A stretch of 64,000 bases of DNA from Clostridia bacterium (GTDB taxonomy: Bacteria; Bacillota; Clostridia; CAKSNL01; HGM11501). A program made the translations under genes and the position numbers. The notes under the pieces are model-generated. The model was not told the origin of the DNA and did not search any database. It worked only from the letters and a program-made list of their open reading frames with translations. Where the stretch lies: positions 1 to 64,000 of the forward strand of contig JAZQAZ010000030.1 in NCBI GenBank assembly GCA_045545475.1, in the 5' to 3' direction. Every line of letters begins with the position of its first letter. Position 1 is the stretch's first letter. Below, one piece after another: positions 1 through 64,000 of the stretch.

Positions 1-165
1 AATGCTATTTGCATTTTGATAACATCGTGTTTCACTCGCTAAAATGCTTCGCCCCCGCTGTTCTCGTCGCTCCTTAGCATTCGCTCCTCGCTCACTCCGG
101 CTTTTCGCATTTTTACGCTCGCAAAACCTCGCTTCGCAAAAGCTTTGTTGCTTTTGCTACGCTTG

Positions 166-357
166 TCTGGCAAACGTGGTGCTTAAAGGAGGGAAATATC
201 CGAAACAAAATGTTCCGCAAGGAAATTTTGTGAGGAACAAAAGTTCCCTCGACGGGAACTTTTATTTTTCCCTCCAAAGCACCCCTCTTCGGCTCTACTC
301 GTTTAAAAAGATTAAACACCGCGTTCTGGCAAACGTGGTGCTTAAAGGAGGGAAATA
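166..357. repeat. 33-bp exact direct repeat (166-198, 325-357) flanking nested hairpins
   Basis: TCTGGCAAACGTGGTGCTTAAAGGAGGGAAATA occurs twice; internal hairpins TTCC-GCAA-GGAA and AAAAGTTCCC-TCGAC-GGGAACTTTT. Confidence 0.85.
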
Positions 358-385
358 AAAATATGTATTAACTTGCTATGGCCTT

Positions 386-414
386 ATTATAGCACCGCAA
401 ATATATTTTTTCAA
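386..414 (-). promoter_or_regulatory. sigma-A-like promoter firing leftward into the structured non-coding region
   Basis: Minus strand TTGAAA-17 bp-TATAAT with TGn extended -10. Confidence 0.6.
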
Positions 415-472
415 TACCTCATTTAGTAGAAATGCACGAAGTTTTTAGCTTGTTTTTGTGCACCATTCACAA

Positions 473-1888
473 TTATATAAGCTTTTCTGACATTTCCATA
501 ATCTTAGCCTTAGCTTCATGGAACTCTTCATCCGTATAGAAGCCTTCCACGTTCCAGGTTCTGTCCGCAGTCATGGGAAGGTTAAGAAGCACCCTAGGGC
601 GTTCTTCCTCGAGACTGCATTCCCACTGACAAAGCATACCGCCGAGAACTCTGTCCGTAGGCTCAACAACGATGGGATCCGGGTATGCGGCGGACATTGC
701 CAAAAAGTGCTGCCACTTATATACGTTCCAGTCGCCATCGGTTACAGACCACTGAAGACTCTTGTGATGAGGCGGAACAATATACATAGGCTTCCACGCC
801 GCATTTATGATTTTGAAGCCTGACTCAAGTAATTCGGGTGCAAGCTGATAGTGGCTTTCCCAGGCAACAACCACACAGTCTCTTGAAATGTTTTCAGTTC
901 CTTCATAGGGAAAGCCTTCCCATACGATGGGAGTTTTGCCGAGAGAGATACACATATCAACGATTTTTTCAACAAAGTGTGAATAAAGCTTCTTTGTGGA
1001 ATCGATTCTCTGACGCTCCATATAAGTCTTGCAATCACTGCAGTGTGCCCAGTTTTCATGCTTCGCCTCGTCGCATCCGATGTGGATATACTCAGAATAC
1101 TTGAAGGTTTTTGCAATATCTGAAAGCATCTTTTGAATGTTTTCAAAAATGCCGGGCTTACCTACGCACATAATATTGTCAATCTTTCCCATATTGGGAC
1201 CGGTTACTGCCTGAACATCTTCGGTTTCTTCCTCATAAGTGTTTCCGAAAAGTTCGGGATATGCAGCTATAAGCTGCTTGGAGTGGCCGATTCCCTCAAA
1301 TTCGGGAATAAGCTGTACGCCTGCTTCTTCCGCGTACTCAACGAGATACTTGATTTCTTCCTTTGTATAGCGTGTAGCATCGTTTCCAAGACGGGGAAAT
1401 TCATCCATAGGATATGTCCAGATGGGATCGTCCGTAAAATGAAGCTGAAGATACTTTATCTTATTTAAATAGCAAAGGTCTACATAGCCGATTAATGCTT
1501 CAAATTCGTGCCACTGACGGCCAAGATCCGTCATAAATGCACGGAAATCCTTATCGGGTTTCTGACGGATACAGGTATTACGAAGAGTAAAGCCCTCTTC
1601 TGTCTTTTCCATAAGCTGAAGCATTGTGGCAAGACCGTTGGACGCACCCTCCTTATCCGAAGCCTTAACGGTTGCACCTTCAATTACATATTCGTCTTTC
1701 GCAAGAGTTTCATCATAGCAAAGGTTTATTCCCCCTTCGCCGTCTTTAAGATGTACACCATAAATCTTAAAAACTATACGGAAGAAAGCTTTTTTACAGC
1801 AAAGAAGCTTTTCGTCAGCCTGAAATGTTGATGCAATATTAATTGTGCCGGATTCTTTGAAATTTTTAGCCTTAGGTATGATGTTCAT
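473..1888 (-). CDS. GH20 beta-N-acetylhexosaminidase family
   Basis: LQLHFTDD, IPEFEGIGH and catalytic HIGCDE motifs; no signal peptide. Confidence 0.85.
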   Translation of the reverse strand: MNIIPKAKNFKESGTINIASTFQADEKLLCCKKAFFRIVFKIYGVHLKDGEGGINLCYDETLAKDEYVIEGATVKASDKEGASNGLATMLQLMEKTEEGFTLRNTCIRQKPDKDFRAFMTDLGRQWHEFEALIGYVDLCYLNKIKYLQLHFTDDPIWTYPMDEFPRLGNDATRYTKEEIKYLVEYAEEAGVQLIPEFEGIGHSKQLIAAYPELFGNTYEEETEDVQAVTGPNMGKIDNIMCVGKPGIFENIQKMLSDIAKTFKYSEYIHIGCDEAKHENWAHCSDCKTYMERQRIDSTKKLYSHFVEKIVDMCISLGKTPIVWEGFPYEGTENISRDCVVVAWESHYQLAPELLESGFKIINAAWKPMYIVPPHHKSLQWSVTDGDWNVYKWQHFLAMSAAYPDPIVVEPTDRVLGGMLCQWECSLEEERPRVLLNLPMTADRTWNVEGFYTDEEFHEAKAKIMEMSEKLI

Positions 1889-1980
1889 AAATATCCCTCC
1901 GTTTTATTTATTATCTACATTGTAGCATTTCTAGGGAAAAATACAAGTCCTATTTTTTCTTTTTTTATTAAAATATTCCC

Positions 1981-3186
1981 TTATTCTCCCAGGAGATTCT
2001 TAAAATCAAGATATATTCCTGCGGTCCAGCCAAGCATCTCGGGCATTTCATATTCGTCCTTTACGTTGGTTGAGCCTTCAACCACGTTGTACTTTTCCCA
2101 GAGTGTGCCGGTTTTTTCAAATATATCTTCGATTGCCGTAACATATTTTTTAGCTATACGAAGTGCCTCTTCCCTGTAGCCATAGCGTAAAAGTCCGTAC
2201 ACCACGATATAGTGCATAGGTGCCCATCCGTTGGGAAAATCCCACTGATAAATGGTATTACGCTTTCCTTCTTCGCATACCGCAACGCCGTGTTCTCTCT
2301 CAATTAAAGGAAGCTTTTTTACCGTTGATGCCGCCTCTTCATCCGTTGCCGCACCTGCCCATAAAATGTAAAAGCTTGCTGCAGAGAAGATGGGAGAATG
2401 TATCTTCTTTTTAAAGTTATAATCACGGAAGGTTTCCCCGTCAAACAAAAGGTTATGAATAAGCGTCTTTCTCCTATCAGCTCGTTCCTTCCAGAGATTT
2501 TCCTCGCCGTTTTCAAGTTCTTTGGAAAAGTACGCCATATTGCACTCGAAGCCGTAAAGTATGCCGTTTAAGTCCACGTGATTGAACTCCGTCTGGCAAA
2601 GCTCACATCTTGGGTTAAAGTCCCATCCGCTTTCCGCATCGCTCATTTCGTTCTCAACGATTTCACGGTCGCTCATTCCCGAAAAGTCAAGTCCCTTAAG
2701 CCTTCCCTTTATCATATTGGCAAAGGAGGGAATATTCTCATCGGTGGCATCAAAACCATAACGGTTAAGTCCCGTTTCGGTAGCTCTTTCGCATGTCCAG
2801 AATTTATATTCCTTCTTAAGCACATTGTAGGCAGTAGAAAGCCACACGGGATCCTTATAAATACCGTACAAATCCTTTACCGTTTCACATAAAAGCGGGG
2901 GCTGACTTCTGCCAAACAGTCCTCTGTGGCTTCCGTTTGGCATATAGCCGAACTTTTCAATCATATAAAGCATATTGTCGGCGTTGTTTTTAACCATAGC
3001 CTCTTTTCCGCAAAGATAAATTCCCTTTGCTGCAAAGAAAGTATCCCAGTAATACATTTCCTGGAATGCCCCTTTTACGGAAGGCACAAAATAAGGATAA
3101 GGAAGCCCCACAAGGCGGTCGTTTCCCTGCCTTTCAATCCTTACGGTATCATCCCAATGACTTTTAATATATTCTGAAAGCTTCAT
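1981..3186 (-). CDS. GH37 trehalase (cytoplasmic)
   Basis: FQEMYYWD, RSQPP, ESGWDF, QWDFPNGWAP and EKYNV motifs. Confidence 0.9.
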   Translation of the reverse strand: MKLSEYIKSHWDDTVRIERQGNDRLVGLPYPYFVPSVKGAFQEMYYWDTFFAAKGIYLCGKEAMVKNNADNMLYMIEKFGYMPNGSHRGLFGRSQPPLLCETVKDLYGIYKDPVWLSTAYNVLKKEYKFWTCERATETGLNRYGFDATDENIPSFANMIKGRLKGLDFSGMSDREIVENEMSDAESGWDFNPRCELCQTEFNHVDLNGILYGFECNMAYFSKELENGEENLWKERADRRKTLIHNLLFDGETFRDYNFKKKIHSPIFSAASFYILWAGAATDEEAASTVKKLPLIEREHGVAVCEEGKRNTIYQWDFPNGWAPMHYIVVYGLLRYGYREEALRIAKKYVTAIEDIFEKTGTLWEKYNVVEGSTNVKDEYEMPEMLGWTAGIYLDFKNLLGE

Positions 3187-3259
3187 TAAATCACCCCTTA
3201 ATATTACAAGTTACATAATACCATAAGAGATACTTTTTTTCAATAGTTTTTAAGAAGAA

Positions 3260-3286
3260 AAAACCGCAGGCAAAGCCTGCGGTTTT
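3260..3286 (-). terminator. intrinsic terminator
   Basis: AAAACCGCAGGC-AAA-GCCTGCGGTTTT hairpin after the 3293 stop. Confidence 0.75.
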
Positions 3287-3292
3287 AATATC

Positions 3293-4132
3293 TTATATAC
3301 CGAATGTATCCTTAAGATACTTTCTGCTGATTGCTGCAGCTTCCATGGGAGGTCTGTCAGTCGACTGGTCCTGTTCAACAATTAAAGTATGAACGCACGA
3401 TGCATCTGCAGCTTCAAGTATTGCCTTAAAGTCCTGTCTTCCCATTCCGAGAGGCTGGAACTTAAATTCGTTATCCTCTTTTGTGGGCTTAGCTGTTTCT
3501 TTTCCGTCGCCGTCAATCAATGCATATGCAGGACCGCCGCCTAATGCCTTGCAGGAGAAGTCTTTTAAGTGAAGCACACCAAGACGGTTTGCATACTTTT
3601 TAATGTATTCGGAAGGATTATATCCGCCATAGTGTACCCAGCAGGTATCAATCTGGGGATTTAAAATATCCTCCCCAAGTGTAGCATAAAGTCTGTCGAA
3701 AATTGTCTCTCCGTCGATTGTATCAAATTCAAAGTCGTGGTTGTGATAAAGCATTTCGATACCGCGCTTTGAAAGAGCTTCGCTGTACTTTTTGAAAAGT
3801 GCGATAGTTTCGTCCCAAACGGGAGTACCATATTTGAGCTTTGCTCTTTCATACCAGGGGATTACGCAGTACTTTATGCCAAGCTCTGCCATAAAGTCAA
3901 CAATTGCTTCACCTTCGTCAACGAAGGGCTGAGGTCCCTGATGTACGGATATGCACTTTAAGCCGTATTTAGCAAGTATTTCTTTAATTTCCTTTGCACT
4001 CTTTCCGTAAAAACCTGCAAATTCAACATATTCATAGCCCATTTCGGCAACCTTTTTAAGGGTGCCTTCAAAATCGGCAGCAAGATCATCTCTTACAGAG
4101 TAGAGCTGAAGTCCTACATTAAACTTTTTCAT
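3293..4132 (-). CDS. sugar phosphate isomerase/epimerase (xylose-isomerase-like TIM barrel)
   Basis: GLQLYSVR, YHNHDFEF, DTCW, HLKD and VEQD motifs. Confidence 0.85.
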   Translation of the reverse strand: MKKFNVGLQLYSVRDDLAADFEGTLKKVAEMGYEYVEFAGFYGKSAKEIKEILAKYGLKCISVHQGPQPFVDEGEAIVDFMAELGIKYCVIPWYERAKLKYGTPVWDETIALFKKYSEALSKRGIEMLYHNHDFEFDTIDGETIFDRLYATLGEDILNPQIDTCWVHYGGYNPSEYIKKYANRLGVLHLKDFSCKALGGGPAYALIDGDGKETAKPTKEDNEFKFQPLGMGRQDFKAILEAADASCVHTLIVEQDQSTDRPPMEAAAISRKYLKDTFGI

Positions 4133-4145
4133 AGTTGCACCAACC

Positions 4146-5315
4146 TTATATTTCGGGAATTACGACTTCGATTTCGTGGCCGATTTCAGCAGACTTTACG
4201 ATACCGTCGATAATAGCCTGATTGTAGAGAATCTGGCTTGTGGGAACGGGTGCAGTACCGTTTGTCTTAACAGCGTCTAAGAAGGAACGAATCTTCTTAT
4301 AGAAACATCCAACGCTGTCCTTAAGAATCGGGATTTCTGTGAATGTGGGTTCACCTGCAACATCGTGATAAATTTTCATAGGTCCGCCAACAGAGCCGTT
4401 CCAGCATTCGGTTGAAGGAATACGGAGTGAACCCTTTGTACCCATGATGATTGTATCTCCGGGGGTGTCAAGGTGCATATCCCATGCAATTCTGAAGTCA
4501 AGAACAATTCCGCCTTCAAGTCTTATAAAGCCTGCACCAAAGTCATCAACAGAGAACTTTTTAGCATATTCTGCGGGACGTCCGCTTCTTGTGTAGGTAA
4601 TTTCCTGCTTACCGAAGAAATCGCTCTTGAAACCTGAAACGGTTAAGGGCTTGGGATAACCGATTGCATTCAATACCATGTCAAGTGAGTAGCATCCGAT
4701 ATCACCCAGTGCACCTACGCCTGCGGTTTCATCTTCGATGAAGGATGTGCCGAAGGGTGTGGGAATACCGTGACGGCGTCCGCCACCTGTCTGAATGTAA
4801 TAAATCTGTCCGAGCTCGCCGGATTCAACGATTTTCTTGATCATCTGCATATTCGGATCAAGTCTGGGCTGGAAGCCGATGGAAATAATCTTTCCGCTTT
4901 CCTTTTCAGCCTTGCAAACTTCAACAGCTTCATCAAGTGTAACTGTGAAGGGCTTTTCAAGAAGTACGTTTACGCCTTTCTTGAGTGAATAAATAGCACA
5001 CTCTGCATGTGTTCTGTTGTATGTACAAATGGAAACTGCATCAAGGTCGGACTCTGCATCAAGCATTTCCTTATGAGAAAGATAGCAACGAACGTTTTCT
5101 ACGCCGTGCTTCTTAAAGAAAGCCTCTGCCTTTCCGGGAACAAGGTCAGCACCTGCAACGATTTCAACGTCGGGCATTTTTTTGTACTCAACAATGTGAG
5201 CATCTGCAATCCACCCTGTACCGATAATACCTACCTTAAGCTTGCGGCCGTCTGTAACCGCTGTGTCTTCTGCTTTGTTTTTGAAAGCATCCAAAATGTT
5301 ATCTGCCATATCCAT
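4146..5315 (-). CDS. Gfo/Idh/MocA family oxidoreductase
   Basis: GIIGTG Rossmann motif, LLEKP, GALGDIGCY. Confidence 0.9.
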   Translation of the reverse strand: MDMADNILDAFKNKAEDTAVTDGRKLKVGIIGTGWIADAHIVEYKKMPDVEIVAGADLVPGKAEAFFKKHGVENVRCYLSHKEMLDAESDLDAVSICTYNRTHAECAIYSLKKGVNVLLEKPFTVTLDEAVEVCKAEKESGKIISIGFQPRLDPNMQMIKKIVESGELGQIYYIQTGGGRRHGIPTPFGTSFIEDETAGVGALGDIGCYSLDMVLNAIGYPKPLTVSGFKSDFFGKQEITYTRSGRPAEYAKKFSVDDFGAGFIRLEGGIVLDFRIAWDMHLDTPGDTIIMGTKGSLRIPSTECWNGSVGGPMKIYHDVAGEPTFTEIPILKDSVGCFYKKIRSFLDAVKTNGTAPVPTSQILYNQAIIDGIVKSAEIGHEIEVVIPEI

Positions 5316-5434
5316 TCTCCTTTACACTTTTTTGCCCATAGTGGGGCTTGTTAATTCCATTATAACAGAGTAGCTATAAAAAAACAATACCGATTTTGAC
5401 CTCTTTTTGTACAATATTGACTTTTAGAAAAAAA

Positions 5435-5518
5435 GAGATCCTTCACTTTGTTCAGGATGACAAAAAACATGTCATTCTAACTCAGGCGTTTTGCCGAAAA
5501 CGCCTACGGAAGAATCTC
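5435..5518. repeat. REP-like multi-hairpin intergenic element
   Basis: GAGATCCTTC...GAAGAATCTC outer stem; AGGATGACA/TGTCATTCT and AGGCGTTTT/AAAACGCCT inner stems. Confidence 0.6.
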
Positions 5519-5524
5519 TGCTGT

Positions 5525-6364
5525 TTACCTGTATAAATAAAAGCCATTTCCGATAATCTCGCTGCTTTCGGAAAAGATTGTAAATGCCAAAGGATCCAGC
5601 TTTTTAACCCTTTCTTCAAAAGTTGGAACTTCCTTTTCTTTAAGAGCACAGAGAAGCATATATTTGTTTTCAAAGGTATAGCCTCCTCTTACAGAAAGAA
5701 TGGTAACTCCCCTCGGAGAATGGCTGGTTAAATATCTTGCCATTTCTTCTCCTTTTTCCGTAACCACAAAAGCCATCTTTGATACATTGAGCTTTCGCAT
5801 AAGCCAATCGATTGCAAAGGTAGATATAAAAAGGGCAATTATGCCGTAAAGCGTAAGATTCATTTCCCTGAATACGACCAGAGAAAGACCTATCACAAAA
5901 GCATCCACCACCAAAAGAAGCTTTCCTATGGGCATATGGGGAATAAAATGCTGAAGTATTCTGCCAAGGATATCCGTTCCTCCGGTTGATGCTCCTCCGA
6001 CAAAGGTAAGTGCTATACCAAATCCATACAGTACCGCACCTGCCACCGATGCAAGAAATATATCATCCGTAAGAGACGGAAGAAGTGCAAAAAGCTCCAC
6101 AAAAACAGAAAGAGTCAGTGAGCATATTACCGTTTTTATAATAAAGCTTTTACCGAGTATTTTTATGCCCAATATAATAAGAATTATATTTATTATTGCA
6201 AAAGAAATACCTGCCGGAACCGAAAAAACATGATACAAAATAGTAGAAAGGCCAGACACTCCTCCCGATACAACCTTATTTGGCACATAACAGAGGGATA
6301 TTCCCGCCGAGGTTAAAATAAGTCCTGTTATAATGAGCAAAAGCTCCCTTGCAATTTTTTTCAT
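5525..6364 (-). CDS. YitT family membrane protein
   Basis: GGVSG, STGGTDI, PRGVT and GGYT motifs; multiple transmembrane segments. Confidence 0.85.
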   Translation of the reverse strand: MKKIARELLLIITGLILTSAGISLCYVPNKVVSGGVSGLSTILYHVFSVPAGISFAIINIILIILGIKILGKSFIIKTVICSLTLSVFVELFALLPSLTDDIFLASVAGAVLYGFGIALTFVGGASTGGTDILGRILQHFIPHMPIGKLLLVVDAFVIGLSLVVFREMNLTLYGIIALFISTFAIDWLMRKLNVSKMAFVVTEKGEEMARYLTSHSPRGVTILSVRGGYTFENKYMLLCALKEKEVPTFEERVKKLDPLAFTIFSESSEIIGNGFYLYR

Positions 6365-6490
6365 ACTAATCCTCTTTCCCAAAAAAATAAACGGCGTATG
6401 CCAACGCCGCTTATTATAACACTTATCGGTTAAATCCGCAATATCTTAAAAAAATTAAGTGTTTTTTAGTTTTTTCATTAAATTTTACAG

Positions 6491-6652
6491 TTATTTTTCC
6501 GCTTCAACCACATTTTCTTCAACTATATCCGAATTTTTTTCTGTAACATTTTCCCATATTTCCTGTAAAGGCGGCAAGTCCTTCACTGTGAACCATATCA
6601 CAAATGCAATATAAGCAATAAGGCCCAGTATTGCCAATATACGTTTTTTCAT
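6491..6652 (-). CDS. small single-TM hypothetical protein
   Basis: MKKR plus hydrophobic segment; AGGAG SD upstream. Confidence 0.55.
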   Translation of the reverse strand: MKKRILAILGLIAYIAFVIWFTVKDLPPLQEIWENVTEKNSDIVEENVVEAEK

Positions 6653-6662
6653 ATCTATCTCC

Positions 6663-7625
6663 TTATACCGCAGCATTAATTAACCCAAAATGAGTCAAAG
6701 CAGTAACCCACAAAAATACCGTAATAACAGAAATGGCAGTGCCGAACACCACAAGATGTCCTGCCAGTTGCTCATCCGCTCCCATCTGCTGTGCCATAGT
6801 ATAGCTTGACACCGCCGAAGGAGATGCATACATGGCAAGAAGTATGGCAAGCTCCCTGTCCCTAAAGCCAAGACATATACCTACCGTAATAAATATTGCA
6901 GGAGACAGAACAAGCTTTGAGGCAATGCCCCACACTATATAAGAAACATTTCCCTTTACAAAAGCAAAATCCAGCGAAGCACCCAGAGCTATGAGTGCAA
7001 GAGGTGTTGCAATTGATGCCACGGACTTTATCGCAGAATATGCCGCTCCCGGGATTATTAAGCCAGCCTGTTTCAAGAAAAGTCCGATAAATCCGCAAAA
7101 AGAACCTATTATAAGCGGATTTTTCACTATGTTAAGCACAATCTTTTTCGCATCGGATTTTTTACCGCTTAAGGCTTCAAGACTTATTACCGCAAGAACA
7201 TTGTAAACAGGCACAATTATCGCAACCATAACCGCAGCCTTTCCTGATAATGAACCGTCGGGAAACAAACTTTCCGCCACCGGAACCCCGAAAATAAGAA
7301 AGTTACTTCTGAAAATTCCCTGGATAAGAACCCCTTTGCTTTCTTTCTTTTTACAAAACAGGCCCGCAAAAAGAAGGAGCAGGACAAAACAAACCAATAC
7401 GCTTAAAATTCCGTATGTTATTAACTTTTTATCAAAAACCTCGGAAAATTCCGATTCATATACGCTTTTAAATATGCTGACCGGAAGAAATATATCAAAA
7501 ATTATTTTATTGAGTTTTTTTGCCAGCGTTGCATCAAGCTTATTTATTTTTCTCAAATAAAAACCTAGTGCCAGAAGTACGAATATGGGAAAAACAAGAT
7601 TAAATGCCAAAACAAAGCTATCCGT
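6663..7625 (-). CDS. AEC (auxin efflux carrier) family transporter; apparent ACG start at 7625
   Basis: FRSNF, IVKNPLI, PLALIALG and SPSAVSSY motifs; AGGAGG lies 7 nt upstream of an in-frame ACG. Confidence 0.85.
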   Translation of the reverse strand, partial: TDSFVLAFNLVFPIFVLLALGFYLRKINKLDATLAKKLNKIIFDIFLPVSIFKSVYESEFSEVFDKKLITYGILSVLVCFVLLLLFAGLFCKKKESKGVLIQGIFRSNFLIFGVPVAESLFPDGSLSGKAAVMVAIIVPVYNVLAVISLEALSGKKSDAKKIVLNIVKNPLIIGSFCGFIGLFLKQAGLIIPGAAYSAIKSVASIATPLALIALGASLDFAFVKGNVSYIVWGIASKLVLSPAIFITVGICLGFRDRELAILLAMYASPSAVSSYTMAQQMGADEQLAGHLVVFGTAISVITVFLWVTALTHFGLINAAV

Positions 7626-7710
7626 AAAAACCCCTCCTTAAACAAATGAAAGGCAAAATCCTTTGGATTTTACCCTTCAAGTATAACACAATATTTCTCT
7701 CTTAGTCAAG

Positions 7711-8709
7711 TCAGTCGTATATTTTTGTATCCCAGAGCCATATTCCCTGACCTTCCGGAAGTGTAAACACCGTAACAAGACCATTTAAATATTTCTCAAT
7801 TTTTCGGATATTGCTTCTCCTGTTTCCGTAAAGACGGGATATATATTTTTCCTCGCACTTTATGGAAAGCTGATCGGGCTTTTCATCATCGATGTATTTT
7901 ATTACTCTGTCAAAAATCACTCTGCTCTGCACCATTTCTCCGAACGCCGGATGAAACGGGCCTGCAACAAATCCCTCCGTAAGGCTGTCCGACGGCTGAA
8001 GCCCCGTCCTTATAACGCGGATTCCCGCCTTTTCAAACCTGTCCGTCAGCTTAGATGCAAGGCAAACCGCATCTTCTACCGAAGCAGGGGTATACTCTCC
8101 CCGCTCATACATATCATTAAGACATGTATCCTTAAGCACCAATGTGGGATAAATCCTTACTTCAGAGGGCTTAAGTGAAATAAAGTCCTCGCAGGTTTTC
8201 ATATCCTTTTCGTCACTTGAAAAAGGAAGGTGCGTCATCATCTGAAGTCCCAGTTTAATCCCGCTTTCCTTTATAAGGTGCGAGGCCTTTTTTATATCAT
8301 CTGCCGTATGCCCTCTTCTGGCTGCCTTAAGAACCTCTTCATCCGTAGACTGAGCACCAAGTTCCACCGTGGTAACCCCAAAAGATAAAAGGTTTTCAAT
8401 TATTTCCTCATCGATATAATCAGGCCTGGTGGACAGTCTTATTCCCGTTATCTTTTTACCGTCAACAAACTGTCTTGCCGCAGAAAGAAGCTCATTCTGA
8501 AGATTTTGTTCAATTCCTGTAAAGCTTCCTCCAAAAAAGGCAATTTCCGCCTCTCCTTTTATATAGGAAAGCCATTCAGCAACCGTAGATTCCACATCCT
8601 TGCCTGTTACAGTTCCGTTTTTTCCTGTTATCCTTTTTTGGTTGCAGAAAACACAATCGTTGGGACAACCCTTATGGGAAACAAAAATCGGAATATTTGC
8701 TTTACTCAT
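7711..8709 (-). CDS. radical SAM protein (Elp3/YhcC-like)
   Basis: CPNDCVFC CxxxCxxC motif, FFGGSFT, STRPD. Confidence 0.85.
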   Translation of the reverse strand: MSKANIPIFVSHKGCPNDCVFCNQKRITGKNGTVTGKDVESTVAEWLSYIKGEAEIAFFGGSFTGIEQNLQNELLSAARQFVDGKKITGIRLSTRPDYIDEEIIENLLSFGVTTVELGAQSTDEEVLKAARRGHTADDIKKASHLIKESGIKLGLQMMTHLPFSSDEKDMKTCEDFISLKPSEVRIYPTLVLKDTCLNDMYERGEYTPASVEDAVCLASKLTDRFEKAGIRVIRTGLQPSDSLTEGFVAGPFHPAFGEMVQSRVIFDRVIKYIDDEKPDQLSIKCEEKYISRLYGNRRSNIRKIEKYLNGLVTVFTLPEGQGIWLWDTKIYD

Positions 8710-9374
8710 AAAATGTCCCCCAACGCCGCCTTTGCCGCAAGCTGTTCAGCTTCTTTTTTACTTCCGGCACATCCTTTGCCGATTACTTTATCTCCGCTTA
8801 AAACCTCGTAGGAAAACTTTTTCATATGCGCAGGGCCACTTTCCTCTACCAAACGATAGCTTATAGCTTCAAGAGCTCCGCTTTGTGCTATTTCCTGAAG
8901 TTGAGTTTTATAATCCTTAAAAGCTTTTCCTGATACGGCTTTGTCAATGACACATTTAACATTTGTCATTATCCATTTTTTTGCTTCTTCCATACCGGAA
9001 TCCAAAAATATTGCCGCAATCGTAGCTTCAACTATATCGGCAAGTATGGAAATACGTTCTCTTCCTCCGGTTGATTCTTCACCTTTATTAAGAAACAAAA
9101 ATTTTCCCAAAGAAAGACCGGACGCAACTTCATAAAGCGAGCGCTCGCATACGGCTGCAGCTCTCACCTTGGTAAGTTCTCCCTCTGGCATATCGGGAAA
9201 ATTCTCATAGAGATATTCACTTACGACAACAGATAAAATACTGTCGCCTAAAAATTCAAGTCTTTCATAGCTTCTTACGCCAAACTCATTGGCGTAAGAG
9301 CTATGAGTAAGAGCTTCTTTTGCAAGAAGCTCATTTTTGAAAGTATATCCTACGGCTTTATAAAAACCGTTCAT
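8706..9374 (-). CDS. rnc: ribonuclease III
   Basis: ALTHSS, ERLEFLGDS signature, C-terminal dsRBD (DYKTQLQE...KKEAEQ). Confidence 0.97.
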   Translation of the reverse strand: MNGFYKAVGYTFKNELLAKEALTHSSYANEFGVRSYERLEFLGDSILSVVVSEYLYENFPDMPEGELTKVRAAAVCERSLYEVASGLSLGKFLFLNKGEESTGGRERISILADIVEATIAAIFLDSGMEEAKKWIMTNVKCVIDKAVSGKAFKDYKTQLQEIAQSGALEAISYRLVEESGPAHMKKFSYEVLSGDKVIGKGCAGSKKEAEQLAAKAALGDIL

Positions 9375-9389
9375 ATTTTATCCCTCACT

Positions 9390-9611
9390 TCAGGAGTTTT
9401 GTCTGATATATTCCAGAGCGTCGCCCACCGTCTTAATGGTCTCTGCATCTTCGTCTTCAATTTCCATATCAAACTCTTCTTCCATAGCCATGATAAGTTC
9501 AATAAGGTCCATGGAGTCGCCAAGCTCCTTGAATGCAGTTTCCTCTGTAACAGAGTCAGCATCGATACCAAACTGCTCAGCTATAATGTCTTTCATCTTT
9601 TCAAATTCCAT
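9390..9611 (-). CDS. acpP: acyl carrier protein
   Basis: Acidic 73 aa, LGDSMD phosphopantetheine site, upstream of rnc. Confidence 0.9.
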
Positions 9612-9734
9612 AATCTTCTTCCTTTCGTTTTTTTAGATAGTATATGCTATAATATAGAAAAAATCAATAGGTTTTTTTAACAAAAATGAATCATAATTAA
9701 AAAATAATGCACTTTTTTACAAAAAAACATCATT

Positions 9735-10424
9735 TTACTCCATATTTATAAGAGCATCTTTCAATTTTTCAACAGCTTTTTTCTCAATTCTTGACACATA
9801 GCTTCTGGATATGTTTAGAATCTTTGCGATTTTTCTTTGCGGTATCTGTTTCCCGTCCTTCAGTCCGTAGCGTAACTCAATAATCATTTTTTCTCTTTCA
9901 TCAAGACATTCTCTTATACTTTCGTACAGCTTTTTCACCTTTTGCTTTTTTTCGTAGCTGTCTTCTATTTCTTCCTCCTCGGAAGGAATAATATCCATAA
10001 GAGTAACTTCGTTACCCTCTTTATCGCTTCCTATACTTTCAGAAAGCGAAACCTCGGAAGGCAGATGCTTCTTTGCCCTTAAGACCATGAGAATCTCATT
10101 ATGAATACATTTAGCAACATATGTGGAAAGCCTGGTTTTTTTATTAGTACTGAATGTATTAATTCCCTTTATAAGGCCAATAGTTCCTATGGATAAAAGG
10201 TCGTCGGCTTCATCGGTGGTCCCTGAATATTTTTTCACTATGTGGGCAACCAGTCTGAGATTATGCTCAATCAGTTTATTTTTAGCTTCTTCATCGTTGT
10301 TTTTCTCATACCTCTCAATCAGCACAGCTTCTTCCTTTTCTGTAAGCGGCTTTGGAAAACTGCCACTTTGCAGGTGTCCCAAAAGAAATATTTTCTGTAG
10401 TAGTGCCAGAATTAAAGCTAACAT
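9735..10424 (-). CDS. sigK: pro-sigma-K sporulation sigma factor, uninterrupted
   Basis: Hydrophobic pro-sequence then SFPKPL; HNLRLVAHIVKKY; ISRSYVSRIEKKA. Confidence 0.92.
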   Translation of the reverse strand: MLALILALLQKIFLLGHLQSGSFPKPLTEKEEAVLIERYEKNNDEEAKNKLIEHNLRLVAHIVKKYSGTTDEADDLLSIGTIGLIKGINTFSTNKKTRLSTYVAKCIHNEILMVLRAKKHLPSEVSLSESIGSDKEGNEVTLMDIIPSEEEEIEDSYEKKQKVKKLYESIRECLDEREKMIIELRYGLKDGKQIPQRKIAKILNISRSYVSRIEKKAVEKLKDALINME

Positions 10425-10426
10425 AA

Positions 10427-10472
10427 AAACTCCTTTTACATATCTTCATGTCATGATATGTAAAAGGAGTTT
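10427..10472 (-). promoter_or_regulatory. perfect 18-bp inverted repeat covering the sigK SD; overlaps a sigE-like promoter
   Basis: AAACTCCTTTTACATATC-N10-GATATGTAAAAGGAGTTT; minus-strand ATA-N16-CATATCAT. Confidence 0.7.
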
Positions 10473-10483
10473 GTCTTATTACA

Positions 10484-11164
10484 TTAAATTTCTCCCTGTA
10501 TTTCTTTTCTCAGCTTAAGAGCAAGACGAGGATTTCTTGTTGTTATATTGAAAATCCCCAGTTCAAGCAATCTTCTTATCTCCTCTTCGCTGTCTGCTGT
10601 CCATGCAGAAAACGTAAGTCCCAGGGATTTAATTCTTTCAAAATTTTCTTTTGTAATCATGCTGTAATGCAAATTTATCACCCGACATCCTTCGGCAATG
10701 CACTTTTCTTCTATCCTTGCGATGTCTCTTTCGTTGTCCGATGAGGGCCAAAGGCTCATCCACAGTTCTCCTCCGAGACTTTCTGTTTCCGTCTTCTTAT
10801 CGTTGCACGCTCCTGTAAATACGGCTCTATCCCCCATGCCCCGAGAATTTACTTTTTCCATTACATAAGGAACAAGCTCTTCCGTCTTTACATCAAAATT
10901 AATTCTCAATTTTTCATATGACATAACAGAATCAAGAAACTCATCAAGACTAACTGAATTTTCAGGATTGCAAACTTCGTCATGGGAAAGATACAGCACA
11001 TCTTTGCTTCTTCTCACATCCACCTCTATCATTTCAGCATCAGACTTTATGGCCTCCATGATATGCTCCCTGCTATTGGGCAATGTATTTTCGCATCCAG
11101 AATGTGCCGTTATTATTGTAAGACCTGCTCTAACTATTTCTTCTGGCGAATATTTCATAATCAT
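10484..11164 (-). CDS. glycerophosphodiester phosphodiesterase family
   Basis: TAHSG, IEVDV, LSHD, AWT and ITT motifs. Confidence 0.8.
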   Translation of the reverse strand: MIMKYSPEEIVRAGLTIITAHSGCENTLPNSREHIMEAIKSDAEMIEVDVRRSKDVLYLSHDEVCNPENSVSLDEFLDSVMSYEKLRINFDVKTEELVPYVMEKVNSRGMGDRAVFTGACNDKKTETESLGGELWMSLWPSSDNERDIARIEEKCIAEGCRVINLHYSMITKENFERIKSLGLTFSAWTADSEEEIRRLLELGIFNITTRNPRLALKLRKEIQGEI

Positions 11165-11167
11165 CCC

Positions 11168-12061
11168 TCAGTTCACTATATCAGCATTATATGAAAATGC
11201 ATCGGTTAAAGATATATCTCCTATCTTTTCGGCTCTTTCTCCCTCAACCAGGAACTGCACCTGGCTTACCTCCGGAAGTCTTGCAAGAGTGTTTACGATA
11301 GAATATACGCAAAGCTCCGAATTTTCTGCCGGAAGTGCCAAAAATTCTTTTGACAGATTCACATAACAGAACTGGTCCTTGGTCTCTATAGATAAAACCT
11401 TTATATCATCGCTCAAAAGAGTCAATCCCTTTGTCGCAGGGCCTTTCATAAGTTCCCCGATAGCCGTTTTCTCAGCCGTTTCGTTATCTTTAATGTCGAG
11501 CATACGCTTCTCACTTATCAGACCGGTTTTATCCTCATTTGCAAAATAAAGTTCCAGTACCACGGTCTGATTTCTACCGATTTCATCCACCGAAATAACA
11601 TTATACATGGAAAGTGCACCGATTTCCTCATCACTCGCCGTGTAATTTAATTTTCTGCCGTTAACCAAAATCTGCACCTTATTTATTCCGTCAATTGCAC
11701 AAAGGGTATTCACCACAGAATATATCGCCATAAGCCTTTCTGCCGGGCCAATGGTTTTTTCAAAATCCTGCGACAAATTAACAGTAACGTTTTTTCCCTC
11801 TAATCTGACACCTAAAAGAGCTGTATCGGGAGGTACGGCCTTTTTGTGTTCAGCCCTGTATGGGCCCTCCAAAAGTTTTTCCATAACGGCATAAACCGTT
11901 TTTTCCAAGGAAAGATTTTCCTCAATGCTTACCGCCTCTTCAACCATGCTCTTTCCGTCATCGGAAGAAAAATACACCGTATACTTTTCGCTTTGCATGC
12001 TGCAACCGGAAAATGCAAAAAGCAGAGTTAACGAAAGCATTAAAATGAATATTTTTTTCAT
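11168..12061 (-). CDS. GerMN-domain lipoprotein (two GerMN domains)
   Basis: Lipobox FSGC; repeated L..GP, VNLS, YSVVNTL and VQILV motifs. Confidence 0.85.
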   Translation of the reverse strand: MKKIFILMLSLTLLFAFSGCSMQSEKYTVYFSSDDGKSMVEEAVSIEENLSLEKTVYAVMEKLLEGPYRAEHKKAVPPDTALLGVRLEGKNVTVNLSQDFEKTIGPAERLMAIYSVVNTLCAIDGINKVQILVNGRKLNYTASDEEIGALSMYNVISVDEIGRNQTVVLELYFANEDKTGLISEKRMLDIKDNETAEKTAIGELMKGPATKGLTLLSDDIKVLSIETKDQFCYVNLSKEFLALPAENSELCVYSIVNTLARLPEVSQVQFLVEGERAEKIGDISLTDAFSYNADIVN

Positions 12062-12065
12062 AATT

Positions 12066-13460
12066 TTACGCCAGCGGAAGGTATATGCGAAATACGCTTC
12101 CTGTGCCCTCCTCACTTTCAACATCTATATGGCCGCCATGCATTTCCACTGCAGAAAGGGCAATGGAAAGTCCAAGACCTGTTCCTCCTGTTTCTCTTGA
12201 TCTGGCTTTATCCACACGATAAAAACGGTCAAAAATTTTACTTATTTCATCCTTTGAAATTCCGATTCCGCTGTCTGATACAGTAAAGATCGCATTATAC
12301 AAATCCTTTTCCAGAAACATTTCAACCTTTCCGCCATATGGAGTATATTTTATTGCATTATCGGTTATGTTGTAAAAAGCTTCCCAGATTTTATTTTTTT
12401 CCATTATCATAAAGATATCACCGCTGCAATTTAAGCTTAAGCGTACGCCCTTTTGCATTGCAATTTTTGTAAGGGAGCCTGCCACGCCTCTTACAATATC
12501 TTTAAGATTGCCGGTTACAAACTTTTTATTTTCGCTGTATTTTGCCGCATCCATTCTGGTAAGATCCAAAAGGTCATTTACAATATTGGTAAGCCTGTCA
12601 ACCTCGTCGTTCATATCGTGCAGGAACTCAGAAACCATTTCAAAGGGAGCATTATCTCCCGCCGCAATAACAGAATCGCATATGAGCTTTATGGAACTTA
12701 AAGGCGTTTTAAGTTCGTGAGATGCGTTTGATACAAATGCGGTTCTTTTCTCTTCCTGCGCTTCAAGTTCTTCTATAAGTGAGTTAAAGCTTTCTACCAG
12801 TTCCCCTATTTCTCCCGTACCTTCAACGTCGATCTTCATCTTATGAGAATCCTTCTGTCCTTTTATTTTCTTTATAAGCCTCTCTATGGGAGCTGTAAAC
12901 AAGCCCGCAAAAATAAAGCTCAAAAGAATCGCAATGGCACAAAGAAGCACAGTAAGGTAATTTATTCTTCTTTCCGTAGCAGAAAGAATTGCCCCGATTT
13001 CATTTGCCGAGGATTCTATATATACCACTCCGCTTACCTCGCCATTTCTTATTATCGGAACGGAGGCTGCAGTTGTTATAACATCTTCGCTTTCCACCTT
13101 ATTATATGTGCTTTCGCCGCAAAGACCGGAAAGAATCATCGGACTAAGACGAACCTTTCCTGTAGAATCCACATAAATATTTTCCGCATTATCATAAATA
13201 ACCACCGCATCCGTGTTTGTTACGATGATGCGGCTGTTATTACCTATCGAAAGCATTATGATGTCCTCATCCATAGTTTTTTCTATTCCGGAAGGAGGAA
13301 CATCCGCTATATCTGTTGCAATAATATTGATTTTAGTCATTAAGTTTACTTTATTATCGTTGTAAAGAGCAGATGACATCGCCGTAAGCATGTACATTCT
13401 TACCACGGTAACTGCAAGCAAAATTATAACGATATAAGTAAGTATAAGACGGTATTTCAT
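12066..13460 (-). CDS. sensor histidine kinase (HAMP-HisKA-HATPase)
   Basis: SHELKTPL H-box, NAIKY, DSGIG, RFYRVDKARSR, GTGLGL. Confidence 0.95.
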   Translation of the reverse strand: MKYRLILTYIVIILLAVTVVRMYMLTAMSSALYNDNKVNLMTKINIIATDIADVPPSGIEKTMDEDIIMLSIGNNSRIIVTNTDAVVIYDNAENIYVDSTGKVRLSPMILSGLCGESTYNKVESEDVITTAASVPIIRNGEVSGVVYIESSANEIGAILSATERRINYLTVLLCAIAILLSFIFAGLFTAPIERLIKKIKGQKDSHKMKIDVEGTGEIGELVESFNSLIEELEAQEEKRTAFVSNASHELKTPLSSIKLICDSVIAAGDNAPFEMVSEFLHDMNDEVDRLTNIVNDLLDLTRMDAAKYSENKKFVTGNLKDIVRGVAGSLTKIAMQKGVRLSLNCSGDIFMIMEKNKIWEAFYNITDNAIKYTPYGGKVEMFLEKDLYNAIFTVSDSGIGISKDEISKIFDRFYRVDKARSRETGGTGLGLSIALSAVEMHGGHIDVESEEGTGSVFRIYLPLA

Positions 13461-13527
13461 TCTCTGAGCAGTTTTTACGCATTTTTTCCAGAAATCTTTA
13501 AATGAAAAATGCCCGCTTCTTTCTTCC

Positions 13528-14211
13528 TTAGTCTTCTTTAAAATAGTAACCTACTCCCCACTTTGTTATGATATAAACCGGATTTGCCGGATCCGGCTCA
13601 ATTTTTTCTCTCAAACGGCGGATATGCACATCCAGCGTTCTTATGTCTGCAGGATAGTCATAACCCCATATAATATCAAGCAGAGCTTCTCTGGTGTAAA
13701 CTTTACCGGGATTTGTTATAAACAAATCAAGAATTTCAAATTCCTTGGATGTAAGTTCAACAGTTTTTCCGTTAGCTGTTGCACGTCTTAAATTATAGTC
13801 AACCTTAAGACCGCCTCTGACTACACTGGTGCTGCTCTTTTTAGCCTGACTCTGTCCGCTTCTTCTTATAATGGCTTTTACCCTTAGCTTAAGCTCAAGT
13901 ATATTGAAAGGCTTTGTGAGGTAGTCATCTGCACCGTATTCAAGGCCCATTATTCTGTCCATATCGTCAGTTTTAGCTGTAAGCATAATTATCGGCACAT
14001 TTGAAAAGTCCCTTATTATTCTGCACACCTCAAGACCATCAATTTTAGGAAGCATAAGGTCAAGAATTATAAGATCTATTGACTTGTCTCTGGCAAGCTT
14101 TACGGCTTCTTCACCATCATATGCCGTTTCAACGTCATAACCGTCCTGTTCAAAATTAAATTTCATTCCTTTTACAAGGAGCTTTTCATCGTCCACTATA
14201 AGTATTTTCAT
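13528..14211 (-). CDS. OmpR/PhoB-family response regulator (WalR-like)
   Basis: ILIVDDE, LDLMLP, GADDYLTKPF, DVHIRRLREKIE. Confidence 0.95.
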   Translation of the reverse strand: MKILIVDDEKLLVKGMKFNFEQDGYDVETAYDGEEAVKLARDKSIDLIILDLMLPKIDGLEVCRIIRDFSNVPIIMLTAKTDDMDRIMGLEYGADDYLTKPFNILELKLRVKAIIRRSGQSQAKKSSTSVVRGGLKVDYNLRRATANGKTVELTSKEFEILDLFITNPGKVYTREALLDIIWGYDYPADIRTLDVHIRRLREKIEPDPANPVYIITKWGVGYYFKED

Positions 14212-14330
14212 TAAACCTTCAATTCCTTTCCACTTTATGCTTATATAGTTATATAATATCACAAATGCAAGCCAACTTCAATATTTTTTTATTAAAAAAA
14301 CAAAAGCGGTGTTAAAACACCGCCTTTGCA

Positions 14331-15533
14331 TCAATCGCTGAGAATGTAGATATTACAACTTCTTCTTCCGAACTGTATGCACTCGTTATAACTGTCATAG
14401 AAAAGGTCTACACGGTTGCCTTTGATGAGACCGCCTGTGTCTCCTGCAAGGCAAACGCCATAGCTCCATGAGCCGTCTGTAGACTCAATATAAAGTCTTG
14501 TTCCAAGGGGAATAACTCTGGGATCTACAGCAACAACACCCACCTTGGACTGAATACCGCTGGCAGTTTTACCCTTGTCGCAATATGCAGTAGCCTTGGC
14601 TGTTATAACCTTGCTGTACGAATAACCGTTAACGGTACCAACTGCAGCTGCCGCATTCTGGTCATCTCTCTTTACATTCCATACGCCACATTCAACAATC
14701 TTGTTTACCGCGGGCTTAACAACCATTTCGTTTGACTCATAACTTACTGCCACGCCGTCATGATAGGTTATAACATTGTCAATAAGCATTTCTCCGTCAG
14801 TACCTTCTGCAACAACAACTTCTTCACCGGGAGAAAGCTGCTTGTTGATTCTGTACTCAACTTCAAAGGGCATAACAATGGTCTGCGTATCATGAACCAC
14901 AGCCACACGTGTAATCACAATTTCAACACCGGGATACACAAGGCTTGTCATCTGGGGAGTTACCATGTCATCCTCATCAACGCTTACACCGGAAAGTCTT
15001 ATAGCATCAGCTACGGTACCGTCTGCAATCATAACGGGATAGGTTGCACAATCGGCATATACATTTACCGAAAAAGCTTCCTTTACGGCATAAATTCCAC
15101 CATCTGCAACCGCACCTTTTTTACCTGTCTCATAAACAACAACCGTATCATGCTCTCCGATAAAAGCACGTGCATCTTCTGCAAGCTCTTCTGTGGTGCT
15201 TGCTGTTGTCTCAATGCTGATTTCCTCTTCGCCATCATGAATTACAACTGTCTTCATACGCTTTAAATTAATTGTGGAATTTTTCATTATTTTGGCATTC
15301 GCCTCGGGGAAAGTGATATCGCCGTTACTTACGGCGTAATCACCGTCTGCAAGAATGTTTTCTACAGTTCCTGCATCTGTACTGATGGTTTTTGCGGGAA
15401 TACCGTCAATTTCAATGTTAACCTGAATTTCGTCGTCATACACATAACTGTTTACGCCTGTTGCAGCCAGCATTACGGATAACATCAAAACTAAAATACG
15501 TGTATTAAAAACCGCTTTGATAATTTTAAACAT
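14331..15533 (-). CDS. YabE-like cell-wall protein (DUF348 - G5 - 3D domains)
   Basis: C-terminal 3D domain: ATAY, AVDPRVIPLG, DTGGLIKGNRVDLF. Confidence 0.85.
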   Translation of the reverse strand: MFKIIKAVFNTRILVLMLSVMLAATGVNSYVYDDEIQVNIEIDGIPAKTISTDAGTVENILADGDYAVSNGDITFPEANAKIMKNSTINLKRMKTVVIHDGEEEISIETTASTTEELAEDARAFIGEHDTVVVYETGKKGAVADGGIYAVKEAFSVNVYADCATYPVMIADGTVADAIRLSGVSVDEDDMVTPQMTSLVYPGVEIVITRVAVVHDTQTIVMPFEVEYRINKQLSPGEEVVVAEGTDGEMLIDNVITYHDGVAVSYESNEMVVKPAVNKIVECGVWNVKRDDQNAAAAVGTVNGYSYSKVITAKATAYCDKGKTASGIQSKVGVVAVDPRVIPLGTRLYIESTDGSWSYGVCLAGDTGGLIKGNRVDLFYDSYNECIQFGRRSCNIYILSD

Positions 15534-15642
15534 AAAAGCAATCCTTTCCGAAGACTTTCCGATCCAATTCTTTTTATTTTTCCCACCTGAGCGGTGATGA
15601 AAAAAAGCCTTCTGAAAACATTTTTATTTTTGTTCCTCGTAA

Positions 15643-15671
15643 ATTATAACTAAATTGTTACGAAAAGTCAA
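15643..15671 (-). promoter_or_regulatory. sigma-A promoter of the yabE-like gene
   Basis: TTGACT-17 bp-TATAAT on the minus strand. Confidence 0.7.
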
Positions 15672-16055
15672 GTTTTTTTATTCAGTTTTAGTGTCTTAAT
15701 CAGTTTTTCTCTCATTTTCATACTATATCTAGTGTATAACGCCTTAAAAATAATTACATTTTCTTAATATTTTCATTTAATTTTCAGCTTTTTTTGCCCC
15801 GATTTTTTAGGTGGTTTTTTCATAAAAGTTTCTCATAAAAGCCATCAAAACACCTCAAATTAAACTTTTTAAAAATCAAAAAACGCCACATTTCGGCGTT
15901 TTTTTCAAAAGCATCAACTCTCATTCGGTAATCTAATTTTTTCGCGTGATTTTTAGATTAATTGTTAAAAATTAAAAAAGTTATATTTTCCAATTATTAC
16001 AATATTATATATAAAAAGACTTAAAGGTCACACATTAAAGAAAGGAGGTTTTTAA

Positions 16056-17087
16056 GTGAAAAAATTACTTCTTCTTTTGTCATCTTTTATTTTTTTCACG
16101 CTGACGGTATTTTTCTGCTTACACGCCCCTTTAATGTCGGATTCGTTTTTTTCCGATGCACTCAGCTTTACAGCACCGGGAGTTTCCCCGGAAATCAAGG
16201 TTTTGCCCACCATCTGTCCCGACCTTATTTATAAACAATGCATAGCTTCCGCTTCGACCATCAAAAAAGTGTCCTCACCCAAACCTGTTGCAAAAAGCGA
16301 AAGCAAGCCTTTATCTTATATATCAGATCCCGTACCTTCAGGAATAATAGAAACCACTATTTCGAAAGGAGGGACAAGCCTGTCGGGTGCAGAAATAAAC
16401 AACGAAACAGATTACGACCTTGCAGAGGCCCTTAGGAACGTGGATATTTCCGGCTCCCCGACCGTTCTTATAGTGCACACCCATGCCTCAGAGTCATACA
16501 GACCTTCATTTACATACAACTACACCCCCACTGACAACTCACGAACCGAAGACACCGATTTCAATGTTGTGCGTGTGGGAAAAGAGCTGGCCACATACCT
16601 TTCCTCCTACGGAATAAACGTAATCCACGACTCATCCTTAAACGATTATCCTTCATACAACGGCTCTTATCAGAAAACGCTTAAGCTTATTGAAAGTCAC
16701 CTTAAGAAAAATCCTTCCATTGATATGATAATTGACCTGCACAGAGATGCCATGGAGCGTACCGACGGAACAAAAATAAGCACCGTGTGCACCATAGAAA
16801 ACGAAAAAGCCGCTCAGGTAATGCTTGTTGCAGGCACAGACCAAAGCGGACTTTCGCACGATAACTGGAGAGACAACTTTTCCTTTGCCGTAAAACTCCA
16901 GAACATTATTAACAGTAAATTCCCTTATCTCGCACGTCCTATAAACGTAAGAAAAGAACGCTTTAACGGACATCTTTCAAAAAAAGAACTCATAATAGAA
17001 GTGGGCACAACGGGAAATACCCTTGATGAAGCACTGGTAAGTGCCCGTGCCCTGGCCTCTTCCATAAATGAATTTTACAAAGGATAA
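16056..17087 (+). CDS. spoIIP: stage II sporulation protein P
   Basis: VLIVHTHASESY, DLHRD, RFNGHL and IEVG motifs; N-terminal TM. Confidence 0.9.
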   Translation: MKKLLLLLSSFIFFTLTVFFCLHAPLMSDSFFSDALSFTAPGVSPEIKVLPTICPDLIYKQCIASASTIKKVSSPKPVAKSESKPLSYISDPVPSGIIETTISKGGTSLSGAEINNETDYDLAEALRNVDISGSPTVLIVHTHASESYRPSFTYNYTPTDNSRTEDTDFNVVRVGKELATYLSSYGINVIHDSSLNDYPSYNGSYQKTLKLIESHLKKNPSIDMIIDLHRDAMERTDGTKISTVCTIENEKAAQVMLVAGTDQSGLSHDNWRDNFSFAVKLQNIINSKFPYLARPINVRKERFNGHLSKKELIIEVGTTGNTLDEALVSARALASSINEFYKG

Positions 17088-17695
17088 CTTATCACAAACA
17101 CAACAGAGCCTAAAAATGTAACCTTGCCCTCGGAAAGGTCAAACACTTCACTCTTCGGAAATGTGGACTCTTCTCTGATTGTAACCTTTCCTCCGTTTAT
17201 AAACACACGGCGTATTTTCGCTTCCTCGCCTTCTATTCTTACCGCCGCAAGACTACCGGATTCAATCGGCGATGCAGGATTTATGAGTACCTTATCTCCC
17301 GCACCTATTTTTGCGTAGAGCATAGAATCATCCTTTGCAATTATGAAATAGCAAAGTTCCATATCCTTCCTCGAATAGTTTCCTGTAATGTAGCCTATAA
17401 CCTCCATCTCTCTGATGTCTTCCTTGTCAGTTACTTTATCGGGAAATTCAGAAAATATCGGAACCTTTGTTATAGGCTCTGACATTTCCGCTACGTCGCT
17501 TTTGCCCTTGATATAGTCCGTAGATACCGAAAGTACACGGGCAATTATTTTAAGGCTGTCATCATCCGGCAGACTGTAGTCGGTTATATACCGTTCCAAA
17601 GACATTTTTCCTATGCCGGTCTTTTCCGAAAGCTCTGTTTTTGTCATTTTACGTTCTATCATTATTTTAAGTATTCTTTCTCCTATTGTTGCCAT
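17075..17695 (-). CDS. XRE HTH + peptidase S24-like (CI/LexA-like) repressor with degenerate autoprotease
   Basis: N-terminal HTH_3; DDSM; GDKVLI; AAAGGAG SD before MATIG. Confidence 0.8.
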   Translation of the reverse strand: MATIGERILKIMIERKMTKTELSEKTGIGKMSLERYITDYSLPDDDSLKIIARVLSVSTDYIKGKSDVAEMSEPITKVPIFSEFPDKVTDKEDIREMEVIGYITGNYSRKDMELCYFIIAKDDSMLYAKIGAGDKVLINPASPIESGSLAAVRIEGEEAKIRRVFINGGKVTIREESTFPKSEVFDLSEGKVTFLGSVVFVISYPL

Positions 17696-17732
17696 ACGTG
17701 CTCTCCTTTTATAAATTCTAAACATTATACAT

Positions 17733-17774
17733 TAAGGGAATATCCCTTGAAACTTAATAAGGGATATTCCCTTA
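17733..17774. promoter_or_regulatory. twin inverted operator, copy A
   Basis: TAAGGGAATATCCCTT-N10-AAGGGATATTCCCTTA between divergent HTH genes. Confidence 0.75.
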
Positions 17775-17804
17775 TGTCAGCACATCCTTAAAAAGGTGAT
17801 ATTT

Positions 17805-18026
17805 ATGAAACTCAGGATACGAGATTTAAGAGAAGACCACGATTTAAGTCAGAAACAAATTGCCGATATGCTTCACATTCATCAGACAACATATTCTGAT
17901 TATGAACCGGGGAATTTAAATATACCGCTTTCCGTACTTTCTTCCCTGGCAGATTTCTACGAAACCAGCATTGATTACATTGCAGGACGGACAGATGAAA
18001 TCAAGCCCTATCCTCCGAAAAAATAA
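17805..18026 (+). CDS. small XRE-family HTH protein (copy A)
   Basis: RIRDLREDHDLSQKQIA...YSDYE...SIDYIAG. Confidence 0.85.
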   Translation: MKLRIRDLREDHDLSQKQIADMLHIHQTTYSDYEPGNLNIPLSVLSSLADFYETSIDYIAGRTDEIKPYPPKK

Positions 18027-18036
18027 GCCAACTATA

Positions 18037-18270
18037 TCAATCCTCAAAATACAGTAATTTATAAGGCGGAATTTCAAGAGCTTTTGCAATTTTGAATAAG
18101 GTATCAAGAGAAATAGCTTTATATATATTCGGTGCTTCGATTTGCCCTATGAAAGATACTCCACAATCCAAAATTTCCGCAAGCTGTTCCTGTGTTAATG
18201 ATTTCAGCTTTCTGTAATAAGAGATTTTCAGTCCTATTTTTATATAATTATCCTTAAACTCTATATTCAT
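18037..18270 (-). CDS. small XRE-family HTH protein
   Basis: IGLKISYYRKLKSLTQEQLAE...SLDTLFKIAKAL. Confidence 0.85.
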   Translation of the reverse strand: MNIEFKDNYIKIGLKISYYRKLKSLTQEQLAEILDCGVSFIGQIEAPNIYKAISLDTLFKIAKALEIPPYKLLYFED

Positions 18271-18319
18271 TTAAATCTCTCCTGCACAGTGGCATTACTT
18301 GTCAGCAACATTATACATC

Positions 18320-18360
18320 AAGGGAATATCCCTTAAAACAGAATAAGGGATATTCCCTTA
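18320..18360. promoter_or_regulatory. twin inverted operator, copy B
   Basis: AAGGGAATATCCCTTA...TAAGGGATATTCCCTTA; core identical to copy A. Confidence 0.75.
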
Positions 18361-18388
18361 TGTTAAGATATTTACGGAGGCGATGTTT

Positions 18389-18610
18389 ATGAAACTCAGA
18401 ATAAAAGACCTTCGTGAAGACCACGATTTAAGTCAGAAACAAATTGCAGATATGCTTCATATACACCAGACAACGTATTCCGATTATGAGCTCGGAAAAC
18501 TTAATATTCCTTTATCCGTACTTTGCACTCTGGCAGATTTTTATAAAACCAGCATCGACTATATCGCAGGTCGCACCGACGAAATCAAGCCCTATCCGCC
18601 GAAAAAATAA
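18389..18610 (+). CDS. small XRE-family HTH protein (copy B, paralog of 17805..18026)
   Basis: Differs from copy A at only about 6 residues. Confidence 0.85.
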   Translation: MKLRIKDLREDHDLSQKQIADMLHIHQTTYSDYELGKLNIPLSVLCTLADFYKTSIDYIAGRTDEIKPYPPKK

Positions 18611-18638
18611 CACCGCACAGTGTGCGGTGTTATTTTTT
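18602..18638. terminator. bidirectional intrinsic terminator
   Basis: AAAAAATAACACCGCAC-AGT-GTGCGGTGTTATTTTTT between convergent genes. Confidence 0.8.
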
Positions 18639-20154
18639 ATTTTGTTGTAACTTCAATAATTCCGTTATTATTTGCTACCTTTGCACCGTTACCGAAAAGA
18701 AGATTGAAAATATCTTCTCCAACATAGGTCAAATCGTTTACGATTACAGGCAAAACGCTTGCTTCTCTTGCCATTGTCAAAGCTTCGCCTATTTTAACAA
18801 GATGAACCGCCTCACCTTTCTTAAGCTCGATGCTTCGCTCTTCATTGTTCCATGTTACCTCATAACCAAGACCTTCAGCAAGTGCTCTTAAGGGATATTT
18901 TGCTTCATTTTCTCCGAAGTTAAAAGAAACGCCGAATTCTTCTCCGTTAACAACTATTGAGGAAACATCTGTCTTTACAGGGGCAAGATTTAATACCGCT
19001 ATTTTTTCTGCAGGAACATGAGCAGGAAGGCTCATACCAACCGAAGATGCGAATACCACGATTTCAGAACCCTCTGTAATGTCGGAAGCTTTAAGAATCA
19101 TTCTGATTTTGTGTGCGATAACGGGAGTTGCCTCCTCATACACAATGCGGTTTGCGCCGTCGGCAGACATTATTACTCCGTTTTCATTTGAGTCAACAAC
19201 TGCATAGATAGGTGCAGAAATGGAATTTTCGGTGTTTACGAAAATATAGTATGCAGCAGCTTGCGGAGGAAGGCTCATTGTTGTTGCACTTCCGGCAACA
19301 ACAGTAATAGTATCCCCTACTTTTAATTCCACAGGATTTAAGTTATAGTCGCAAATGTAGGTTTCTTCTGCAATATTAAACTGTTCGTTTCCGTCATTAA
19401 TCTGAATGTAGCCTTCTCCGATTTCAGAAATTATTCCGCTTACGGTTACCTTTTCAGGCATTGTTTCAACGACTTCTGCAGGCTCATTCGCTTCCGCAAG
19501 TGTAAGCACTGCAATTTTCTCTGCAGGAACATGTGCAGGCTCACTCGCTCCTATGGTTGTTGCAAACACTAAGATTTCAGAGCCGGGTGTAATATCACCA
19601 CCTTTTAATATAATTCTGATTCTGTGTGCAGTAACTTCTGTTTTTTCATTATATACTATGCTGTATGCTCCGTCAGCAGACATTATTACCCCGTCTGTGT
19701 TGGTGTCAACAATTGCATAGAGAGGTGCCGCCTGTGTATTTTCTGTATTTACTAAAATGTTGTATGCCGCAACCTGGGGAGGAAGACTTCTTGTCATCAT
19801 GCTGGATGCAAGAACACTTACAGAATCACCTTTCTTTATTTCCACAGGATTTAAGCTGTAGTCGGAAACATAAGTCTCGGGTGCTATGTTGATTCTAAGA
19901 TTTCCGTCATTTAAGAGTATGTATTCTTCCGTAACTTCCGATACCACACCGTGGTGCATTTCTTTTTCGGGAATTTCTGCTTTCACTTCTTCATCACCTT
20001 CTATGGGCATCTGAGCATAAGGATCGTCAATATCATCTATGAGCATAGTATCATAATTTGCTCCAACCTCTCCGGTCGCCTCTGTGTTTGCACTTACGGT
20101 AAATACTCCGATTACCATAAGCATTGCCAATACGGCACTTAAAAATTTCTTCAT
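18637..20154 (-). CDS. secreted protein with internal duplication and a C-terminal copper-amine-oxidase-N-like domain
   Basis: Signal peptide; two ~160-aa repeats with SLPPQ motif; PLRALAEGLGYEVTWN. Confidence 0.7.
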   Translation of the reverse strand: MKKFLSAVLAMLMVIGVFTVSANTEATGEVGANYDTMLIDDIDDPYAQMPIEGDEEVKAEIPEKEMHHGVVSEVTEEYILLNDGNLRINIAPETYVSDYSLNPVEIKKGDSVSVLASSMMTRSLPPQVAAYNILVNTENTQAAPLYAIVDTNTDGVIMSADGAYSIVYNEKTEVTAHRIRIILKGGDITPGSEILVFATTIGASEPAHVPAEKIAVLTLAEANEPAEVVETMPEKVTVSGIISEIGEGYIQINDGNEQFNIAEETYICDYNLNPVELKVGDTITVVAGSATTMSLPPQAAAYYIFVNTENSISAPIYAVVDSNENGVIMSADGANRIVYEEATPVIAHKIRMILKASDITEGSEIVVFASSVGMSLPAHVPAEKIAVLNLAPVKTDVSSIVVNGEEFGVSFNFGENEAKYPLRALAEGLGYEVTWNNEERSIELKKGEAVHLVKIGEALTMAREASVLPVIVNDLTYVGEDIFNLLFGNGAKVANNNGIIEVTTK

Positions 20155-20374
20155 GTTTAATTCTCCTTTATATTGGTTTTCAATTTTAGTTTTAAGCCTT
20201 GGGGAGTCCGGACCCGCCAGGCTTAAGAGCCCTTTCTGTACATAATACAGTTTAAGATACGAAAAGGTTGCAAAAAAATAAAAAATATTTTCTCTTCATT
20301 ATATACATTAGCATTTATCTTGCATTTTTTCAATACCCGTGTGGTTAAATGCATAATTTTTCTTTAATACCCCC

Positions 20375-20403
20375 TTGACATATCCGTTTTACAGGGTTAT
20401 AAT
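20375..20403 (+). promoter_or_regulatory. consensus sigma-A promoter of argF
   Basis: TTGACA-17 bp-TATAAT. Confidence 0.85.
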
Positions 20404-20424
20404 ATACAAATATACAAGTCATTT

Positions 20425-20438
20425 TGCATATTTATGCA
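20425..20438 (+). promoter_or_regulatory. ARG box (ArgR operator)
   Basis: TGCATATTTATGCA palindrome just downstream of the argF promoter. Confidence 0.7.
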
Positions 20439-20454
20439 GAAAAGGAGAGTAAAC

Positions 20455-21447
20455 ATGAGTGAAATAAACTTAAAAGGCAAAAGCTTTTTAAAGCTTCTTG
20501 ATTTTTCGGCAGAGGAAATTTCTTATCTCATAGATTTGGCTGCTGACCTTAAGGCAAAGAAAAAGGCGGGCATTCCCCACAAGCTGTGCGAAGGAAAAAA
20601 TATTGCCCTTATATTTGAAAAGACCAGCACAAGAACACGTTGTGCCTTCGAGGTTGCCGCAAGTGACCTCGGCATGGCATCCACTTATCTGGATCCCACA
20701 GGTTCACAGATAGGAAAAAAGGAAAGTCTTCCCGATACCGCAAGGGTACTTGGCAGAATGTATGACGGTATCGAATACCGCGGTTATGGCCAGGAAATCG
20801 TTCAGTCTCTTTCCGATTATGCAGGTGTTCCGGTGTGGAACGGTCTTACAAACGAATTCCATCCCACCCAGATTTTAGCTGACTTTTTAACCATAAAGGA
20901 GCATTTTGGCTCTCTTTCCGGAAAAAAGCTGGTTTATATGGGTGATGCACGCTATAACATGGGAAATTCATTAATGGTTGGATGTGCAAAAATGGGCATG
21001 CACTTTGTTGCCTGCACCAATAAAAAATATTTCCCCGATGAATCTTTGGTTGAAACCTGCAAAAAAATTGCAGTAGAATCCGGCGCTGTCCTTGAGTTTA
21101 TTGAGAATCCTATAGAAGCCACAAAAAACGCCGATGTAATATACACAGATGTGTGGGTTTCCATGGGCGAGCCAGCAGAGGTATGGAAGGAAAGAATTGA
21201 AGACCTTTCCCCCTACAGCGTTACAAAGGAAATTATGGATAATGCAGGCAGTAAGTGCCGCTTTATGCACTGCCTCCCCGCTTTCCACGATTTAAATACT
21301 GTAATCGGCAAGGAAATTTATGAAAAGTTCGGTCTTACTTCAATGGAAGTAACCGATGAAGTATTTGAAAGCGAAGCTTCCATTGTGTTTGACGAGGCAG
21401 AAAACAGAATGCATACCATAAAGGCAGTAATGGCAGCCACATTGTGA
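20455..21447 (+). CDS. argF: ornithine carbamoyltransferase
   Basis: [21 protein letters not shown] and HCLP motifs. Confidence 0.95.
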
Positions 21448-21464
21448 GAGAATGTTAAAACAAC

Positions 21465-21491
21465 AAAAATGACCGCATTGCGGTCATTTTT
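21465..21491 (+). terminator. intrinsic terminator after argF
   Basis: AAAAATGACCGC-ATT-GCGGTCATTTTT. Confidence 0.75.
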
Positions 21492-21569
21492 TATTTACAT
21501 ATATTTCACAATAACTTGCTTGACTTTCCCTCTTTAATATATTATCATTAAAGTATAGAGGTGATTTAA

Positions 21570-22265
21570 TTGCAAAGTTCAAAAGATTTCACTCATTTGC
21601 AGGAGGTAATACTTTCCTTTTTCCAGAAAACGCCCCCGGCTGAAAAGCTGAGAGAATATGTTGCCGGCTACAACAAGCTGATGGCATATTACAAATGTGC
21701 AATGATGGAAATTGAAACAAAATTAAATGTATTAAATGAACAGTTTTCCCTTCAGTATGACAGAAATCCCATTAACAGCATAAAAACAAGGCTTAAAAGC
21801 CCCGACAGTATCAAAAATAAATTAACCGGAAGAAATCTTCCTGTCACTCTTACCTCCATCGAGGAAAACCTTCACGACGTGGCAGGTGTAAGAGTTGTAT
21901 GTACCTTTCCCCAGGATGTTTATACCATTAAAAATGCACTCCTGGCTCAGGACGATATAACCCTTTTAGAAGAAAAGGACTATATCAAAAATCCCAAGCC
22001 CAACGGCTACAGAAGCCTTCATTTAATTATATCAGTCCCGATATTCCTGCTTCATGAAAAAAGATTTATGAAGGTGGAAATTCAGCTTCGTACCATAGCA
22101 ATGGATTCCTGGGCTTCCTTGGAACATCAGCTTAAGTATAAAAAAGATGTGGAATTCACCGAGGAAATGTCACAAAATCTTCTCCTCTGTGCCCAGATGA
22201 GTGCCGAGCTTGATGCAAGAATGGATTTCTTGCGTAACTGTGTCGGCGAAAAAGAAAACATATAA
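21570..22265 (+). CDS. small alarmone (p)ppGpp synthetase (RelP/RelQ/YwaC-like)
   Basis: RLKSP, DVAGVRV, KPNGYRSLH, VEIQLRT, WASLEH. Confidence 0.9.
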   Translation: MQSSKDFTHLQEVILSFFQKTPPAEKLREYVAGYNKLMAYYKCAMMEIETKLNVLNEQFSLQYDRNPINSIKTRLKSPDSIKNKLTGRNLPVTLTSIEENLHDVAGVRVVCTFPQDVYTIKNALLAQDDITLLEEKDYIKNPKPNGYRSLHLIISVPIFLLHEKRFMKVEIQLRTIAMDSWASLEHQLKYKKDVEFTEEMSQNLLLCAQMSAELDARMDFLRNCVGEKENI

Positions 22266-22301
22266 AAAGTTCTCTGCGGATTTTGCCGCAGAGAACTTTT
22301 T
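22264..22301. terminator. intrinsic terminator whose right arm is duplicated at 22929-22945
   Basis: AAAAAGTTCTCTGCGG-ATTTTG-CCGCAGAGAACTTTTT. Confidence 0.8.
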
Positions 22302-22368
22302 TCTATTCGATAAATCGGAATCTCAGGCTTTTGCATTTCAACACCTCTGCAAATTTTGATTTATCGCC

Positions 22369-22905
22369 CTATTCTTCGATGTATAATTCGTCGCAGTACC
22401 AACGTGTCGGGTTTTCTTGAATGTATTTTACGATTTCATCATAATCTTCGCGGCTGCGAATTACATGCTCATAAAAAGATGTCTGGAATAATTTTTCTGC
22501 CATTCCAACCTTTTTGCATTCTCTCGTTGTCAGCGATTTATACGCACAAATCGCATCCATAATCGTAGGGCGGGGGCTTGCTCCCGCCGCATCTCCATCT
22601 AAAACCAAAATAATGTGAATGTGATTTGGCATAATTACATATCTGTCAACCGAAAGACAAGGATAGCGGTCTTTAAGTAATAATAATTGCTCCTCCGCAA
22701 TCTTTCCAAACGCAGTATACTCGATTCCGTCTGTTTCGGCGGGAGCAAGCCCCCGCCCTACAATGCGAGATAATGCACACCGTCTGTTTTGCGTACATAT
22801 CGTTACAAAATATGCACCTGGAGAGCTATAATCATAATGATCAAGTCGCGGATGCTTCCTTTCAGGCAATTCTTTTTTGTTACACATTTTCATCACTCTT
22901 CCCAT
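22369..22905 (-). CDS. REP-associated tyrosine transposase (RAYT, IS200-like Y1 HUH)
   Basis: YFVTICT, MPNHIH (HUH), FYEHVIR, YIQENP catalytic Tyr. Confidence 0.9.
   Translation of the reverse strand: MGRVMKMCNKKELPERKHPRLDHYDYSSPGAYFVTICTQNRRCALSRIVGRGLAPAETDGIEYTAFGKIAEEQLLLLKDRYPCLSVDRYVIMPNHIHIILVLDGDAAGASPRPTIMDAICAYKSLTTRECKKVGMAEKLFQTSFYEHVIRSREDYDEIVKYIQENPTRWYCDELYIEE
22565..22761. repeat. pair of inverted 25-bp GTAG-type REP sequences inside the RAYT ORF
   Basis: GTAGGGCGGGGGCTTGCTCCCGCCG at 22565-22589 and its exact reverse complement at 22737-22761. Confidence 0.9.
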
Positions 22906-22944
22906 TATGCCGCAAATCGGCAGAGAAAGCCGCAGAGAACTTTT

Positions 22945-23580
22945 TCATTTTATAGGTTCAAAATCCGCTGCTCCGTGCTTGCATAAGGGGCAGACAAAAT
23001 CTTCCGGAAGAGTCTCTCCCTCATAGACATAACCGCAGATTTTGCAGACAAAGCCTTTTTTCTTCGCCTCAGGCTTCGGCTTCACATTGGCATGATAATA
23101 GGCATAAGTCATTGATGGCTCATCTGAAATAACGTGAGCTTCCGTCACCGAACAGATGAAAAGACCATGTGAGCCCATATCGGAAAAATCGTCCACAGAA
23201 AGGGAAATAACGGAATTAATGTTATCCCTTAAACACATAAGGCCGTTTTTTGTTCTCCAGGCATCAATATCAGAAAACTTGTCGGCATCCTTACCGCTCT
23301 GAAATCCGAAGTTTTTAATAAGGGAAAACGGTGCACTTTCAGTAAGACAGCAGACATTCATTTTTCCCGTTTCTTTTATTGTGGCATAAGAATAATTTGC
23401 CTTGTTGATTGACACGGCAATTTTCAACGGCTTTTCAGCAACCTGTGTTACAGTATTAACAATAAGTCCGTTATCCTTTTTACCGTCATTTGTGGTTATC
23501 ACGTATAATCCGTAACCTATTTTGAAAAGGGCGGTATTATCAATGGACTCTATCATATTAACATTCATTTCCATATTCAT
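22945..23580 (-). CDS. flavin reductase-like protein with C-terminal rubredoxin domain
   Basis: GLYVIT, FGFQSG, GSHGLF; CKICG...CPLC. Confidence 0.9.
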   Translation of the reverse strand: MNMEMNVNMIESIDNTALFKIGYGLYVITTNDGKKDNGLIVNTVTQVAEKPLKIAVSINKANYSYATIKETGKMNVCCLTESAPFSLIKNFGFQSGKDADKFSDIDAWRTKNGLMCLRDNINSVISLSVDDFSDMGSHGLFICSVTEAHVISDEPSMTYAYYHANVKPKPEAKKKGFVCKICGYVYEGETLPEDFVCPLCKHGAADFEPIK

Positions 23581-24372
23581 TCACCTCGTAAGTTCGTCGG
23601 TTATAGCCCTGATATTTTCATAGATAAATTCAGGCTTGATTTCGCTTTCTTCAACATCCTTCATTGTACCTTCGCCGCTTAAAACAAATACGGTGGAAAT
23701 TCCCGCCGCAACGCCGCAGGCAATGTCGGTATAAAGTCTGTCGCCGAAAAGGGCTGTTTCTTCCTTGCCGTAGCCTGTCTTCTCCATAGCCAAAAGTGCC
23801 ATTGTAGGCTCGGGCTTACCGATAAAGATGGGGCTTCTTCCCGTTGCCTTATTAAGCATCCAGCTAACCGAGCCGCAGTCGGGCACATAACCGTACCATG
23901 TTGGGCAAACCCAGTCGGGATTGGTGGCGATATAGTCAACGCCTCTATTTAACAATATGCAGGCGTCCTCCAGTTTCTGAAAGGCAAGCTCTGTATCAAA
24001 TCCCATACAAAGGCAGTCAATGCCATCTTCAAGCTTGTCTGTTATGGGAAGTCCTGCCGTGCGGAGCTGTTCCTTAAAAGAAGTTGTTCCGAAGGCGTAA
24101 ATCTTTTTGTAAGTCTTCTTTTTAAGATATAAAATTGTGGCATCGGTGGAGGTTAAAAAGTCATCAGCCGTTGCAGTTATTCCAAGTGACGCCAGCTTCT
24201 CTATATATTTATCCACACTTTTTGAAGAATTATTAGTAAGAAAAATATATCTTCCGCCAATTTTCTTTACATATGAAAGAAAATCCAGCGTTCCGTCAAA
24301 AAGATCGTTATCAAGATAAATCGTTCCGTCCATATCAAGAAGGAAAAGTTTTTTGTTTTTAAGTGTTCCCAT
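23581..24372 (-). CDS. HAD-IIA (NagD-like) hydrolase
   Basis: DMDGT, LTNNS, ATNPD, GKP, GDRLYTDI. Confidence 0.9.
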   Translation of the reverse strand: MGTLKNKKLFLLDMDGTIYLDNDLFDGTLDFLSYVKKIGGRYIFLTNNSSKSVDKYIEKLASLGITATADDFLTSTDATILYLKKKTYKKIYAFGTTSFKEQLRTAGLPITDKLEDGIDCLCMGFDTELAFQKLEDACILLNRGVDYIATNPDWVCPTWYGYVPDCGSVSWMLNKATGRSPIFIGKPEPTMALLAMEKTGYGKEETALFGDRLYTDIACGVAAGISTVFVLSGEGTMKDVEESEIKPEFIYENIRAITDELTR

Positions 24373-24384
24373 AGTGTTTCTCCT

Positions 24385-25260
24385 TTAGTCCAATTTTTTC
24401 CACAGCATTTTATTCTCCGAAAATTCAAATCCGATTTTTCCCGAATCGTGAAGATAGGATAAGTAGGATTTTACGGTGCTTCCCGAAAGCACATACTGAC
24501 TTGCGTTAAGGCTCAAGCTGTAGGAGTCAAAAAGCTCTTTAAGTATTTCTTCAAAGGTTTTTGCTTCCTTGCATATATCGTATATCTTTTCGGCAATTTC
24601 CAGCACCTTGTCACGGTTTATTTTAACCAAGTCCTTTATATCCTCCGTCGCCTCGGCGTGGGAGGGTATGAAAAGCTTTCCTTCAAGGGTTTCAAGATAG
24701 CTGAGAGTTTCTAAAAACGCCTTTATGTCATACATAAAGGAAATGTGGTATTTCGTTACAGTTTCCGCACCGAAAAGGGAATCTGCCAGAAAATACACAT
24801 CATCGTCGGTTTTTATGCCTATCATATCGAAAAAGTGTCCCTTTAAGGAAATCACACTGAGTCCTTCGGGGAGATTCCCTTCAATTGGCGTAACAACCGA
24901 CTCCTGTGCCAGCAGAAACTTTGTGCGAAGGTCGGAAAAAGGATAACCACCGTATAAGAAAGAGGGTTCCAAAACCGGATGCTCCGTAAAGTCCTTTTCT
25001 ATGCCCGATGCAAAAACCGGGCAAGCGGTTCTTTCCTGAATAAGATGGTTTCCGCCGATATGGTCGGCATTGGAGTGGGTTGAAATTATTCCCGCAACCT
25101 TAAGCCCCTCGGCATCAAGTATCTTTAATATTTTCTTTCCCGCATCCTTATCGTTTCCCGTATCGATTAAGTAAACGCTGTCCTCCGTCACCTTATAAAC
25201 TCCGATATTAACGGCGTTTTTTATATAATAGGTCTTTTCGCCTACTTTTATTAGCTCCAT
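24385..25260 (-). CDS. MBL-fold metallo-hydrolase
   Basis: LIDTG, THSNADHIGG, PSH. Confidence 0.85.
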   Translation of the reverse strand: MELIKVGEKTYYIKNAVNIGVYKVTEDSVYLIDTGNDKDAGKKILKILDAEGLKVAGIISTHSNADHIGGNHLIQERTACPVFASGIEKDFTEHPVLEPSFLYGGYPFSDLRTKFLLAQESVVTPIEGNLPEGLSVISLKGHFFDMIGIKTDDDVYFLADSLFGAETVTKYHISFMYDIKAFLETLSYLETLEGKLFIPSHAEATEDIKDLVKINRDKVLEIAEKIYDICKEAKTFEEILKELFDSYSLSLNASQYVLSGSTVKSYLSYLHDSGKIGFEFSENKMLWKKLD

Positions 25261-25410
25261 AATATGCCTCCATAGAACATGTTTTTATAATTCTACCACA
25301 AAAGTATAAAAAAGTCCACTAAATCATAAAAAACTATTAAAAAGCTGGAGAGTTATTCGTCTTAAACCAAAAGTTATTCGTTATAAATATTTTTAAGACG
25401 AATAACTAAA

Positions 25411-25439
25411 AAAATCCACGACCATTGGTCGTGGATTTT
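25411..25439 (-). terminator. rplM-rpsI terminator
   Basis: AAAATCCACGACC-ATT-GGTCGTGGATTTT with T-tract on the minus strand. Confidence 0.8.
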
Positions 25440-25462
25440 CCCTGTGCCCAATAGGGCAATAA

Positions 25463-25858
25463 TTATCTCTTTGAGAACTGGGGTGCGCGACGAGCTGCCT
25501 TTAAGCCGTACTTCTTTCTTTCCTTCATTCTGGGGTCTCTTGTTAAGAAACCTGCAGCCTTGAGGATTGCTCTGTAAGAATCTTCAACTTTAAGTAAAGC
25601 TCTTGCTACATCGTGACGGATTGCGCCTGCCTGACCGGAAACGCCACCGCCTGTTACTGTGCAAAGAACGTCAAACTTGCCGATTGTGCTTGTAGCATTT
25701 AAAGGCTGGCGAACGATAACCTTTAATGTTTCAAGTCCGAAATAATCGTCGATATCTCTACCGTTGATTACAACTTTACCTGTGCCGGGTACAAGTCTTA
25801 CTCTGGCAACAGATTCTTTTCTTCTACCTGTTCCGTAGAACATTGTCTTATCTGCCAT
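25463..25858 (-). CDS. rpsI: 30S ribosomal protein S9
   Basis: [31 protein letters not shown]. Confidence 0.98.
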
Positions 25859-25875
25859 TATCGTTTACCTCCTTC

Positions 25876-26313
25876 TTATTTAATCTCGCCTGTCCATGCT
25901 TCGGGCTTCTGAGCTGCGTGTGCATGGTCAGCATCTTTGTAAACTCTGAGTCTTGTGAGTTCCTGTGCACCAAGAGTGTTGTGAGGAAGCATACCCTTTA
26001 CTGCAAGGAACATAGCCTGCTCGGGCTTGTTTGCCATCATAATCTTGGCCTGGGTCTCCTTAAGACCGCCTACCCAACCTGAGTGTCTTCTGTAATACTT
26101 CTGCTCCATCTTCTTACCGGTAAGAACAGCGTCCTTACAGTTGATGATGATAACATGATCGCCACAATCTACATTAGGAGTAAATGTGGGCTTAATTTTG
26201 CCTCTGAGAATGCTGGCAGCAAGTGCAGCTGTACGGCCAAGGGGCTTTCCTGCAGCATCAATGATGTACCATTTTCTCTCAACGGCAGAGCTGTTTTCAA
26301 GATATGTGCTCAT
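25876..26313 (-). CDS. rplM: 50S ribosomal protein L13
   Basis: WYIIDA, LRGKIKP.FTP, VKGMLP, HAAQKP. Confidence 0.98.
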
Positions 26314-26558
26314 AAAAAAATACCTCCGTTCATTTTTTCAACATTTGCTATTGTAATATATTATTTCCAATTTGTCAACAACTTTTTTCTATTTTTTCAA
26401 TTTGCATTTTTCTATCTCGTTTTTTCTCTCGTTTTCTCTTGTTTTCTCGTTTTTTCTCGTTTTCAATTTTCACTTGCCAAAAGCTTTTTTTTGTTATATT
26501 ATATAATAAAGCCAAGAGGGAACACACTTCCCACAGGGCGTAAAAGTGAGTGATTTTT

Positions 26559-27203
26559 ATGAAAAGAGACTATAGCACCGTGATATTCGACCTTGACGGA
26601 ACACTGATCGATTCCATGTCCGCTTGGGAGGATGTTGATACAAAGTGGCTTATTATGCACGGCATAACACCAACACGTGAAATACTTGATAAATTCAAAA
26701 CCATGGAATTTTCCGATGCGGCAATTTATGCCCAAAGAGAACTTGGCGTAAAAGAAAGTGCCGAAGTTCTTTTCTCGGAGTGGACAAGCCTTGTTTTCGA
26801 GGCATATTCTTTTCATATTCCCCTAAAACCCTTTGCAAAAGAAATTTTAGAGAAATATAAAAAGGAAGGAAAAAAAATCCTTCTTGCCACCTCCTGTCGT
26901 AAAGAATGTTGCTATGCCTCACTTAATAATCTTAAAATTGAAGAATATTTCGACCACATCATATTCACCGAAGATGTTGGACGTGGAAAGGCCTACCCAG
27001 ACATTTATTTAAGATGTGCCGAAATATCAGGCGAAAAATGCGAAAACTGCCTTGTTTTTGACGATATTTACGATGCACTTAAAAGTGCTCACAAAGCAGG
27101 GATGGACTTTTGCACGGTTTTTGATAAGGCAACAAGTCATCCCCTCTCTTCAATGAAGGAAGAATCAGAATATTTTATCGAAAGCTTTTCAGAGCTTTTA
27201 TAA
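26559..27203 (+). CDS. HAD-IA family phosphatase
   Basis: FDLDGTLIDS, GKAYPDIY, VFDD. Confidence 0.85.
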   Translation: MKRDYSTVIFDLDGTLIDSMSAWEDVDTKWLIMHGITPTREILDKFKTMEFSDAAIYAQRELGVKESAEVLFSEWTSLVFEAYSFHIPLKPFAKEILEKYKKEGKKILLATSCRKECCYASLNNLKIEEYFDHIIFTEDVGRGKAYPDIYLRCAEISGEKCENCLVFDDIYDALKSAHKAGMDFCTVFDKATSHPLSSMKEESEYFIESFSELL

Positions 27204-27225
27204 CCATATATAAAGGAAGAAATTT

Positions 27226-28515
27226 ATGGAAGTTAAAACCTTTGCCATACACACACTGGGCTGCAAGGTAAACTCTTATGAGTCCAATGCCATATCAGCC
27301 ATTTTGGAAAAAAACGGCTTAAAGAGTGTTCCGTTTGAAAATGCAGCTGACATTTACATTATAAATACCTGCTCCGTTACAAATACCGGCGATAAAAAAT
27401 CCCGCCAGGTGATAAGACGGGCAAAGCGTCAAAATCCCGATGCATATATTGCTGTTCTGGGATGCTATGCACAAAGCGATCCCGATTCCGTAAGGACACT
27501 GGGTGCCGATCTGGTTGCAGGCACATCGGACAGAGAGCTTTTTGTGAAAATGATTTTGGAAAACCTGAAAGGTTCTCTTGTGAGAGACATTTCAAAGGTA
27601 TCGGAATTTGAATACCTGCCGGAGCCTGACACTTCCGAGCGTACCCGTGCATATATAAAAATCCAGGACGGATGTAACAATTTCTGCTCCTACTGTATCA
27701 TCCCCTACACCCGTGGAAGAGTAAGAAGCAAAAATCCTGACTCTGTAATAGCTGAAGCAAAAGCCCTTAAGGAGGCGGGGTTCCGTGAAATTGTCCTGAC
27801 CGGAATTGAAGTCGCAAGTTACGGAAAAGAAAGTGCCGGTATAGGTCTTATCGATCTGCTTGAAAGGCTTTCAAACGAAGTGGCTTTCGAAAGAATCCGC
27901 TTAAGTTCCATTGACCCCAGAGCATTCACCGATGATTTTATCTGCCGAATTTCCTGCATAAAAGGAGTTTGTCATCACTTTCATATTTCCGCACAGTCTT
28001 TATGCACAGAAACGTTAAAGCGAATGAACCGCCATTATACGGCAGAAGGCTTTCTGGAAATTTTAGAAAAAATCCGCAATGCCATGCCAAATGCCGCCAT
28101 AACCACAGATATAATAACAGGCTTTCCCGGTGAGACGGAAGAAGAATTTAATGTAACTATGAAAAACACAAAAAAGGCCGCCTTTTCACGCCTTCATGTT
28201 TTCCCCTATTCTGAAAGAAAAGGAACAGTTGCCGCTGCGATGGAGCAAATCCCCGTATCGATACGATCGGAACGTGCAAAATTGTTAATAGAAGAAGGGA
28301 ATATCCTTGCCAAAAACTTTGCCGAAAGTTTTACAGGCAAAACCGTAGCCGTACTGTTTGAAGAAGGAAAAGACGGAGTTTACGAGGGGTATACAGAAAA
28401 CTATGTCCGTGTTGCCGTAAAAAGTGAAAGAGATTTATCTGGCAAAATACTCCCTGTTAAAATCAAAAAAGTGTCGGGAGGCACATTATTAATCGGCATT
28501 ATTGACAATTTATAA
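27226..28515 (+). CDS. mtaB: tRNA t6A37 methylthiotransferase
   Basis: TLGCKVNSYES, INTCSVT, RTRAYIKIQDGCNNFCSYC, HVFPYS. Confidence 0.9.
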   Translation: MEVKTFAIHTLGCKVNSYESNAISAILEKNGLKSVPFENAADIYIINTCSVTNTGDKKSRQVIRRAKRQNPDAYIAVLGCYAQSDPDSVRTLGADLVAGTSDRELFVKMILENLKGSLVRDISKVSEFEYLPEPDTSERTRAYIKIQDGCNNFCSYCIIPYTRGRVRSKNPDSVIAEAKALKEAGFREIVLTGIEVASYGKESAGIGLIDLLERLSNEVAFERIRLSSIDPRAFTDDFICRISCIKGVCHHFHISAQSLCTETLKRMNRHYTAEGFLEILEKIRNAMPNAAITTDIITGFPGETEEEFNVTMKNTKKAAFSRLHVFPYSERKGTVAAAMEQIPVSIRSERAKLLIEEGNILAKNFAESFTGKTVAVLFEEGKDGVYEGYTENYVRVAVKSERDLSGKILPVKIKKVSGGTLLIGIIDNL

Positions 28516-28565
28516 ATTAGGCGTTATAATAGAAATATATTACGAAAGAAATCGGAGGACACCCC

Positions 28566-29045
28566 ATGGATATAACTTCATTAAAAGGAACCGCTTTTGG
28601 CGGCTACAGTAAAAAAAGCGTTCACGAATTTTTTGAAGAGCTTTCTCTTGCCAATTCAATCAAGCTTTCTGAGCTTGCCGAGGAAAAGGGTGCTCTTACA
28701 GACAAAATCGTTGAATTCGAGAAAAAAACAGCTGAACTTGAGGCAAAAATAGCTGAACTTGAAAGTGCATTAGGTGACTCCGAAAACGAAAAAGAACATG
28801 TTGCAAAAGCAATAGTTTCCGCAGAAAAGGAAGCTGCAAAAATTTTAGCTAATGCAGCAAAAGAAGCCGAAGATATTAAAAACAACGCTATTGAAGAGTC
28901 AGAGGCGTTAAAAGAAAACACCAAAAAAGAGCTTAAGGATGAATTTGACAAGCTTAAGGATTTGCGTTTTTCCACACTTCAGGCTATGACTTCATACAAG
29001 GATAAACTTGATGCAATTTCAAAAAGACTCGGCGGAGAAGAATAA
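28566..29045 (+). CDS. DivIVA-like coiled-coil protein
   Basis: N-terminal FGGYSKKSV followed by a long coiled coil. Confidence 0.55.
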   Translation: MDITSLKGTAFGGYSKKSVHEFFEELSLANSIKLSELAEEKGALTDKIVEFEKKTAELEAKIAELESALGDSENEKEHVAKAIVSAEKEAAKILANAAKEAEDIKNNAIEESEALKENTKKELKDEFDKLKDLRFSTLQAMTSYKDKLDAISKRLGGEE

Positions 29046-29071
29046 AAAAAGCAGGGCTGTCGCTGACAGCC

Positions 29072-29722
29072 CTATTTTCTACCTATAAATCTTACATAGC
29101 GGCAAACCTCAACGCCGCCTGCTCCCATAACGGTATTAACCGATGCCGCATTTTCACTGCGACATTCATATAAAACCTTTACCCCTTTCTTACTAAGGTC
29201 CTTAAGGAGTGCTAAAAGGCATTTTTTCGCATGGCCTTTTTGCCGTTCATGGGGTGCCGTTTCAATATGCACATTATAAACTCCGTCCTTTAATACCGCA
29301 CCTGCCAAAGATACAACCTTTCCGTCTTTTATCATCCCGTAAACGGGGCCCTTTGATACAAGATAAGGTAAATCCGAAAAAAGTGCATCTTCTTCACATC
29401 CCTTAAGGAACACAGCCTCCGTTTCGCACCCCGAAACTCCGGTAAGGTCAAAGCATCTTATTATGCTTATATGTTTGTCGGGAACAAAGCCTCTGTCTTT
29501 CAAATATTTTTCAGACAGAGTATAAATTGATCCAAGATTTTCTTCCTTAAAAAAGTCGTTCATTCTTTTAAGTTCAGGTATCATTTCCGAAGCTGCAGAA
29601 ACATAGAAATTCCCGTTTTCAGAGAGTATCGTGCAAGGCTCAGAAAAAAACTCTTCATCCATAGTCCTCTCTGAAAAACCCGCTTTTTTCATATTTAAAA
29701 ACGAAAGACAATAGTTAACCAT
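29072..29722 (-). CDS. GNAT family acetyltransferase
   Basis: ETAPHERQKGHA acetyl-CoA motif, NAAS. Confidence 0.7.
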   Translation of the reverse strand: MVNYCLSFLNMKKAGFSERTMDEEFFSEPCTILSENGNFYVSAASEMIPELKRMNDFFKEENLGSIYTLSEKYLKDRGFVPDKHISIIRCFDLTGVSGCETEAVFLKGCEEDALFSDLPYLVSKGPVYGMIKDGKVVSLAGAVLKDGVYNVHIETAPHERQKGHAKKCLLALLKDLSKKGVKVLYECRSENAASVNTVMGAGGVEVCRYVRFIGRK

Positions 29723-29777
29723 AAAATCACCACTTCAATGATAACAGAAAAAATCATCTTTGTAAAGGAGTCAATGT

Positions 29778-30644
29778 ATGAAAATCGCAATAATTGATTT
29801 AGGCTCTAACTCCGCAAGAATGACCATTTGGAAAATATCCGGCAGTAAAATCGAAGTCGTTGTTAACAAACGATTATATGTCAGACTTTCAGAAGGTCTT
29901 TCAGAAGACAATTTAATAAAGGAAGAGCCTTTTAAGAGAACGCTTTCAGCTCTTTTGGAATTTTCCGACATTATAAAGCACGAAAAATGTGAAATTGTAA
30001 AGGCAGTTGCAACGGAGACAATCCGACGTGCGGAAAATTCCGATGAAATATTAAAGATTATATATGCCAAAACCGGTATAAAAATTGAAATACTCACCGG
30101 TGACGATGAGGCAAGATATGACTATCTTGCCGCAGAAGATTTAGCGAAAGGCCATACCGCATTTTTAATGGATGTCGGCGGCGGAAGCATCGAAATCATA
30201 AGAGCTGACAGGGGCGAATTGCAGGGACACATTTCCCTTCCGCTGGGCTCTGTTGTTGCAACCGATGCAAAAGGAACAGATATTGATTCTCTGAGTTCTC
30301 TTTTCACTGATGAATTTTCCTGCCTTCCCTTTATAGATAAAAAGGACGGTGCAGTATTAATAGGGCTCGGCGGTTCAATCCGCTCACTTTTCTCCTATGC
30401 GGATAAGCTTTATGACGGTGCAACCATGAGCCGTGATGAATTTTTTGCTTTTTACGATAAAATAGTTACAGAAGACAGGGAAATATTAAAACAGCGTCCC
30501 TCTTTTTCTGACCGCTATGACATAATAAACGCAGGCATCACGCCCTATGCCGTGCTTTTCAAGCTGACCGGTGCCGATAAAATTACCCTTTGCAACAGAG
30601 GTGTAAGGGAGGGAATTTTAATAGAATGTCTGAAAAAAATATAA
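29778..30644 (+). CDS. Ppx/GppA exopolyphosphatase family
   Basis: IDLGSNS, VATETIR, DVGGGS, GVREG. Confidence 0.9.
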   Translation: MKIAIIDLGSNSARMTIWKISGSKIEVVVNKRLYVRLSEGLSEDNLIKEEPFKRTLSALLEFSDIIKHEKCEIVKAVATETIRRAENSDEILKIIYAKTGIKIEILTGDDEARYDYLAAEDLAKGHTAFLMDVGGGSIEIIRADRGELQGHISLPLGSVVATDAKGTDIDSLSSLFTDEFSCLPFIDKKDGAVLIGLGGSIRSLFSYADKLYDGATMSRDEFFAFYDKIVTEDREILKQRPSFSDRYDIINAGITPYAVLFKLTGADKITLCNRGVREGILIECLKKI

Positions 30645-31387
30645 AAGAGGAACTGACTAAAAAAGCGAACGAGCTGGGCATAACGGAAATCGGATTTTGC
30701 ATTCACGAGGGAAAATGTGCCGTATGCTGTTTATTTCCCTATTATTTTGAGGACAGCGAAAAGGCAAACATTTCTATGTATGCAAGGGGCATTGACTACC
30801 ACATTCTTGCAAAAGAAAAGCTTAATACGCTTCTTTCTCCCTTTGCGGAAAATTTCGAAATCCGTGTAGATGTAGGACCAATCGACAACATAGATGTGGC
30901 ATATCGTTCAGGGCTTGGTGTAATCGGAAAAAACCGTCTTTTAATAAACAAAAATCTTGGCTCTTACTTTTTTATAGGCTATGCCTTAACGAACCTTGAG
31001 ATTGAGCCCGACTTGCCGATTGACGGAAGCTGCCTTTCCTGCAATAAATGCATAAATGCCTGCACAGGCGGTGCGCTTTCGGCAAATGGCTTCGACATAA
31101 CAAAATGCGTAAGCCATATATCTCAGAAAAAGGGCGAACTTTCGAATAAAGAAATAAAAATATTAAAAAAATCAAACCTCATCTGGGGCTGTGACACCTG
31201 CCAGGATGTATGCTTAATGAATAAAGCACCGCTTTATGCCATGAAGGAATTTACGGAAAACAGAATCCCCTATCTTAAAAAGGAAGATATTGAAAACCTG
31301 TCAAATAAGGAATTTACGAAAAAATACGGCAAGTACGCCTTTTCCTGGCGTGGCAAAGCCGTGCTACTGCGAAATATGGAATTATAA
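30626..31387 (+). CDS. queG: epoxyqueuosine reductase (QueG-like)
   Basis: YARGIDYH, GLGVIGKN, CLSCNKCINAC, WGCDTCQDVC. Confidence 0.8.
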   Translation: MSEKNIKEELTKKANELGITEIGFCIHEGKCAVCCLFPYYFEDSEKANISMYARGIDYHILAKEKLNTLLSPFAENFEIRVDVGPIDNIDVAYRSGLGVIGKNRLLINKNLGSYFFIGYALTNLEIEPDLPIDGSCLSCNKCINACTGGALSANGFDITKCVSHISQKKGELSNKEIKILKKSNLIWGCDTCQDVCLMNKAPLYAMKEFTENRIPYLKKEDIENLSNKEFTKKYGKYAFSWRGKAVLLRNMEL

Positions 31388-31417
31388 AAACATCGTGCAG
31401 AACTTCTGCACGATGTT

Positions 31418-32290
31418 TTACATATCTAGCCTTGATTTTATCGTCCTTATATAATCCGACGGAGAAATATTTTCCATTTTCTTAAAAAGTCTGCTGAAAT
31501 AATGGAGCGAAGAAAAGCGGAGTATGGATGCAATTTCGGATAAATTATAGTTCCCCTCTCTCATAAGCTTTTTAGCTTCTTTTATCCTTAATGCATTGAT
31601 ATAGCCTATCACCGTATCACCTGTTGCCTTTTTGAACATACTGCAAAGGGTGGTTTTGTTTGTCCCGAAAATGAAGCAAAGCTCGGACAAAGTGATTTTT
31701 TCTCTGAAATTTTCCTTTAAGTAGCTGCATATTTCAGACAGGTTGCGGTCACCGGCTTCATTTTCAGGTGATAGTTTTTCCGCCTCGGATGAACGTACAA
31801 GCTCAATTAAAAATGTTTCAAGTTTTAATTTTATCATCTGGTCTGCCCCAAAGGGATAGTCTTTCTTTTTTTTCATATCCCGAAGATTAGGGATATCATA
31901 AGGTCCTTCAAAAACAGATCTTCCCTCTTTTATAATTTCCGTTAAAATTTTCTGCAAAACAGAATTTAAGTTAATCGCACTTCCCGAAAACACATCAAGT
32001 CTTTCCGAATCGCACTCAAAACCGATTATGATTACATTAGGGGCTGTGTTATTGATGCACCGGAGTGAATGAGTCTCCCCTGTTTTATGTATTATCATCA
32101 TACCTTCTTTAAGGATTCCTTTATAGTTTTCTGCTTCTACAGAAATCTCTCCGTTATCAACATAGACAAGCTCCCTGAATGGATGGCTGTCTTTTGTAGT
32201 ATGATATTCTTTTGTAAATTCAAAATAATGAATGTTGGCAATTCTGCTCACCGTAATTGCCATCTTAAATTCCTTAAGCTTAAAATCCAT
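31418..32290 (-). CDS. AraC family transcriptional regulator
   Basis: N-terminal cupin (HPFRELVYV); C-terminal double HTH (YFSRLFKK...SPSDY). Confidence 0.9.
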   Translation of the reverse strand: MDFKLKEFKMAITVSRIANIHYFEFTKEYHTTKDSHPFRELVYVDNGEISVEAENYKGILKEGMMIIHKTGETHSLRCINNTAPNVIIIGFECDSERLDVFSGSAINLNSVLQKILTEIIKEGRSVFEGPYDIPNLRDMKKKKDYPFGADQMIKLKLETFLIELVRSSEAEKLSPENEAGDRNLSEICSYLKENFREKITLSELCFIFGTNKTTLCSMFKKATGDTVIGYINALRIKEAKKLMREGNYNLSEIASILRFSSLHYFSRLFKKMENISPSDYIRTIKSRLDM

Positions 32291-32456
32291 AATATCACCA
32301 CCTAAATAAATTTTAGCATTTTTACCAATTTTGTCAACAGAAAATTTATTCTATATTAATTTTATTTAATATTATGCAAAATGTTTTTAACATTATCCAA
32401 ATACAAACAGCAAAACTTTCTGTATAATGAACTAAAGTTATAAAGGAGGTCTTTAT

Positions 32457-33629
32457 ATGTCAAGAATTTGTATCCCCGATTATGAATACAGAGAAAGAAT
32501 TGCAAAAGCCGCAAAAATGGTGGCTGACAAAGGTCTGGATGTCATGGTTGTATGCTCAACTGAGTCCGACTATGCCAATGCCAGATATTTTTCGGGTTTC
32601 TGGCCCTTATTCGAAAGAGCAGGCGTTGCCATCGCCGCTAACGGAGATGCAGCATTAATGGTGGGCCCGGAGTGTATTATCTTTGCAAAGGACGTTGCGA
32701 AGATGAACAAAATTTTCTGTCTCCGGGAATTCCGTGAGTCTGCCGATCCATCATATCCCGAGCTTCAGGCAAGTACATTCCGTGACGTTTTTTCGGCAAT
32801 CGGCGTAAAGGGCGAAAACATAAAAATCGGCTTAGGAAGCTATGTCGAATGCACTCTTCCCATCTTTGAAGGGCTTAAAGAAAGCTTTCCGAAGGCTGAA
32901 ATTTTAAAGTGCAACGATATTATGGTTAATCTTCGTAAAATCAAAAGCGAAAACGAGCTTTCATGCATAAAGGAAGGCTTCAGAATCATCGACCTTGCAA
33001 CAAGCGAAGTAATAAGAAATCTTCGCCCGGGCGTTACCGAGCTTCAGATGGTGGGCATCGCACAGAAGGTAATTTACGAAGAAGGTGCAGAATACGAAGG
33101 TCTGCCCATGTATGTATTCAGCGAAAAATCCACAAGTCACGCCATAAGCCGTTCCGGCTACCGAGAAATAAATAAGGGAGATATTGTTCAGCTTAACCTG
33201 TCTGCAAAAATTGACGGTTATTCTCCCTCTATAGGTCTTCCTGTGGTTATGGGAAAACTGGAAGGCGAGCGAAAAAGAGTTGTAAAGTTCTGTTTAGATG
33301 CACATAACTGGACAGTTGACCGCCTTAAAGCAGGTGTTATGGCAAGCTCCATTGCAAAAGATTTCTATAAGATGTATGTTGACAACGGCTTTAAAGAAAA
33401 CTTCGTTTACGGTCCTTGCCACGGCACAGGTATGATTGAAGTTGAAGCACCCTGGATGGAAACAATTTCAGACTATCCCTTAGAGGAAAATATGACCTTC
33501 CAGGTAGACACCTTTATTTCAGGTGACGGCTTTGGCGTACGTTGGGAAAAGGGCGTTGCAATAACCAAAGCAGGCTGTACTTCAATGACCAATTATCTCA
33601 ACCGAGGAATAATTGAGCTTGACTTTTAA
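32457..33629 (+). CDS. M24 (pita-bread fold) hydrolase, creatinase-like
   Basis: Creatinase-N-like N-terminus, RKIKSENE, HGTG, RWE; the metal-binding Asp positions read N and S. Confidence 0.75.
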   Translation: MSRICIPDYEYRERIAKAAKMVADKGLDVMVVCSTESDYANARYFSGFWPLFERAGVAIAANGDAALMVGPECIIFAKDVAKMNKIFCLREFRESADPSYPELQASTFRDVFSAIGVKGENIKIGLGSYVECTLPIFEGLKESFPKAEILKCNDIMVNLRKIKSENELSCIKEGFRIIDLATSEVIRNLRPGVTELQMVGIAQKVIYEEGAEYEGLPMYVFSEKSTSHAISRSGYREINKGDIVQLNLSAKIDGYSPSIGLPVVMGKLEGERKRVVKFCLDAHNWTVDRLKAGVMASSIAKDFYKMYVDNGFKENFVYGPCHGTGMIEVEAPWMETISDYPLEENMTFQVDTFISGDGFGVRWEKGVAITKAGCTSMTNYLNRGIIELDF

Positions 33630-33640
33630 GGAGGGATAAT

Positions 33641-34006
33641 ATGACTGTCGGTAAAAAAGAATGGATTATCCCGGATTGCGAGCTTCCACCCGAAGGCGAA
33701 GGAGAATTAAAAGGGCATGAATCTGTAATCATAGTAAATGATTCAGAGATTGATGCTACTATTTCCGTTAAGCTTTTCTTCACTGACCGTGATGCATACG
33801 AGAACATCTGCTGGACTGTTGAAAAGAACAGGGTAAGATGCTTTCGTATGAACAATCTTTCCGATATGTGCGGTTATTCCATACCCAAAGAAACACAGTA
33901 CGCTATGAAAATTTCAAGCAATACGCCAATAGTTGTGCAGTACGGAAGACTTGATAACCGCCAGGTTAATCTTGCCTACTATACCACTTTGGGCTATGCC
34001 GAATAA
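33641..34006 (+). CDS. Anabaena sensory rhodopsin transducer (ASRT)-family protein
   Basis: GKKEWIIPD, GHESVIIVN, FFTDR, YAMKISSNTPIVVQYGRLD match the ASRT pattern. Confidence 0.8.
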   Translation: MTVGKKEWIIPDCELPPEGEGELKGHESVIIVNDSEIDATISVKLFFTDRDAYENICWTVEKNRVRCFRMNNLSDMCGYSIPKETQYAMKISSNTPIVVQYGRLDNRQVNLAYYTTLGYAE

Positions 34007-34016
34007 GGAGGATATT

Positions 34017-34751
34017 ATGGACCTTAATTTCAGTTTTCCAAAAGAACTCGCAAGGGTAAAGGATGAGAAAATTCCTGTTGTTTTGTGTGGCGGAACGGTG
34101 GAATATCACGGTGCTCACTGTTCTTTCGGATGCGACTCTTTAATTGCCGAAGGGCTTATAAAAAAGCTTTCAGAAAAAAAAGAAATTATGATTTATCCCA
34201 CGGTTTATTACAGCCCCTCAAGCTATGCCGTTGCCGACGAAACCAGCGGAACGGTACACATTGAAGAGGATGTCTTTGAAGCCTACCTTTTCGGGATATT
34301 TAAAAATATGCTTTATGCAGGGCTTCGTAACATTTATGTTGTAATACACCACCAGTTTGAATCTGAAAGCCTTATGCCGATGACGCTATCCTATATGAAG
34401 GCGGCAAAGCGTGCCACAATGCGCTATCTGGAGGAAACCCTTGGCAAAGGCTGGTGGGGCAGCGAAAGCTTTTCCGACTACTATGACAATCTCGGCGGAG
34501 GCGATGACCCGTTTTCCTGGATAAAGGTAATTCCTACAATGAGCACAGAAGTTCAGAAAGCAACCGGCTATGATCATGCCGGAAAATATGAGTGTTCTAT
34601 TTTAATGGCATTATACCCTGACGCCGTAAAAAAAGAACGCATTAATGACATTCGTCACTGGTTTTCCGAAAGTGCAAAGGATGCCTCCGTTGAATTGGGT
34701 AAAGAAATGATTGAAAAATCCCTCATATACTTGGATGAAAAGATAATATAA
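34017..34751 (+). CDS. creatininase family amidohydrolase
   Basis: GTVEYHGAH...D and DHAGKYE metal-ligand motifs. Confidence 0.85.
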   Translation: MDLNFSFPKELARVKDEKIPVVLCGGTVEYHGAHCSFGCDSLIAEGLIKKLSEKKEIMIYPTVYYSPSSYAVADETSGTVHIEEDVFEAYLFGIFKNMLYAGLRNIYVVIHHQFESESLMPMTLSYMKAAKRATMRYLEETLGKGWWGSESFSDYYDNLGGGDDPFSWIKVIPTMSTEVQKATGYDHAGKYECSILMALYPDAVKKERINDIRHWFSESAKDASVELGKEMIEKSLIYLDEKII

Positions 34752-34783
34752 AAAACAGCAGGCGTTGCCTGCTGTTTTCATTT

Positions 34784-35035
34784 TTACTTATCAGAAAGAT
34801 AATCGCTGAATACAACCTCCAAAAGTTCATCACGCTCAATCTTACTCATGATATTTCTTGCACCGTTATGGCTCGTGATGTAGCTGGGGTCGCCTGACAT
34901 AATGTAACCCACAATCTGCCCAATGGGGTCATATCCTTTCTCTCTGAGTGCCGCACACACGGTGCTTAAAGCAGCTCTTATTTCATCACCTCTGTCAAGG
35001 GGAAGATGAAACATTGTAGTGTTGTCTATATTCAT
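34784..35035 (-). CDS. ireB: IreB/ReoM regulatory phosphoprotein
   Basis: ALREKGYDPIGQIVGYIMSGDPSYITSHNGAR. Confidence 0.9.
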   Translation of the reverse strand: MNIDNTTMFHLPLDRGDEIRAALSTVCAALREKGYDPIGQIVGYIMSGDPSYITSHNGARNIMSKIERDELLEVVFSDYLSDK

Positions 35036-35122
35036 CGGTTACACCATCCTTTCACTCATATAATACTACTGTTTTATGAAAAATTCAATACCTGAAATCA
35101 ATTTTTAACAAACTCTTAACAT

Positions 35123-36829
35123 TTATTTTGATTCTGCCATTGCTTTTTCGTTTTCTTCCTTTTCAAGAACTGTATAGGCTACCTTTCCGACAAGAGTTTT
35201 CGGTAAGCTGTCACGGAACTCATATTCCCTGGGAAGAGCATATTTTGCAATATTCTTCTCGCAAAGCTCACGAATTTCATTCTTGAGTTCTTCCGTTGCA
35301 GTAAAGCCCGGCTTAAGCACGATAAATGCCTTTATTCTCTGCATACGATAGTCATCCTTTACACCGATTACCGTAGAAAGCATAACCGCCTCGTGGGAGT
35401 CGATTACATTTTCAATCTGAGAAGGATATACATTATATCCGCTTGTAACAATCATTCTCTTAAGTCTCTGCTTGAAATAGATAAAGCCATCCTCATCCAT
35501 ATAGCCAAGGTCACCTGTATGAAGCCATGTTCTTCCGTCTTCATGAATCTGCAACGTTTTTGCCGTTTCCTTAGGCTCATTAAGATAGCCTGTCATAAGA
35601 GTAGGGCCTGAGATGCATATTTCGCCAAGTTCACCCGGTTCTGCCTCATCAAAGGTATCCGGAACCACGATTTTATAAAATACGTCGGGGAACGGCACAC
35701 CGATGGATCCCTCTCTGTAGTATTCCTTCGGAGTAAGACAGCTTGCGGTTACACATTCGGTTAAGCCATAGCCTTCTCTGACCTGAATATGTGCTCCATG
35801 TTCCTTTAAGAATGCGTCAACCTTCTTCTTAAGGGAAACAGAAAGGCTGTCACCGCCTGAAAATACACCTTTAAGGCTTGATAAATCAATATCCTGCATA
35901 CCTTCTGAACGCATCATCGCTTCAAAAAGCGTGGGCACACCCGCCATATAATTAGGCTTATATTTCTTGAAATGTCCTGCAAATTCCTTAACGTCAACCT
36001 TGGGAATAAGTGCACACATACCTCCGCCTAAAAGCATTGTATGTATACATACACCAAGACCAAAACCATGGAATACCGGCATTGCAGAAAGCATAATATC
36101 TCCCGCTGCAAAACATCCGCTTGCCGCTATCGTCTGAAGAGCAAGAGCGTTGAAATTGCGATTTGAAAGAAGTATACCCTTTGATGTTCCGGTTGTTCCT
36201 CCGCTGTACAAAATTGCCGCAGTATCCTCGCTTTCCGGAAGCGGGGGCATTGCTCCTGTATACTTTTTGCCACCTTCTATAAAGTCTTTATAGGTTATAA
36301 CGTGCTCTGACGTTTCTATCTTTCTTTCGTGACCGATAAATTTATACGCCAGGCTCTTTATGGGGGGAAGTGCCTCTCCTATTTTTGTTACAATAACCCT
36401 TTTAAGATTAGACTTTCCTTCTATCGCCTCGAACTTCTTATAAAAGTCGGTAAGAGTTATTGCAAGAACGCTCTCAGATACATTGAGATAGAAAAGTATC
36501 TCGTTTTCTGCAGATAAGGGATGCACCATATTTGCAACCGCACCGATTTTGTTTATGGCATAGAGCATAATAATTGCCTGAGGCGTGTTGGGAAGGCAGA
36601 TTGTAACCTTATCCCCCGGCTTTACTCCTTCTGCAAGAAGGGCTTTGGCACAAACGGAAATTTCTTTTACAAATTCCTTATAGGTTTTTGTGTTTCCCAT
36701 AAAGTCGTATGCCTTATAGTCCGGATAATTTACCGCCGATTCAAGAACCATCTCATACATTGACTTTTCGGGGTATGTAAGCGTTGCGGGCGTATCTCCG
36801 TAAAATTTAATCCATGCTTCAGAATTCAA
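35123..36829 (-). CDS. long-chain acyl-CoA ligase (AMP-binding enzyme)
   Basis: YSGGTTGTSKG, EGYGLTE, HTGDLG, LVGK. Confidence 0.9.
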   Translation of the reverse strand: MNSEAWIKFYGDTPATLTYPEKSMYEMVLESAVNYPDYKAYDFMGNTKTYKEFVKEISVCAKALLAEGVKPGDKVTICLPNTPQAIIMLYAINKIGAVANMVHPLSAENEILFYLNVSESVLAITLTDFYKKFEAIEGKSNLKRVIVTKIGEALPPIKSLAYKFIGHERKIETSEHVITYKDFIEGGKKYTGAMPPLPESEDTAAILYSGGTTGTSKGILLSNRNFNALALQTIAASGCFAAGDIMLSAMPVFHGFGLGVCIHTMLLGGGMCALIPKVDVKEFAGHFKKYKPNYMAGVPTLFEAMMRSEGMQDIDLSSLKGVFSGGDSLSVSLKKKVDAFLKEHGAHIQVREGYGLTECVTASCLTPKEYYREGSIGVPFPDVFYKIVVPDTFDEAEPGELGEICISGPTLMTGYLNEPKETAKTLQIHEDGRTWLHTGDLGYMDEDGFIYFKQRLKRMIVTSGYNVYPSQIENVIDSHEAVMLSTVIGVKDDYRMQRIKAFIVLKPGFTATEELKNEIRELCEKNIAKYALPREYEFRDSLPKTLVGKVAYTVLEKEENEKAMAESK

Positions 36830-37685
36830 AGTCAATCGCCTCCGAAAGTGGTTTATCAAGTAAATAAGGATTTTTAAATAAATGCTTAACAAGCTTTAAT
36901 GAACGGGCAAAATAAAACCCGTCTGCTATTCTTTCGTCAAGCGTAACGCCAATTGACACAACATCACGGGGAACGAAATTTCCTTCCTCGTCAGCTATCA
37001 ATTCCTTATGAATAACGCCGATTGTTATGACAACACTGTTGGTTCCGAAGTTGTTCAGGTGGTGATATACCGCATCACACTTTATGCTTCCGAGATTGGA
37101 TAAAAGCACCGAGCAGTAATTTATATCCACGTCGGTAACCATACGTGGCATAATGCCGTGAGAATCCGCAAAACGCATAACTCCCATAAAGGCATGCATT
37201 AAAAGCTTGGGAAAATGCTTGACAACATTCAAGATGTCGTCCGGGTTTTTCGTCTTCTTTCCGCTTCTGGTTTTTGTAAGCCAGCTTGTTATTCCATCGG
37301 TAATATCGGTAAGAACTTCATCTTCCTTGACTTTGTAAATCATAAGCGTTTCTTCGGCATGATCTGTAAACTGCTTTTTAACCGTAAATCCTAATGTTAT
37401 ATCGTTTCTGTCATAAAAACGTTTTCCCGAAATATAGCGATTTAAAAGCGGTCTCATTTTGACAGTTCTTGCAACGGCTGCAAGGAAGCAATGAAAAAGT
37501 GTAACTTTGCGTTCCCCACTCGCATTCTTCTCCGCAATATAACGAAGAAGTTCTGTTACATCGATGGTTTCATTTATATATACCTCTGCGTCCGTCCTCT
37601 TCGGCATAAGATATGCCATATAGTGATGCATTCCGTCAAGATTCCTTACTTTTACAGCATCACGTCTGTCTCCCCATTTTCTCAC
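36819..37685 (-). CDS. stand-alone 2-oxoacid dehydrogenase E2-like acyltransferase catalytic domain
   Basis: LSNLGSI, TLDERIADG; no lipoyl domain. Confidence 0.75.
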   Translation of the reverse strand: MRKWGDRRDAVKVRNLDGMHHYMAYLMPKRTDAEVYINETIDVTELLRYIAEKNASGERKVTLFHCFLAAVARTVKMRPLLNRYISGKRFYDRNDITLGFTVKKQFTDHAEETLMIYKVKEDEVLTDITDGITSWLTKTRSGKKTKNPDDILNVVKHFPKLLMHAFMGVMRFADSHGIMPRMVTDVDINYCSVLLSNLGSIKCDAVYHHLNNFGTNSVVITIGVIHKELIADEEGNFVPRDVVSIGVTLDERIADGFYFARSLKLVKHLFKNPYLLDKPLSEAIDFEF

Positions 37686-37828
37686 ATAATCATCCCCTTA
37701 TATCTCATATGGACATAACTAGTATATTATACTACCTTTTTCGACATTTGTCAAATCCAAGAGAATTATTGACATAAGTTTGTTTTTTAATTATAATATA
37801 TCTATTCATCTTTGAAAGGAAGGTTCGC

Positions 37829-39046
37829 ATGGAACGCTGTTTTCCTAAAGCAAAAATAACAAAAAAAGGGGAACTTGCCTTAAAAAGCGGTCACCCCTGG
37901 GTTTTCGATGCCGAAGTCAAGGAGGTTTCCGCCTCCTATGAAAACGGCGATTTAGTTGACGTTTTCTCCGAAAAGGACCGTTATCTTGGCACCGGATACA
38001 TAAATGACAACTCCAAAATCCGCATAAGACTCATTTCCCGAAACGCCAACGATAAATTCGATGAAGATTTTTACCGTCGCCGCATCCGCTGGGCGTTAGA
38101 GTACAGAAAGACAGTTATGGGAGAAGATTTTTCCGCTTGCCGTTTAATTTTCGGTGAAGCAGATATGTTTCCCGGCCTCACAGTGGATAAGTTTTCGGAC
38201 ATATTATCAGTTCAGGTTTTATCCCTCGGAACAGAACGTATAAAGGATATGCTCTTTAAGATACTTATCGAAACCCTAAAAGAAATGGGAGAACCGATAC
38301 GCGCCATATATGAGCGTAACGATGTTGCCATCCGTGAAAAAGAGGGCCTTACCCAATACAAGGGGTTCTATAAGTCAGAAGGACTTTCTGACAATCTTGA
38401 CGGCCATGTAAAAATAAACGAAAACGGCATCATTTATGATGTTGACTACATAAACGGACAAAAAACAGGCTTCTTTCTTGACCAGAAATATAATCGCCTT
38501 GCCATAAGAAAAATTGCTAAAGGCCGCCGTGTACTTGACTGTTTCACTCACACAGGTTCCTTTGCTCTCAATGCAGCAGCCGGCGGAGCGGAATATGTAA
38601 ATGCCGTGGATATTTCAGAGGAAGCCTTGTCAACAGCAAAGAAAAATGCAGAGCTTAATTCTCTTTCCCTTGATTTTACCAAGGCGGATGTGTTCGACTT
38701 ACTTACAGAAATGGAAAGCTCAAAAAAATGCGACTACGATTTCATAATTTTAGACCCTCCCGCCTTTACCAAGAGCAGTGCGACTGTTAAAAACGCTTAC
38801 TACGGATACAAAGAGATAAACAAAAAAGCAATGAAGCTACTTCCAAGGGGCGGTTATTTCGCAACCTGTTCCTGCTCTCATTTCATGAAAAACGAGTTAT
38901 TTGTAAAGATGCTTAAGGAGGCAGCAGCAGAGGCTTCTGTATCTCTCAGACAGATAGAATGTCGCCAGCAAAGCTCCGATCATCCTATTTTATGGAATGT
39001 TCCGGAAACGGATTACTTAAAGTTTTACATTTTCCAGATTGTATAA
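37829..39046 (+). CDS. RlmI-like SAM-dependent rRNA methyltransferase
   Basis: GHPWVF PUA domain, GQKTGFFLDQ, ILDPPAF. Confidence 0.85.
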   Translation: MERCFPKAKITKKGELALKSGHPWVFDAEVKEVSASYENGDLVDVFSEKDRYLGTGYINDNSKIRIRLISRNANDKFDEDFYRRRIRWALEYRKTVMGEDFSACRLIFGEADMFPGLTVDKFSDILSVQVLSLGTERIKDMLFKILIETLKEMGEPIRAIYERNDVAIREKEGLTQYKGFYKSEGLSDNLDGHVKINENGIIYDVDYINGQKTGFFLDQKYNRLAIRKIAKGRRVLDCFTHTGSFALNAAAGGAEYVNAVDISEEALSTAKKNAELNSLSLDFTKADVFDLLTEMESSKKCDYDFIILDPPAFTKSSATVKNAYYGYKEINKKAMKLLPRGGYFATCSCSHFMKNELFVKMLKEAAAEASVSLRQIECRQQSSDHPILWNVPETDYLKFYIFQIV

Positions 39047-39071
39047 AAAAACGAAGGAAATCCTTCGTTTT

Positions 39072-39512
39072 TTATTTTGTTATTCTGTCGAGCAGCTCGC
39101 AAAAAGCTTTTTTATAAGCTTCATCATCCGCTGCAGTTCTCTTCCTTGGCCCCTTTATCCTTTTACCGCTCCTAAGTGCTTTTTTTGCCTCATAACGGTC
39201 TGCAAGAAGAAAATCAATATTATCCGATGTATACAAAAGTCCATCCTGGCGGATGACATAAGCCCCTTTTGCAAGACACATGGACGCAAGACCGTAGTCC
39301 TGGGTTACCACAACATCTCCCGCATAAGCATTATTAGCTATCACGAAATCAGCACTGTCCGCACCCTTATCCACGGTAATGCACTCCGCATCTTCATGTC
39401 TGAATTCATGTGCTGTGTCAGAAAAAATCTTTACCTCTATTCCTCTTTTTACGCCTTCTTTCACCGTTATATCAGTGACAGGACAGCCATCTGCATCAAT
39501 TAAAATTTTCAC
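39072..39512 (-). CDS. YaiI/YqxD family (DUF188)
   Basis: ILIDADGCPV, DSAD, VVTQDYGLA. Confidence 0.9.
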   Translation of the reverse strand: MKILIDADGCPVTDITVKEGVKRGIEVKIFSDTAHEFRHEDAECITVDKGADSADFVIANNAYAGDVVVTQDYGLASMCLAKGAYVIRQDGLLYTSDNIDFLLADRYEAKKALRSGKRIKGPRKRTAADDEAYKKAFCELLDRITK

Positions 39513-39520
39513 GCTTCACC

Positions 39521-40444
39521 TCAGAAAAAGAACTCATATAATATATCAAGGTCCTCAGTATATCTTTCATCAAGGAAGAATTCAATAAGAAGATTTTTCG
39601 CTTCTTTTCTGTATTCTTTCTGCATTTTTCTGTACACTTTCTTTGATTCGGATGCTGCCGTTTTATAATCATATGCAGGATCCGCAAGATAATTTTCCAT
39701 GTTAGCAGCTATCAATTCAAACAAACCCTTTATTTCAGCCACTTCCGTTCTGTACACAAGATCCTGACGTATTGCCGTAATGACCCTTATAAGTCTTCCT
39801 TCAAGTTCCTTACGCTCGACGGAATTTAAGTTAAACTCCGGAACATCCGGAAGCTCCGATAATACAAACTGAGAAAGTATGACACAAGCTTCTTCCCTTG
39901 TAATTTCTTCAGTCGCTCTAAAGAACCCGTTTTCGTCGGTTTCGATAAGAAAATTCGAAAGCATTTTCTTTACGCTTTCTTCCGCCCATGGAGATACTGC
40001 ATCATTCAAGGTTACTTCCACAGGAAGCATTGTAAAGCTCATAATATTATCAAGCATAACGCAAACCTGTTCACGGGTAAGTAAGTCATCAGGCCCGAAA
40101 AGAGAATTTCCGTAGCCTTTTATATACCCTGCGTTAACTGCAATCGCAACATCTTCATAATACCAGGCATCTTCAGATACATCAGAAAAATCAATTTCCG
40201 TCTTGGTTTCGTACATAAACACTCTATTTATTATTTTTACGGCCTGAGCACGTGTCAATGTGTCATCCGGACCAAAGAATCCATTTCCGTAGCCTGATAT
40301 TATTCCTTTTTCGCTCATGGCATAAATTGCTTTTCCGCCCACCGTCTGAGTGTCCACATCATAAAACTTAACATTGGCACAGACACTTACAACCAAAATG
40401 CACGCCAAAGTCAGTAATGCCGTTATTTTTTTCATGATATTCAT
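39521..40444 (-). CDS. S-layer homology (SLH) domain protein
   Basis: Signal peptide; three SLH repeats (FGPDDTLTRAQ, FGPDDLLTREQ, ITREE). Confidence 0.85.
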   Translation of the reverse strand: MNIMKKITALLTLACILVVSVCANVKFYDVDTQTVGGKAIYAMSEKGIISGYGNGFFGPDDTLTRAQAVKIINRVFMYETKTEIDFSDVSEDAWYYEDVAIAVNAGYIKGYGNSLFGPDDLLTREQVCVMLDNIMSFTMLPVEVTLNDAVSPWAEESVKKMLSNFLIETDENGFFRATEEITREEACVILSQFVLSELPDVPEFNLNSVERKELEGRLIRVITAIRQDLVYRTEVAEIKGLFELIAANMENYLADPAYDYKTAASESKKVYRKMQKEYRKEAKNLLIEFFLDERYTEDLDILYEFFF

Positions 40445-40451
40445 TCCTTTA

Positions 40452-41216
40452 TTATTTCAAAATGCTCATATAGTCTGCCTTTTTCGCAGCCTTTTCAGAA
40501 TTGTATGCCTGTCTTATTACGCCAATCACCGAAATATCCGCTCCCGCTTCCGTAAGCTCAGTTTTCATTTCGGCAAGGAGTGATTCCACCTGGCTGTCGC
40601 ACTCGCTTTCAAGACTTAAAGCGTAATTTATATATTTGCTTGCAAAAGATGCTTTCGAAAGACTTTTCTTTTGTTCCTTTGTCAATGCAGAATAATCGCT
40701 TTTTGCCTGGGATTCAATGCTTCCCAGCTGTCCCAGATAATACGCTTTAAGACTGTAAAACTTAGCGGTATACCTTTTTATTATATCACTTCCCGGATTT
40801 TTTTCCTTCGCTTTATCTTTTGAATCCGCTTTATCAGAATTCTCTTCATTTACCGCAGAAGTTTTATTTTCTTCTGGCACGTCAGCAGAAGGTTCTTCAT
40901 TTTCTTCAATTAAAGTACCCTCATTTTCCTCAACAGAAGGTTCTTCTCCCAAAAGCAATTCAACAGCTTCATCCACCGTAATTTCTCCGCTTGCTATTTT
41001 TTCTTCTTCTTCAGGAGTAAAATTTCTCGGCATATCTTCACCGTATTCTTTTATTTTATCCTCAAGATCCTTTCTGTTATTTTCTATAATCTGCTCTACA
41101 CCGGCTTTATCATTAGTCATAAACAGATATAATGCCTTTATATTGTTTCTCTGCCAAAAACACAAGGCCACAATTAAAGCTATTGCTACCAGTAAAGCAA
41201 TCATCCATTTTTTCAT
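40452..41216 (-). CDS. membrane-anchored hypothetical protein
   Basis: N-terminal TM, acidic linker, helical C-terminus. Confidence 0.65.
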   Translation of the reverse strand: MKKWMIALLVAIALIVALCFWQRNNIKALYLFMTNDKAGVEQIIENNRKDLEDKIKEYGEDMPRNFTPEEEEKIASGEITVDEAVELLLGEEPSVEENEGTLIEENEEPSADVPEENKTSAVNEENSDKADSKDKAKEKNPGSDIIKRYTAKFYSLKAYYLGQLGSIESQAKSDYSALTKEQKKSLSKASFASKYINYALSLESECDSQVESLLAEMKTELTEAGADISVIGVIRQAYNSEKAAKKADYMSILK

Positions 41217-41395
41217 AAAACTAACCCTTTCCAGAAATCTTATATATTATACAGTATACCACTTTAGAGGCTCCCCGTCAATACAAGTGATTTTAAATTT
41301 AATTAGCCTCTTTACAAAATTCTCTTTTTGTTATATAATATAATCGATAATTTATGATATATCAAAATACTATCAATACCAATTGGGGTGATTTT

Positions 41396-42157
41396 TTGGA
41401 ACTCAACATAAGACAACTCTTCTTTATCATTTTGAAAAAATTGCCGATCATAATATCTTGCGGACTGGTCTTAGCATTATTGATGTTCTTGTACTCAACA
41501 TTTATGGTGACTCCACTTTACACATCTTCCGCAATGCTTTCAATTCAGGCAAGTGAAAACCGTGGAGACTACAAATCAGTTACCACCGCCGACTATACCG
41601 TTTCGGTAGAATTGGTTTCAACCATCTCAGAATTAATTAAAAATGATTCTTGCCTAAATATCGTCAGCAACATTTCAGAACTTAACCGATATTATAGTCT
41701 TTGGCAATTAAGAAACATGGTATCAATATCTTCAAGTGGAACAGAAAACTTTAATATAAAAGTTTCTTGTCCTAACCCGGAACATTCATTGCTTTTAGTA
41801 AACGCCTTTGCCGATGTTGTGTCCGATTCCTCTTTTGTTAACGGAAATATTGTAAACGCAGATGACAAGGATCCCAACAGAGGATACATCAAAAAAATAC
41901 TTAAAGCCGGTACCGTAACCTTAATTTCCGGAGCAAAATCTGTTCCGCTCAGACCTTCTTCACCAAATGTGCCAAGAAACACTTTCTTGGGATTTTTGGT
42001 TGGGTTTGCATTGGCTTGTGCTTTTTTCATAATCAAGGACTTATTCAGCAGCAAAGTTCTTACAGAAGATGATATCGAAACATTATTACCGGATCTCCCA
42101 TCTCTCGGAACTGTACCGGTAATTAATAACTCTCCGAAGGGAAGTGAGTACAGATGA
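41396..42157 (+). CDS. Wzz/CpsC-like polysaccharide co-polymerase (BY-kinase modulator)
   Basis: Two TMs, TPLYTSSA, PSSPN, LGTVP. Confidence 0.8.
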   Translation: MELNIRQLFFIILKKLPIIISCGLVLALLMFLYSTFMVTPLYTSSAMLSIQASENRGDYKSVTTADYTVSVELVSTISELIKNDSCLNIVSNISELNRYYSLWQLRNMVSISSSGTENFNIKVSCPNPEHSLLLVNAFADVVSDSSFVNGNIVNADDKDPNRGYIKKILKAGTVTLISGAKSVPLRPSSPNVPRNTFLGFLVGFALACAFFIIKDLFSSKVLTEDDIETLLPDLPSLGTVPVINNSPKGSEYR

Positions 42158-42924
42158 AAATGACATCTAAAACAAAGGCATCATCTCATTCATCTAAATC
42201 ACTTGTCCCTAATTGTGATTTTTTGACAAACGAATCGTACAAAGCAATAAGAACAAACATTTTACATTTATTAAAAGACTTCGAATCCAAAATTATTTTA
42301 ATAACTAGTCCTTATGCAAGTGCCGGCAAAACAACCTCAACAGCAAATCTTGCCATAACTTTTTCACAACTTGGGCAAAAAGTGCTTGTTGTTGATGCTG
42401 ATATGCGTAAATCCGCATTACACAGATTGTTCTCTATGTCTTCAACTCCCGGTCTTTCAAATGTACTTACCGGAACAAATCATACCGAGGTTATAAAAAA
42501 GACTCCATATGACAATCTTTATCTTCTTCCCGCAGGAGCCGTTCCTCAGAATCCATCTGAACTTTTACACTCCGAAAGATTTTCTGAGTTGCTTAAAACA
42601 CTTTCATCAGAATATGATTGTATTTTCATAGATACCCCCCCCGTTGATGCTGTAACCGATGCAGTTATAATAAGCCAGCAAACTACCGGCACATTACTTG
42701 TCATCAGACAGAACTCAACAGAAAAAGACGCTTTAATACGTACTGTAAACACATTAAACAATGTAAAAGCCAATATTTTAGGATATATATTGAACGCTGT
42801 TGACTACGATAAATTTTCTTACAGGTACGGTCACTATTACGGAAGATACGGAGGCAAATACTCCTCCAAGTATTATAGTTATTCAACAGATAATACAGAA
42901 AGAAATACTCACGAAGAAGAATAA
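42154..42924 (+). CDS. CpsD/CapB-family bacterial tyrosine kinase
   Basis: ESYKAIRTN, GKTT Walker A, VDADMR, IDTPP, C-terminal Tyr cluster. Confidence 0.9.
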   Translation: MKMTSKTKASSHSSKSLVPNCDFLTNESYKAIRTNILHLLKDFESKIILITSPYASAGKTTSTANLAITFSQLGQKVLVVDADMRKSALHRLFSMSSTPGLSNVLTGTNHTEVIKKTPYDNLYLLPAGAVPQNPSELLHSERFSELLKTLSSEYDCIFIDTPPVDAVTDAVIISQQTTGTLLVIRQNSTEKDALIRTVNTLNNVKANILGYILNAVDYDKFSYRYGHYYGRYGGKYSSKYYSYSTDNTERNTHEEE

Positions 42925-42927
42925 ACA

Positions 42928-42958
42928 AAAAGGCTTCAGCCAACGGCTGAAGCCTTTT
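42928..42958. terminator. bidirectional terminator
   Basis: AAAGGCTTCAGCC-AAC-GGCTGAAGCCTTT between convergent genes. Confidence 0.8.
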
Positions 42959-42960
42959 TA

Positions 42961-45060
42961 TCATATTCTGAAAAGCAAATCACAGTATGTGGGATAGGGC
43001 CAGATATTTTCCGACACATTTGCCTCAATTTCATCTGCAACGCATCTTAATTCTTCCATAGGCAGTACAACTTTTTCTCTGTAAGCTGTAGCCTTTTTTG
43101 AAATATCTCCATCCATACTTCTTACTTTTTCCACTGCATATTCCAGTAAAGCAACCTTTTCATACAGTTCGTCAGTCAAAGCCGAAAGTTTCTTTACAAG
43201 ACCAATTTCCGTTTTGCAGGAAAGTCCCGCCACAAGTTTCCTCTTTTCGAGAGCCCCTTCTGAAAGCTTAGCTGTATATTTCGTAACCGCAGGAAGCACT
43301 TCCTTTCTTATCATATCAATCATGGTAAGAGCTTCAATATTTACGGTTTTGCAGTAATTTTCAAGAATAATTTCACATCTAGAAGTAATTTCTCTTTCAG
43401 TGTAAATGTTGTGCTTTGTAAAAAGTGCAACATTTTTTTCATCTGTAAAATGAGGAATTGCTTCCGGCGTTGAAGGATAGTTGCTGAGGCCCCTTTTCTT
43501 TGCTTCTTCCTTCCACTCTTTAGAATAATTATTGCCGTTAAATATTATTCTTCTGTGTTCTCTGTATGTACGGCGGATTATTCTTCTTACCGCTCTTCCG
43601 AAATCGTCATCCTCGCTATTTTCAAGTTCATCCGCAAACTGCTCCAGTTCCTCTGCCACAATCGTATTGAGTATTGTGTTCGGGCCGGCAATGGAAAAAG
43701 ATGAGCCCGGCATTCTGAATTCAAATTTATTACCCGTAAAAGCAAAGGGGCTCGTTCTGTTTCTGTCTGTTGTATCCTTCTGAAAGGTAGGAAGTACATG
43801 AACGCCAACTTCCATATTCTTTTTAGCTTCTTCGCCGTATTCGGCGTGCTTTTCGATGGATTCAAGTATTCCCAAGAGCTGATCTCCAAGGAACATGGAA
43901 ACTATGGCAGGAGGTGCTTCTGCCGCACCGAGACGGTGGTCGTTACCTGCACTTGCCACGGTTATACGAAGAAGATCCTGATATTCGTCAACAGCCTTTA
44001 TTACCGCACTTAAAATAAGTAAAAATCTAAGGTTAGTCTGCGGAAGCTTTCCAGGTTCAAGCAGGTTTATTCCGGTATCTGTGGATATTGACCAGTTATT
44101 ATGCTTACCGCTTCCGTTTACGCCAAGAAAAGGCTTTTCGTGAAGAAGGCAAACCAGATTGTGTTTCGCCGCAGTCTTCTTCATTACCTCCATGGTAAGC
44201 TGATTGTGATCCGTCGCAAGGTTAACATCGGAATAGATTGGTGCAAGCTCATGCTGTGCAGGTGCTGCTTCGTTGTGTTTTGTTTTGGCAAGCACACCAA
44301 GCTTCCAGAGCTCTTCATCAAGTTCCTTCATGAAGGATGCAACCCTCGGCTTTATTGCTCCGAAATAATGGTCATCCATTTCCTGCCCCTTGGGGGGCTT
44401 AGCTCCCAGTATTGTACGACCGGTATACATTAAATCCTTACGCTTTTCGTAAAGATCCTTATCTATAAGAAAATATTCCTGTTCGGGGCCTACAGTTACC
44501 CTTACGTTTTTCGCTGTATCATCTCCAAAGAGGCGAACAATTCTCATTGCCTGTTTGTTTATTTCTTCGACCGAACGAAGAAGTGGGGTTTTTTTATCAA
44601 GAGCCTCTCCGCCGTAGGAATAAAAGGCCGTAGGAATACAAAGAGTGTTATCCTTTATAAACGCATAAGACGTGGGATCCCACGAGGTATATCCCCTTGC
44701 TTCAAAGGTTGCTCTAATTCCGCCGGAGGGAAAGCTAGATGCATCAGGCTCACCCTTTATAAGCTCCTTGCCTGAAAACTCCATGATAATTTCACCCGGG
44801 CCTGCAGGCGTTATAAAACTGTCGTGCTTTTCCGCAGTAACGCCGGTCATAGGCTGAAACCAGTGGGTGTAGTGAGTGGCCCCTTTTTCAATTGCCCAAT
44901 CCTTCATGGCACTTGCCACAACGCTTGCAATATCCAAAGTAAGGCCTTCTCCGTCTTCGATGGACTTTTTAAGTTTTACATATGTCTCCTCCGGGAGCCT
45001 TTCTTTCATAACTCTGTCATTGAAAACCAGACTTCCGAAAATTTCAGGAATGTTCATCAA
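42961..45060 (-). CDS. glnA: glutamine synthetase type III
   Basis: ~700 aa; HWFQP, EPDASSFP, NGSGKHNNWS, DRNRTSPFAFTGNKFEFR. Confidence 0.95.
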   Translation of the reverse strand: MMNIPEIFGSLVFNDRVMKERLPEETYVKLKKSIEDGEGLTLDIASVVASAMKDWAIEKGATHYTHWFQPMTGVTAEKHDSFITPAGPGEIIMEFSGKELIKGEPDASSFPSGGIRATFEARGYTSWDPTSYAFIKDNTLCIPTAFYSYGGEALDKKTPLLRSVEEINKQAMRIVRLFGDDTAKNVRVTVGPEQEYFLIDKDLYEKRKDLMYTGRTILGAKPPKGQEMDDHYFGAIKPRVASFMKELDEELWKLGVLAKTKHNEAAPAQHELAPIYSDVNLATDHNQLTMEVMKKTAAKHNLVCLLHEKPFLGVNGSGKHNNWSISTDTGINLLEPGKLPQTNLRFLLILSAVIKAVDEYQDLLRITVASAGNDHRLGAAEAPPAIVSMFLGDQLLGILESIEKHAEYGEEAKKNMEVGVHVLPTFQKDTTDRNRTSPFAFTGNKFEFRMPGSSFSIAGPNTILNTIVAEELEQFADELENSEDDDFGRAVRRIIRRTYREHRRIIFNGNNYSKEWKEEAKKRGLSNYPSTPEAIPHFTDEKNVALFTKHNIYTEREITSRCEIILENYCKTVNIEALTMIDMIRKEVLPAVTKYTAKLSEGALEKRKLVAGLSCKTEIGLVKKLSALTDELYEKVALLEYAVEKVRSMDGDISKKATAYREKVVLPMEELRCVADEIEANVSENIWPYPTYCDLLFRI

Positions 45061-45080
45061 ACCAATCCTTCCTATAGGTC

Positions 45081-45551
45081 TTATTCGTTTATATCGGGTT
45101 TGTTGCGTATCAACGCTTCCAGCTCGTCGATAAACGAGCTCACGTCCTGGAATCTTCTGTATACTGACGCAAAGCGTACATAGGCAATGTCATTAATGTC
45201 TTTTAGCTTTTCCATAACCATTTCACCAATCTGTCTTGATGTAATTTCCTTGGTCATGGAATTGTAAATTTCAACCTCAATATCTTCAGCAATTTTCTCT
45301 GCTTCTTTTACCGATACCTCAGTTTTATCGCAGGCACGAAGGATTCCTGTAAGTATTTTCTCGCGGGAGAAAAGCTCTCTCTTTCCGCCATTTTTAACCA
45401 CCATTACAGGAACGTGCTCAACCTTCTCATAGGTAGTAAAACGTCTGTCGCAGGAAAGGCACACTCTTCTTCGCCTTACCGTTGTATTTTCGTCTGTATC
45501 ACGGGTGTCAAGAACTTTTGTTTCTTCATATCCGCAAAAAGGACAAATCAT
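45081..45551 (-). CDS. nrdR: transcriptional repressor NrdR
   Basis: CPFC...RRRRVC..C..RFTTYE, ATP cone, AYVRFASVY. Confidence 0.96.
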   Translation of the reverse strand: MICPFCGYEETKVLDTRDTDENTTVRRRRVCLSCDRRFTTYEKVEHVPVMVVKNGGKRELFSREKILTGILRACDKTEVSVKEAEKIAEDIEVEIYNSMTKEITSRQIGEMVMEKLKDINDIAYVRFASVYRRFQDVSSFIDELEALIRNKPDINE

Positions 45552-45570
45552 TTTTTCTTCCTCCGTTATT

Positions 45571-46005
45571 TTATTTCTCGAAACTTGAAATTATGTCTAT
45601 TCTTCCCTGATGTCTTCCTCCCTGAAATTCTGCCGAAAGCCATGAATCAACAATATCAGCCGCAAGTTCTGTTCCTGTTACTCTGCCTCCTAGTGCAATT
45701 ATATTTGCATTGTTATGCTCCTTTGTGAGTCTTGCAGAGAAGGAATCACGGACAAGTGCACATCTTATTCCGTCAAACTTGTTTGCCGCAATGGATATGC
45801 CGATTCCGGTTCCGCAGCAAAGAATTCCGCCTTCGGCCTCGCCTGACTGAACCGCTTTTGCTACCTTTTCAGCATAAACAGGATAATCAACGCTGTCTTC
45901 GGAATACGTTCCGAAGTCCTTAACCTCTATTCCTTTTTTTTCAAGATGCTTCTTCAAAAATTCCTTGAGCTGGTATCCGCCGTGGTCACAACCTAATGCT
46001 AACAT
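45571..46005 (-). CDS. rpiB: ribose-5-phosphate isomerase B
   Basis: GCDHGG, CGTGIG, HNNAN, GGRH. Confidence 0.93.
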   Translation of the reverse strand: MLALGCDHGGYQLKEFLKKHLEKKGIEVKDFGTYSEDSVDYPVYAEKVAKAVQSGEAEGGILCCGTGIGISIAANKFDGIRCALVRDSFSARLTKEHNNANIIALGGRVTGTELAADIVDSWLSAEFQGGRHQGRIDIISSFEK

Positions 46006-46700
46006 TAAAATCCATCCTTTCCGTTATTTCTTTCGTTATATTCTCTCTCTGCCTGAGAGAGTCTTAAGTAGCAGGGATTTAATTCATCGGGATTTACCCC
46101 TGCTTCATTTTGTGCAAGATAAGTAAGAGTTGATGCCTTTGCCGCACAAAGTTGGGGCGGTGCAAAAAATGCAAGATTGCCGAGTTTTTCGGTGAAAAAC
46201 TCACGGAAGGGTTTTACCCCGTCACCTATGAAAATAACGCTTTCCTTTATCTCTTCTGCCAGTTCTTCCGCAGATATGGCACGGGGAGCTTTAATTTCCT
46301 TGAGTTTCCCGTCTTCCCATTTATACATTGCATTATATACCTGATTACGCCTTGCATCCATTATCGGACAGATGATTTTATCCGCAAAAGGCAAATTTCC
46401 CGCAAGTGCTTTTAAGGTTGAAATGCCGCATACCTTTTTTCCGCATCCGTAAGCCAGGGTTTTTGCAACCGTAACACCTATCCTAAGTCCCGAAAATGAA
46501 CCGGGGCCCTCTGTCACAGCAAAAAGGTCAATATCTGAAATGGTAAGTCCTGCCTTTTTAAGGGCACTTTCTGCCATGGGCAAAAGCGTTACGGAATGTG
46601 TAAGACCGTTTTGCGAAAATTCTTCCGCCTTAAGTACGCCGTCGGACATAACTGCGGCACTTGCCGCCACAGCCGAGGATTCTATTGCCAGTATATTCAA
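46005..46700 (-). CDS. tsaB: tRNA t6A biosynthesis protein TsaB
   Basis: ILAIESS, GPGSFSGLRIG, MDARR. Confidence 0.93.
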   Translation of the reverse strand: MNILAIESSAVAASAAVMSDGVLKAEEFSQNGLTHSVTLLPMAESALKKAGLTISDIDLFAVTEGPGSFSGLRIGVTVAKTLAYGCGKKVCGISTLKALAGNLPFADKIICPIMDARRNQVYNAMYKWEDGKLKEIKAPRAISAEELAEEIKESVIFIGDGVKPFREFFTEKLGNLAFFAPPQLCAAKASTLTYLAQNEAGVNPDELNPCYLRLSQAEREYNERNNGKDGF

Positions 46701-47119
46701 ACTTCCTTCACCTCAATTATACGGGTATTATCGTCTTCCCCATAGGTTATATGTATTTCAATCGCATCAGACGGCATCAGGTCAAGAAAGGCGTCGGGCC
46801 ATTCAATAACTCTTACCGTATTATCAGAAAAATACTCCTCAAAGCCAATGTCAAAAAGTTCTTCTTCGCTTTCTATTCTGTATAGGTCAAAATGATATAT
46901 CTTTTTATCTCCCGAATATTCATGAACTAAAGTAAACGTAGGACTTGATACTCGTGCGGATGCCCCGTATCCCCTTGCAAGGCCTCTTGTAAAAGCAGTT
47001 TTCCCTGCACCTAAATTACCGAAAAGCAAGAATGTAGGATTATTTTCATATTTCTTTGCCAGTTCACAGGCAAAGTTTTCCGTTTCTGTTTCGCTTTTTG
47101 AAATAAAATACATTTTCAT
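46697..47119 (-). CDS. tsaE: tRNA t6A biosynthesis ATPase TsaE
   Basis: GNLGAGKT, SPTF, HFDLYR, IEW. Confidence 0.93.
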   Translation of the reverse strand: MKMYFISKSETETENFACELAKKYENNPTFLLFGNLGAGKTAFTRGLARGYGASARVSSPTFTLVHEYSGDKKIYHFDLYRIESEEELFDIGFEEYFSDNTVRVIEWPDAFLDLMPSDAIEIHITYGEDDNTRIIEVKEV

Positions 47120-47222
47120 CATCCTAAAATTATAGCTAATTTATCATATTATATCACAAGAAGTAAAGCTTTTCAATAGAAGATATGAAAAAAATCGCCT
47201 GCAGAGCAAGCGATTTTTTTCA

Positions 47223-47933
47223 CTAATTCATAAATTTTTCAAGCTTTTCCTTTGCCTTTTTTTCAATACGGGATACCTGCACCTGACTTATTCCCATAAA
47301 GTCGGCAATGGTGCTTTGCGTCATACTTCTGAAATAACGCATCAGTATAACGCTCCTTTCTTTTTTTGAAAGAGATGAAAGTCCCTCACTTATTGCCATT
47401 TTAAGAAGTGCTTCATCTTCGGGAGAGCCTTTGTCAGACAGCTTATCCAAAAGCATTTCCCCGCTTTCGGAGTCAGTTTCCTCATATATGCTTTTAACTC
47501 CGCTTGATGCTTCAAGAGCCAAAATAAGTCTGTCCTCTTCCACCGAAAGCCGTCTTGAAAGTTCCTTTATTGTAGGACTTTTTTCGTTTTCCGCCTCCAT
47601 TTTTGCTTTTTCCGCCATTGCACGAGCCCCCAGTTCTTTAAGTCCCCGACTGACCTTTATGGGGCCGTCATCTCTCAAAAACTTTCTGATTTCTCCCATA
47701 ATAAGCGGAACGGCATAAGTAGAAAAGCGAACATCATAGCTGTCGGAAAAACGGTCCACCGCTTTAATAAGCCCCACAGCTCCTATCTGGCATAAATCTT
47801 CAAACTCGTAACCACGCCCGAGAAACCTGGAAGCTATGCTATGTACAAGACCCATGTTATCGCAAATAAGCTTATCCCTGGCCTCCGAATCTCCCTCGCT
47901 TTTAAGCCTTAATAGTCTTTCGTTTTCTGTCAT
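47223..47933 (-). CDS. sigF: sporulation sigma factor F
   Basis: FSTYAVP, RDDGPIKVSR, SQVQVSRIEK; third gene of the spoIIA operon. Confidence 0.92.
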   Translation of the reverse strand: MTENERLLRLKSEGDSEARDKLICDNMGLVHSIASRFLGRGYEFEDLCQIGAVGLIKAVDRFSDSYDVRFSTYAVPLIMGEIRKFLRDDGPIKVSRGLKELGARAMAEKAKMEAENEKSPTIKELSRRLSVEEDRLILALEASSGVKSIYEETDSESGEMLLDKLSDKGSPEDEALLKMAISEGLSSLSKKERSVILMRYFRSMTQSTIADFMGISQVQVSRIEKKAKEKLEKFMN

Positions 47934-48352
47934 AGCTTTTTAATCATAACCACCTTCGTGCCTTCCATAGGCTTTGAGTAAACCTCCACTGAATCCATGA
48001 AATTTTCCATTACGGTAAAACCCATTCCGCTTCGTTCGTGTTCCGGTTTTGTGGTAAAAAGCGGCGTTCTCGCCATGGCAATATCCGATATTCCCCTGCC
48101 CTTGTCCTCCACCGTTACCGTAACGATTTTTTCTTTCCAGCCGCATGTCAATGTAACATATCCCGTTACTCCCTCATAGCCGTGAACTATAGCATTTGTC
48201 ACTGCCTCCGATACTGCGGTTTTTATTTCCGCCACGGCGTCAATGGTGGGATCAAGCTGAGAAATAAAAGCAGAAACCGCCATTCTGGCAAACCCCTCGT
48301 TTGCCGATTTACTTAAAAAATCAATTCTCATAAAATTATCCAATTTCTTCAC
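47930..48352 (-). CDS. spoIIAB: anti-sigma F factor
   Basis: KTAVSEAVTNAIVHGY, ERSGMGF. Confidence 0.95.
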   Translation of the reverse strand: MKKLDNFMRIDFLSKSANEGFARMAVSAFISQLDPTIDAVAEIKTAVSEAVTNAIVHGYEGVTGYVTLTCGWKEKIVTVTVEDKGRGISDIAMARTPLFTTKPEHERSGMGFTVMENFMDSVEVYSKPMEGTKVVMIKKL

Positions 48353-48695
48353 CTCTTATCTTAAGTATCGCATCCTCCACATTCTGATAAATGGGAATTA
48401 TTCTGTCAACCGACGCCATGCGAAGAATTTTCTCCACGCAGGATTTTGCCCCTGCCACCGATGCCGTACCGCCCAGAGCCGTAACATTTTTATATCGTCC
48501 GATAATTATTCCTATACCGGAGCTGTCCATAAAATCCAGCCTTGACAAATCGAAGATAAGATTGTTTGCCCCGTCCATTATCTTTTTGTCAAGATTAATC
48601 CTTAAATTTACCGCACTGTGCTGATCCAATTCTCCAGCCAGATGAACTATCAGTGCACCCTTGGTTTCCGTATAAGTGTCTTTCAAAAAAATCAT
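48336..48695 (-). CDS. spoIIAA: anti-anti-sigma F factor
   Basis: GELDQH, FMDSSGIG STAS motif. Confidence 0.93.
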   Translation of the reverse strand: MIFLKDTYTETKGALIVHLAGELDQHSAVNLRINLDKKIMDGANNLIFDLSRLDFMDSSGIGIIIGRYKNVTALGGTASVAGAKSCVEKILRMASVDRIIPIYQNVEDAILKIRGEEIG

Positions 48696-48757
48696 CCTTT
48701 CTTTTGTATTGCACCTACCAAATTCTTCCTTATCTTTCTATTCCCTTTGACATGCTT

Positions 48758-48764
48758 TGTCGAA
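48758..48764 (+). promoter_or_regulatory. putative Spo0A box upstream of spoIIA
   Basis: TGTCGAA, with an adjacent inverted near-match (TTTGACA). Confidence 0.45.
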
Positions 48765-48834
48765 AAATCAGAACCGTTTTACATAAAAACAAAAAAGACG
48801 GAAAGCTTTACGCTTTCCGCCTTTTTTCACCAAT

Positions 48835-51800
48835 TTATCTCTTTATTTTCAATGTGACGATTTCAAAGTTTGAAACGGGAACTTTAACGCTTCTTCCGGA
48901 TATTTCAAGCTTTGTTTCTTCATTTTCCATAAGGTCTGTTATATATACTTCCTTTACGTCAAAACCGAAGGTAATATTAGCCTTTGTTTCCATGTTGTAA
49001 GCATCATAAAGTCTTACGATTAAATCGTCCGAGTCTTCTGCCTTCTTTACGGTTTCAATAATTACATTCTTTTTATCAGAGGAAACGAGGGAATATTCAT
49101 CTCCCATTTCGCCCGCATGAGCTTTCGTTTCAACAAAGAGAAGAGGATTATTAAGCTTATATGCCTCCTCGATTGTTCCGCCCTCACGGAATGAACCTTC
49201 GTGAGGATAGATTGAATAGGTAAACTTATGCTCGCCGATGTCTGCCTTGGGATCAGGGAAAGTCGGAGCTTTAAGAAGCGTAAGACCGATATCGCTTCCC
49301 TCTGCGTAGTATCCGTACTTACAGTCGTTAAGTAAGCTTACTCCATAGCCTGCATCGGAAACATCCACCCACTTATGACCCATAACCTCGAATTTTGAAT
49401 AATCCCAGGATGTATTAGAGTGAGTCGCTCTTTCCACGTGACCGAACTGAATTTCATAGGTTGCCTTGTCTGCCTTTACGTTCATGGGGAAGTAAACTCT
49501 TAAGAGATTGTGGTCCTCATTCCAGGAAACTTCGGTTTCAAAATCAACCCTTGCAACATCATCGTAAAGAACGATTTTCTGTCTGATTTCACTCTTTTCA
49601 AGGGTACGCTTTACGATAAAGCCTGCACTCACTTCGTCACAGAAGGGTTCAATTTCTGCAGGAACGGTGATTTCATACTTCTTGTAAAGAGATTGCTTGT
49701 CAATATTCCACGCATCGTGAATGGGAGATCTGTCCTCATGATAGCAGAACACATTGCCCTTTTCACCGGAACGGAAAATTTCCTTATCCGCTCTCTTATC
49801 ATAAAGACTTTCAATGTTACCGCAATCATCCAGCTTAAGAACGAAGTAGCGGTTTTCCGCAGTTTTGCCGGATACCATAACTTCCGTCTTCTTAGCTTCG
49901 GGAACTAATGCCTTAAATCCGAATGCGGGAATATTTTTAACGTGGCATTTTTCGCCGTTGTATGTAACAAAGCCGTCCGATTCAAATCCGTTGGGGTTGT
50001 ATACAACAAGTCCGTCCTTTGTTTCCATTTTATCAGCTATAGCGGAAAGCTTTGCCTTTTCGATTTCGCTTCCGCAGGATAAAATCTCTTCGTACATCTT
50101 ATCCGTATCGTCGTAAACCTCTCTTATGGAGCTTCCGGGAATTACATCGTGGAACTGATTTAAGAGCACTCCCTCCCAGAATTCGTCAATTTTCTCCTTA
50201 GGATAGCTTCCGCCCATAATCATATCAAGAGAAGACAACGCTTCAAGTCTCTGAAGCAGAAATTCGCTTCTTCTGTTGTAGAGCTTGTTCTTCGCCTGAG
50301 TTGTATATGTACCTCTGTGGTTTTCAAGATAAAGCTCACCCACCCACCTGGGAACTTCGGGAAGAGCTTTGGTGCTTTCGATAAAGTTTTTCTTTACTGT
50401 TTCTATAAACTCCGTAGGATTTTGCATTTCGGTCTTGGGAATTCCGGGGATTCCCTTTTCAATTCTTCTGCTCTGCTCCAGCATTTCACGGGTGGGGCCG
50501 CCACCGCCGTCACCGTAACCGAAGGTAATCATAACGGTATCGTTCAAGTCCTTCTGCTGATAACGCTCCCAGGTGCCTAAAACCATGGAAGGAGTCACTC
50601 TTCCCACATAGGTGGTGTAAAACTGAGAGGAGCCGTGATCCTGTGCGGTTATGAAATAGGTGAACATTTCGCTGCCGTCAATACCCTTCCACCAGAAGGT
50701 ATCAAAGGGCATTTTATTGTCCTCGTTCCAGCTTATTTTCGAGGTTACAAAGCTTGTAACACCGGCCTTTTTAAGAATCTGAGGCATCGCTGCGCTGTAG
50801 CCGAATACGTCGGGAAGCCAGAGGATTTTATGGTCAACGCCGAATTCATCCTTAAAGAATTTCTTGCCCGTTGTAACCTGGCGTATCATACTTTCGCCGC
50901 CTATTAAGTTACAGTCAGCTTCAACCCACATTGCACCTTCGCTTTCCCAGCGACCTTCTTTAATTGCCTGTTTAACACGCTCGTAGGTATGAGGGTCTTC
51001 TTCCTTAAGATATTTATAAAGCTGAGCCTGGCTTGACATAAACTTGAATTCGGGATACTGATTCATCAGCGAAAGAACGTTTGCAAAGCTTCGCTGTGTT
51101 TTTTCTCTGGTCTGTGCATAGGTCCACTGCCACGCAACGTCGATATGGGTGTGACCGATTAACGCAACCTTTTCACAAAGCGTGTTGTCATCACCGCAAG
51201 CCTTTCCGTAAAACTCTGTCTCCAAAAATTCGTCTGCTTTTCTTATGCTGTCGTAAAACTCTTCGCTTCCGATATTACGCATATCGATCATGAGACACGC
51301 CTCTTCAAGATATTTCATGATGAGCATACTTCTGTCGCTGTCTTCTAAAAAACACTCTGACGCATCATAAGGCACGCTTAAGTCATAATAAAGCTTTTCA
51401 ATTAAAGTATCAAGATACTGAACTCCCGCATTGAAATCATAAGCCGGGCAGTCATTCATTCCTGTGTAGAAATAAATGTAAGCATCGTATTCCTTGGAAA
51501 ATTCCAGAGGATATTCGGTGTGGTTAATATCAAGGCCGGACACAAGATGTCCGTCAAGGTATAACATACCCTGGGGATTTAACGCATCCCAGGTGCCGAT
51601 ATTTGATGTTCTTACTCTTAAATAAGGCTTGTGATGAGGATATTTCTCCGCATCTTCCGTCTTAAATTTAAAGTGTACCCATGAATGGTTGTCCTTCCCT
51701 CCGGGAATTTTTCCCGAAAGCGGAACAAAGCGTTCATCTCCGTAAGGAATGTCCGAATTCTTTTTATATTCGCAAGGGAAATATTCAATATCACTGACAT

Positions 51801-51879
51801 AATTAACAATTCCCTGCATCCATGTTTTTACAAGCTTTATGGTTTGATAAACATTAATTTTATACTTGTTAAACAACAT
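48835..51879 (-). CDS. GH38 alpha-mannosidase
   Basis: GHTHIDVAW, WLPDVFG, GDGGGG, HRGTYT, QFHDVIPG. Confidence 0.93.
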   Translation of the reverse strand: MLFNKYKINVYQTIKLVKTWMQGIVNYVSDIEYFPCEYKKNSDIPYGDERFVPLSGKIPGGKDNHSWVHFKFKTEDAEKYPHHKPYLRVRTSNIGTWDALNPQGMLYLDGHLVSGLDINHTEYPLEFSKEYDAYIYFYTGMNDCPAYDFNAGVQYLDTLIEKLYYDLSVPYDASECFLEDSDRSMLIMKYLEEACLMIDMRNIGSEEFYDSIRKADEFLETEFYGKACGDDNTLCEKVALIGHTHIDVAWQWTYAQTREKTQRSFANVLSLMNQYPEFKFMSSQAQLYKYLKEEDPHTYERVKQAIKEGRWESEGAMWVEADCNLIGGESMIRQVTTGKKFFKDEFGVDHKILWLPDVFGYSAAMPQILKKAGVTSFVTSKISWNEDNKMPFDTFWWKGIDGSEMFTYFITAQDHGSSQFYTTYVGRVTPSMVLGTWERYQQKDLNDTVMITFGYGDGGGGPTREMLEQSRRIEKGIPGIPKTEMQNPTEFIETVKKNFIESTKALPEVPRWVGELYLENHRGTYTTQAKNKLYNRRSEFLLQRLEALSSLDMIMGGSYPKEKIDEFWEGVLLNQFHDVIPGSSIREVYDDTDKMYEEILSCGSEIEKAKLSAIADKMETKDGLVVYNPNGFESDGFVTYNGEKCHVKNIPAFGFKALVPEAKKTEVMVSGKTAENRYFVLKLDDCGNIESLYDKRADKEIFRSGEKGNVFCYHEDRSPIHDAWNIDKQSLYKKYEITVPAEIEPFCDEVSAGFIVKRTLEKSEIRQKIVLYDDVARVDFETEVSWNEDHNLLRVYFPMNVKADKATYEIQFGHVERATHSNTSWDYSKFEVMGHKWVDVSDAGYGVSLLNDCKYGYYAEGSDIGLTLLKAPTFPDPKADIGEHKFTYSIYPHEGSFREGGTIEEAYKLNNPLLFVETKAHAGEMGDEYSLVSSDKKNVIIETVKKAEDSDDLIVRLYDAYNMETKANITFGFDVKEVYITDLMENEETKLEISGRSVKVPVSNFEIVTLKIKR

Positions 51880-51896
51880 ATAATCACCTCTTTTTT

Positions 51897-51958
51897 AGTA
51901 TACTAAAAAAAAATATATAAGTCAATATATTGACTTATATATTTATGTGTGATATTAT
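51897..51958. promoter_or_regulatory. back-to-back sigma-A promoters built on a perfect 34-bp palindrome
   Basis: Minus TTGACT-17-TATACT; plus TTGACT-17-TATTAT; palindrome at 51911-51944. Confidence 0.65.
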
Positions 51959-52014
51959 AATAATAAAGATTAGTTAACATGTTAATTAATTTATATCGAT
52001 AAGGAGGTCTTTTT

Positions 52015-52287
52015 ATGTGGAAATGCCCTAATTGCGGTCAGAAAAACAGAATTGATACCTGCACAAAATGCGGTACGGAAAAAGCAGCAGAGTCGAAAGG
52101 CTCAATTTCTTCATTAAATTTCATTCTTATGGCAATTTTATCCCTTGCCATCATCATCGGCATTTTCTTTGCCGCAGACAGCCTGATAGATTTCAAGAAA
52201 AGACAGCAGTCTTATAACGCTCAGCAGGAAGAAGAAGAATATACCGAGCCTGATGTAGCTCCCATAATTGAACAGACAGCAGAATAA
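52015..52287 (+). CDS. small zinc-ribbon membrane protein
   Basis: WKCPNCG...CTKCG, one TM, AGGAGG SD. Confidence 0.7.
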   Translation: MWKCPNCGQKNRIDTCTKCGTEKAAESKGSISSLNFILMAILSLAIIIGIFFAADSLIDFKKRQQSYNAQQEEEEYTEPDVAPIIEQTAE

Positions 52288-52373
52288 AAGCAGAAAAGTT
52301 TTAAAAGAGACACATGTATGTCCTCCTTGCAATGTATAATGGCCTTAAACCAATACATTGAAGGAGGATTTTT

Positions 52374-52955
52374 ATGATTTATGACTGGAAAACAAACAAA
52401 GAGGAAGCCATTGAAAACGGTATTTGTGAAAAGGAATTTTTCGGAATAACCTGCGTAATACCGGATCCCGATACAGGAGTAGTAAACGGCCACACTTTCA
52501 AGAATTTTCCAAAGCTGGAATTTGCACCCGGCACACTTGTAACCGATTGTACGTTTGAATCCTGCCAAGACCTCACTTTTGATGAGTGCAGAATAAACAA
52601 CTGTATATTTAATAATACAGAATTCCTTTTTTGCAGAGACAGCAACTTCACCAACTGCCGTTTCAGCGATTCTTCCTGTGCAGACGATGTACTTATAAGC
52701 ATCGAAGACTGTAAAATAAGCCATTGCGGTTTCTCCGACATCCGTCTTGAGAATGACGTTTATATGATTGACGGCGTCGGTGACTGCCACATATCGCACT
52801 GCGACTTCTCCAACATCTTAACAACTCGTGAAGACAGAGAAATTATTATCTCGGAAGAAACCAAAGGTACAATTTTCAAAAGAAAGGTCAGATACTTTAT
52901 AACAGACGAAGACACTTGCAAGGGGCTTGACGAAGTTAAATTAATTCATCCCTGA
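52374..52955 (+). CDS. hypothetical Cys-rich pentapeptide/beta-helix-like protein
   Basis: Periodic xxCxF repeats (DCTF, NCIF, NCRF, HCGF, HCDF); GGAGG SD. Confidence 0.6.
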   Translation: MIYDWKTNKEEAIENGICEKEFFGITCVIPDPDTGVVNGHTFKNFPKLEFAPGTLVTDCTFESCQDLTFDECRINNCIFNNTEFLFCRDSNFTNCRFSDSSCADDVLISIEDCKISHCGFSDIRLENDVYMIDGVGDCHISHCDFSNILTTREDREIIISEETKGTIFKRKVRYFITDEDTCKGLDEVKLIHP

Positions 52956-53032
52956 GTCTCCTGACATTTCTCTTTTATCCCTTTAGTGCTGTAAGCACAA
53001 AAAAATGCTGTGCGGCATTGCGGCACAGCATT

Positions 53033-53572
53033 TTATTTTTCATACAACTCAATCGAGTCCTTACCGTCTTTTTCCGATAAAAGCACCTTTATTAGTTCCG
53101 ATTTTGATGTAGGAATGTTTTTCCCCACAAAATCAGGACGGATAGGAAGCTCCCTGTGTCCACGGTCGACAATCGCTGCAAGCTTTATCTTTTCCGCCCT
53201 TCCCATTTTGAGAAGTGCAGAAAGTGCCGCCCGCACCGTTCTTCCCGTACATATAACATCATCCGTTAAGATAATTTCTTTTCCTTCAGTATCAAGGCCA
53301 ATGTCAGTTGCGGAAATTTCAGGCTCCGTCAATGCGTTTTCTTTTAAATCGTCACGGTATAAGGTAATATCAAGAATTCCCACAGGAACCTTTATTCCTT
53401 CAATTTTTTCAATGCACTCACTTAATCTTTGTGCAAAAGGCACTCCTCTTGTTTTTATTCCCACAAGACAAAGCTTTTCGGGATCATCTGTATTTTCCAG
53501 AATTTCGTGAGCGATTCTTTTTATACTGCGGTTTAACGTATCCGCATCATAGAGTACAGACTTGAATTTCAT
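53033..53572 (-). CDS. pyrR: pyrimidine attenuation regulator / UPRTase
   Basis: RIAHEI, DITLYRDD, TGRTVRAA, DRGHRELPIRPDFVGKN. Confidence 0.96.
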   Translation of the reverse strand: MKFKSVLYDADTLNRSIKRIAHEILENTDDPEKLCLVGIKTRGVPFAQRLSECIEKIEGIKVPVGILDITLYRDDLKENALTEPEISATDIGLDTEGKEIILTDDVICTGRTVRAALSALLKMGRAEKIKLAAIVDRGHRELPIRPDFVGKNIPTSKSELIKVLLSEKDGKDSIELYEK

Positions 53573-53622
53573 ATCCTTAAATTTATAAAAGGGACTCCCG
53601 AAGGAGTCCCTTTATTCACTCC

Positions 53623-54996
53623 TTATTCCTGCTCTTTTGCTTTTGATAAGATAATATTTGTAATTATACCAAGGATAAGAGCACAAGCAATACCGGTGAT
53701 TGTAACCTTGCCAATCTGCATAGCTACTCCGCCGATACCTGCGATTAAGATTACGCTTACTACGAAGAGGTTCTTGTTCTGCTCAAGGTCAACCTTCTGT
53801 ATCATCTTAAGACCGGATACTGCAATGAATCCGTAGAGAGTTATGCATACGCCACCCATTACGCAACCGGGGATAGAATCAAGGAAAGCAACGAAGGGTG
53901 AGATAAATGCAACAAACAGTGCCATGATGGCAGTAGTTATTATTGTATATACGGAAGCGTTCTTTGTGATAGCTACGCATCCAACGGATTCACCGTAAGT
54001 AGTATTGGGACATCCTCCAAAGAATGCACCAACCATGGAGCCGACACCGTCACCAAGAAGTGTTCTGTGAAGACCGGGTTCTTCCAAAAGGTCATGCTCA
54101 ATGATTGAGCTTAAGTTCTTATGGTCAGCAATATGCTCAGCAAATACAACGAAGGCAACGGGTGCATAAGCAACAGCGATTGTTGCAACGTATGTCCAGT
54201 TAAATTCTCCTATGCCCTTGAATGCTTCAATGAAAGTATATTTAGGAACAGCAAGAAATGTTTTAAGTGTAACGCCTTCTGCAACCAGAGCCTTGAAAGG
54301 TGCAAAATCAATAATTATAAGAGCTTCATTTCCTGTGCTTATACCTATCACAGTGAATATTAAGGCAACAGCATAGCCGGCAAGAATACCGATGATAAAG
54401 GGAATAAGCTTTGCCATTCTCTTACCGTATGTTGCACAAAGGATAACCACTGCCAAAGTAACCATTGCACAGATGAAGGATACCCATGCAGAAGTTGACA
54501 TAATGAACGCAGAGCCATCTGCATTCTTGGGACCGTATGAAAATACATCGTTTATTGCCGCACCTGCAAGTGAAAGACCAATAAGTGCAACTGTCGGTCC
54601 GATTACAACCGGGGGCATAAGTTTATTAATCCAGTTAACTCCTGCCACCTTAACAACAAGGGCTATAATTACATATACAAAACCTGCTATTAATGCTCCG
54701 ATGATAAGACCGAGATAACCGAGAGACATTGATACTCCCCCTGCAAAAGCTGCAAGCATCGAGGGAATAAATGCGAAAGAAGAACCCAAAAATACCGGGC
54801 TTCTTCCCTTTGTGAAGAGAACATAAACCAAGGTTCCGATACCGGCTCCGAAAAGAGCCGCAGAAGCTGACATTCCATTTCCTACGATTGCAGGAACAGC
54901 AATTGTTGCCGCCATAATTGCCAGAAGCTGCTGAATAGCAAAAACAATCAACTGACCGAAAGCGGGCTTGTCTTTTACGCCATAAATCATTTTCAT
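53623..54996 (-). CDS. pyrP: uracil permease (NCS2 family)
   Basis: LGSSFAF, EHIAD, NTTYGE; upstream of pyrR. Confidence 0.85.
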   Translation of the reverse strand: MKMIYGVKDKPAFGQLIVFAIQQLLAIMAATIAVPAIVGNGMSASAALFGAGIGTLVYVLFTKGRSPVFLGSSFAFIPSMLAAFAGGVSMSLGYLGLIIGALIAGFVYVIIALVVKVAGVNWINKLMPPVVIGPTVALIGLSLAGAAINDVFSYGPKNADGSAFIMSTSAWVSFICAMVTLAVVILCATYGKRMAKLIPFIIGILAGYAVALIFTVIGISTGNEALIIIDFAPFKALVAEGVTLKTFLAVPKYTFIEAFKGIGEFNWTYVATIAVAYAPVAFVVFAEHIADHKNLSSIIEHDLLEEPGLHRTLLGDGVGSMVGAFFGGCPNTTYGESVGCVAITKNASVYTIITTAIMALFVAFISPFVAFLDSIPGCVMGGVCITLYGFIAVSGLKMIQKVDLEQNKNLFVVSVILIAGIGGVAMQIGKVTITGIACALILGIITNIILSKAKEQE

Positions 54997-55023
54997 TTTT
55001 ACCGACCTCCATAAATTTTTTAC

Positions 55024-55115
55024 AAAAAAACACCTTGTCCGCAGCAAAAACAGACAAGGTGTTATAATGCTTAATCAAAAGTCTCTTGCCGATGTCTCTG
55101 CATCGAATTAAAGAT
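55024..55115 (-). promoter_or_regulatory. PyrR-type attenuator leader
   Basis: CTTTAA...GATGCAGAGACATC...AAGAG binding-loop-like stem (55082-55115) followed by terminator AACACCTTGTC...GACAAGGTGTTTTTTT (55024-55063). Confidence 0.65.
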
Positions 55116-55182
55116 ATCTTTTCCAAAAAACAGTATATCATTAATTCCTTTTTTTGTAAAGACCTTTTTCGGCAAAATCCGA

Positions 55183-58100
55183 TTATTTTTTAACTCTGTC
55201 AACCAAACCTGCAAGTCTCGCAAGAATAGTCGCCGCTTCAGCTCTTATGATGTTGCTTTCAGGACGGAAGGTTCCTTCCGCATCGTTACCGGCAAGAATA
55301 CCTGCATTGTAAAGAGCATAAATCTCAGCACCGTATTTTCCTGTAGCAGAAACATCGGGAATACTCCATGAATTTATGGCACTAAGCTTGTCGGGCGTAA
55401 CACTGTGACAGAAGATATAAGCCATTTCCGCTCTGGTTACATAGCGGTTATAATCTGCAAAGTCGCTTTCCTTTATAATTCCGTTGGCAACGGCATAGTT
55501 TACATATACCGTATACCACATATCTCCTGTGGGAACAAAATCGGAATCAGCACCACCCTTTGCCTGGTTGTGGATTCTGCACGCCATTGTAATAGCCTCT
55601 GCAACCGTCATATATCCTTCGGGATTAAAGGTGGTATCTCCCGTACCTTTCATAAGCCCTGCTCCACATACCTTATATACAATATCCTTGTACCAGCTTG
55701 TTTCCGCAACGTCGGCAAATACCTTCTGGGGTGCGGCAGGCTGTGCTTTTTCCACCACTTCAATTTTAACATAGCCTGTAAAATTATCCCCTTCGTTGCT
55801 CTGTCCGAAATATGATATTGATGCTGTTCCCTTAAAGCCTTCTGCAGGAACGAATGTTACATCGGAAATATTGGGATTTCTGTCCGCATAAAACGTAGAG
55901 CCTGCAGAAATCATTGACTGATTTTCCTTACCGTAGTAAAGGTATAATGCACCGGCTCCGCCTGCAACAGCTCCGAAACGTACGCTTGCACAAGGTGATG
56001 CCGAAGTTCTGATACTTGCATTATTAAATTCGGTTATATCAAATTTCTTTCCTTCAACAGTTACTCCGTTGTAGTAAACATTGGTATCAACAGCAGGTGC
56101 ACTCTCTCCGCTGTATGTTATTTTTATGCTTCCGGGATATCCTGTACTGCTTGCATAAGCCGTGTAATTGATAGTAACCTTTCCGGTATATCCCTTCTTG
56201 GGAACGAAGCTTACATTTTTAAGGGCATTGGTTGTTCCGGAATAATAATACTTATCTGAAGCTGTTACCTTTTCCTCATCATCGCCGTCATAATCATAAT
56301 AAAGTACACCATAACTTGATGAAGGAAGTGTAAACTTTATATAGCTTAAAGTTTTTCCGGACGCTTTCTTAAATGCGGAATTAAGGCTTGATGCATTCAT
56401 GATCACTTCCTGGTCAACAGATGCTTTTACATTGATGGTATCAATATCTTCATCGTCGTCATCGTCGTCATCACCGTCTGCATCCTTCACCTTAATGGTT
56501 ATCTTTCCCTCAATATATTTACTTGAGGTATAGTAGCCCTTATAGGTAATGGTTACTGTTCCCGAATAACTCTTTTTAGGAACAAAGGTAATATCCGAAA
56601 TATCGGGGTCGTCGTCATAGAGAAACTCGTCGCCTTTTGCGATTTTCTCTTCATCCGAACCATCATAGTCATAATAAAGCACGCCCGCTGTTGTGGAAGG
56701 TACGGTTTTGAATTCTATGCCCAGAAGGTCTTCGCCCGCATCGTCGAATACATCGTAAAAATCGTCGCCGTCAAAGGTTAGCTCATCGTCGTTGTATACG
56801 CTGTAGGTTACTGTATCAACGTCATAATCGTCCTCATCTTCGTCATCGTCGCCGTCTGCGTCCTTTATCCTGATGGATATCTTTCCCTCAATATACTTAC
56901 TTGAGGTATAATACCCCTTATAAGTGATACTTACTGTACCTGTCTTTCCGGACTTGGGAATAAAAGCGATATCGGAAATGTCGGGGTCGTCGTCATAGAG
57001 AAACTCGTCGCCCTTTGCGATTTTTTCTTCATCAGAGCCTTCATAGTCATAGTAAAGAGTTCCGTAAGTAGTTGAGGGAATGGTTTTAAATTCAAGACTG
57101 ATAAAATCTTCTCCCGCATCGTCGAATACATCGTAAAAATCGTCGCCTTCAAACCAAAGCTCATCGTCGTTGTATACGGTGTAGGTTACTGTATCAACGT
57201 CGTAATCGTCATCATCGTCTGAATCATCGTCTGAATCAGAAACCTTAATTTTCACAGTACCGGAAAACTCCTTACCGCTTATGTTTTCACCGGTATACTT
57301 AATTGTAACCGTTCCCGAATAACTGGCCTTCGGAACAAAAGAAACATCAGAAATATCGGGGTCATCGTTATAATAAAATTCGTCACTCTTAGAAACCTTT
57401 TCTTCATCGGAGCCGTCATAATCATAATAAAGCACTCCATAGCTTGTTGAAGGAAGCGTAAAGGTCACATAATCTAAATTCTTTCCGGTAGCAGACTTAC
57501 ATACACTGTTGAACTTGGAGCCGGAAAATTCTATTGCATCTCCGCCGTTATCTCCGCTTAAGTTTATGACGCTTGCAGTCTTGCTTTCTTCTTCAACAAT
57601 AATTTTAATTTCCCCTTCGATTTCAGGGTCAGATGTGTTTGTACCGTAAAGAATAATTGCTATTGTAATTTCACATTCCTTTTTGGGGACAAAGGAAATA
57701 TCATCAATCCAGGTTTTTTTGATCTTTTCACCTTTTAATATTTTTTCTTGTTCTTTTCCGTCGTAATCATAATAGAGCACGCCGTAGGTGTTTGAGGGAA
57801 GCTTGGGAATCTCAAAGGATTTGAAAGTTTTTCCTGTAGCATCGTTATATGCCTTTGAAAAATCGTCTGCTTCGAACTCTATCGGATCTTCTGTGTCGCC
57901 CTCATAGGTAATGGTGGCAGCATCTTCCGGAGTATCGTTGCCGGCGGTATCATCACCTGTGGTGTCATCGCCCGTGGTATCGTCACCCGTGGTGCCGTCA
58001 CCCGTGGTATCGTCGCCCGTAGTACCGTCGCCCGTGGTGCCGTCACCCGTGGTATCGTCGCCCGCGGTATCGTCACCCGTGGTATCATCACCGGTAGTAT

Positions 58101-58281
58101 CGTCGCCCGTGGTATCGTCGCCCGGAGTATCGTTGCCGGCGGTATCATCACCTGTGGTATCGTCGCCTGTGTCTTCCGCTGCAGGTGTTGTATCCGCTTC
58201 TTCCGCAAACACGCTGACTGCGGAGCAAATCATGGTGAATACCAGTAAAAACGCCAGAATCTTCATTGCAATGTTTTTCAT
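55183..58281 (-). CDS. large acidic SLH-anchored surface protein with ~120-aa beta-sandwich-like repeats
   Basis: Signal peptide, GDDTT tract, about six repeats with YGVLYYDYDG/FVPK, three C-terminal SLH motifs. Confidence 0.85.
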   Translation of the reverse strand: MKNIAMKILAFLLVFTMICSAVSVFAEEADTTPAAEDTGDDTTGDDTAGNDTPGDDTTGDDTTGDDTTGDDTAGDDTTGDGTTGDGTTGDDTTGDGTTGDDTTGDDTTGDDTAGNDTPEDAATITYEGDTEDPIEFEADDFSKAYNDATGKTFKSFEIPKLPSNTYGVLYYDYDGKEQEKILKGEKIKKTWIDDISFVPKKECEITIAIILYGTNTSDPEIEGEIKIIVEEESKTASVINLSGDNGGDAIEFSGSKFNSVCKSATGKNLDYVTFTLPSTSYGVLYYDYDGSDEEKVSKSDEFYYNDDPDISDVSFVPKASYSGTVTIKYTGENISGKEFSGTVKIKVSDSDDDSDDDDDYDVDTVTYTVYNDDELWFEGDDFYDVFDDAGEDFISLEFKTIPSTTYGTLYYDYEGSDEEKIAKGDEFLYDDDPDISDIAFIPKSGKTGTVSITYKGYYTSSKYIEGKISIRIKDADGDDDEDEDDYDVDTVTYSVYNDDELTFDGDDFYDVFDDAGEDLLGIEFKTVPSTTAGVLYYDYDGSDEEKIAKGDEFLYDDDPDISDITFVPKKSYSGTVTITYKGYYTSSKYIEGKITIKVKDADGDDDDDDDEDIDTINVKASVDQEVIMNASSLNSAFKKASGKTLSYIKFTLPSSSYGVLYYDYDGDDEEKVTASDKYYYSGTTNALKNVSFVPKKGYTGKVTINYTAYASSTGYPGSIKITYSGESAPAVDTNVYYNGVTVEGKKFDITEFNNASIRTSASPCASVRFGAVAGGAGALYLYYGKENQSMISAGSTFYADRNPNISDVTFVPAEGFKGTASISYFGQSNEGDNFTGYVKIEVVEKAQPAAPQKVFADVAETSWYKDIVYKVCGAGLMKGTGDTTFNPEGYMTVAEAITMACRIHNQAKGGADSDFVPTGDMWYTVYVNYAVANGIIKESDFADYNRYVTRAEMAYIFCHSVTPDKLSAINSWSIPDVSATGKYGAEIYALYNAGILAGNDAEGTFRPESNIIRAEAATILARLAGLVDRVKK
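57928..58167 (-). repeat. 16 x 15-bp coding tandem repeat (GDDTT-type pentapeptide)
   Basis: Repeated GGTATCGTCGCCCGT-like units on the plus strand. Confidence 0.9.
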
Positions 58282-58296
58282 TTAAGTCATCCTTTC

Positions 58297-59040
58297 TTAT
58301 ACTAAAGCTTCTGTCTCTATATTGAGCAATGCTTCTTTTTCTCTCATATATGCTTTTCCATACTTGGAAAATCTGCTTTTTCTTATTTCAAGGTCCGACA
58401 GGATATCCACCAGCCACAAAGGATACCCTCCCACAGCCTTAATTTCCATAAGTCGCATATCAGGTTCAATAAGTGCCTCGCCATAGTCTCCTTTAAGCAG
58501 GTCCAGCTCGTACATTCTTGCTCTTATATCCTTATCAAAGGAAATTCTTAAGTCCTTGTTATCGTGGGAGAAAAACGCCAGGCGGTCATACGCCACAATG
58601 CAGGAAGGTTTTATTCCGGGATTCATTTTAAGAAATTCCAAAATTTCTTTTATAACCTGTTCATTCATGTGGGGCATAAGAGGCGGCATTTCTTTCTTGT
58701 CAAGAAAATCCATCGCTTCGTTATAGTAAAAAGCCGTTCTTCTTTTATTCACCGTACCTTTGAACTTCTTCTTCATTTCAAGATATATCTTTGTATTTTC
58801 ATCCGGCACTCCGTAAGAACGAAGGCGAAGCTTTTCTTTATATACAGGGCGGGACAGGGAATGTCTTATAAACCGCTTATCATCTGTATCAAAATAAAGG
58901 CTGCAAAGAGTATAATACTCTCCCCCGATATTATACTTATCCATATATGTATAATCTTTTATCCGGCTAAGGACCGTTTCAAAAACATCTCCTGTCAGAA
59001 GATACTTTTTTTCAACACGGTTGAAAACCTCTTTCGCCAT
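58297..59040 (-). CDS. VTC (polyphosphate polymerase, CYTH-like) domain protein
   Basis: RVEKKY, SLYFDT, KLRLRSY, EMKKK, LRISFD, SKY. Confidence 0.85.
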   Translation of the reverse strand: MAKEVFNRVEKKYLLTGDVFETVLSRIKDYTYMDKYNIGGEYYTLCSLYFDTDDKRFIRHSLSRPVYKEKLRLRSYGVPDENTKIYLEMKKKFKGTVNKRRTAFYYNEAMDFLDKKEMPPLMPHMNEQVIKEILEFLKMNPGIKPSCIVAYDRLAFFSHDNKDLRISFDKDIRARMYELDLLKGDYGEALIEPDMRLMEIKAVGGYPLWLVDILSDLEIRKSRFSKYGKAYMREKEALLNIETEALV

Positions 59041-59171
59041 AAGCTCCCTCCTCCCTACAGCAGAGGCTACCAATTCATAATATAATATACATTAACAACG
59101 TCTTAAAGTCAATAAAAAGAAATGAATTTATTATTAAAAGGCTGCGATTAGTTCTAATCGCAGCCTTTTCG

Positions 59172-59609
59172 TTATTTAAGTGATAAAAATATTTCCGTCA
59201 TTTCCTCATCGTTTGAAGGAATCATGGCATATTCGTCATTTACCTGTGCCGTTATATATACATCAAACATATCCATATACATTTTTCCTGTTTTTGCCAA
59301 TTCTATATAAGCTTCAGACTCAACATTATAGCAGAAAATTTCAAACACTCTTCCGTCTGCAAGCGTGTATTTCCTTCCTGCCTTCGCACCATCAATTATC
59401 CCTTCCGCCTTATCTTCCTCTTCGAAAGCAATTCCTTTTTCAGTAAGTGCCGCGGAAAAACCTGCAAACTTATCTTCTGTCTCCCTTGTAACATAGGTGA
59501 ATTCCTTTATTTCTCCGTTTTCATCTGTATATTTTTCTGTTTTCACGGTGCAGGAAGCAAGGGTTAAAATCATAAATACAGCAAGAAAAGTCAACATTAT
59601 TTTTTTCAT
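59172..59609 (-). CDS. hypothetical lipoprotein
   Basis: Signal peptide with LASC lipobox. Confidence 0.7.
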   Translation of the reverse strand: MKKIMLTFLAVFMILTLASCTVKTEKYTDENGEIKEFTYVTRETEDKFAGFSAALTEKGIAFEEEDKAEGIIDGAKAGRKYTLADGRVFEIFCYNVESEAYIELAKTGKMYMDMFDVYITAQVNDEYAMIPSNDEEMTEIFLSLK

Positions 59610-59704
59610 TAAAAATCATCCTCTCTTTGCTTAATGATAGCACGGCTTTTATATTCTGTCAAGAAACAAAAAACGTACGGAATTTATGCCTCCCGTACGC
59701 CATA

Positions 59705-60208
59705 TTATAATTCTTCAGGTTCAAATTCCCCAAGCACAAAAGGAATTATTTCTTCCTTTTCTATTTTAAGCACGGTTTTAAATTCTCCATAAAGGAGCTT
59801 TTCAGCCTCGGCAAGAAAATATTCGTCCACTTTATGAAGCTTTTTTCCAAGCTCAAAAATTTCCTTTTTATGCTTATCACAAGCTTTAATAAGTGAAGCA
59901 ATCCCGCCTCTGTCCGCACTGTTTATTGCACCGGAATAAATATCACGTCTCTGTCTGTCATTATCTTCCCAAAGGGCACAGTCAGCTTCCTTTATGATTT
60001 TTTTTATTTCTTTTCCCGATACAATTTTTCTTAATTTTGTTTCGGCAGCCTTACCTTCTGTAGGCACATAAAAAACCGAGCTTTCGTTTCCCGCCGGTGT
60101 AAGAGCATAGTATTTTATAGTTCTGTCAGCAATCTTTTTGTCCTCGATGCCATTTATCCTGCACAAGCCTTCGCCGCCGTAAAGCACCATATCCCCTATA
60201 TTATACAT
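59705..60208 (-). CDS. CarD family transcriptional regulator
   Basis: IGDMVLY..EGLCRI, YVP, LRK, AEKLLYGE. Confidence 0.8.
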   Translation of the reverse strand: MYNIGDMVLYGGEGLCRINGIEDKKIADRTIKYYALTPAGNESSVFYVPTEGKAAETKLRKIVSGKEIKKIIKEADCALWEDNDRQRRDIYSGAINSADRGGIASLIKACDKHKKEIFELGKKLHKVDEYFLAEAEKLLYGEFKTVLKIEKEEIIPFVLGEFEPEEL

Positions 60209-60348
60209 AAAAAGCCTCCGGTATTACCCAATCTGTCATTTGCTCAAAATTCTTTCTTATATAATACCACAAAAAGGATTTTTCTTCAAGGGACAAATTG
60301 ACGAAAAACTGCACCGGTCTTTATGTGTAAATCGCCCAAAAACCACAA

Positions 60349-61536
60349 TTAGCACTTATCTTTAAGGCTTTTTGCCGCATTAATGAGCGCTTCCTCATCG
60401 TTTTCACAATTTCCTTCTATCACAAGATTCAAAAGAGCATCAAGCACTATGCCTGTTTTCCTTCCCGAAATACCAAGGGATAAAAGGTCGCTTCCCGATA
60501 TGGCAAGCTCTTTTATTTTATTGCAGGAGCATGCTGCTTTTCCAAGAAGTTCGAAAGCGTCCTTTGCCTCTTTATCCGAAAATATTCCAAGATGCTGCTT
60601 AAAAGTTATACACTTTGATACATATTTTTCCTCTCTCGTTTTAAGGAAATATCTCATTTTGATAATGTCAGAAAAATCTGCGTTTTTATCTTCCATAAGT
60701 CTTATGACCGTATCCTTTAGTAGCCTGTCAGTTTTCAAGGAGTTAAGTACCTCTCTCGCATCATCTGCACTAAGTCCGTCAAAAAGAATTGCAAAAGAAA
60801 TGGCTGTATCGTCTCCCTTTATTCTTTTTACGTTGTCAATATATTTCGCTTTTGAAAGAGACGGCATTATAAAAAGAAATACATCCTTGAATTCAGATAA
60901 CACAAAAGGTGCATTGATGCCTGCTAAAAGCTTTTTAAGCTCCGTAAAAATTCTTTCCCTTGCAATATTTGAAAGAAGGAGAAAAAGCTTTAATATCCCC
61001 TTTTTAGTTTCATCTTCAATTGAAAAGCCCAGAACTGATGAAAACCTTAAGGCACGCATTATGCGAAGGGCATCCTCGGTAAATCTCTTTTCCGCATCTC
61101 CGACACAGCGGATTATGCCCTTTTCAATATCTTCTTTTCCCGAAAAGGGATCTGTTATATTGAAGCTTTCGTCCATCGCCATAGCGTTTACCGTAAAGTC
61201 GCGGCGGGACAGATCTTCTTCTATTTTCTTTGTAAAATAAACTTCTTCCGGATGGCGTGAATCCTTATATTCCCCGTCAATGCGGTAGGTGGTTATTTCT
61301 ATTGCTTCGCCATTTATTATAGGAGCCACCGTTCCGTGCTTCATCCCCGAAAGCACACATTTTTTATCGGGAAAGCAATTTATTATCTCTTCGGGAAGGG
61401 CATTTGTGGTAATGTCAAAATCAGACGGAGTTTTTCCCATAATCATATCACGGACGCAGCCGCCCACAAGGTATGCTTCATACCCTTCTTTTGTCAGGCT
61501 TGACAGGGCATACAATATATTTTCCGGTATTACCAT
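60349..61536 (-). CDS. cca: CCA tRNA nucleotidyltransferase
   Basis: VGGCVRD, DFDITT, DLSRRDFTVNA, EDALRIMR, ERI. Confidence 0.9.
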   Translation of the reverse strand: MVIPENILYALSSLTKEGYEAYLVGGCVRDMIMGKTPSDFDITTNALPEEIINCFPDKKCVLSGMKHGTVAPIINGEAIEITTYRIDGEYKDSRHPEEVYFTKKIEEDLSRRDFTVNAMAMDESFNITDPFSGKEDIEKGIIRCVGDAEKRFTEDALRIMRALRFSSVLGFSIEDETKKGILKLFLLLSNIARERIFTELKKLLAGINAPFVLSEFKDVFLFIMPSLSKAKYIDNVKRIKGDDTAISFAILFDGLSADDAREVLNSLKTDRLLKDTVIRLMEDKNADFSDIIKMRYFLKTREEKYVSKCITFKQHLGIFSDKEAKDAFELLGKAACSCNKIKELAISGSDLLSLGISGRKTGIVLDALLNLVIEGNCENDEEALINAAKSLKDKC

Positions 61537-61586
61537 AAATCCACCTCCCTTAAAGTTATCAGATATATTTTACCACACAATTTCAA

Positions 61587-62393
61587 TTAATTAAAGCTTT
61601 TTCTGTAATTTAAAGGAGATACTCCTTTATATTTTTTGAAAATCCTCGAAAAATAGTTCTGGTCGATAAAGCCCGTTTCCTCTCCCACCTTCTGCATGGG
61701 AAGGTCGGTATTTTCAAGAAGCTCCGATGCCCTCTTTATCCTCATTTCAAGTATGTAATTTTTAGGGCTTTTTCCTGTGCACCTTTTAAAAAGATGGATA
61801 AAGCGGCTTACGCTTAAATTACACATATCGGCATAAAACGAAATATCAACTTCCATCCCGAAATCCGCCGTCATACGCTTTAGCACCTTTTCAATTCTTT
61901 CATCCGCTATATAATGTGAATCCCACACGTTCCTTCTTGCAAAAAGTGCAAGGATTGTGTAAAGATAACCTGCGCAAAGCTCCGAAGAATATGGCCTTTT
62001 AAGATAATATTCTTCTATCATTTTCTTAAAAAGCGATTCTGCGTGGGGGATTTCCCCGATATTGATAACTCTTTTTGAAAGCTTAAACCCCGAAAGAAGC
62101 TTTTCGCACTCCGTGCCAGAAAAATGCACATAATAGGAGGTTGTTTTTATCTCTGCTTTAACATAGTAATTCTGCACCTCAAAGGGGCGGTATATAACAA
62201 TGTTTCCTTTGGTTACTTCCTGCTCAATTCCCTTTTCCTTTATAAAAAGTGAGCCTTCGGTGATAAAAAGAATGTGATAGTCAACTCTTCCCTTTTCCCT
62301 GAATGAGCCTATATCCCTTCCCGAAAGATGCTGACAGTCACAGCTGTTTACGCATAAAGGCTCCGCCGATTTATATTCGCTTGAACGCACCAT
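61587..62393 (-). CDS. AraC family transcriptional regulator
   Basis: C-terminal double HTH (YFSRIFKK...SPLNYR); divergent from the nag genes. Confidence 0.9.
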   Translation of the reverse strand: MVRSSEYKSAEPLCVNSCDCQHLSGRDIGSFREKGRVDYHILFITEGSLFIKEKGIEQEVTKGNIVIYRPFEVQNYYVKAEIKTTSYYVHFSGTECEKLLSGFKLSKRVINIGEIPHAESLFKKMIEEYYLKRPYSSELCAGYLYTILALFARRNVWDSHYIADERIEKVLKRMTADFGMEVDISFYADMCNLSVSRFIHLFKRCTGKSPKNYILEMRIKRASELLENTDLPMQKVGEETGFIDQNYFSRIFKKYKGVSPLNYRKSFN

Positions 62394-62527
62394 AAAACCG
62401 CCTCCTTAAAGAAATTATACCAACCATCTTTCTTTATGTCAACAGCAGTTTTGTGCTAATTTTGAGCAAGGCTGTCTATATACATATTTTTATAAATCTG
62501 TTAAAATAAAATAAGGAGGTGTCAAAT

Positions 62528-63379
62528 ATGACAGATTATAATAAAATGCCCGCCGAAATGCTGGGCGAAGGAAGCACAATTAAACTTGAGCGCTGCGAAA
62601 CAGAGGTTGACCTTTACTGGCGTGTTGCCATGGATGTTCTTTCCGTTATAGAGGAAAACAACAAAAAGGGAGAACCCACAATAATGGTTGTTCCCTACGG
62701 TCCACTTGGTCCCTATGCGAGAATAGTTTACCTTGTAAATAAGTACCGCATAAGCCTTAAAAACTGTACGTTCATAAATATGGACGAGTATCTTGACGAT
62801 AACGACGAATATTTAGATAAGGCAGACCCCTTATCATTCCGTGGCGGAATGGACAGAATTTTCTATTCACAGATTGATGAGGAGCTTAACGTTCTTCCCG
62901 AAAACAGATATTTCCCCGATCCCAAAAATCCCGGCAAGGTTATGGAGCTTATAGAAAAAGCAGGCAAGCTTGACCTTGTTTTCGGCGGTGTAGGAATAAA
63001 CGGTCACTATGCATTTAACGAGCCTCCGGAGGAAGGCGAGGTTGTCACGGCTGAGGAATTTTTAAGCCGCCCCACAAGAATCCTTAACGTATCAAGAGAA
63101 ACAAGAACAATCAACGCATATATGAATGCAGGCGGAAACTTTGACGCCATTCCCAAAAAGTGCATAACCGTCGGTATGAAGGAAATGTTTATGGCAAAAA
63201 AGGTAATTATGTGTATGCCCCGTGACTGGCTGGCAGGTGCTCTTCGTAAGGTTATTCACGGAGAAGTTTCTCCATATGTTCCCTGCTCACTTTTCCGCCT
63301 TCATAAAGATGCTACCGTTTATGCCTGCCCCGATGCATTAAAAACTCCCCTTCCCGAAATAAGAATTTATAACAAGTGA
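62528..63379 (+). CDS. glucosamine/galactosamine-6-phosphate isomerase (NagB-like)
   Basis: NMDEY, GGVGINGHYAFNEP, ITVGM. Confidence 0.8.
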   Translation: MTDYNKMPAEMLGEGSTIKLERCETEVDLYWRVAMDVLSVIEENNKKGEPTIMVVPYGPLGPYARIVYLVNKYRISLKNCTFINMDEYLDDNDEYLDKADPLSFRGGMDRIFYSQIDEELNVLPENRYFPDPKNPGKVMELIEKAGKLDLVFGGVGINGHYAFNEPPEEGEVVTAEEFLSRPTRILNVSRETRTINAYMNAGGNFDAIPKKCITVGMKEMFMAKKVIMCMPRDWLAGALRKVIHGEVSPYVPCSLFRLHKDATVYACPDALKTPLPEIRIYNK

Positions 63380-63380
63380 T

Positions 63381-64000
63381 ATGAAGACATTTATTAAAAA
63401 CGGAACCGTTTTCAAAGAGGGCGGCATTTCTGACGGCATACTCGTTATCGAGGACGGAAAAATTATCGATACGGATTACTTTGGTGAAATCCCCGAAAAC
63501 TCACGGGTTATCGATGCCAAAGGCAATTACGTAATGCCCGGCTTTGTCGAGATTCACGCCCACGGCGGTGGCGGTGCCGACTTTATGGATAAAACGGCTG
63601 ATGCCTTTGAAACGGTAGCGAAAACCCACAGAAAATGCGGCACCACAACGATTTTACCCACCACTGTTGCCGCAAGCTATGAATCTTTATTAAAGGTGTT
63701 TGAAACCTATCGCAAAGTTTCTGCTTCAAAGACCATAAATTTCGGTGGACTTCACTTAGAGGGTCCATTTATCTCCATGGAAATGAAGGGCGCACAAAAC
63801 CCCGCCTTTATAAGAAATCCCGAAAAGGCAGAGGTTGATGCTTTGATAGAAGCAGGCGGTGACATTATTAAAAAATGCACCGTCGCGCCGGAAATTCTGG
63901 GAATCGACTATCTTGCAAAAAAGTTTACCGATAACGGAATTTATCTTTCATCGGGCCATTCAAACGGCACATTTACCGATATTGAAAAGGGCTTTTCTCT
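63381..64000 (+). CDS. nagA: N-acetylglucosamine-6-phosphate deacetylase (truncated by window end; absent from the ORF track)
   Basis: Hand translation from ATG 63381: MKTFIKNG...PGFVEIHAHGGGG...GTTTILPT...HLEGPF...KGAQ...VAPE...GHS. Confidence 0.9.
   Translation, partial: MKTFIKNGTVFKEGGISDGILVIEDGKIIDTDYFGEIPENSRVIDAKGNYVMPGFVEIHAHGGGGADFMDKTADAFETVAKTHRKCGTTTILPTTVAASYESLLKVFETYRKVSASKTINFGGLHLEGPFISMEMKGAQNPAFIRNPEKAEVDALIEAGGDIIKKCTVAPEILGIDYLAKKFTDNGIYLSSGHSNGTFTDIEKGFS

Follow-up and report, generated by a model that had tools for sequence, protein, structure and literature searches.

In Bacillus subtilis, the sigG gene of the spoIIGA-sigE-sigG cluster is preceded by a hairpin of 20 or more base pairs, which has been suggested to keep read-through RNA from being translated and which cannot form in RNA made from PsigG (excerpt of PMC5942855). 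According to the same excerpt, a separate small leader hairpin of 5 bp lies within sigG's own transcript and dampens translation 2-4-fold. In bacteriophage T4, the genes e, soc, 49 and I-TevI carry a late promoter in the DNA of a hairpin's 5' arm, and their early long RNAs sequester the Shine-Dalgarno (SD) sequence (excerpt of PMC3014915). Sequestration has a 100-fold effect in gene e, late RNAs of these genes are without the 5' arm and are translated, and deletion of the arm de-represses I-TevI (same excerpt). IS10/Tn10 is protected from external promoters, as RNA entering from outside folds over its translation signals (excerpt of PMC13181058).

How clostridia restrain sigK when skin, the pro-sequence or some of the processing pathway is missing is an open question in the excerpts of PMC5025042 and PMC3789822. 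Here we analysed a 64,000-nt stretch of a Clostridia bacterium contig (the window), in which the SD of sigK lies in the arm of a predicted RNA hairpin. We put the probability at roughly 0.7 that this hairpin is an insulator silencing sigK on RNA initiated upstream, by occlusion of the SD and probably also by termination.

The sigK locus, its predicted hairpin and a predicted promoter in the 5' arm

The sigK gene (9735-10424, reverse strand) is one open frame of 229 amino acids without an internal stop. Its product passes the NCBIfam model NF004471 SigK (295.5 bits, cut-off 252) and falls slightly below the cut-off of TIGR02846 (293.7 against 298.65). The 22 residues before the FPKPL motif form a hydrophobic pro-sequence, and no skin-type element with a serine recombinase interrupts the gene. 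The genome also contains spoIIID, spoIVB and an M50 protease gene, whose product may be SpoIVFB-like; BofA was not found with TIGR02862 in this genome, which is 95% complete.

On the same strand, sigK follows a gene string consisting of OmpR-type response regulator and histidine kinase genes (12066-14262), which are the likely source of read-through, a GerMN (Germane) domain gene (11168-12124 as an ORF call; the real start may be lower) and a final GDPD gene (10484-11164), whose stop at 10484 leaves a 59-nt gap to the co-oriented sigK. A sigA-like promoter match stands ahead of the response regulator gene at 14253-14281 on the reverse strand (a consensus match, 9 of 12 with TG). Just above it lies a strong terminator (14329-14300), and the terminator scan detected no other strong one from 14253 to the gap before sigK. 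The contigs of a single metatranscriptome run, in which 0.12 of words matched, have no coverage of 10326-10667.

The gap contains an inverted repeat with perfect complementarity over 18 nt (10472-10455 with 10444-10427), 5 of the 18 pairs being G-C. Read on the sigK strand, the 5' arm (10455-10472) carries the anti-SD CTCC at 10469-10466 and takes in the promoter spacer together with the larger part of the -10 motif. It is followed by a loop of 10 nt (10445-10454), with the predicted +1 near 10446, and by the 3' arm (10427-10444), which contains the whole SD, AAAAGGAG (10430-10437). A U5 run (10425-10429) comes after the GC-closed stem, abuts the ATG and is a possible termination tract. Both the arrangement given in a preliminary description of this DNA, with an intact sigK 59 nt behind the co-oriented string, and its 18-bp repeat with the SD in the 3' arm and a U-run by the ATG were verified in all coordinates.

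The fold of 101 nt around the gap reaches -30.4 kcal/mol (z -6.75; 0 of 200 shuffles). It should be pointed out that perfect inverted repeats are common in the window, where another 18-nt one and six 16-nt ones are found among the 25 longest. These other long repeats are mostly ordinary terminator-like stems, and the length of the sigK stem by itself is unremarkable. Elsewhere in the window, two 16-nt perfect inverted repeats with near-identical arms (17733-17774 and 18320-18359) stand about 590 nt apart and are possible element ends or binding sites; at 25351-25407, repeats are nested, with a single right arm opposite two related left arms of 16 nt each.

As a lock score, we used the ensemble energy required to free the SD within 70 nt of upstream sequence, and genes at 10 kcal/mol or more were called locked, a threshold picked after the first survey scores had been seen. 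Freeing the sigK SD costs 15.6 kcal/mol, which ranks 5th among 1674 crudely called genes with an SD in the host genome (median 2.7). In a scan of 5' ends, SD opening required 14-16.5 kcal/mol for ends at or above 10470 and 1.3-2.9 kcal/mol for ends at or below 10464. Starting from the predicted +1, the cost is about 2 kcal/mol, compared with about 16 in read-through RNA; this drop is partly built in, since a shorter sequence itself lowers the cost. No small stem over the RBS is predicted in the short sigK transcript (about 2 kcal/mol).

A plain intrinsic terminator of the upstream operon would have the same outcome for sigK, differing in mechanism more than in function. The overlap of promoter and SD would then be an economy of space, and SD occlusion a by-product. 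The string has no other strong terminator after its promoter match, as such a reading would have it. However, the stem is AT-rich with a 10-nt loop, rather than GC-rich with a loop of 3-8 nt, it is followed by only U5, and the terminator scan does not list it. We regard this alternative as unlikely. Within the insulator reading, the U-run would make termination likely at the host sigK, but the loop and the AT-rich stem are atypical for it.

A -10 motif of the mother-cell sigma type (sigE/sigK-type), CATATCAT, was assigned to 10453-10460 (reverse strand) by motif and class-wide position profile. Sixteen nt ahead of it stands a sigE-type -35 ATA (10477-10479), which is nearly invariant in alignment A1. 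The predicted promoter fits the sigE pattern, with a -35 ATA, 16-18 nt and a -10 CATAnnnT. A sigE-like -10 in the 5' arm with ATA upstream had been noted in the preliminary description, and the motif proves to be shared, ATA-N15-18-(C/A)ATAnnnT being present in 12 of the 15 family sigK loci. In C. difficile, ATA is the sigE -35 and AC the sigK -35, and the P2 start of sigK was mapped 26 nt before the start (excerpt of PMC3789822). Here, AC at sigK-type spacing is absent before sigK in the host genome, and the predicted +1 offset is consistent with the P2 position. A possible SpoIIID box, TAAGACAAAC (10469-10478, reverse strand), of the kind present at B. subtilis and C. difficile sigK, is a weak lead: it poorly matches the C. 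difficile consensus, and a strict match to the SpoIIID consensus occurs in only 3 of 15 family loci. Because SD opening costs less than 3 kcal/mol for ends at or below 10464, any start from the in-arm promoter would escape the lock.

Across the class, a GCAC-like motif is conserved in sigK promoters at 21-18 nt ahead of the -10, the distance of a sigK-type -35, and a GGAC-like motif stands farther upstream. In the host family, ATA replaces the GCAC-like motif, and sigK autoregulation may thus be lost there.

The stem might also be a switchable attenuator, opened in the long RNA by a protein, a small RNA or a ribosome, with an incidental promoter motif. The upstream stop codon lies merely 12 nt from the 5' arm, and at loci L012 and L017 the in-arm -10 is AATA with a better CATA match further upstream; both points favour such a switch. 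Against it, the -10 motif takes the same place in 283 of 293 sigK loci among the matches listed, locked or not, as called by a lenient motif finder with a distance prior. Moreover, the loop sequence is not conserved, and the Rfam search gave no family at threshold (best SSRC8_2, 22.8 versus 72 bits). We consider this switch highly improbable.

Conservation in the host family and among clostridial sigK loci

The family set consisted of 15 sigK loci, taken from 14 genomes and one metagenome contig. SD opening costs at least 10 kcal/mol at 12 of them, and 14 beat all 12 shuffles of their own upstream sequence, the exception being L012 with 3.6 kcal/mol. The upstream neighbour is co-oriented at 13 loci, its identity varying among GDPD, GerMN and proteins without a Pfam match. 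In a gap-free alignment of four loci, pairing holds in 94.4% of cells, and 4 of the 18 pairs are changed on both sides, a covariation count from four related sequences with the structure derived from one of them. The pairing score of this alignment was reached by 1 of 500 shuffles, and when the register is shifted, pairing falls to 40-67%. When RNAalifold was applied to 14 family sequences aligned with MAFFT, the result was off register and gave just 7 pairs, and the gap-free subset was used instead; a pair table from singly folded sequences is circular (L011 and L007 are mis-anchored) and was excluded as evidence. Judging from the shuffles and the paired changes, the sigK stem is under selection, and the hairpin is real, selected and probably functional. 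The preliminary description had let its reading depend on conservation of the stem, which is now seen together with compensatory changes.

Perfect symmetry across the promoter spacer in the host genome would also suit a DNA palindrome, i.e., a protein operator or cruciform, instead of an RNA structure. However, pairing is kept while arm sequence and spacing vary, and G-U pairs occur on the mRNA strand. Since an operator would keep its sequence, the varying arms argue against one, and this reading has the lowest probability of those we weighed. Sense versus antisense folding energy, used as a strand test, gave no discrimination (locked -4.3, unlocked -4.1 kcal/mol).

For the wider survey, 246 of 351 loci were kept after dropping 47 duplicates, 36 loci without the anchor motif, 15 sigE, 6 with a short flank and 1 startless. 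Scores were first obtained for 241 of the 246; 56 more were tried (28 new ones and 28 of the 36 unanchored), of which 4 went unscored, giving 293 in total. The sample is not random, being made up of similarity-ranked and near-duplicate loci among the matches listed. At least two sigK-like matches were observed in each of the genomes G140, G235, G240, G330 and G497.

Among the matches listed, sigK is locked at 80 of 293 clostridial loci, compared with 3.1% of shuffles, and 109 of the 293 beat all 12 shuffles against an expectation of about 23. At 76 of the 80 locked loci (among the matches listed), the whole anti-SD precedes the +1 that the -10 motif predicts. The other 213 of the 293 matches listed are unlocked, many of them behind co-oriented genes. 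Most clostridial sigK genes being unlocked, the lock is dispensable. The locked or unlocked label changes 32 times on the FastTree tree, so the lock is often gained or lost. Elsewhere in the phylum, outside this class, 8 of 33 sigK loci are locked.

The sequence after the SD bears on termination. At least five T follow it in 11 of the 15 family sigK loci, as a terminator would have it. Outside the family, 36 of 68 locked loci among the matches listed have fewer than five T, and Anaerovoracaceae-like stems pair the SD and continue with TACATA rather than a U-run, which both speak against a plain terminator. The locked Anaerovoracaceae-like loci without a U-run argue that occlusion is selected in its own right.

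Among the matches listed, 59 of 139 sigK loci with a close co-oriented neighbour are locked versus 8 of 82 with a divergent one; the 8 locked loci with a neighbour called divergent count against the insulator. For these calls, small co-oriented DUF1540 genes were recognised post hoc with a single rule applied to every row, which changed 20 rows; the earlier calls, based on ORFs of at least 90 aa, had labelled 18 DUF1540-bearing loci divergent. After kinship correction, the relation of lock and orientation is not significant (21 independent pairs, 2.6 the same way versus 1.0 opposite, median p 0.6), and families split 10 to 5 on lock versus co-oriented neighbour.

The preliminary description had proposed an RNA-structure gate for sigK timing. 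The RNA part is supported by the conserved stem, the promoter motif and the fall in SD cost, and we retain it; the timing part did not survive. A lock bypassed by a sigE promoter cannot delay expression once sigE is active, and the host sigK retains its pro-sequence in a genome with spoIIID, spoIVB and the M50 protease gene. A timing gate might nevertheless stand in for skin excision or pro-sigK processing. In its favour, loss of skin in C. difficile leads to premature sigK activity (excerpt of PMC5025042), and pro-less sigK outside the host family is locked at 35 of 48 loci versus 32 of 226 pro-bearing ones, among the matches listed. Split (skin-type) sigK is locked at only 2 of 18 loci versus 66 of 260 intact ones among the matches listed, but with p=0.26 the idea of a substitute for skin gains no footing. 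Loss of the pro-sequence accounts for just 5 changes on the tree with 1 well-supported independent pair, too few for any test. We judge a timing gate of this kind improbable. Corrected for kinship, the associations of the lock with pro-less sigK and with skin are likewise non-significant, and the raw associations with pro-less sigK, skin and neighbour are leads only.

One such lead concerns pro-less, intact sigK genes with a small DUF1540 gene 65-141 nt upstream, of which 18 of 19 are locked. The DUF1540 gene there has its own SD and a CATAATA-like motif. DUF1540-preceded loci are L063-L069, L074, L075, L079, L081, L085, L087, L102, L110, L113, L115, L156, L173 and L206. In a tentative reading, the Anaerovoracaceae-like lock would shield pro-less sigK from RNA of the DUF1540 gene, whose promoter might be forespore-type. 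In family f40, only 1 of 10 loci is locked, and a PBP gene lies 66-99 nt upstream in most loci.

The same design at other genes

Nineteen genes of the host genome reach 10 kcal/mol. Of the 244 genes that follow a co-oriented gene at a distance of 35-110 nt, 11 are locked, versus 3 of 394 divergent ones (p=0.003), and 11 of the 19 locked genes have at least five T after the SD, compared with 17% of all genes. Terminators are expected in such co-oriented gaps, and both figures also favour the terminator reading.

Promoter-in-hairpin genes were identified at C18:81298, C29:59945, C19:65849, C10:33708, C34:38551 and C14:69793; they comprise ssb-like, spoIVB, dacB-like (D,D-carboxypeptidase), polysaccharide deacetylase, DUF3792 and murA-like genes. 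By eye, mother-cell-type or other -10-like motifs were seen in the arm or loop of the ssb-like, polysaccharide deacetylase, dacB-like, spoIVB and DUF3792 genes. The lock is kept among family orthologues in 10 of 11 ssb-like, 10 of 13 spoIVB and 8 of 11 dacB-like cases; a 14th spoIVB orthologue without flank went uncounted, and in two of the dacB-like misses the start appears to have been miscalled. Of the three spoIVB loci that are unlocked, two, which come from sister species and represent one event, have a divergent neighbour. In C. difficile, one ssb gene and three polysaccharide deacetylases, possible counterparts of the genes here, are under sigE control (excerpt of PMC3789822). The same design with sigA-like motifs is found at an ispE-like kinase gene (C44:12133), an amidohydrolase gene (C23:24584) and an unknown gene (C30:52374, position 52374 of the window). 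Locks were not significantly enriched at host-genome genes with a sigE-like -10 (3 of 131 versus 16 of 1543, p=0.18), the pattern being over-strict and missing sigK itself. As far as sequence comparison tells, the lock design is conserved at the sporulation genes ssb-like, spoIVB and dacB-like. It is not specific to sigK, and it is also seen at sigA-like promoters.

A separate observation concerns sigG, which is split in the host genus: its 5' part, located behind sigE, stops at codon ~97, and the 3' part lies on another contig. In the host genome, the halves are at C34:95446-95745 and C19:61549-62061, outside the window, and loci L343-L351, L409-L418 and L432 belong to the same observation. 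The break sites share a 7-nt core and inverted-repeat arms and look recombination-like; on one side of them or the other lie housekeeping genes and the spoIIAA-AB-sigF operon. Of 12 genomes in the genus, 10 contain the 5' half and 10 the 3' half, and G012 has an intact gene. In G013, the 3' half is directly adjoined by a gene for a large serine recombinase, and the host genome has a similar gene at C18:57640-58989. In G011 and G008, the contig continues for more than 100 kb on the inner side of one sigG half without reaching the other. The assemblies do not distinguish excision from inversion.

Proposed mechanism and comparison with known systems

We propose that the sigA-like promoter of the RR-HK-GerMN-GDPD string would yield RNA reaching the gap, and that this RNA would fold the stem with the whole SD paired, as computed. 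It would then terminate at the U5 run or stay untranslated into pro-sigK, probably both. In the mother cell, RNA from the sigE-type promoter in the 5'-arm DNA would start in the loop, without the anti-SD, and be translated. In this way sigK would be confined to its own promoter, and with it to stage and compartment, and timing inside the mother cell would be left to pro-sigK processing. The host family reuses the device at other genes close behind a co-oriented neighbour.

It is a tentative extension that RNA insulators of this kind are widespread in Clostridia, have evolved repeatedly and are the main sigK safeguard in pro-less, skin-less lineages. Equally speculative is a general form in which a developmental promoter occupies the 5' arm and the 3' arm holds the SD, and which would silence sporulation genes in the wrong cell. 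If this is true for pro-less lineages, it would answer how they restrain sigK although both checkpoints known from Bacillus are missing. Being readable from sequence, such a lock is a directly testable control layer; it predicts which species are able to make sigK early from read-through RNA, e.g., those of family f40, and in uncultured gut Clostridia it shows where internal sporulation promoters lie.

No report of a sigK hairpin was found in the literature searched, and the excerpts of PMC5025042, PMC3789822, PMC517825, PMC3442830 and PMC6343041 describe none. The mechanism is old and known from T4 and sigG, and sigK appears to be new as its target, no report having been found.

The known systems, as far as the excerpts describe them, differ from the sigK lock to varying degrees. 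Skin likewise bars sigK outside the mother cell, but it acts by DNA excision through a serine recombinase, which is absent here, and it is not significantly anti-correlated with the hairpin. The IS10 lock protects the transposase of a mobile element and is not developmental, whereas a sporulation sigma gene is locked here. The small sigG hairpin, too, acts on a sporulation sigma gene by pairing its RBS, but it forms within the gene's own transcript, and no such stem is predicted in the short sigK transcript. The preliminary description had taken that 5-bp leader hairpin as the precedent; it forms within the PsigG transcript, and the true match is the separate large hairpin (excerpt of PMC5942855). 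Like the latter, the sigK stem is long, precedes a sporulation sigma gene and would be unformable from the gene's own promoter. It differs in concerning the mother-cell sigK, in facing RNA of a two-component string rather than of a sporulation operon and in its U-run; moreover, the design turns up here in many lineages and before several sporulation genes. The T4 genes e, soc, 49 and I-TevI share the promoter in the 5' arm, with an effect that was measured in T4 and is computed from sequence here. In T4, the design serves the temporal programme of a phage and involves the phage's own sigma factor, whereas at sigK it would serve a bacterial developmental sigma factor and is combined with terminator-like tails.
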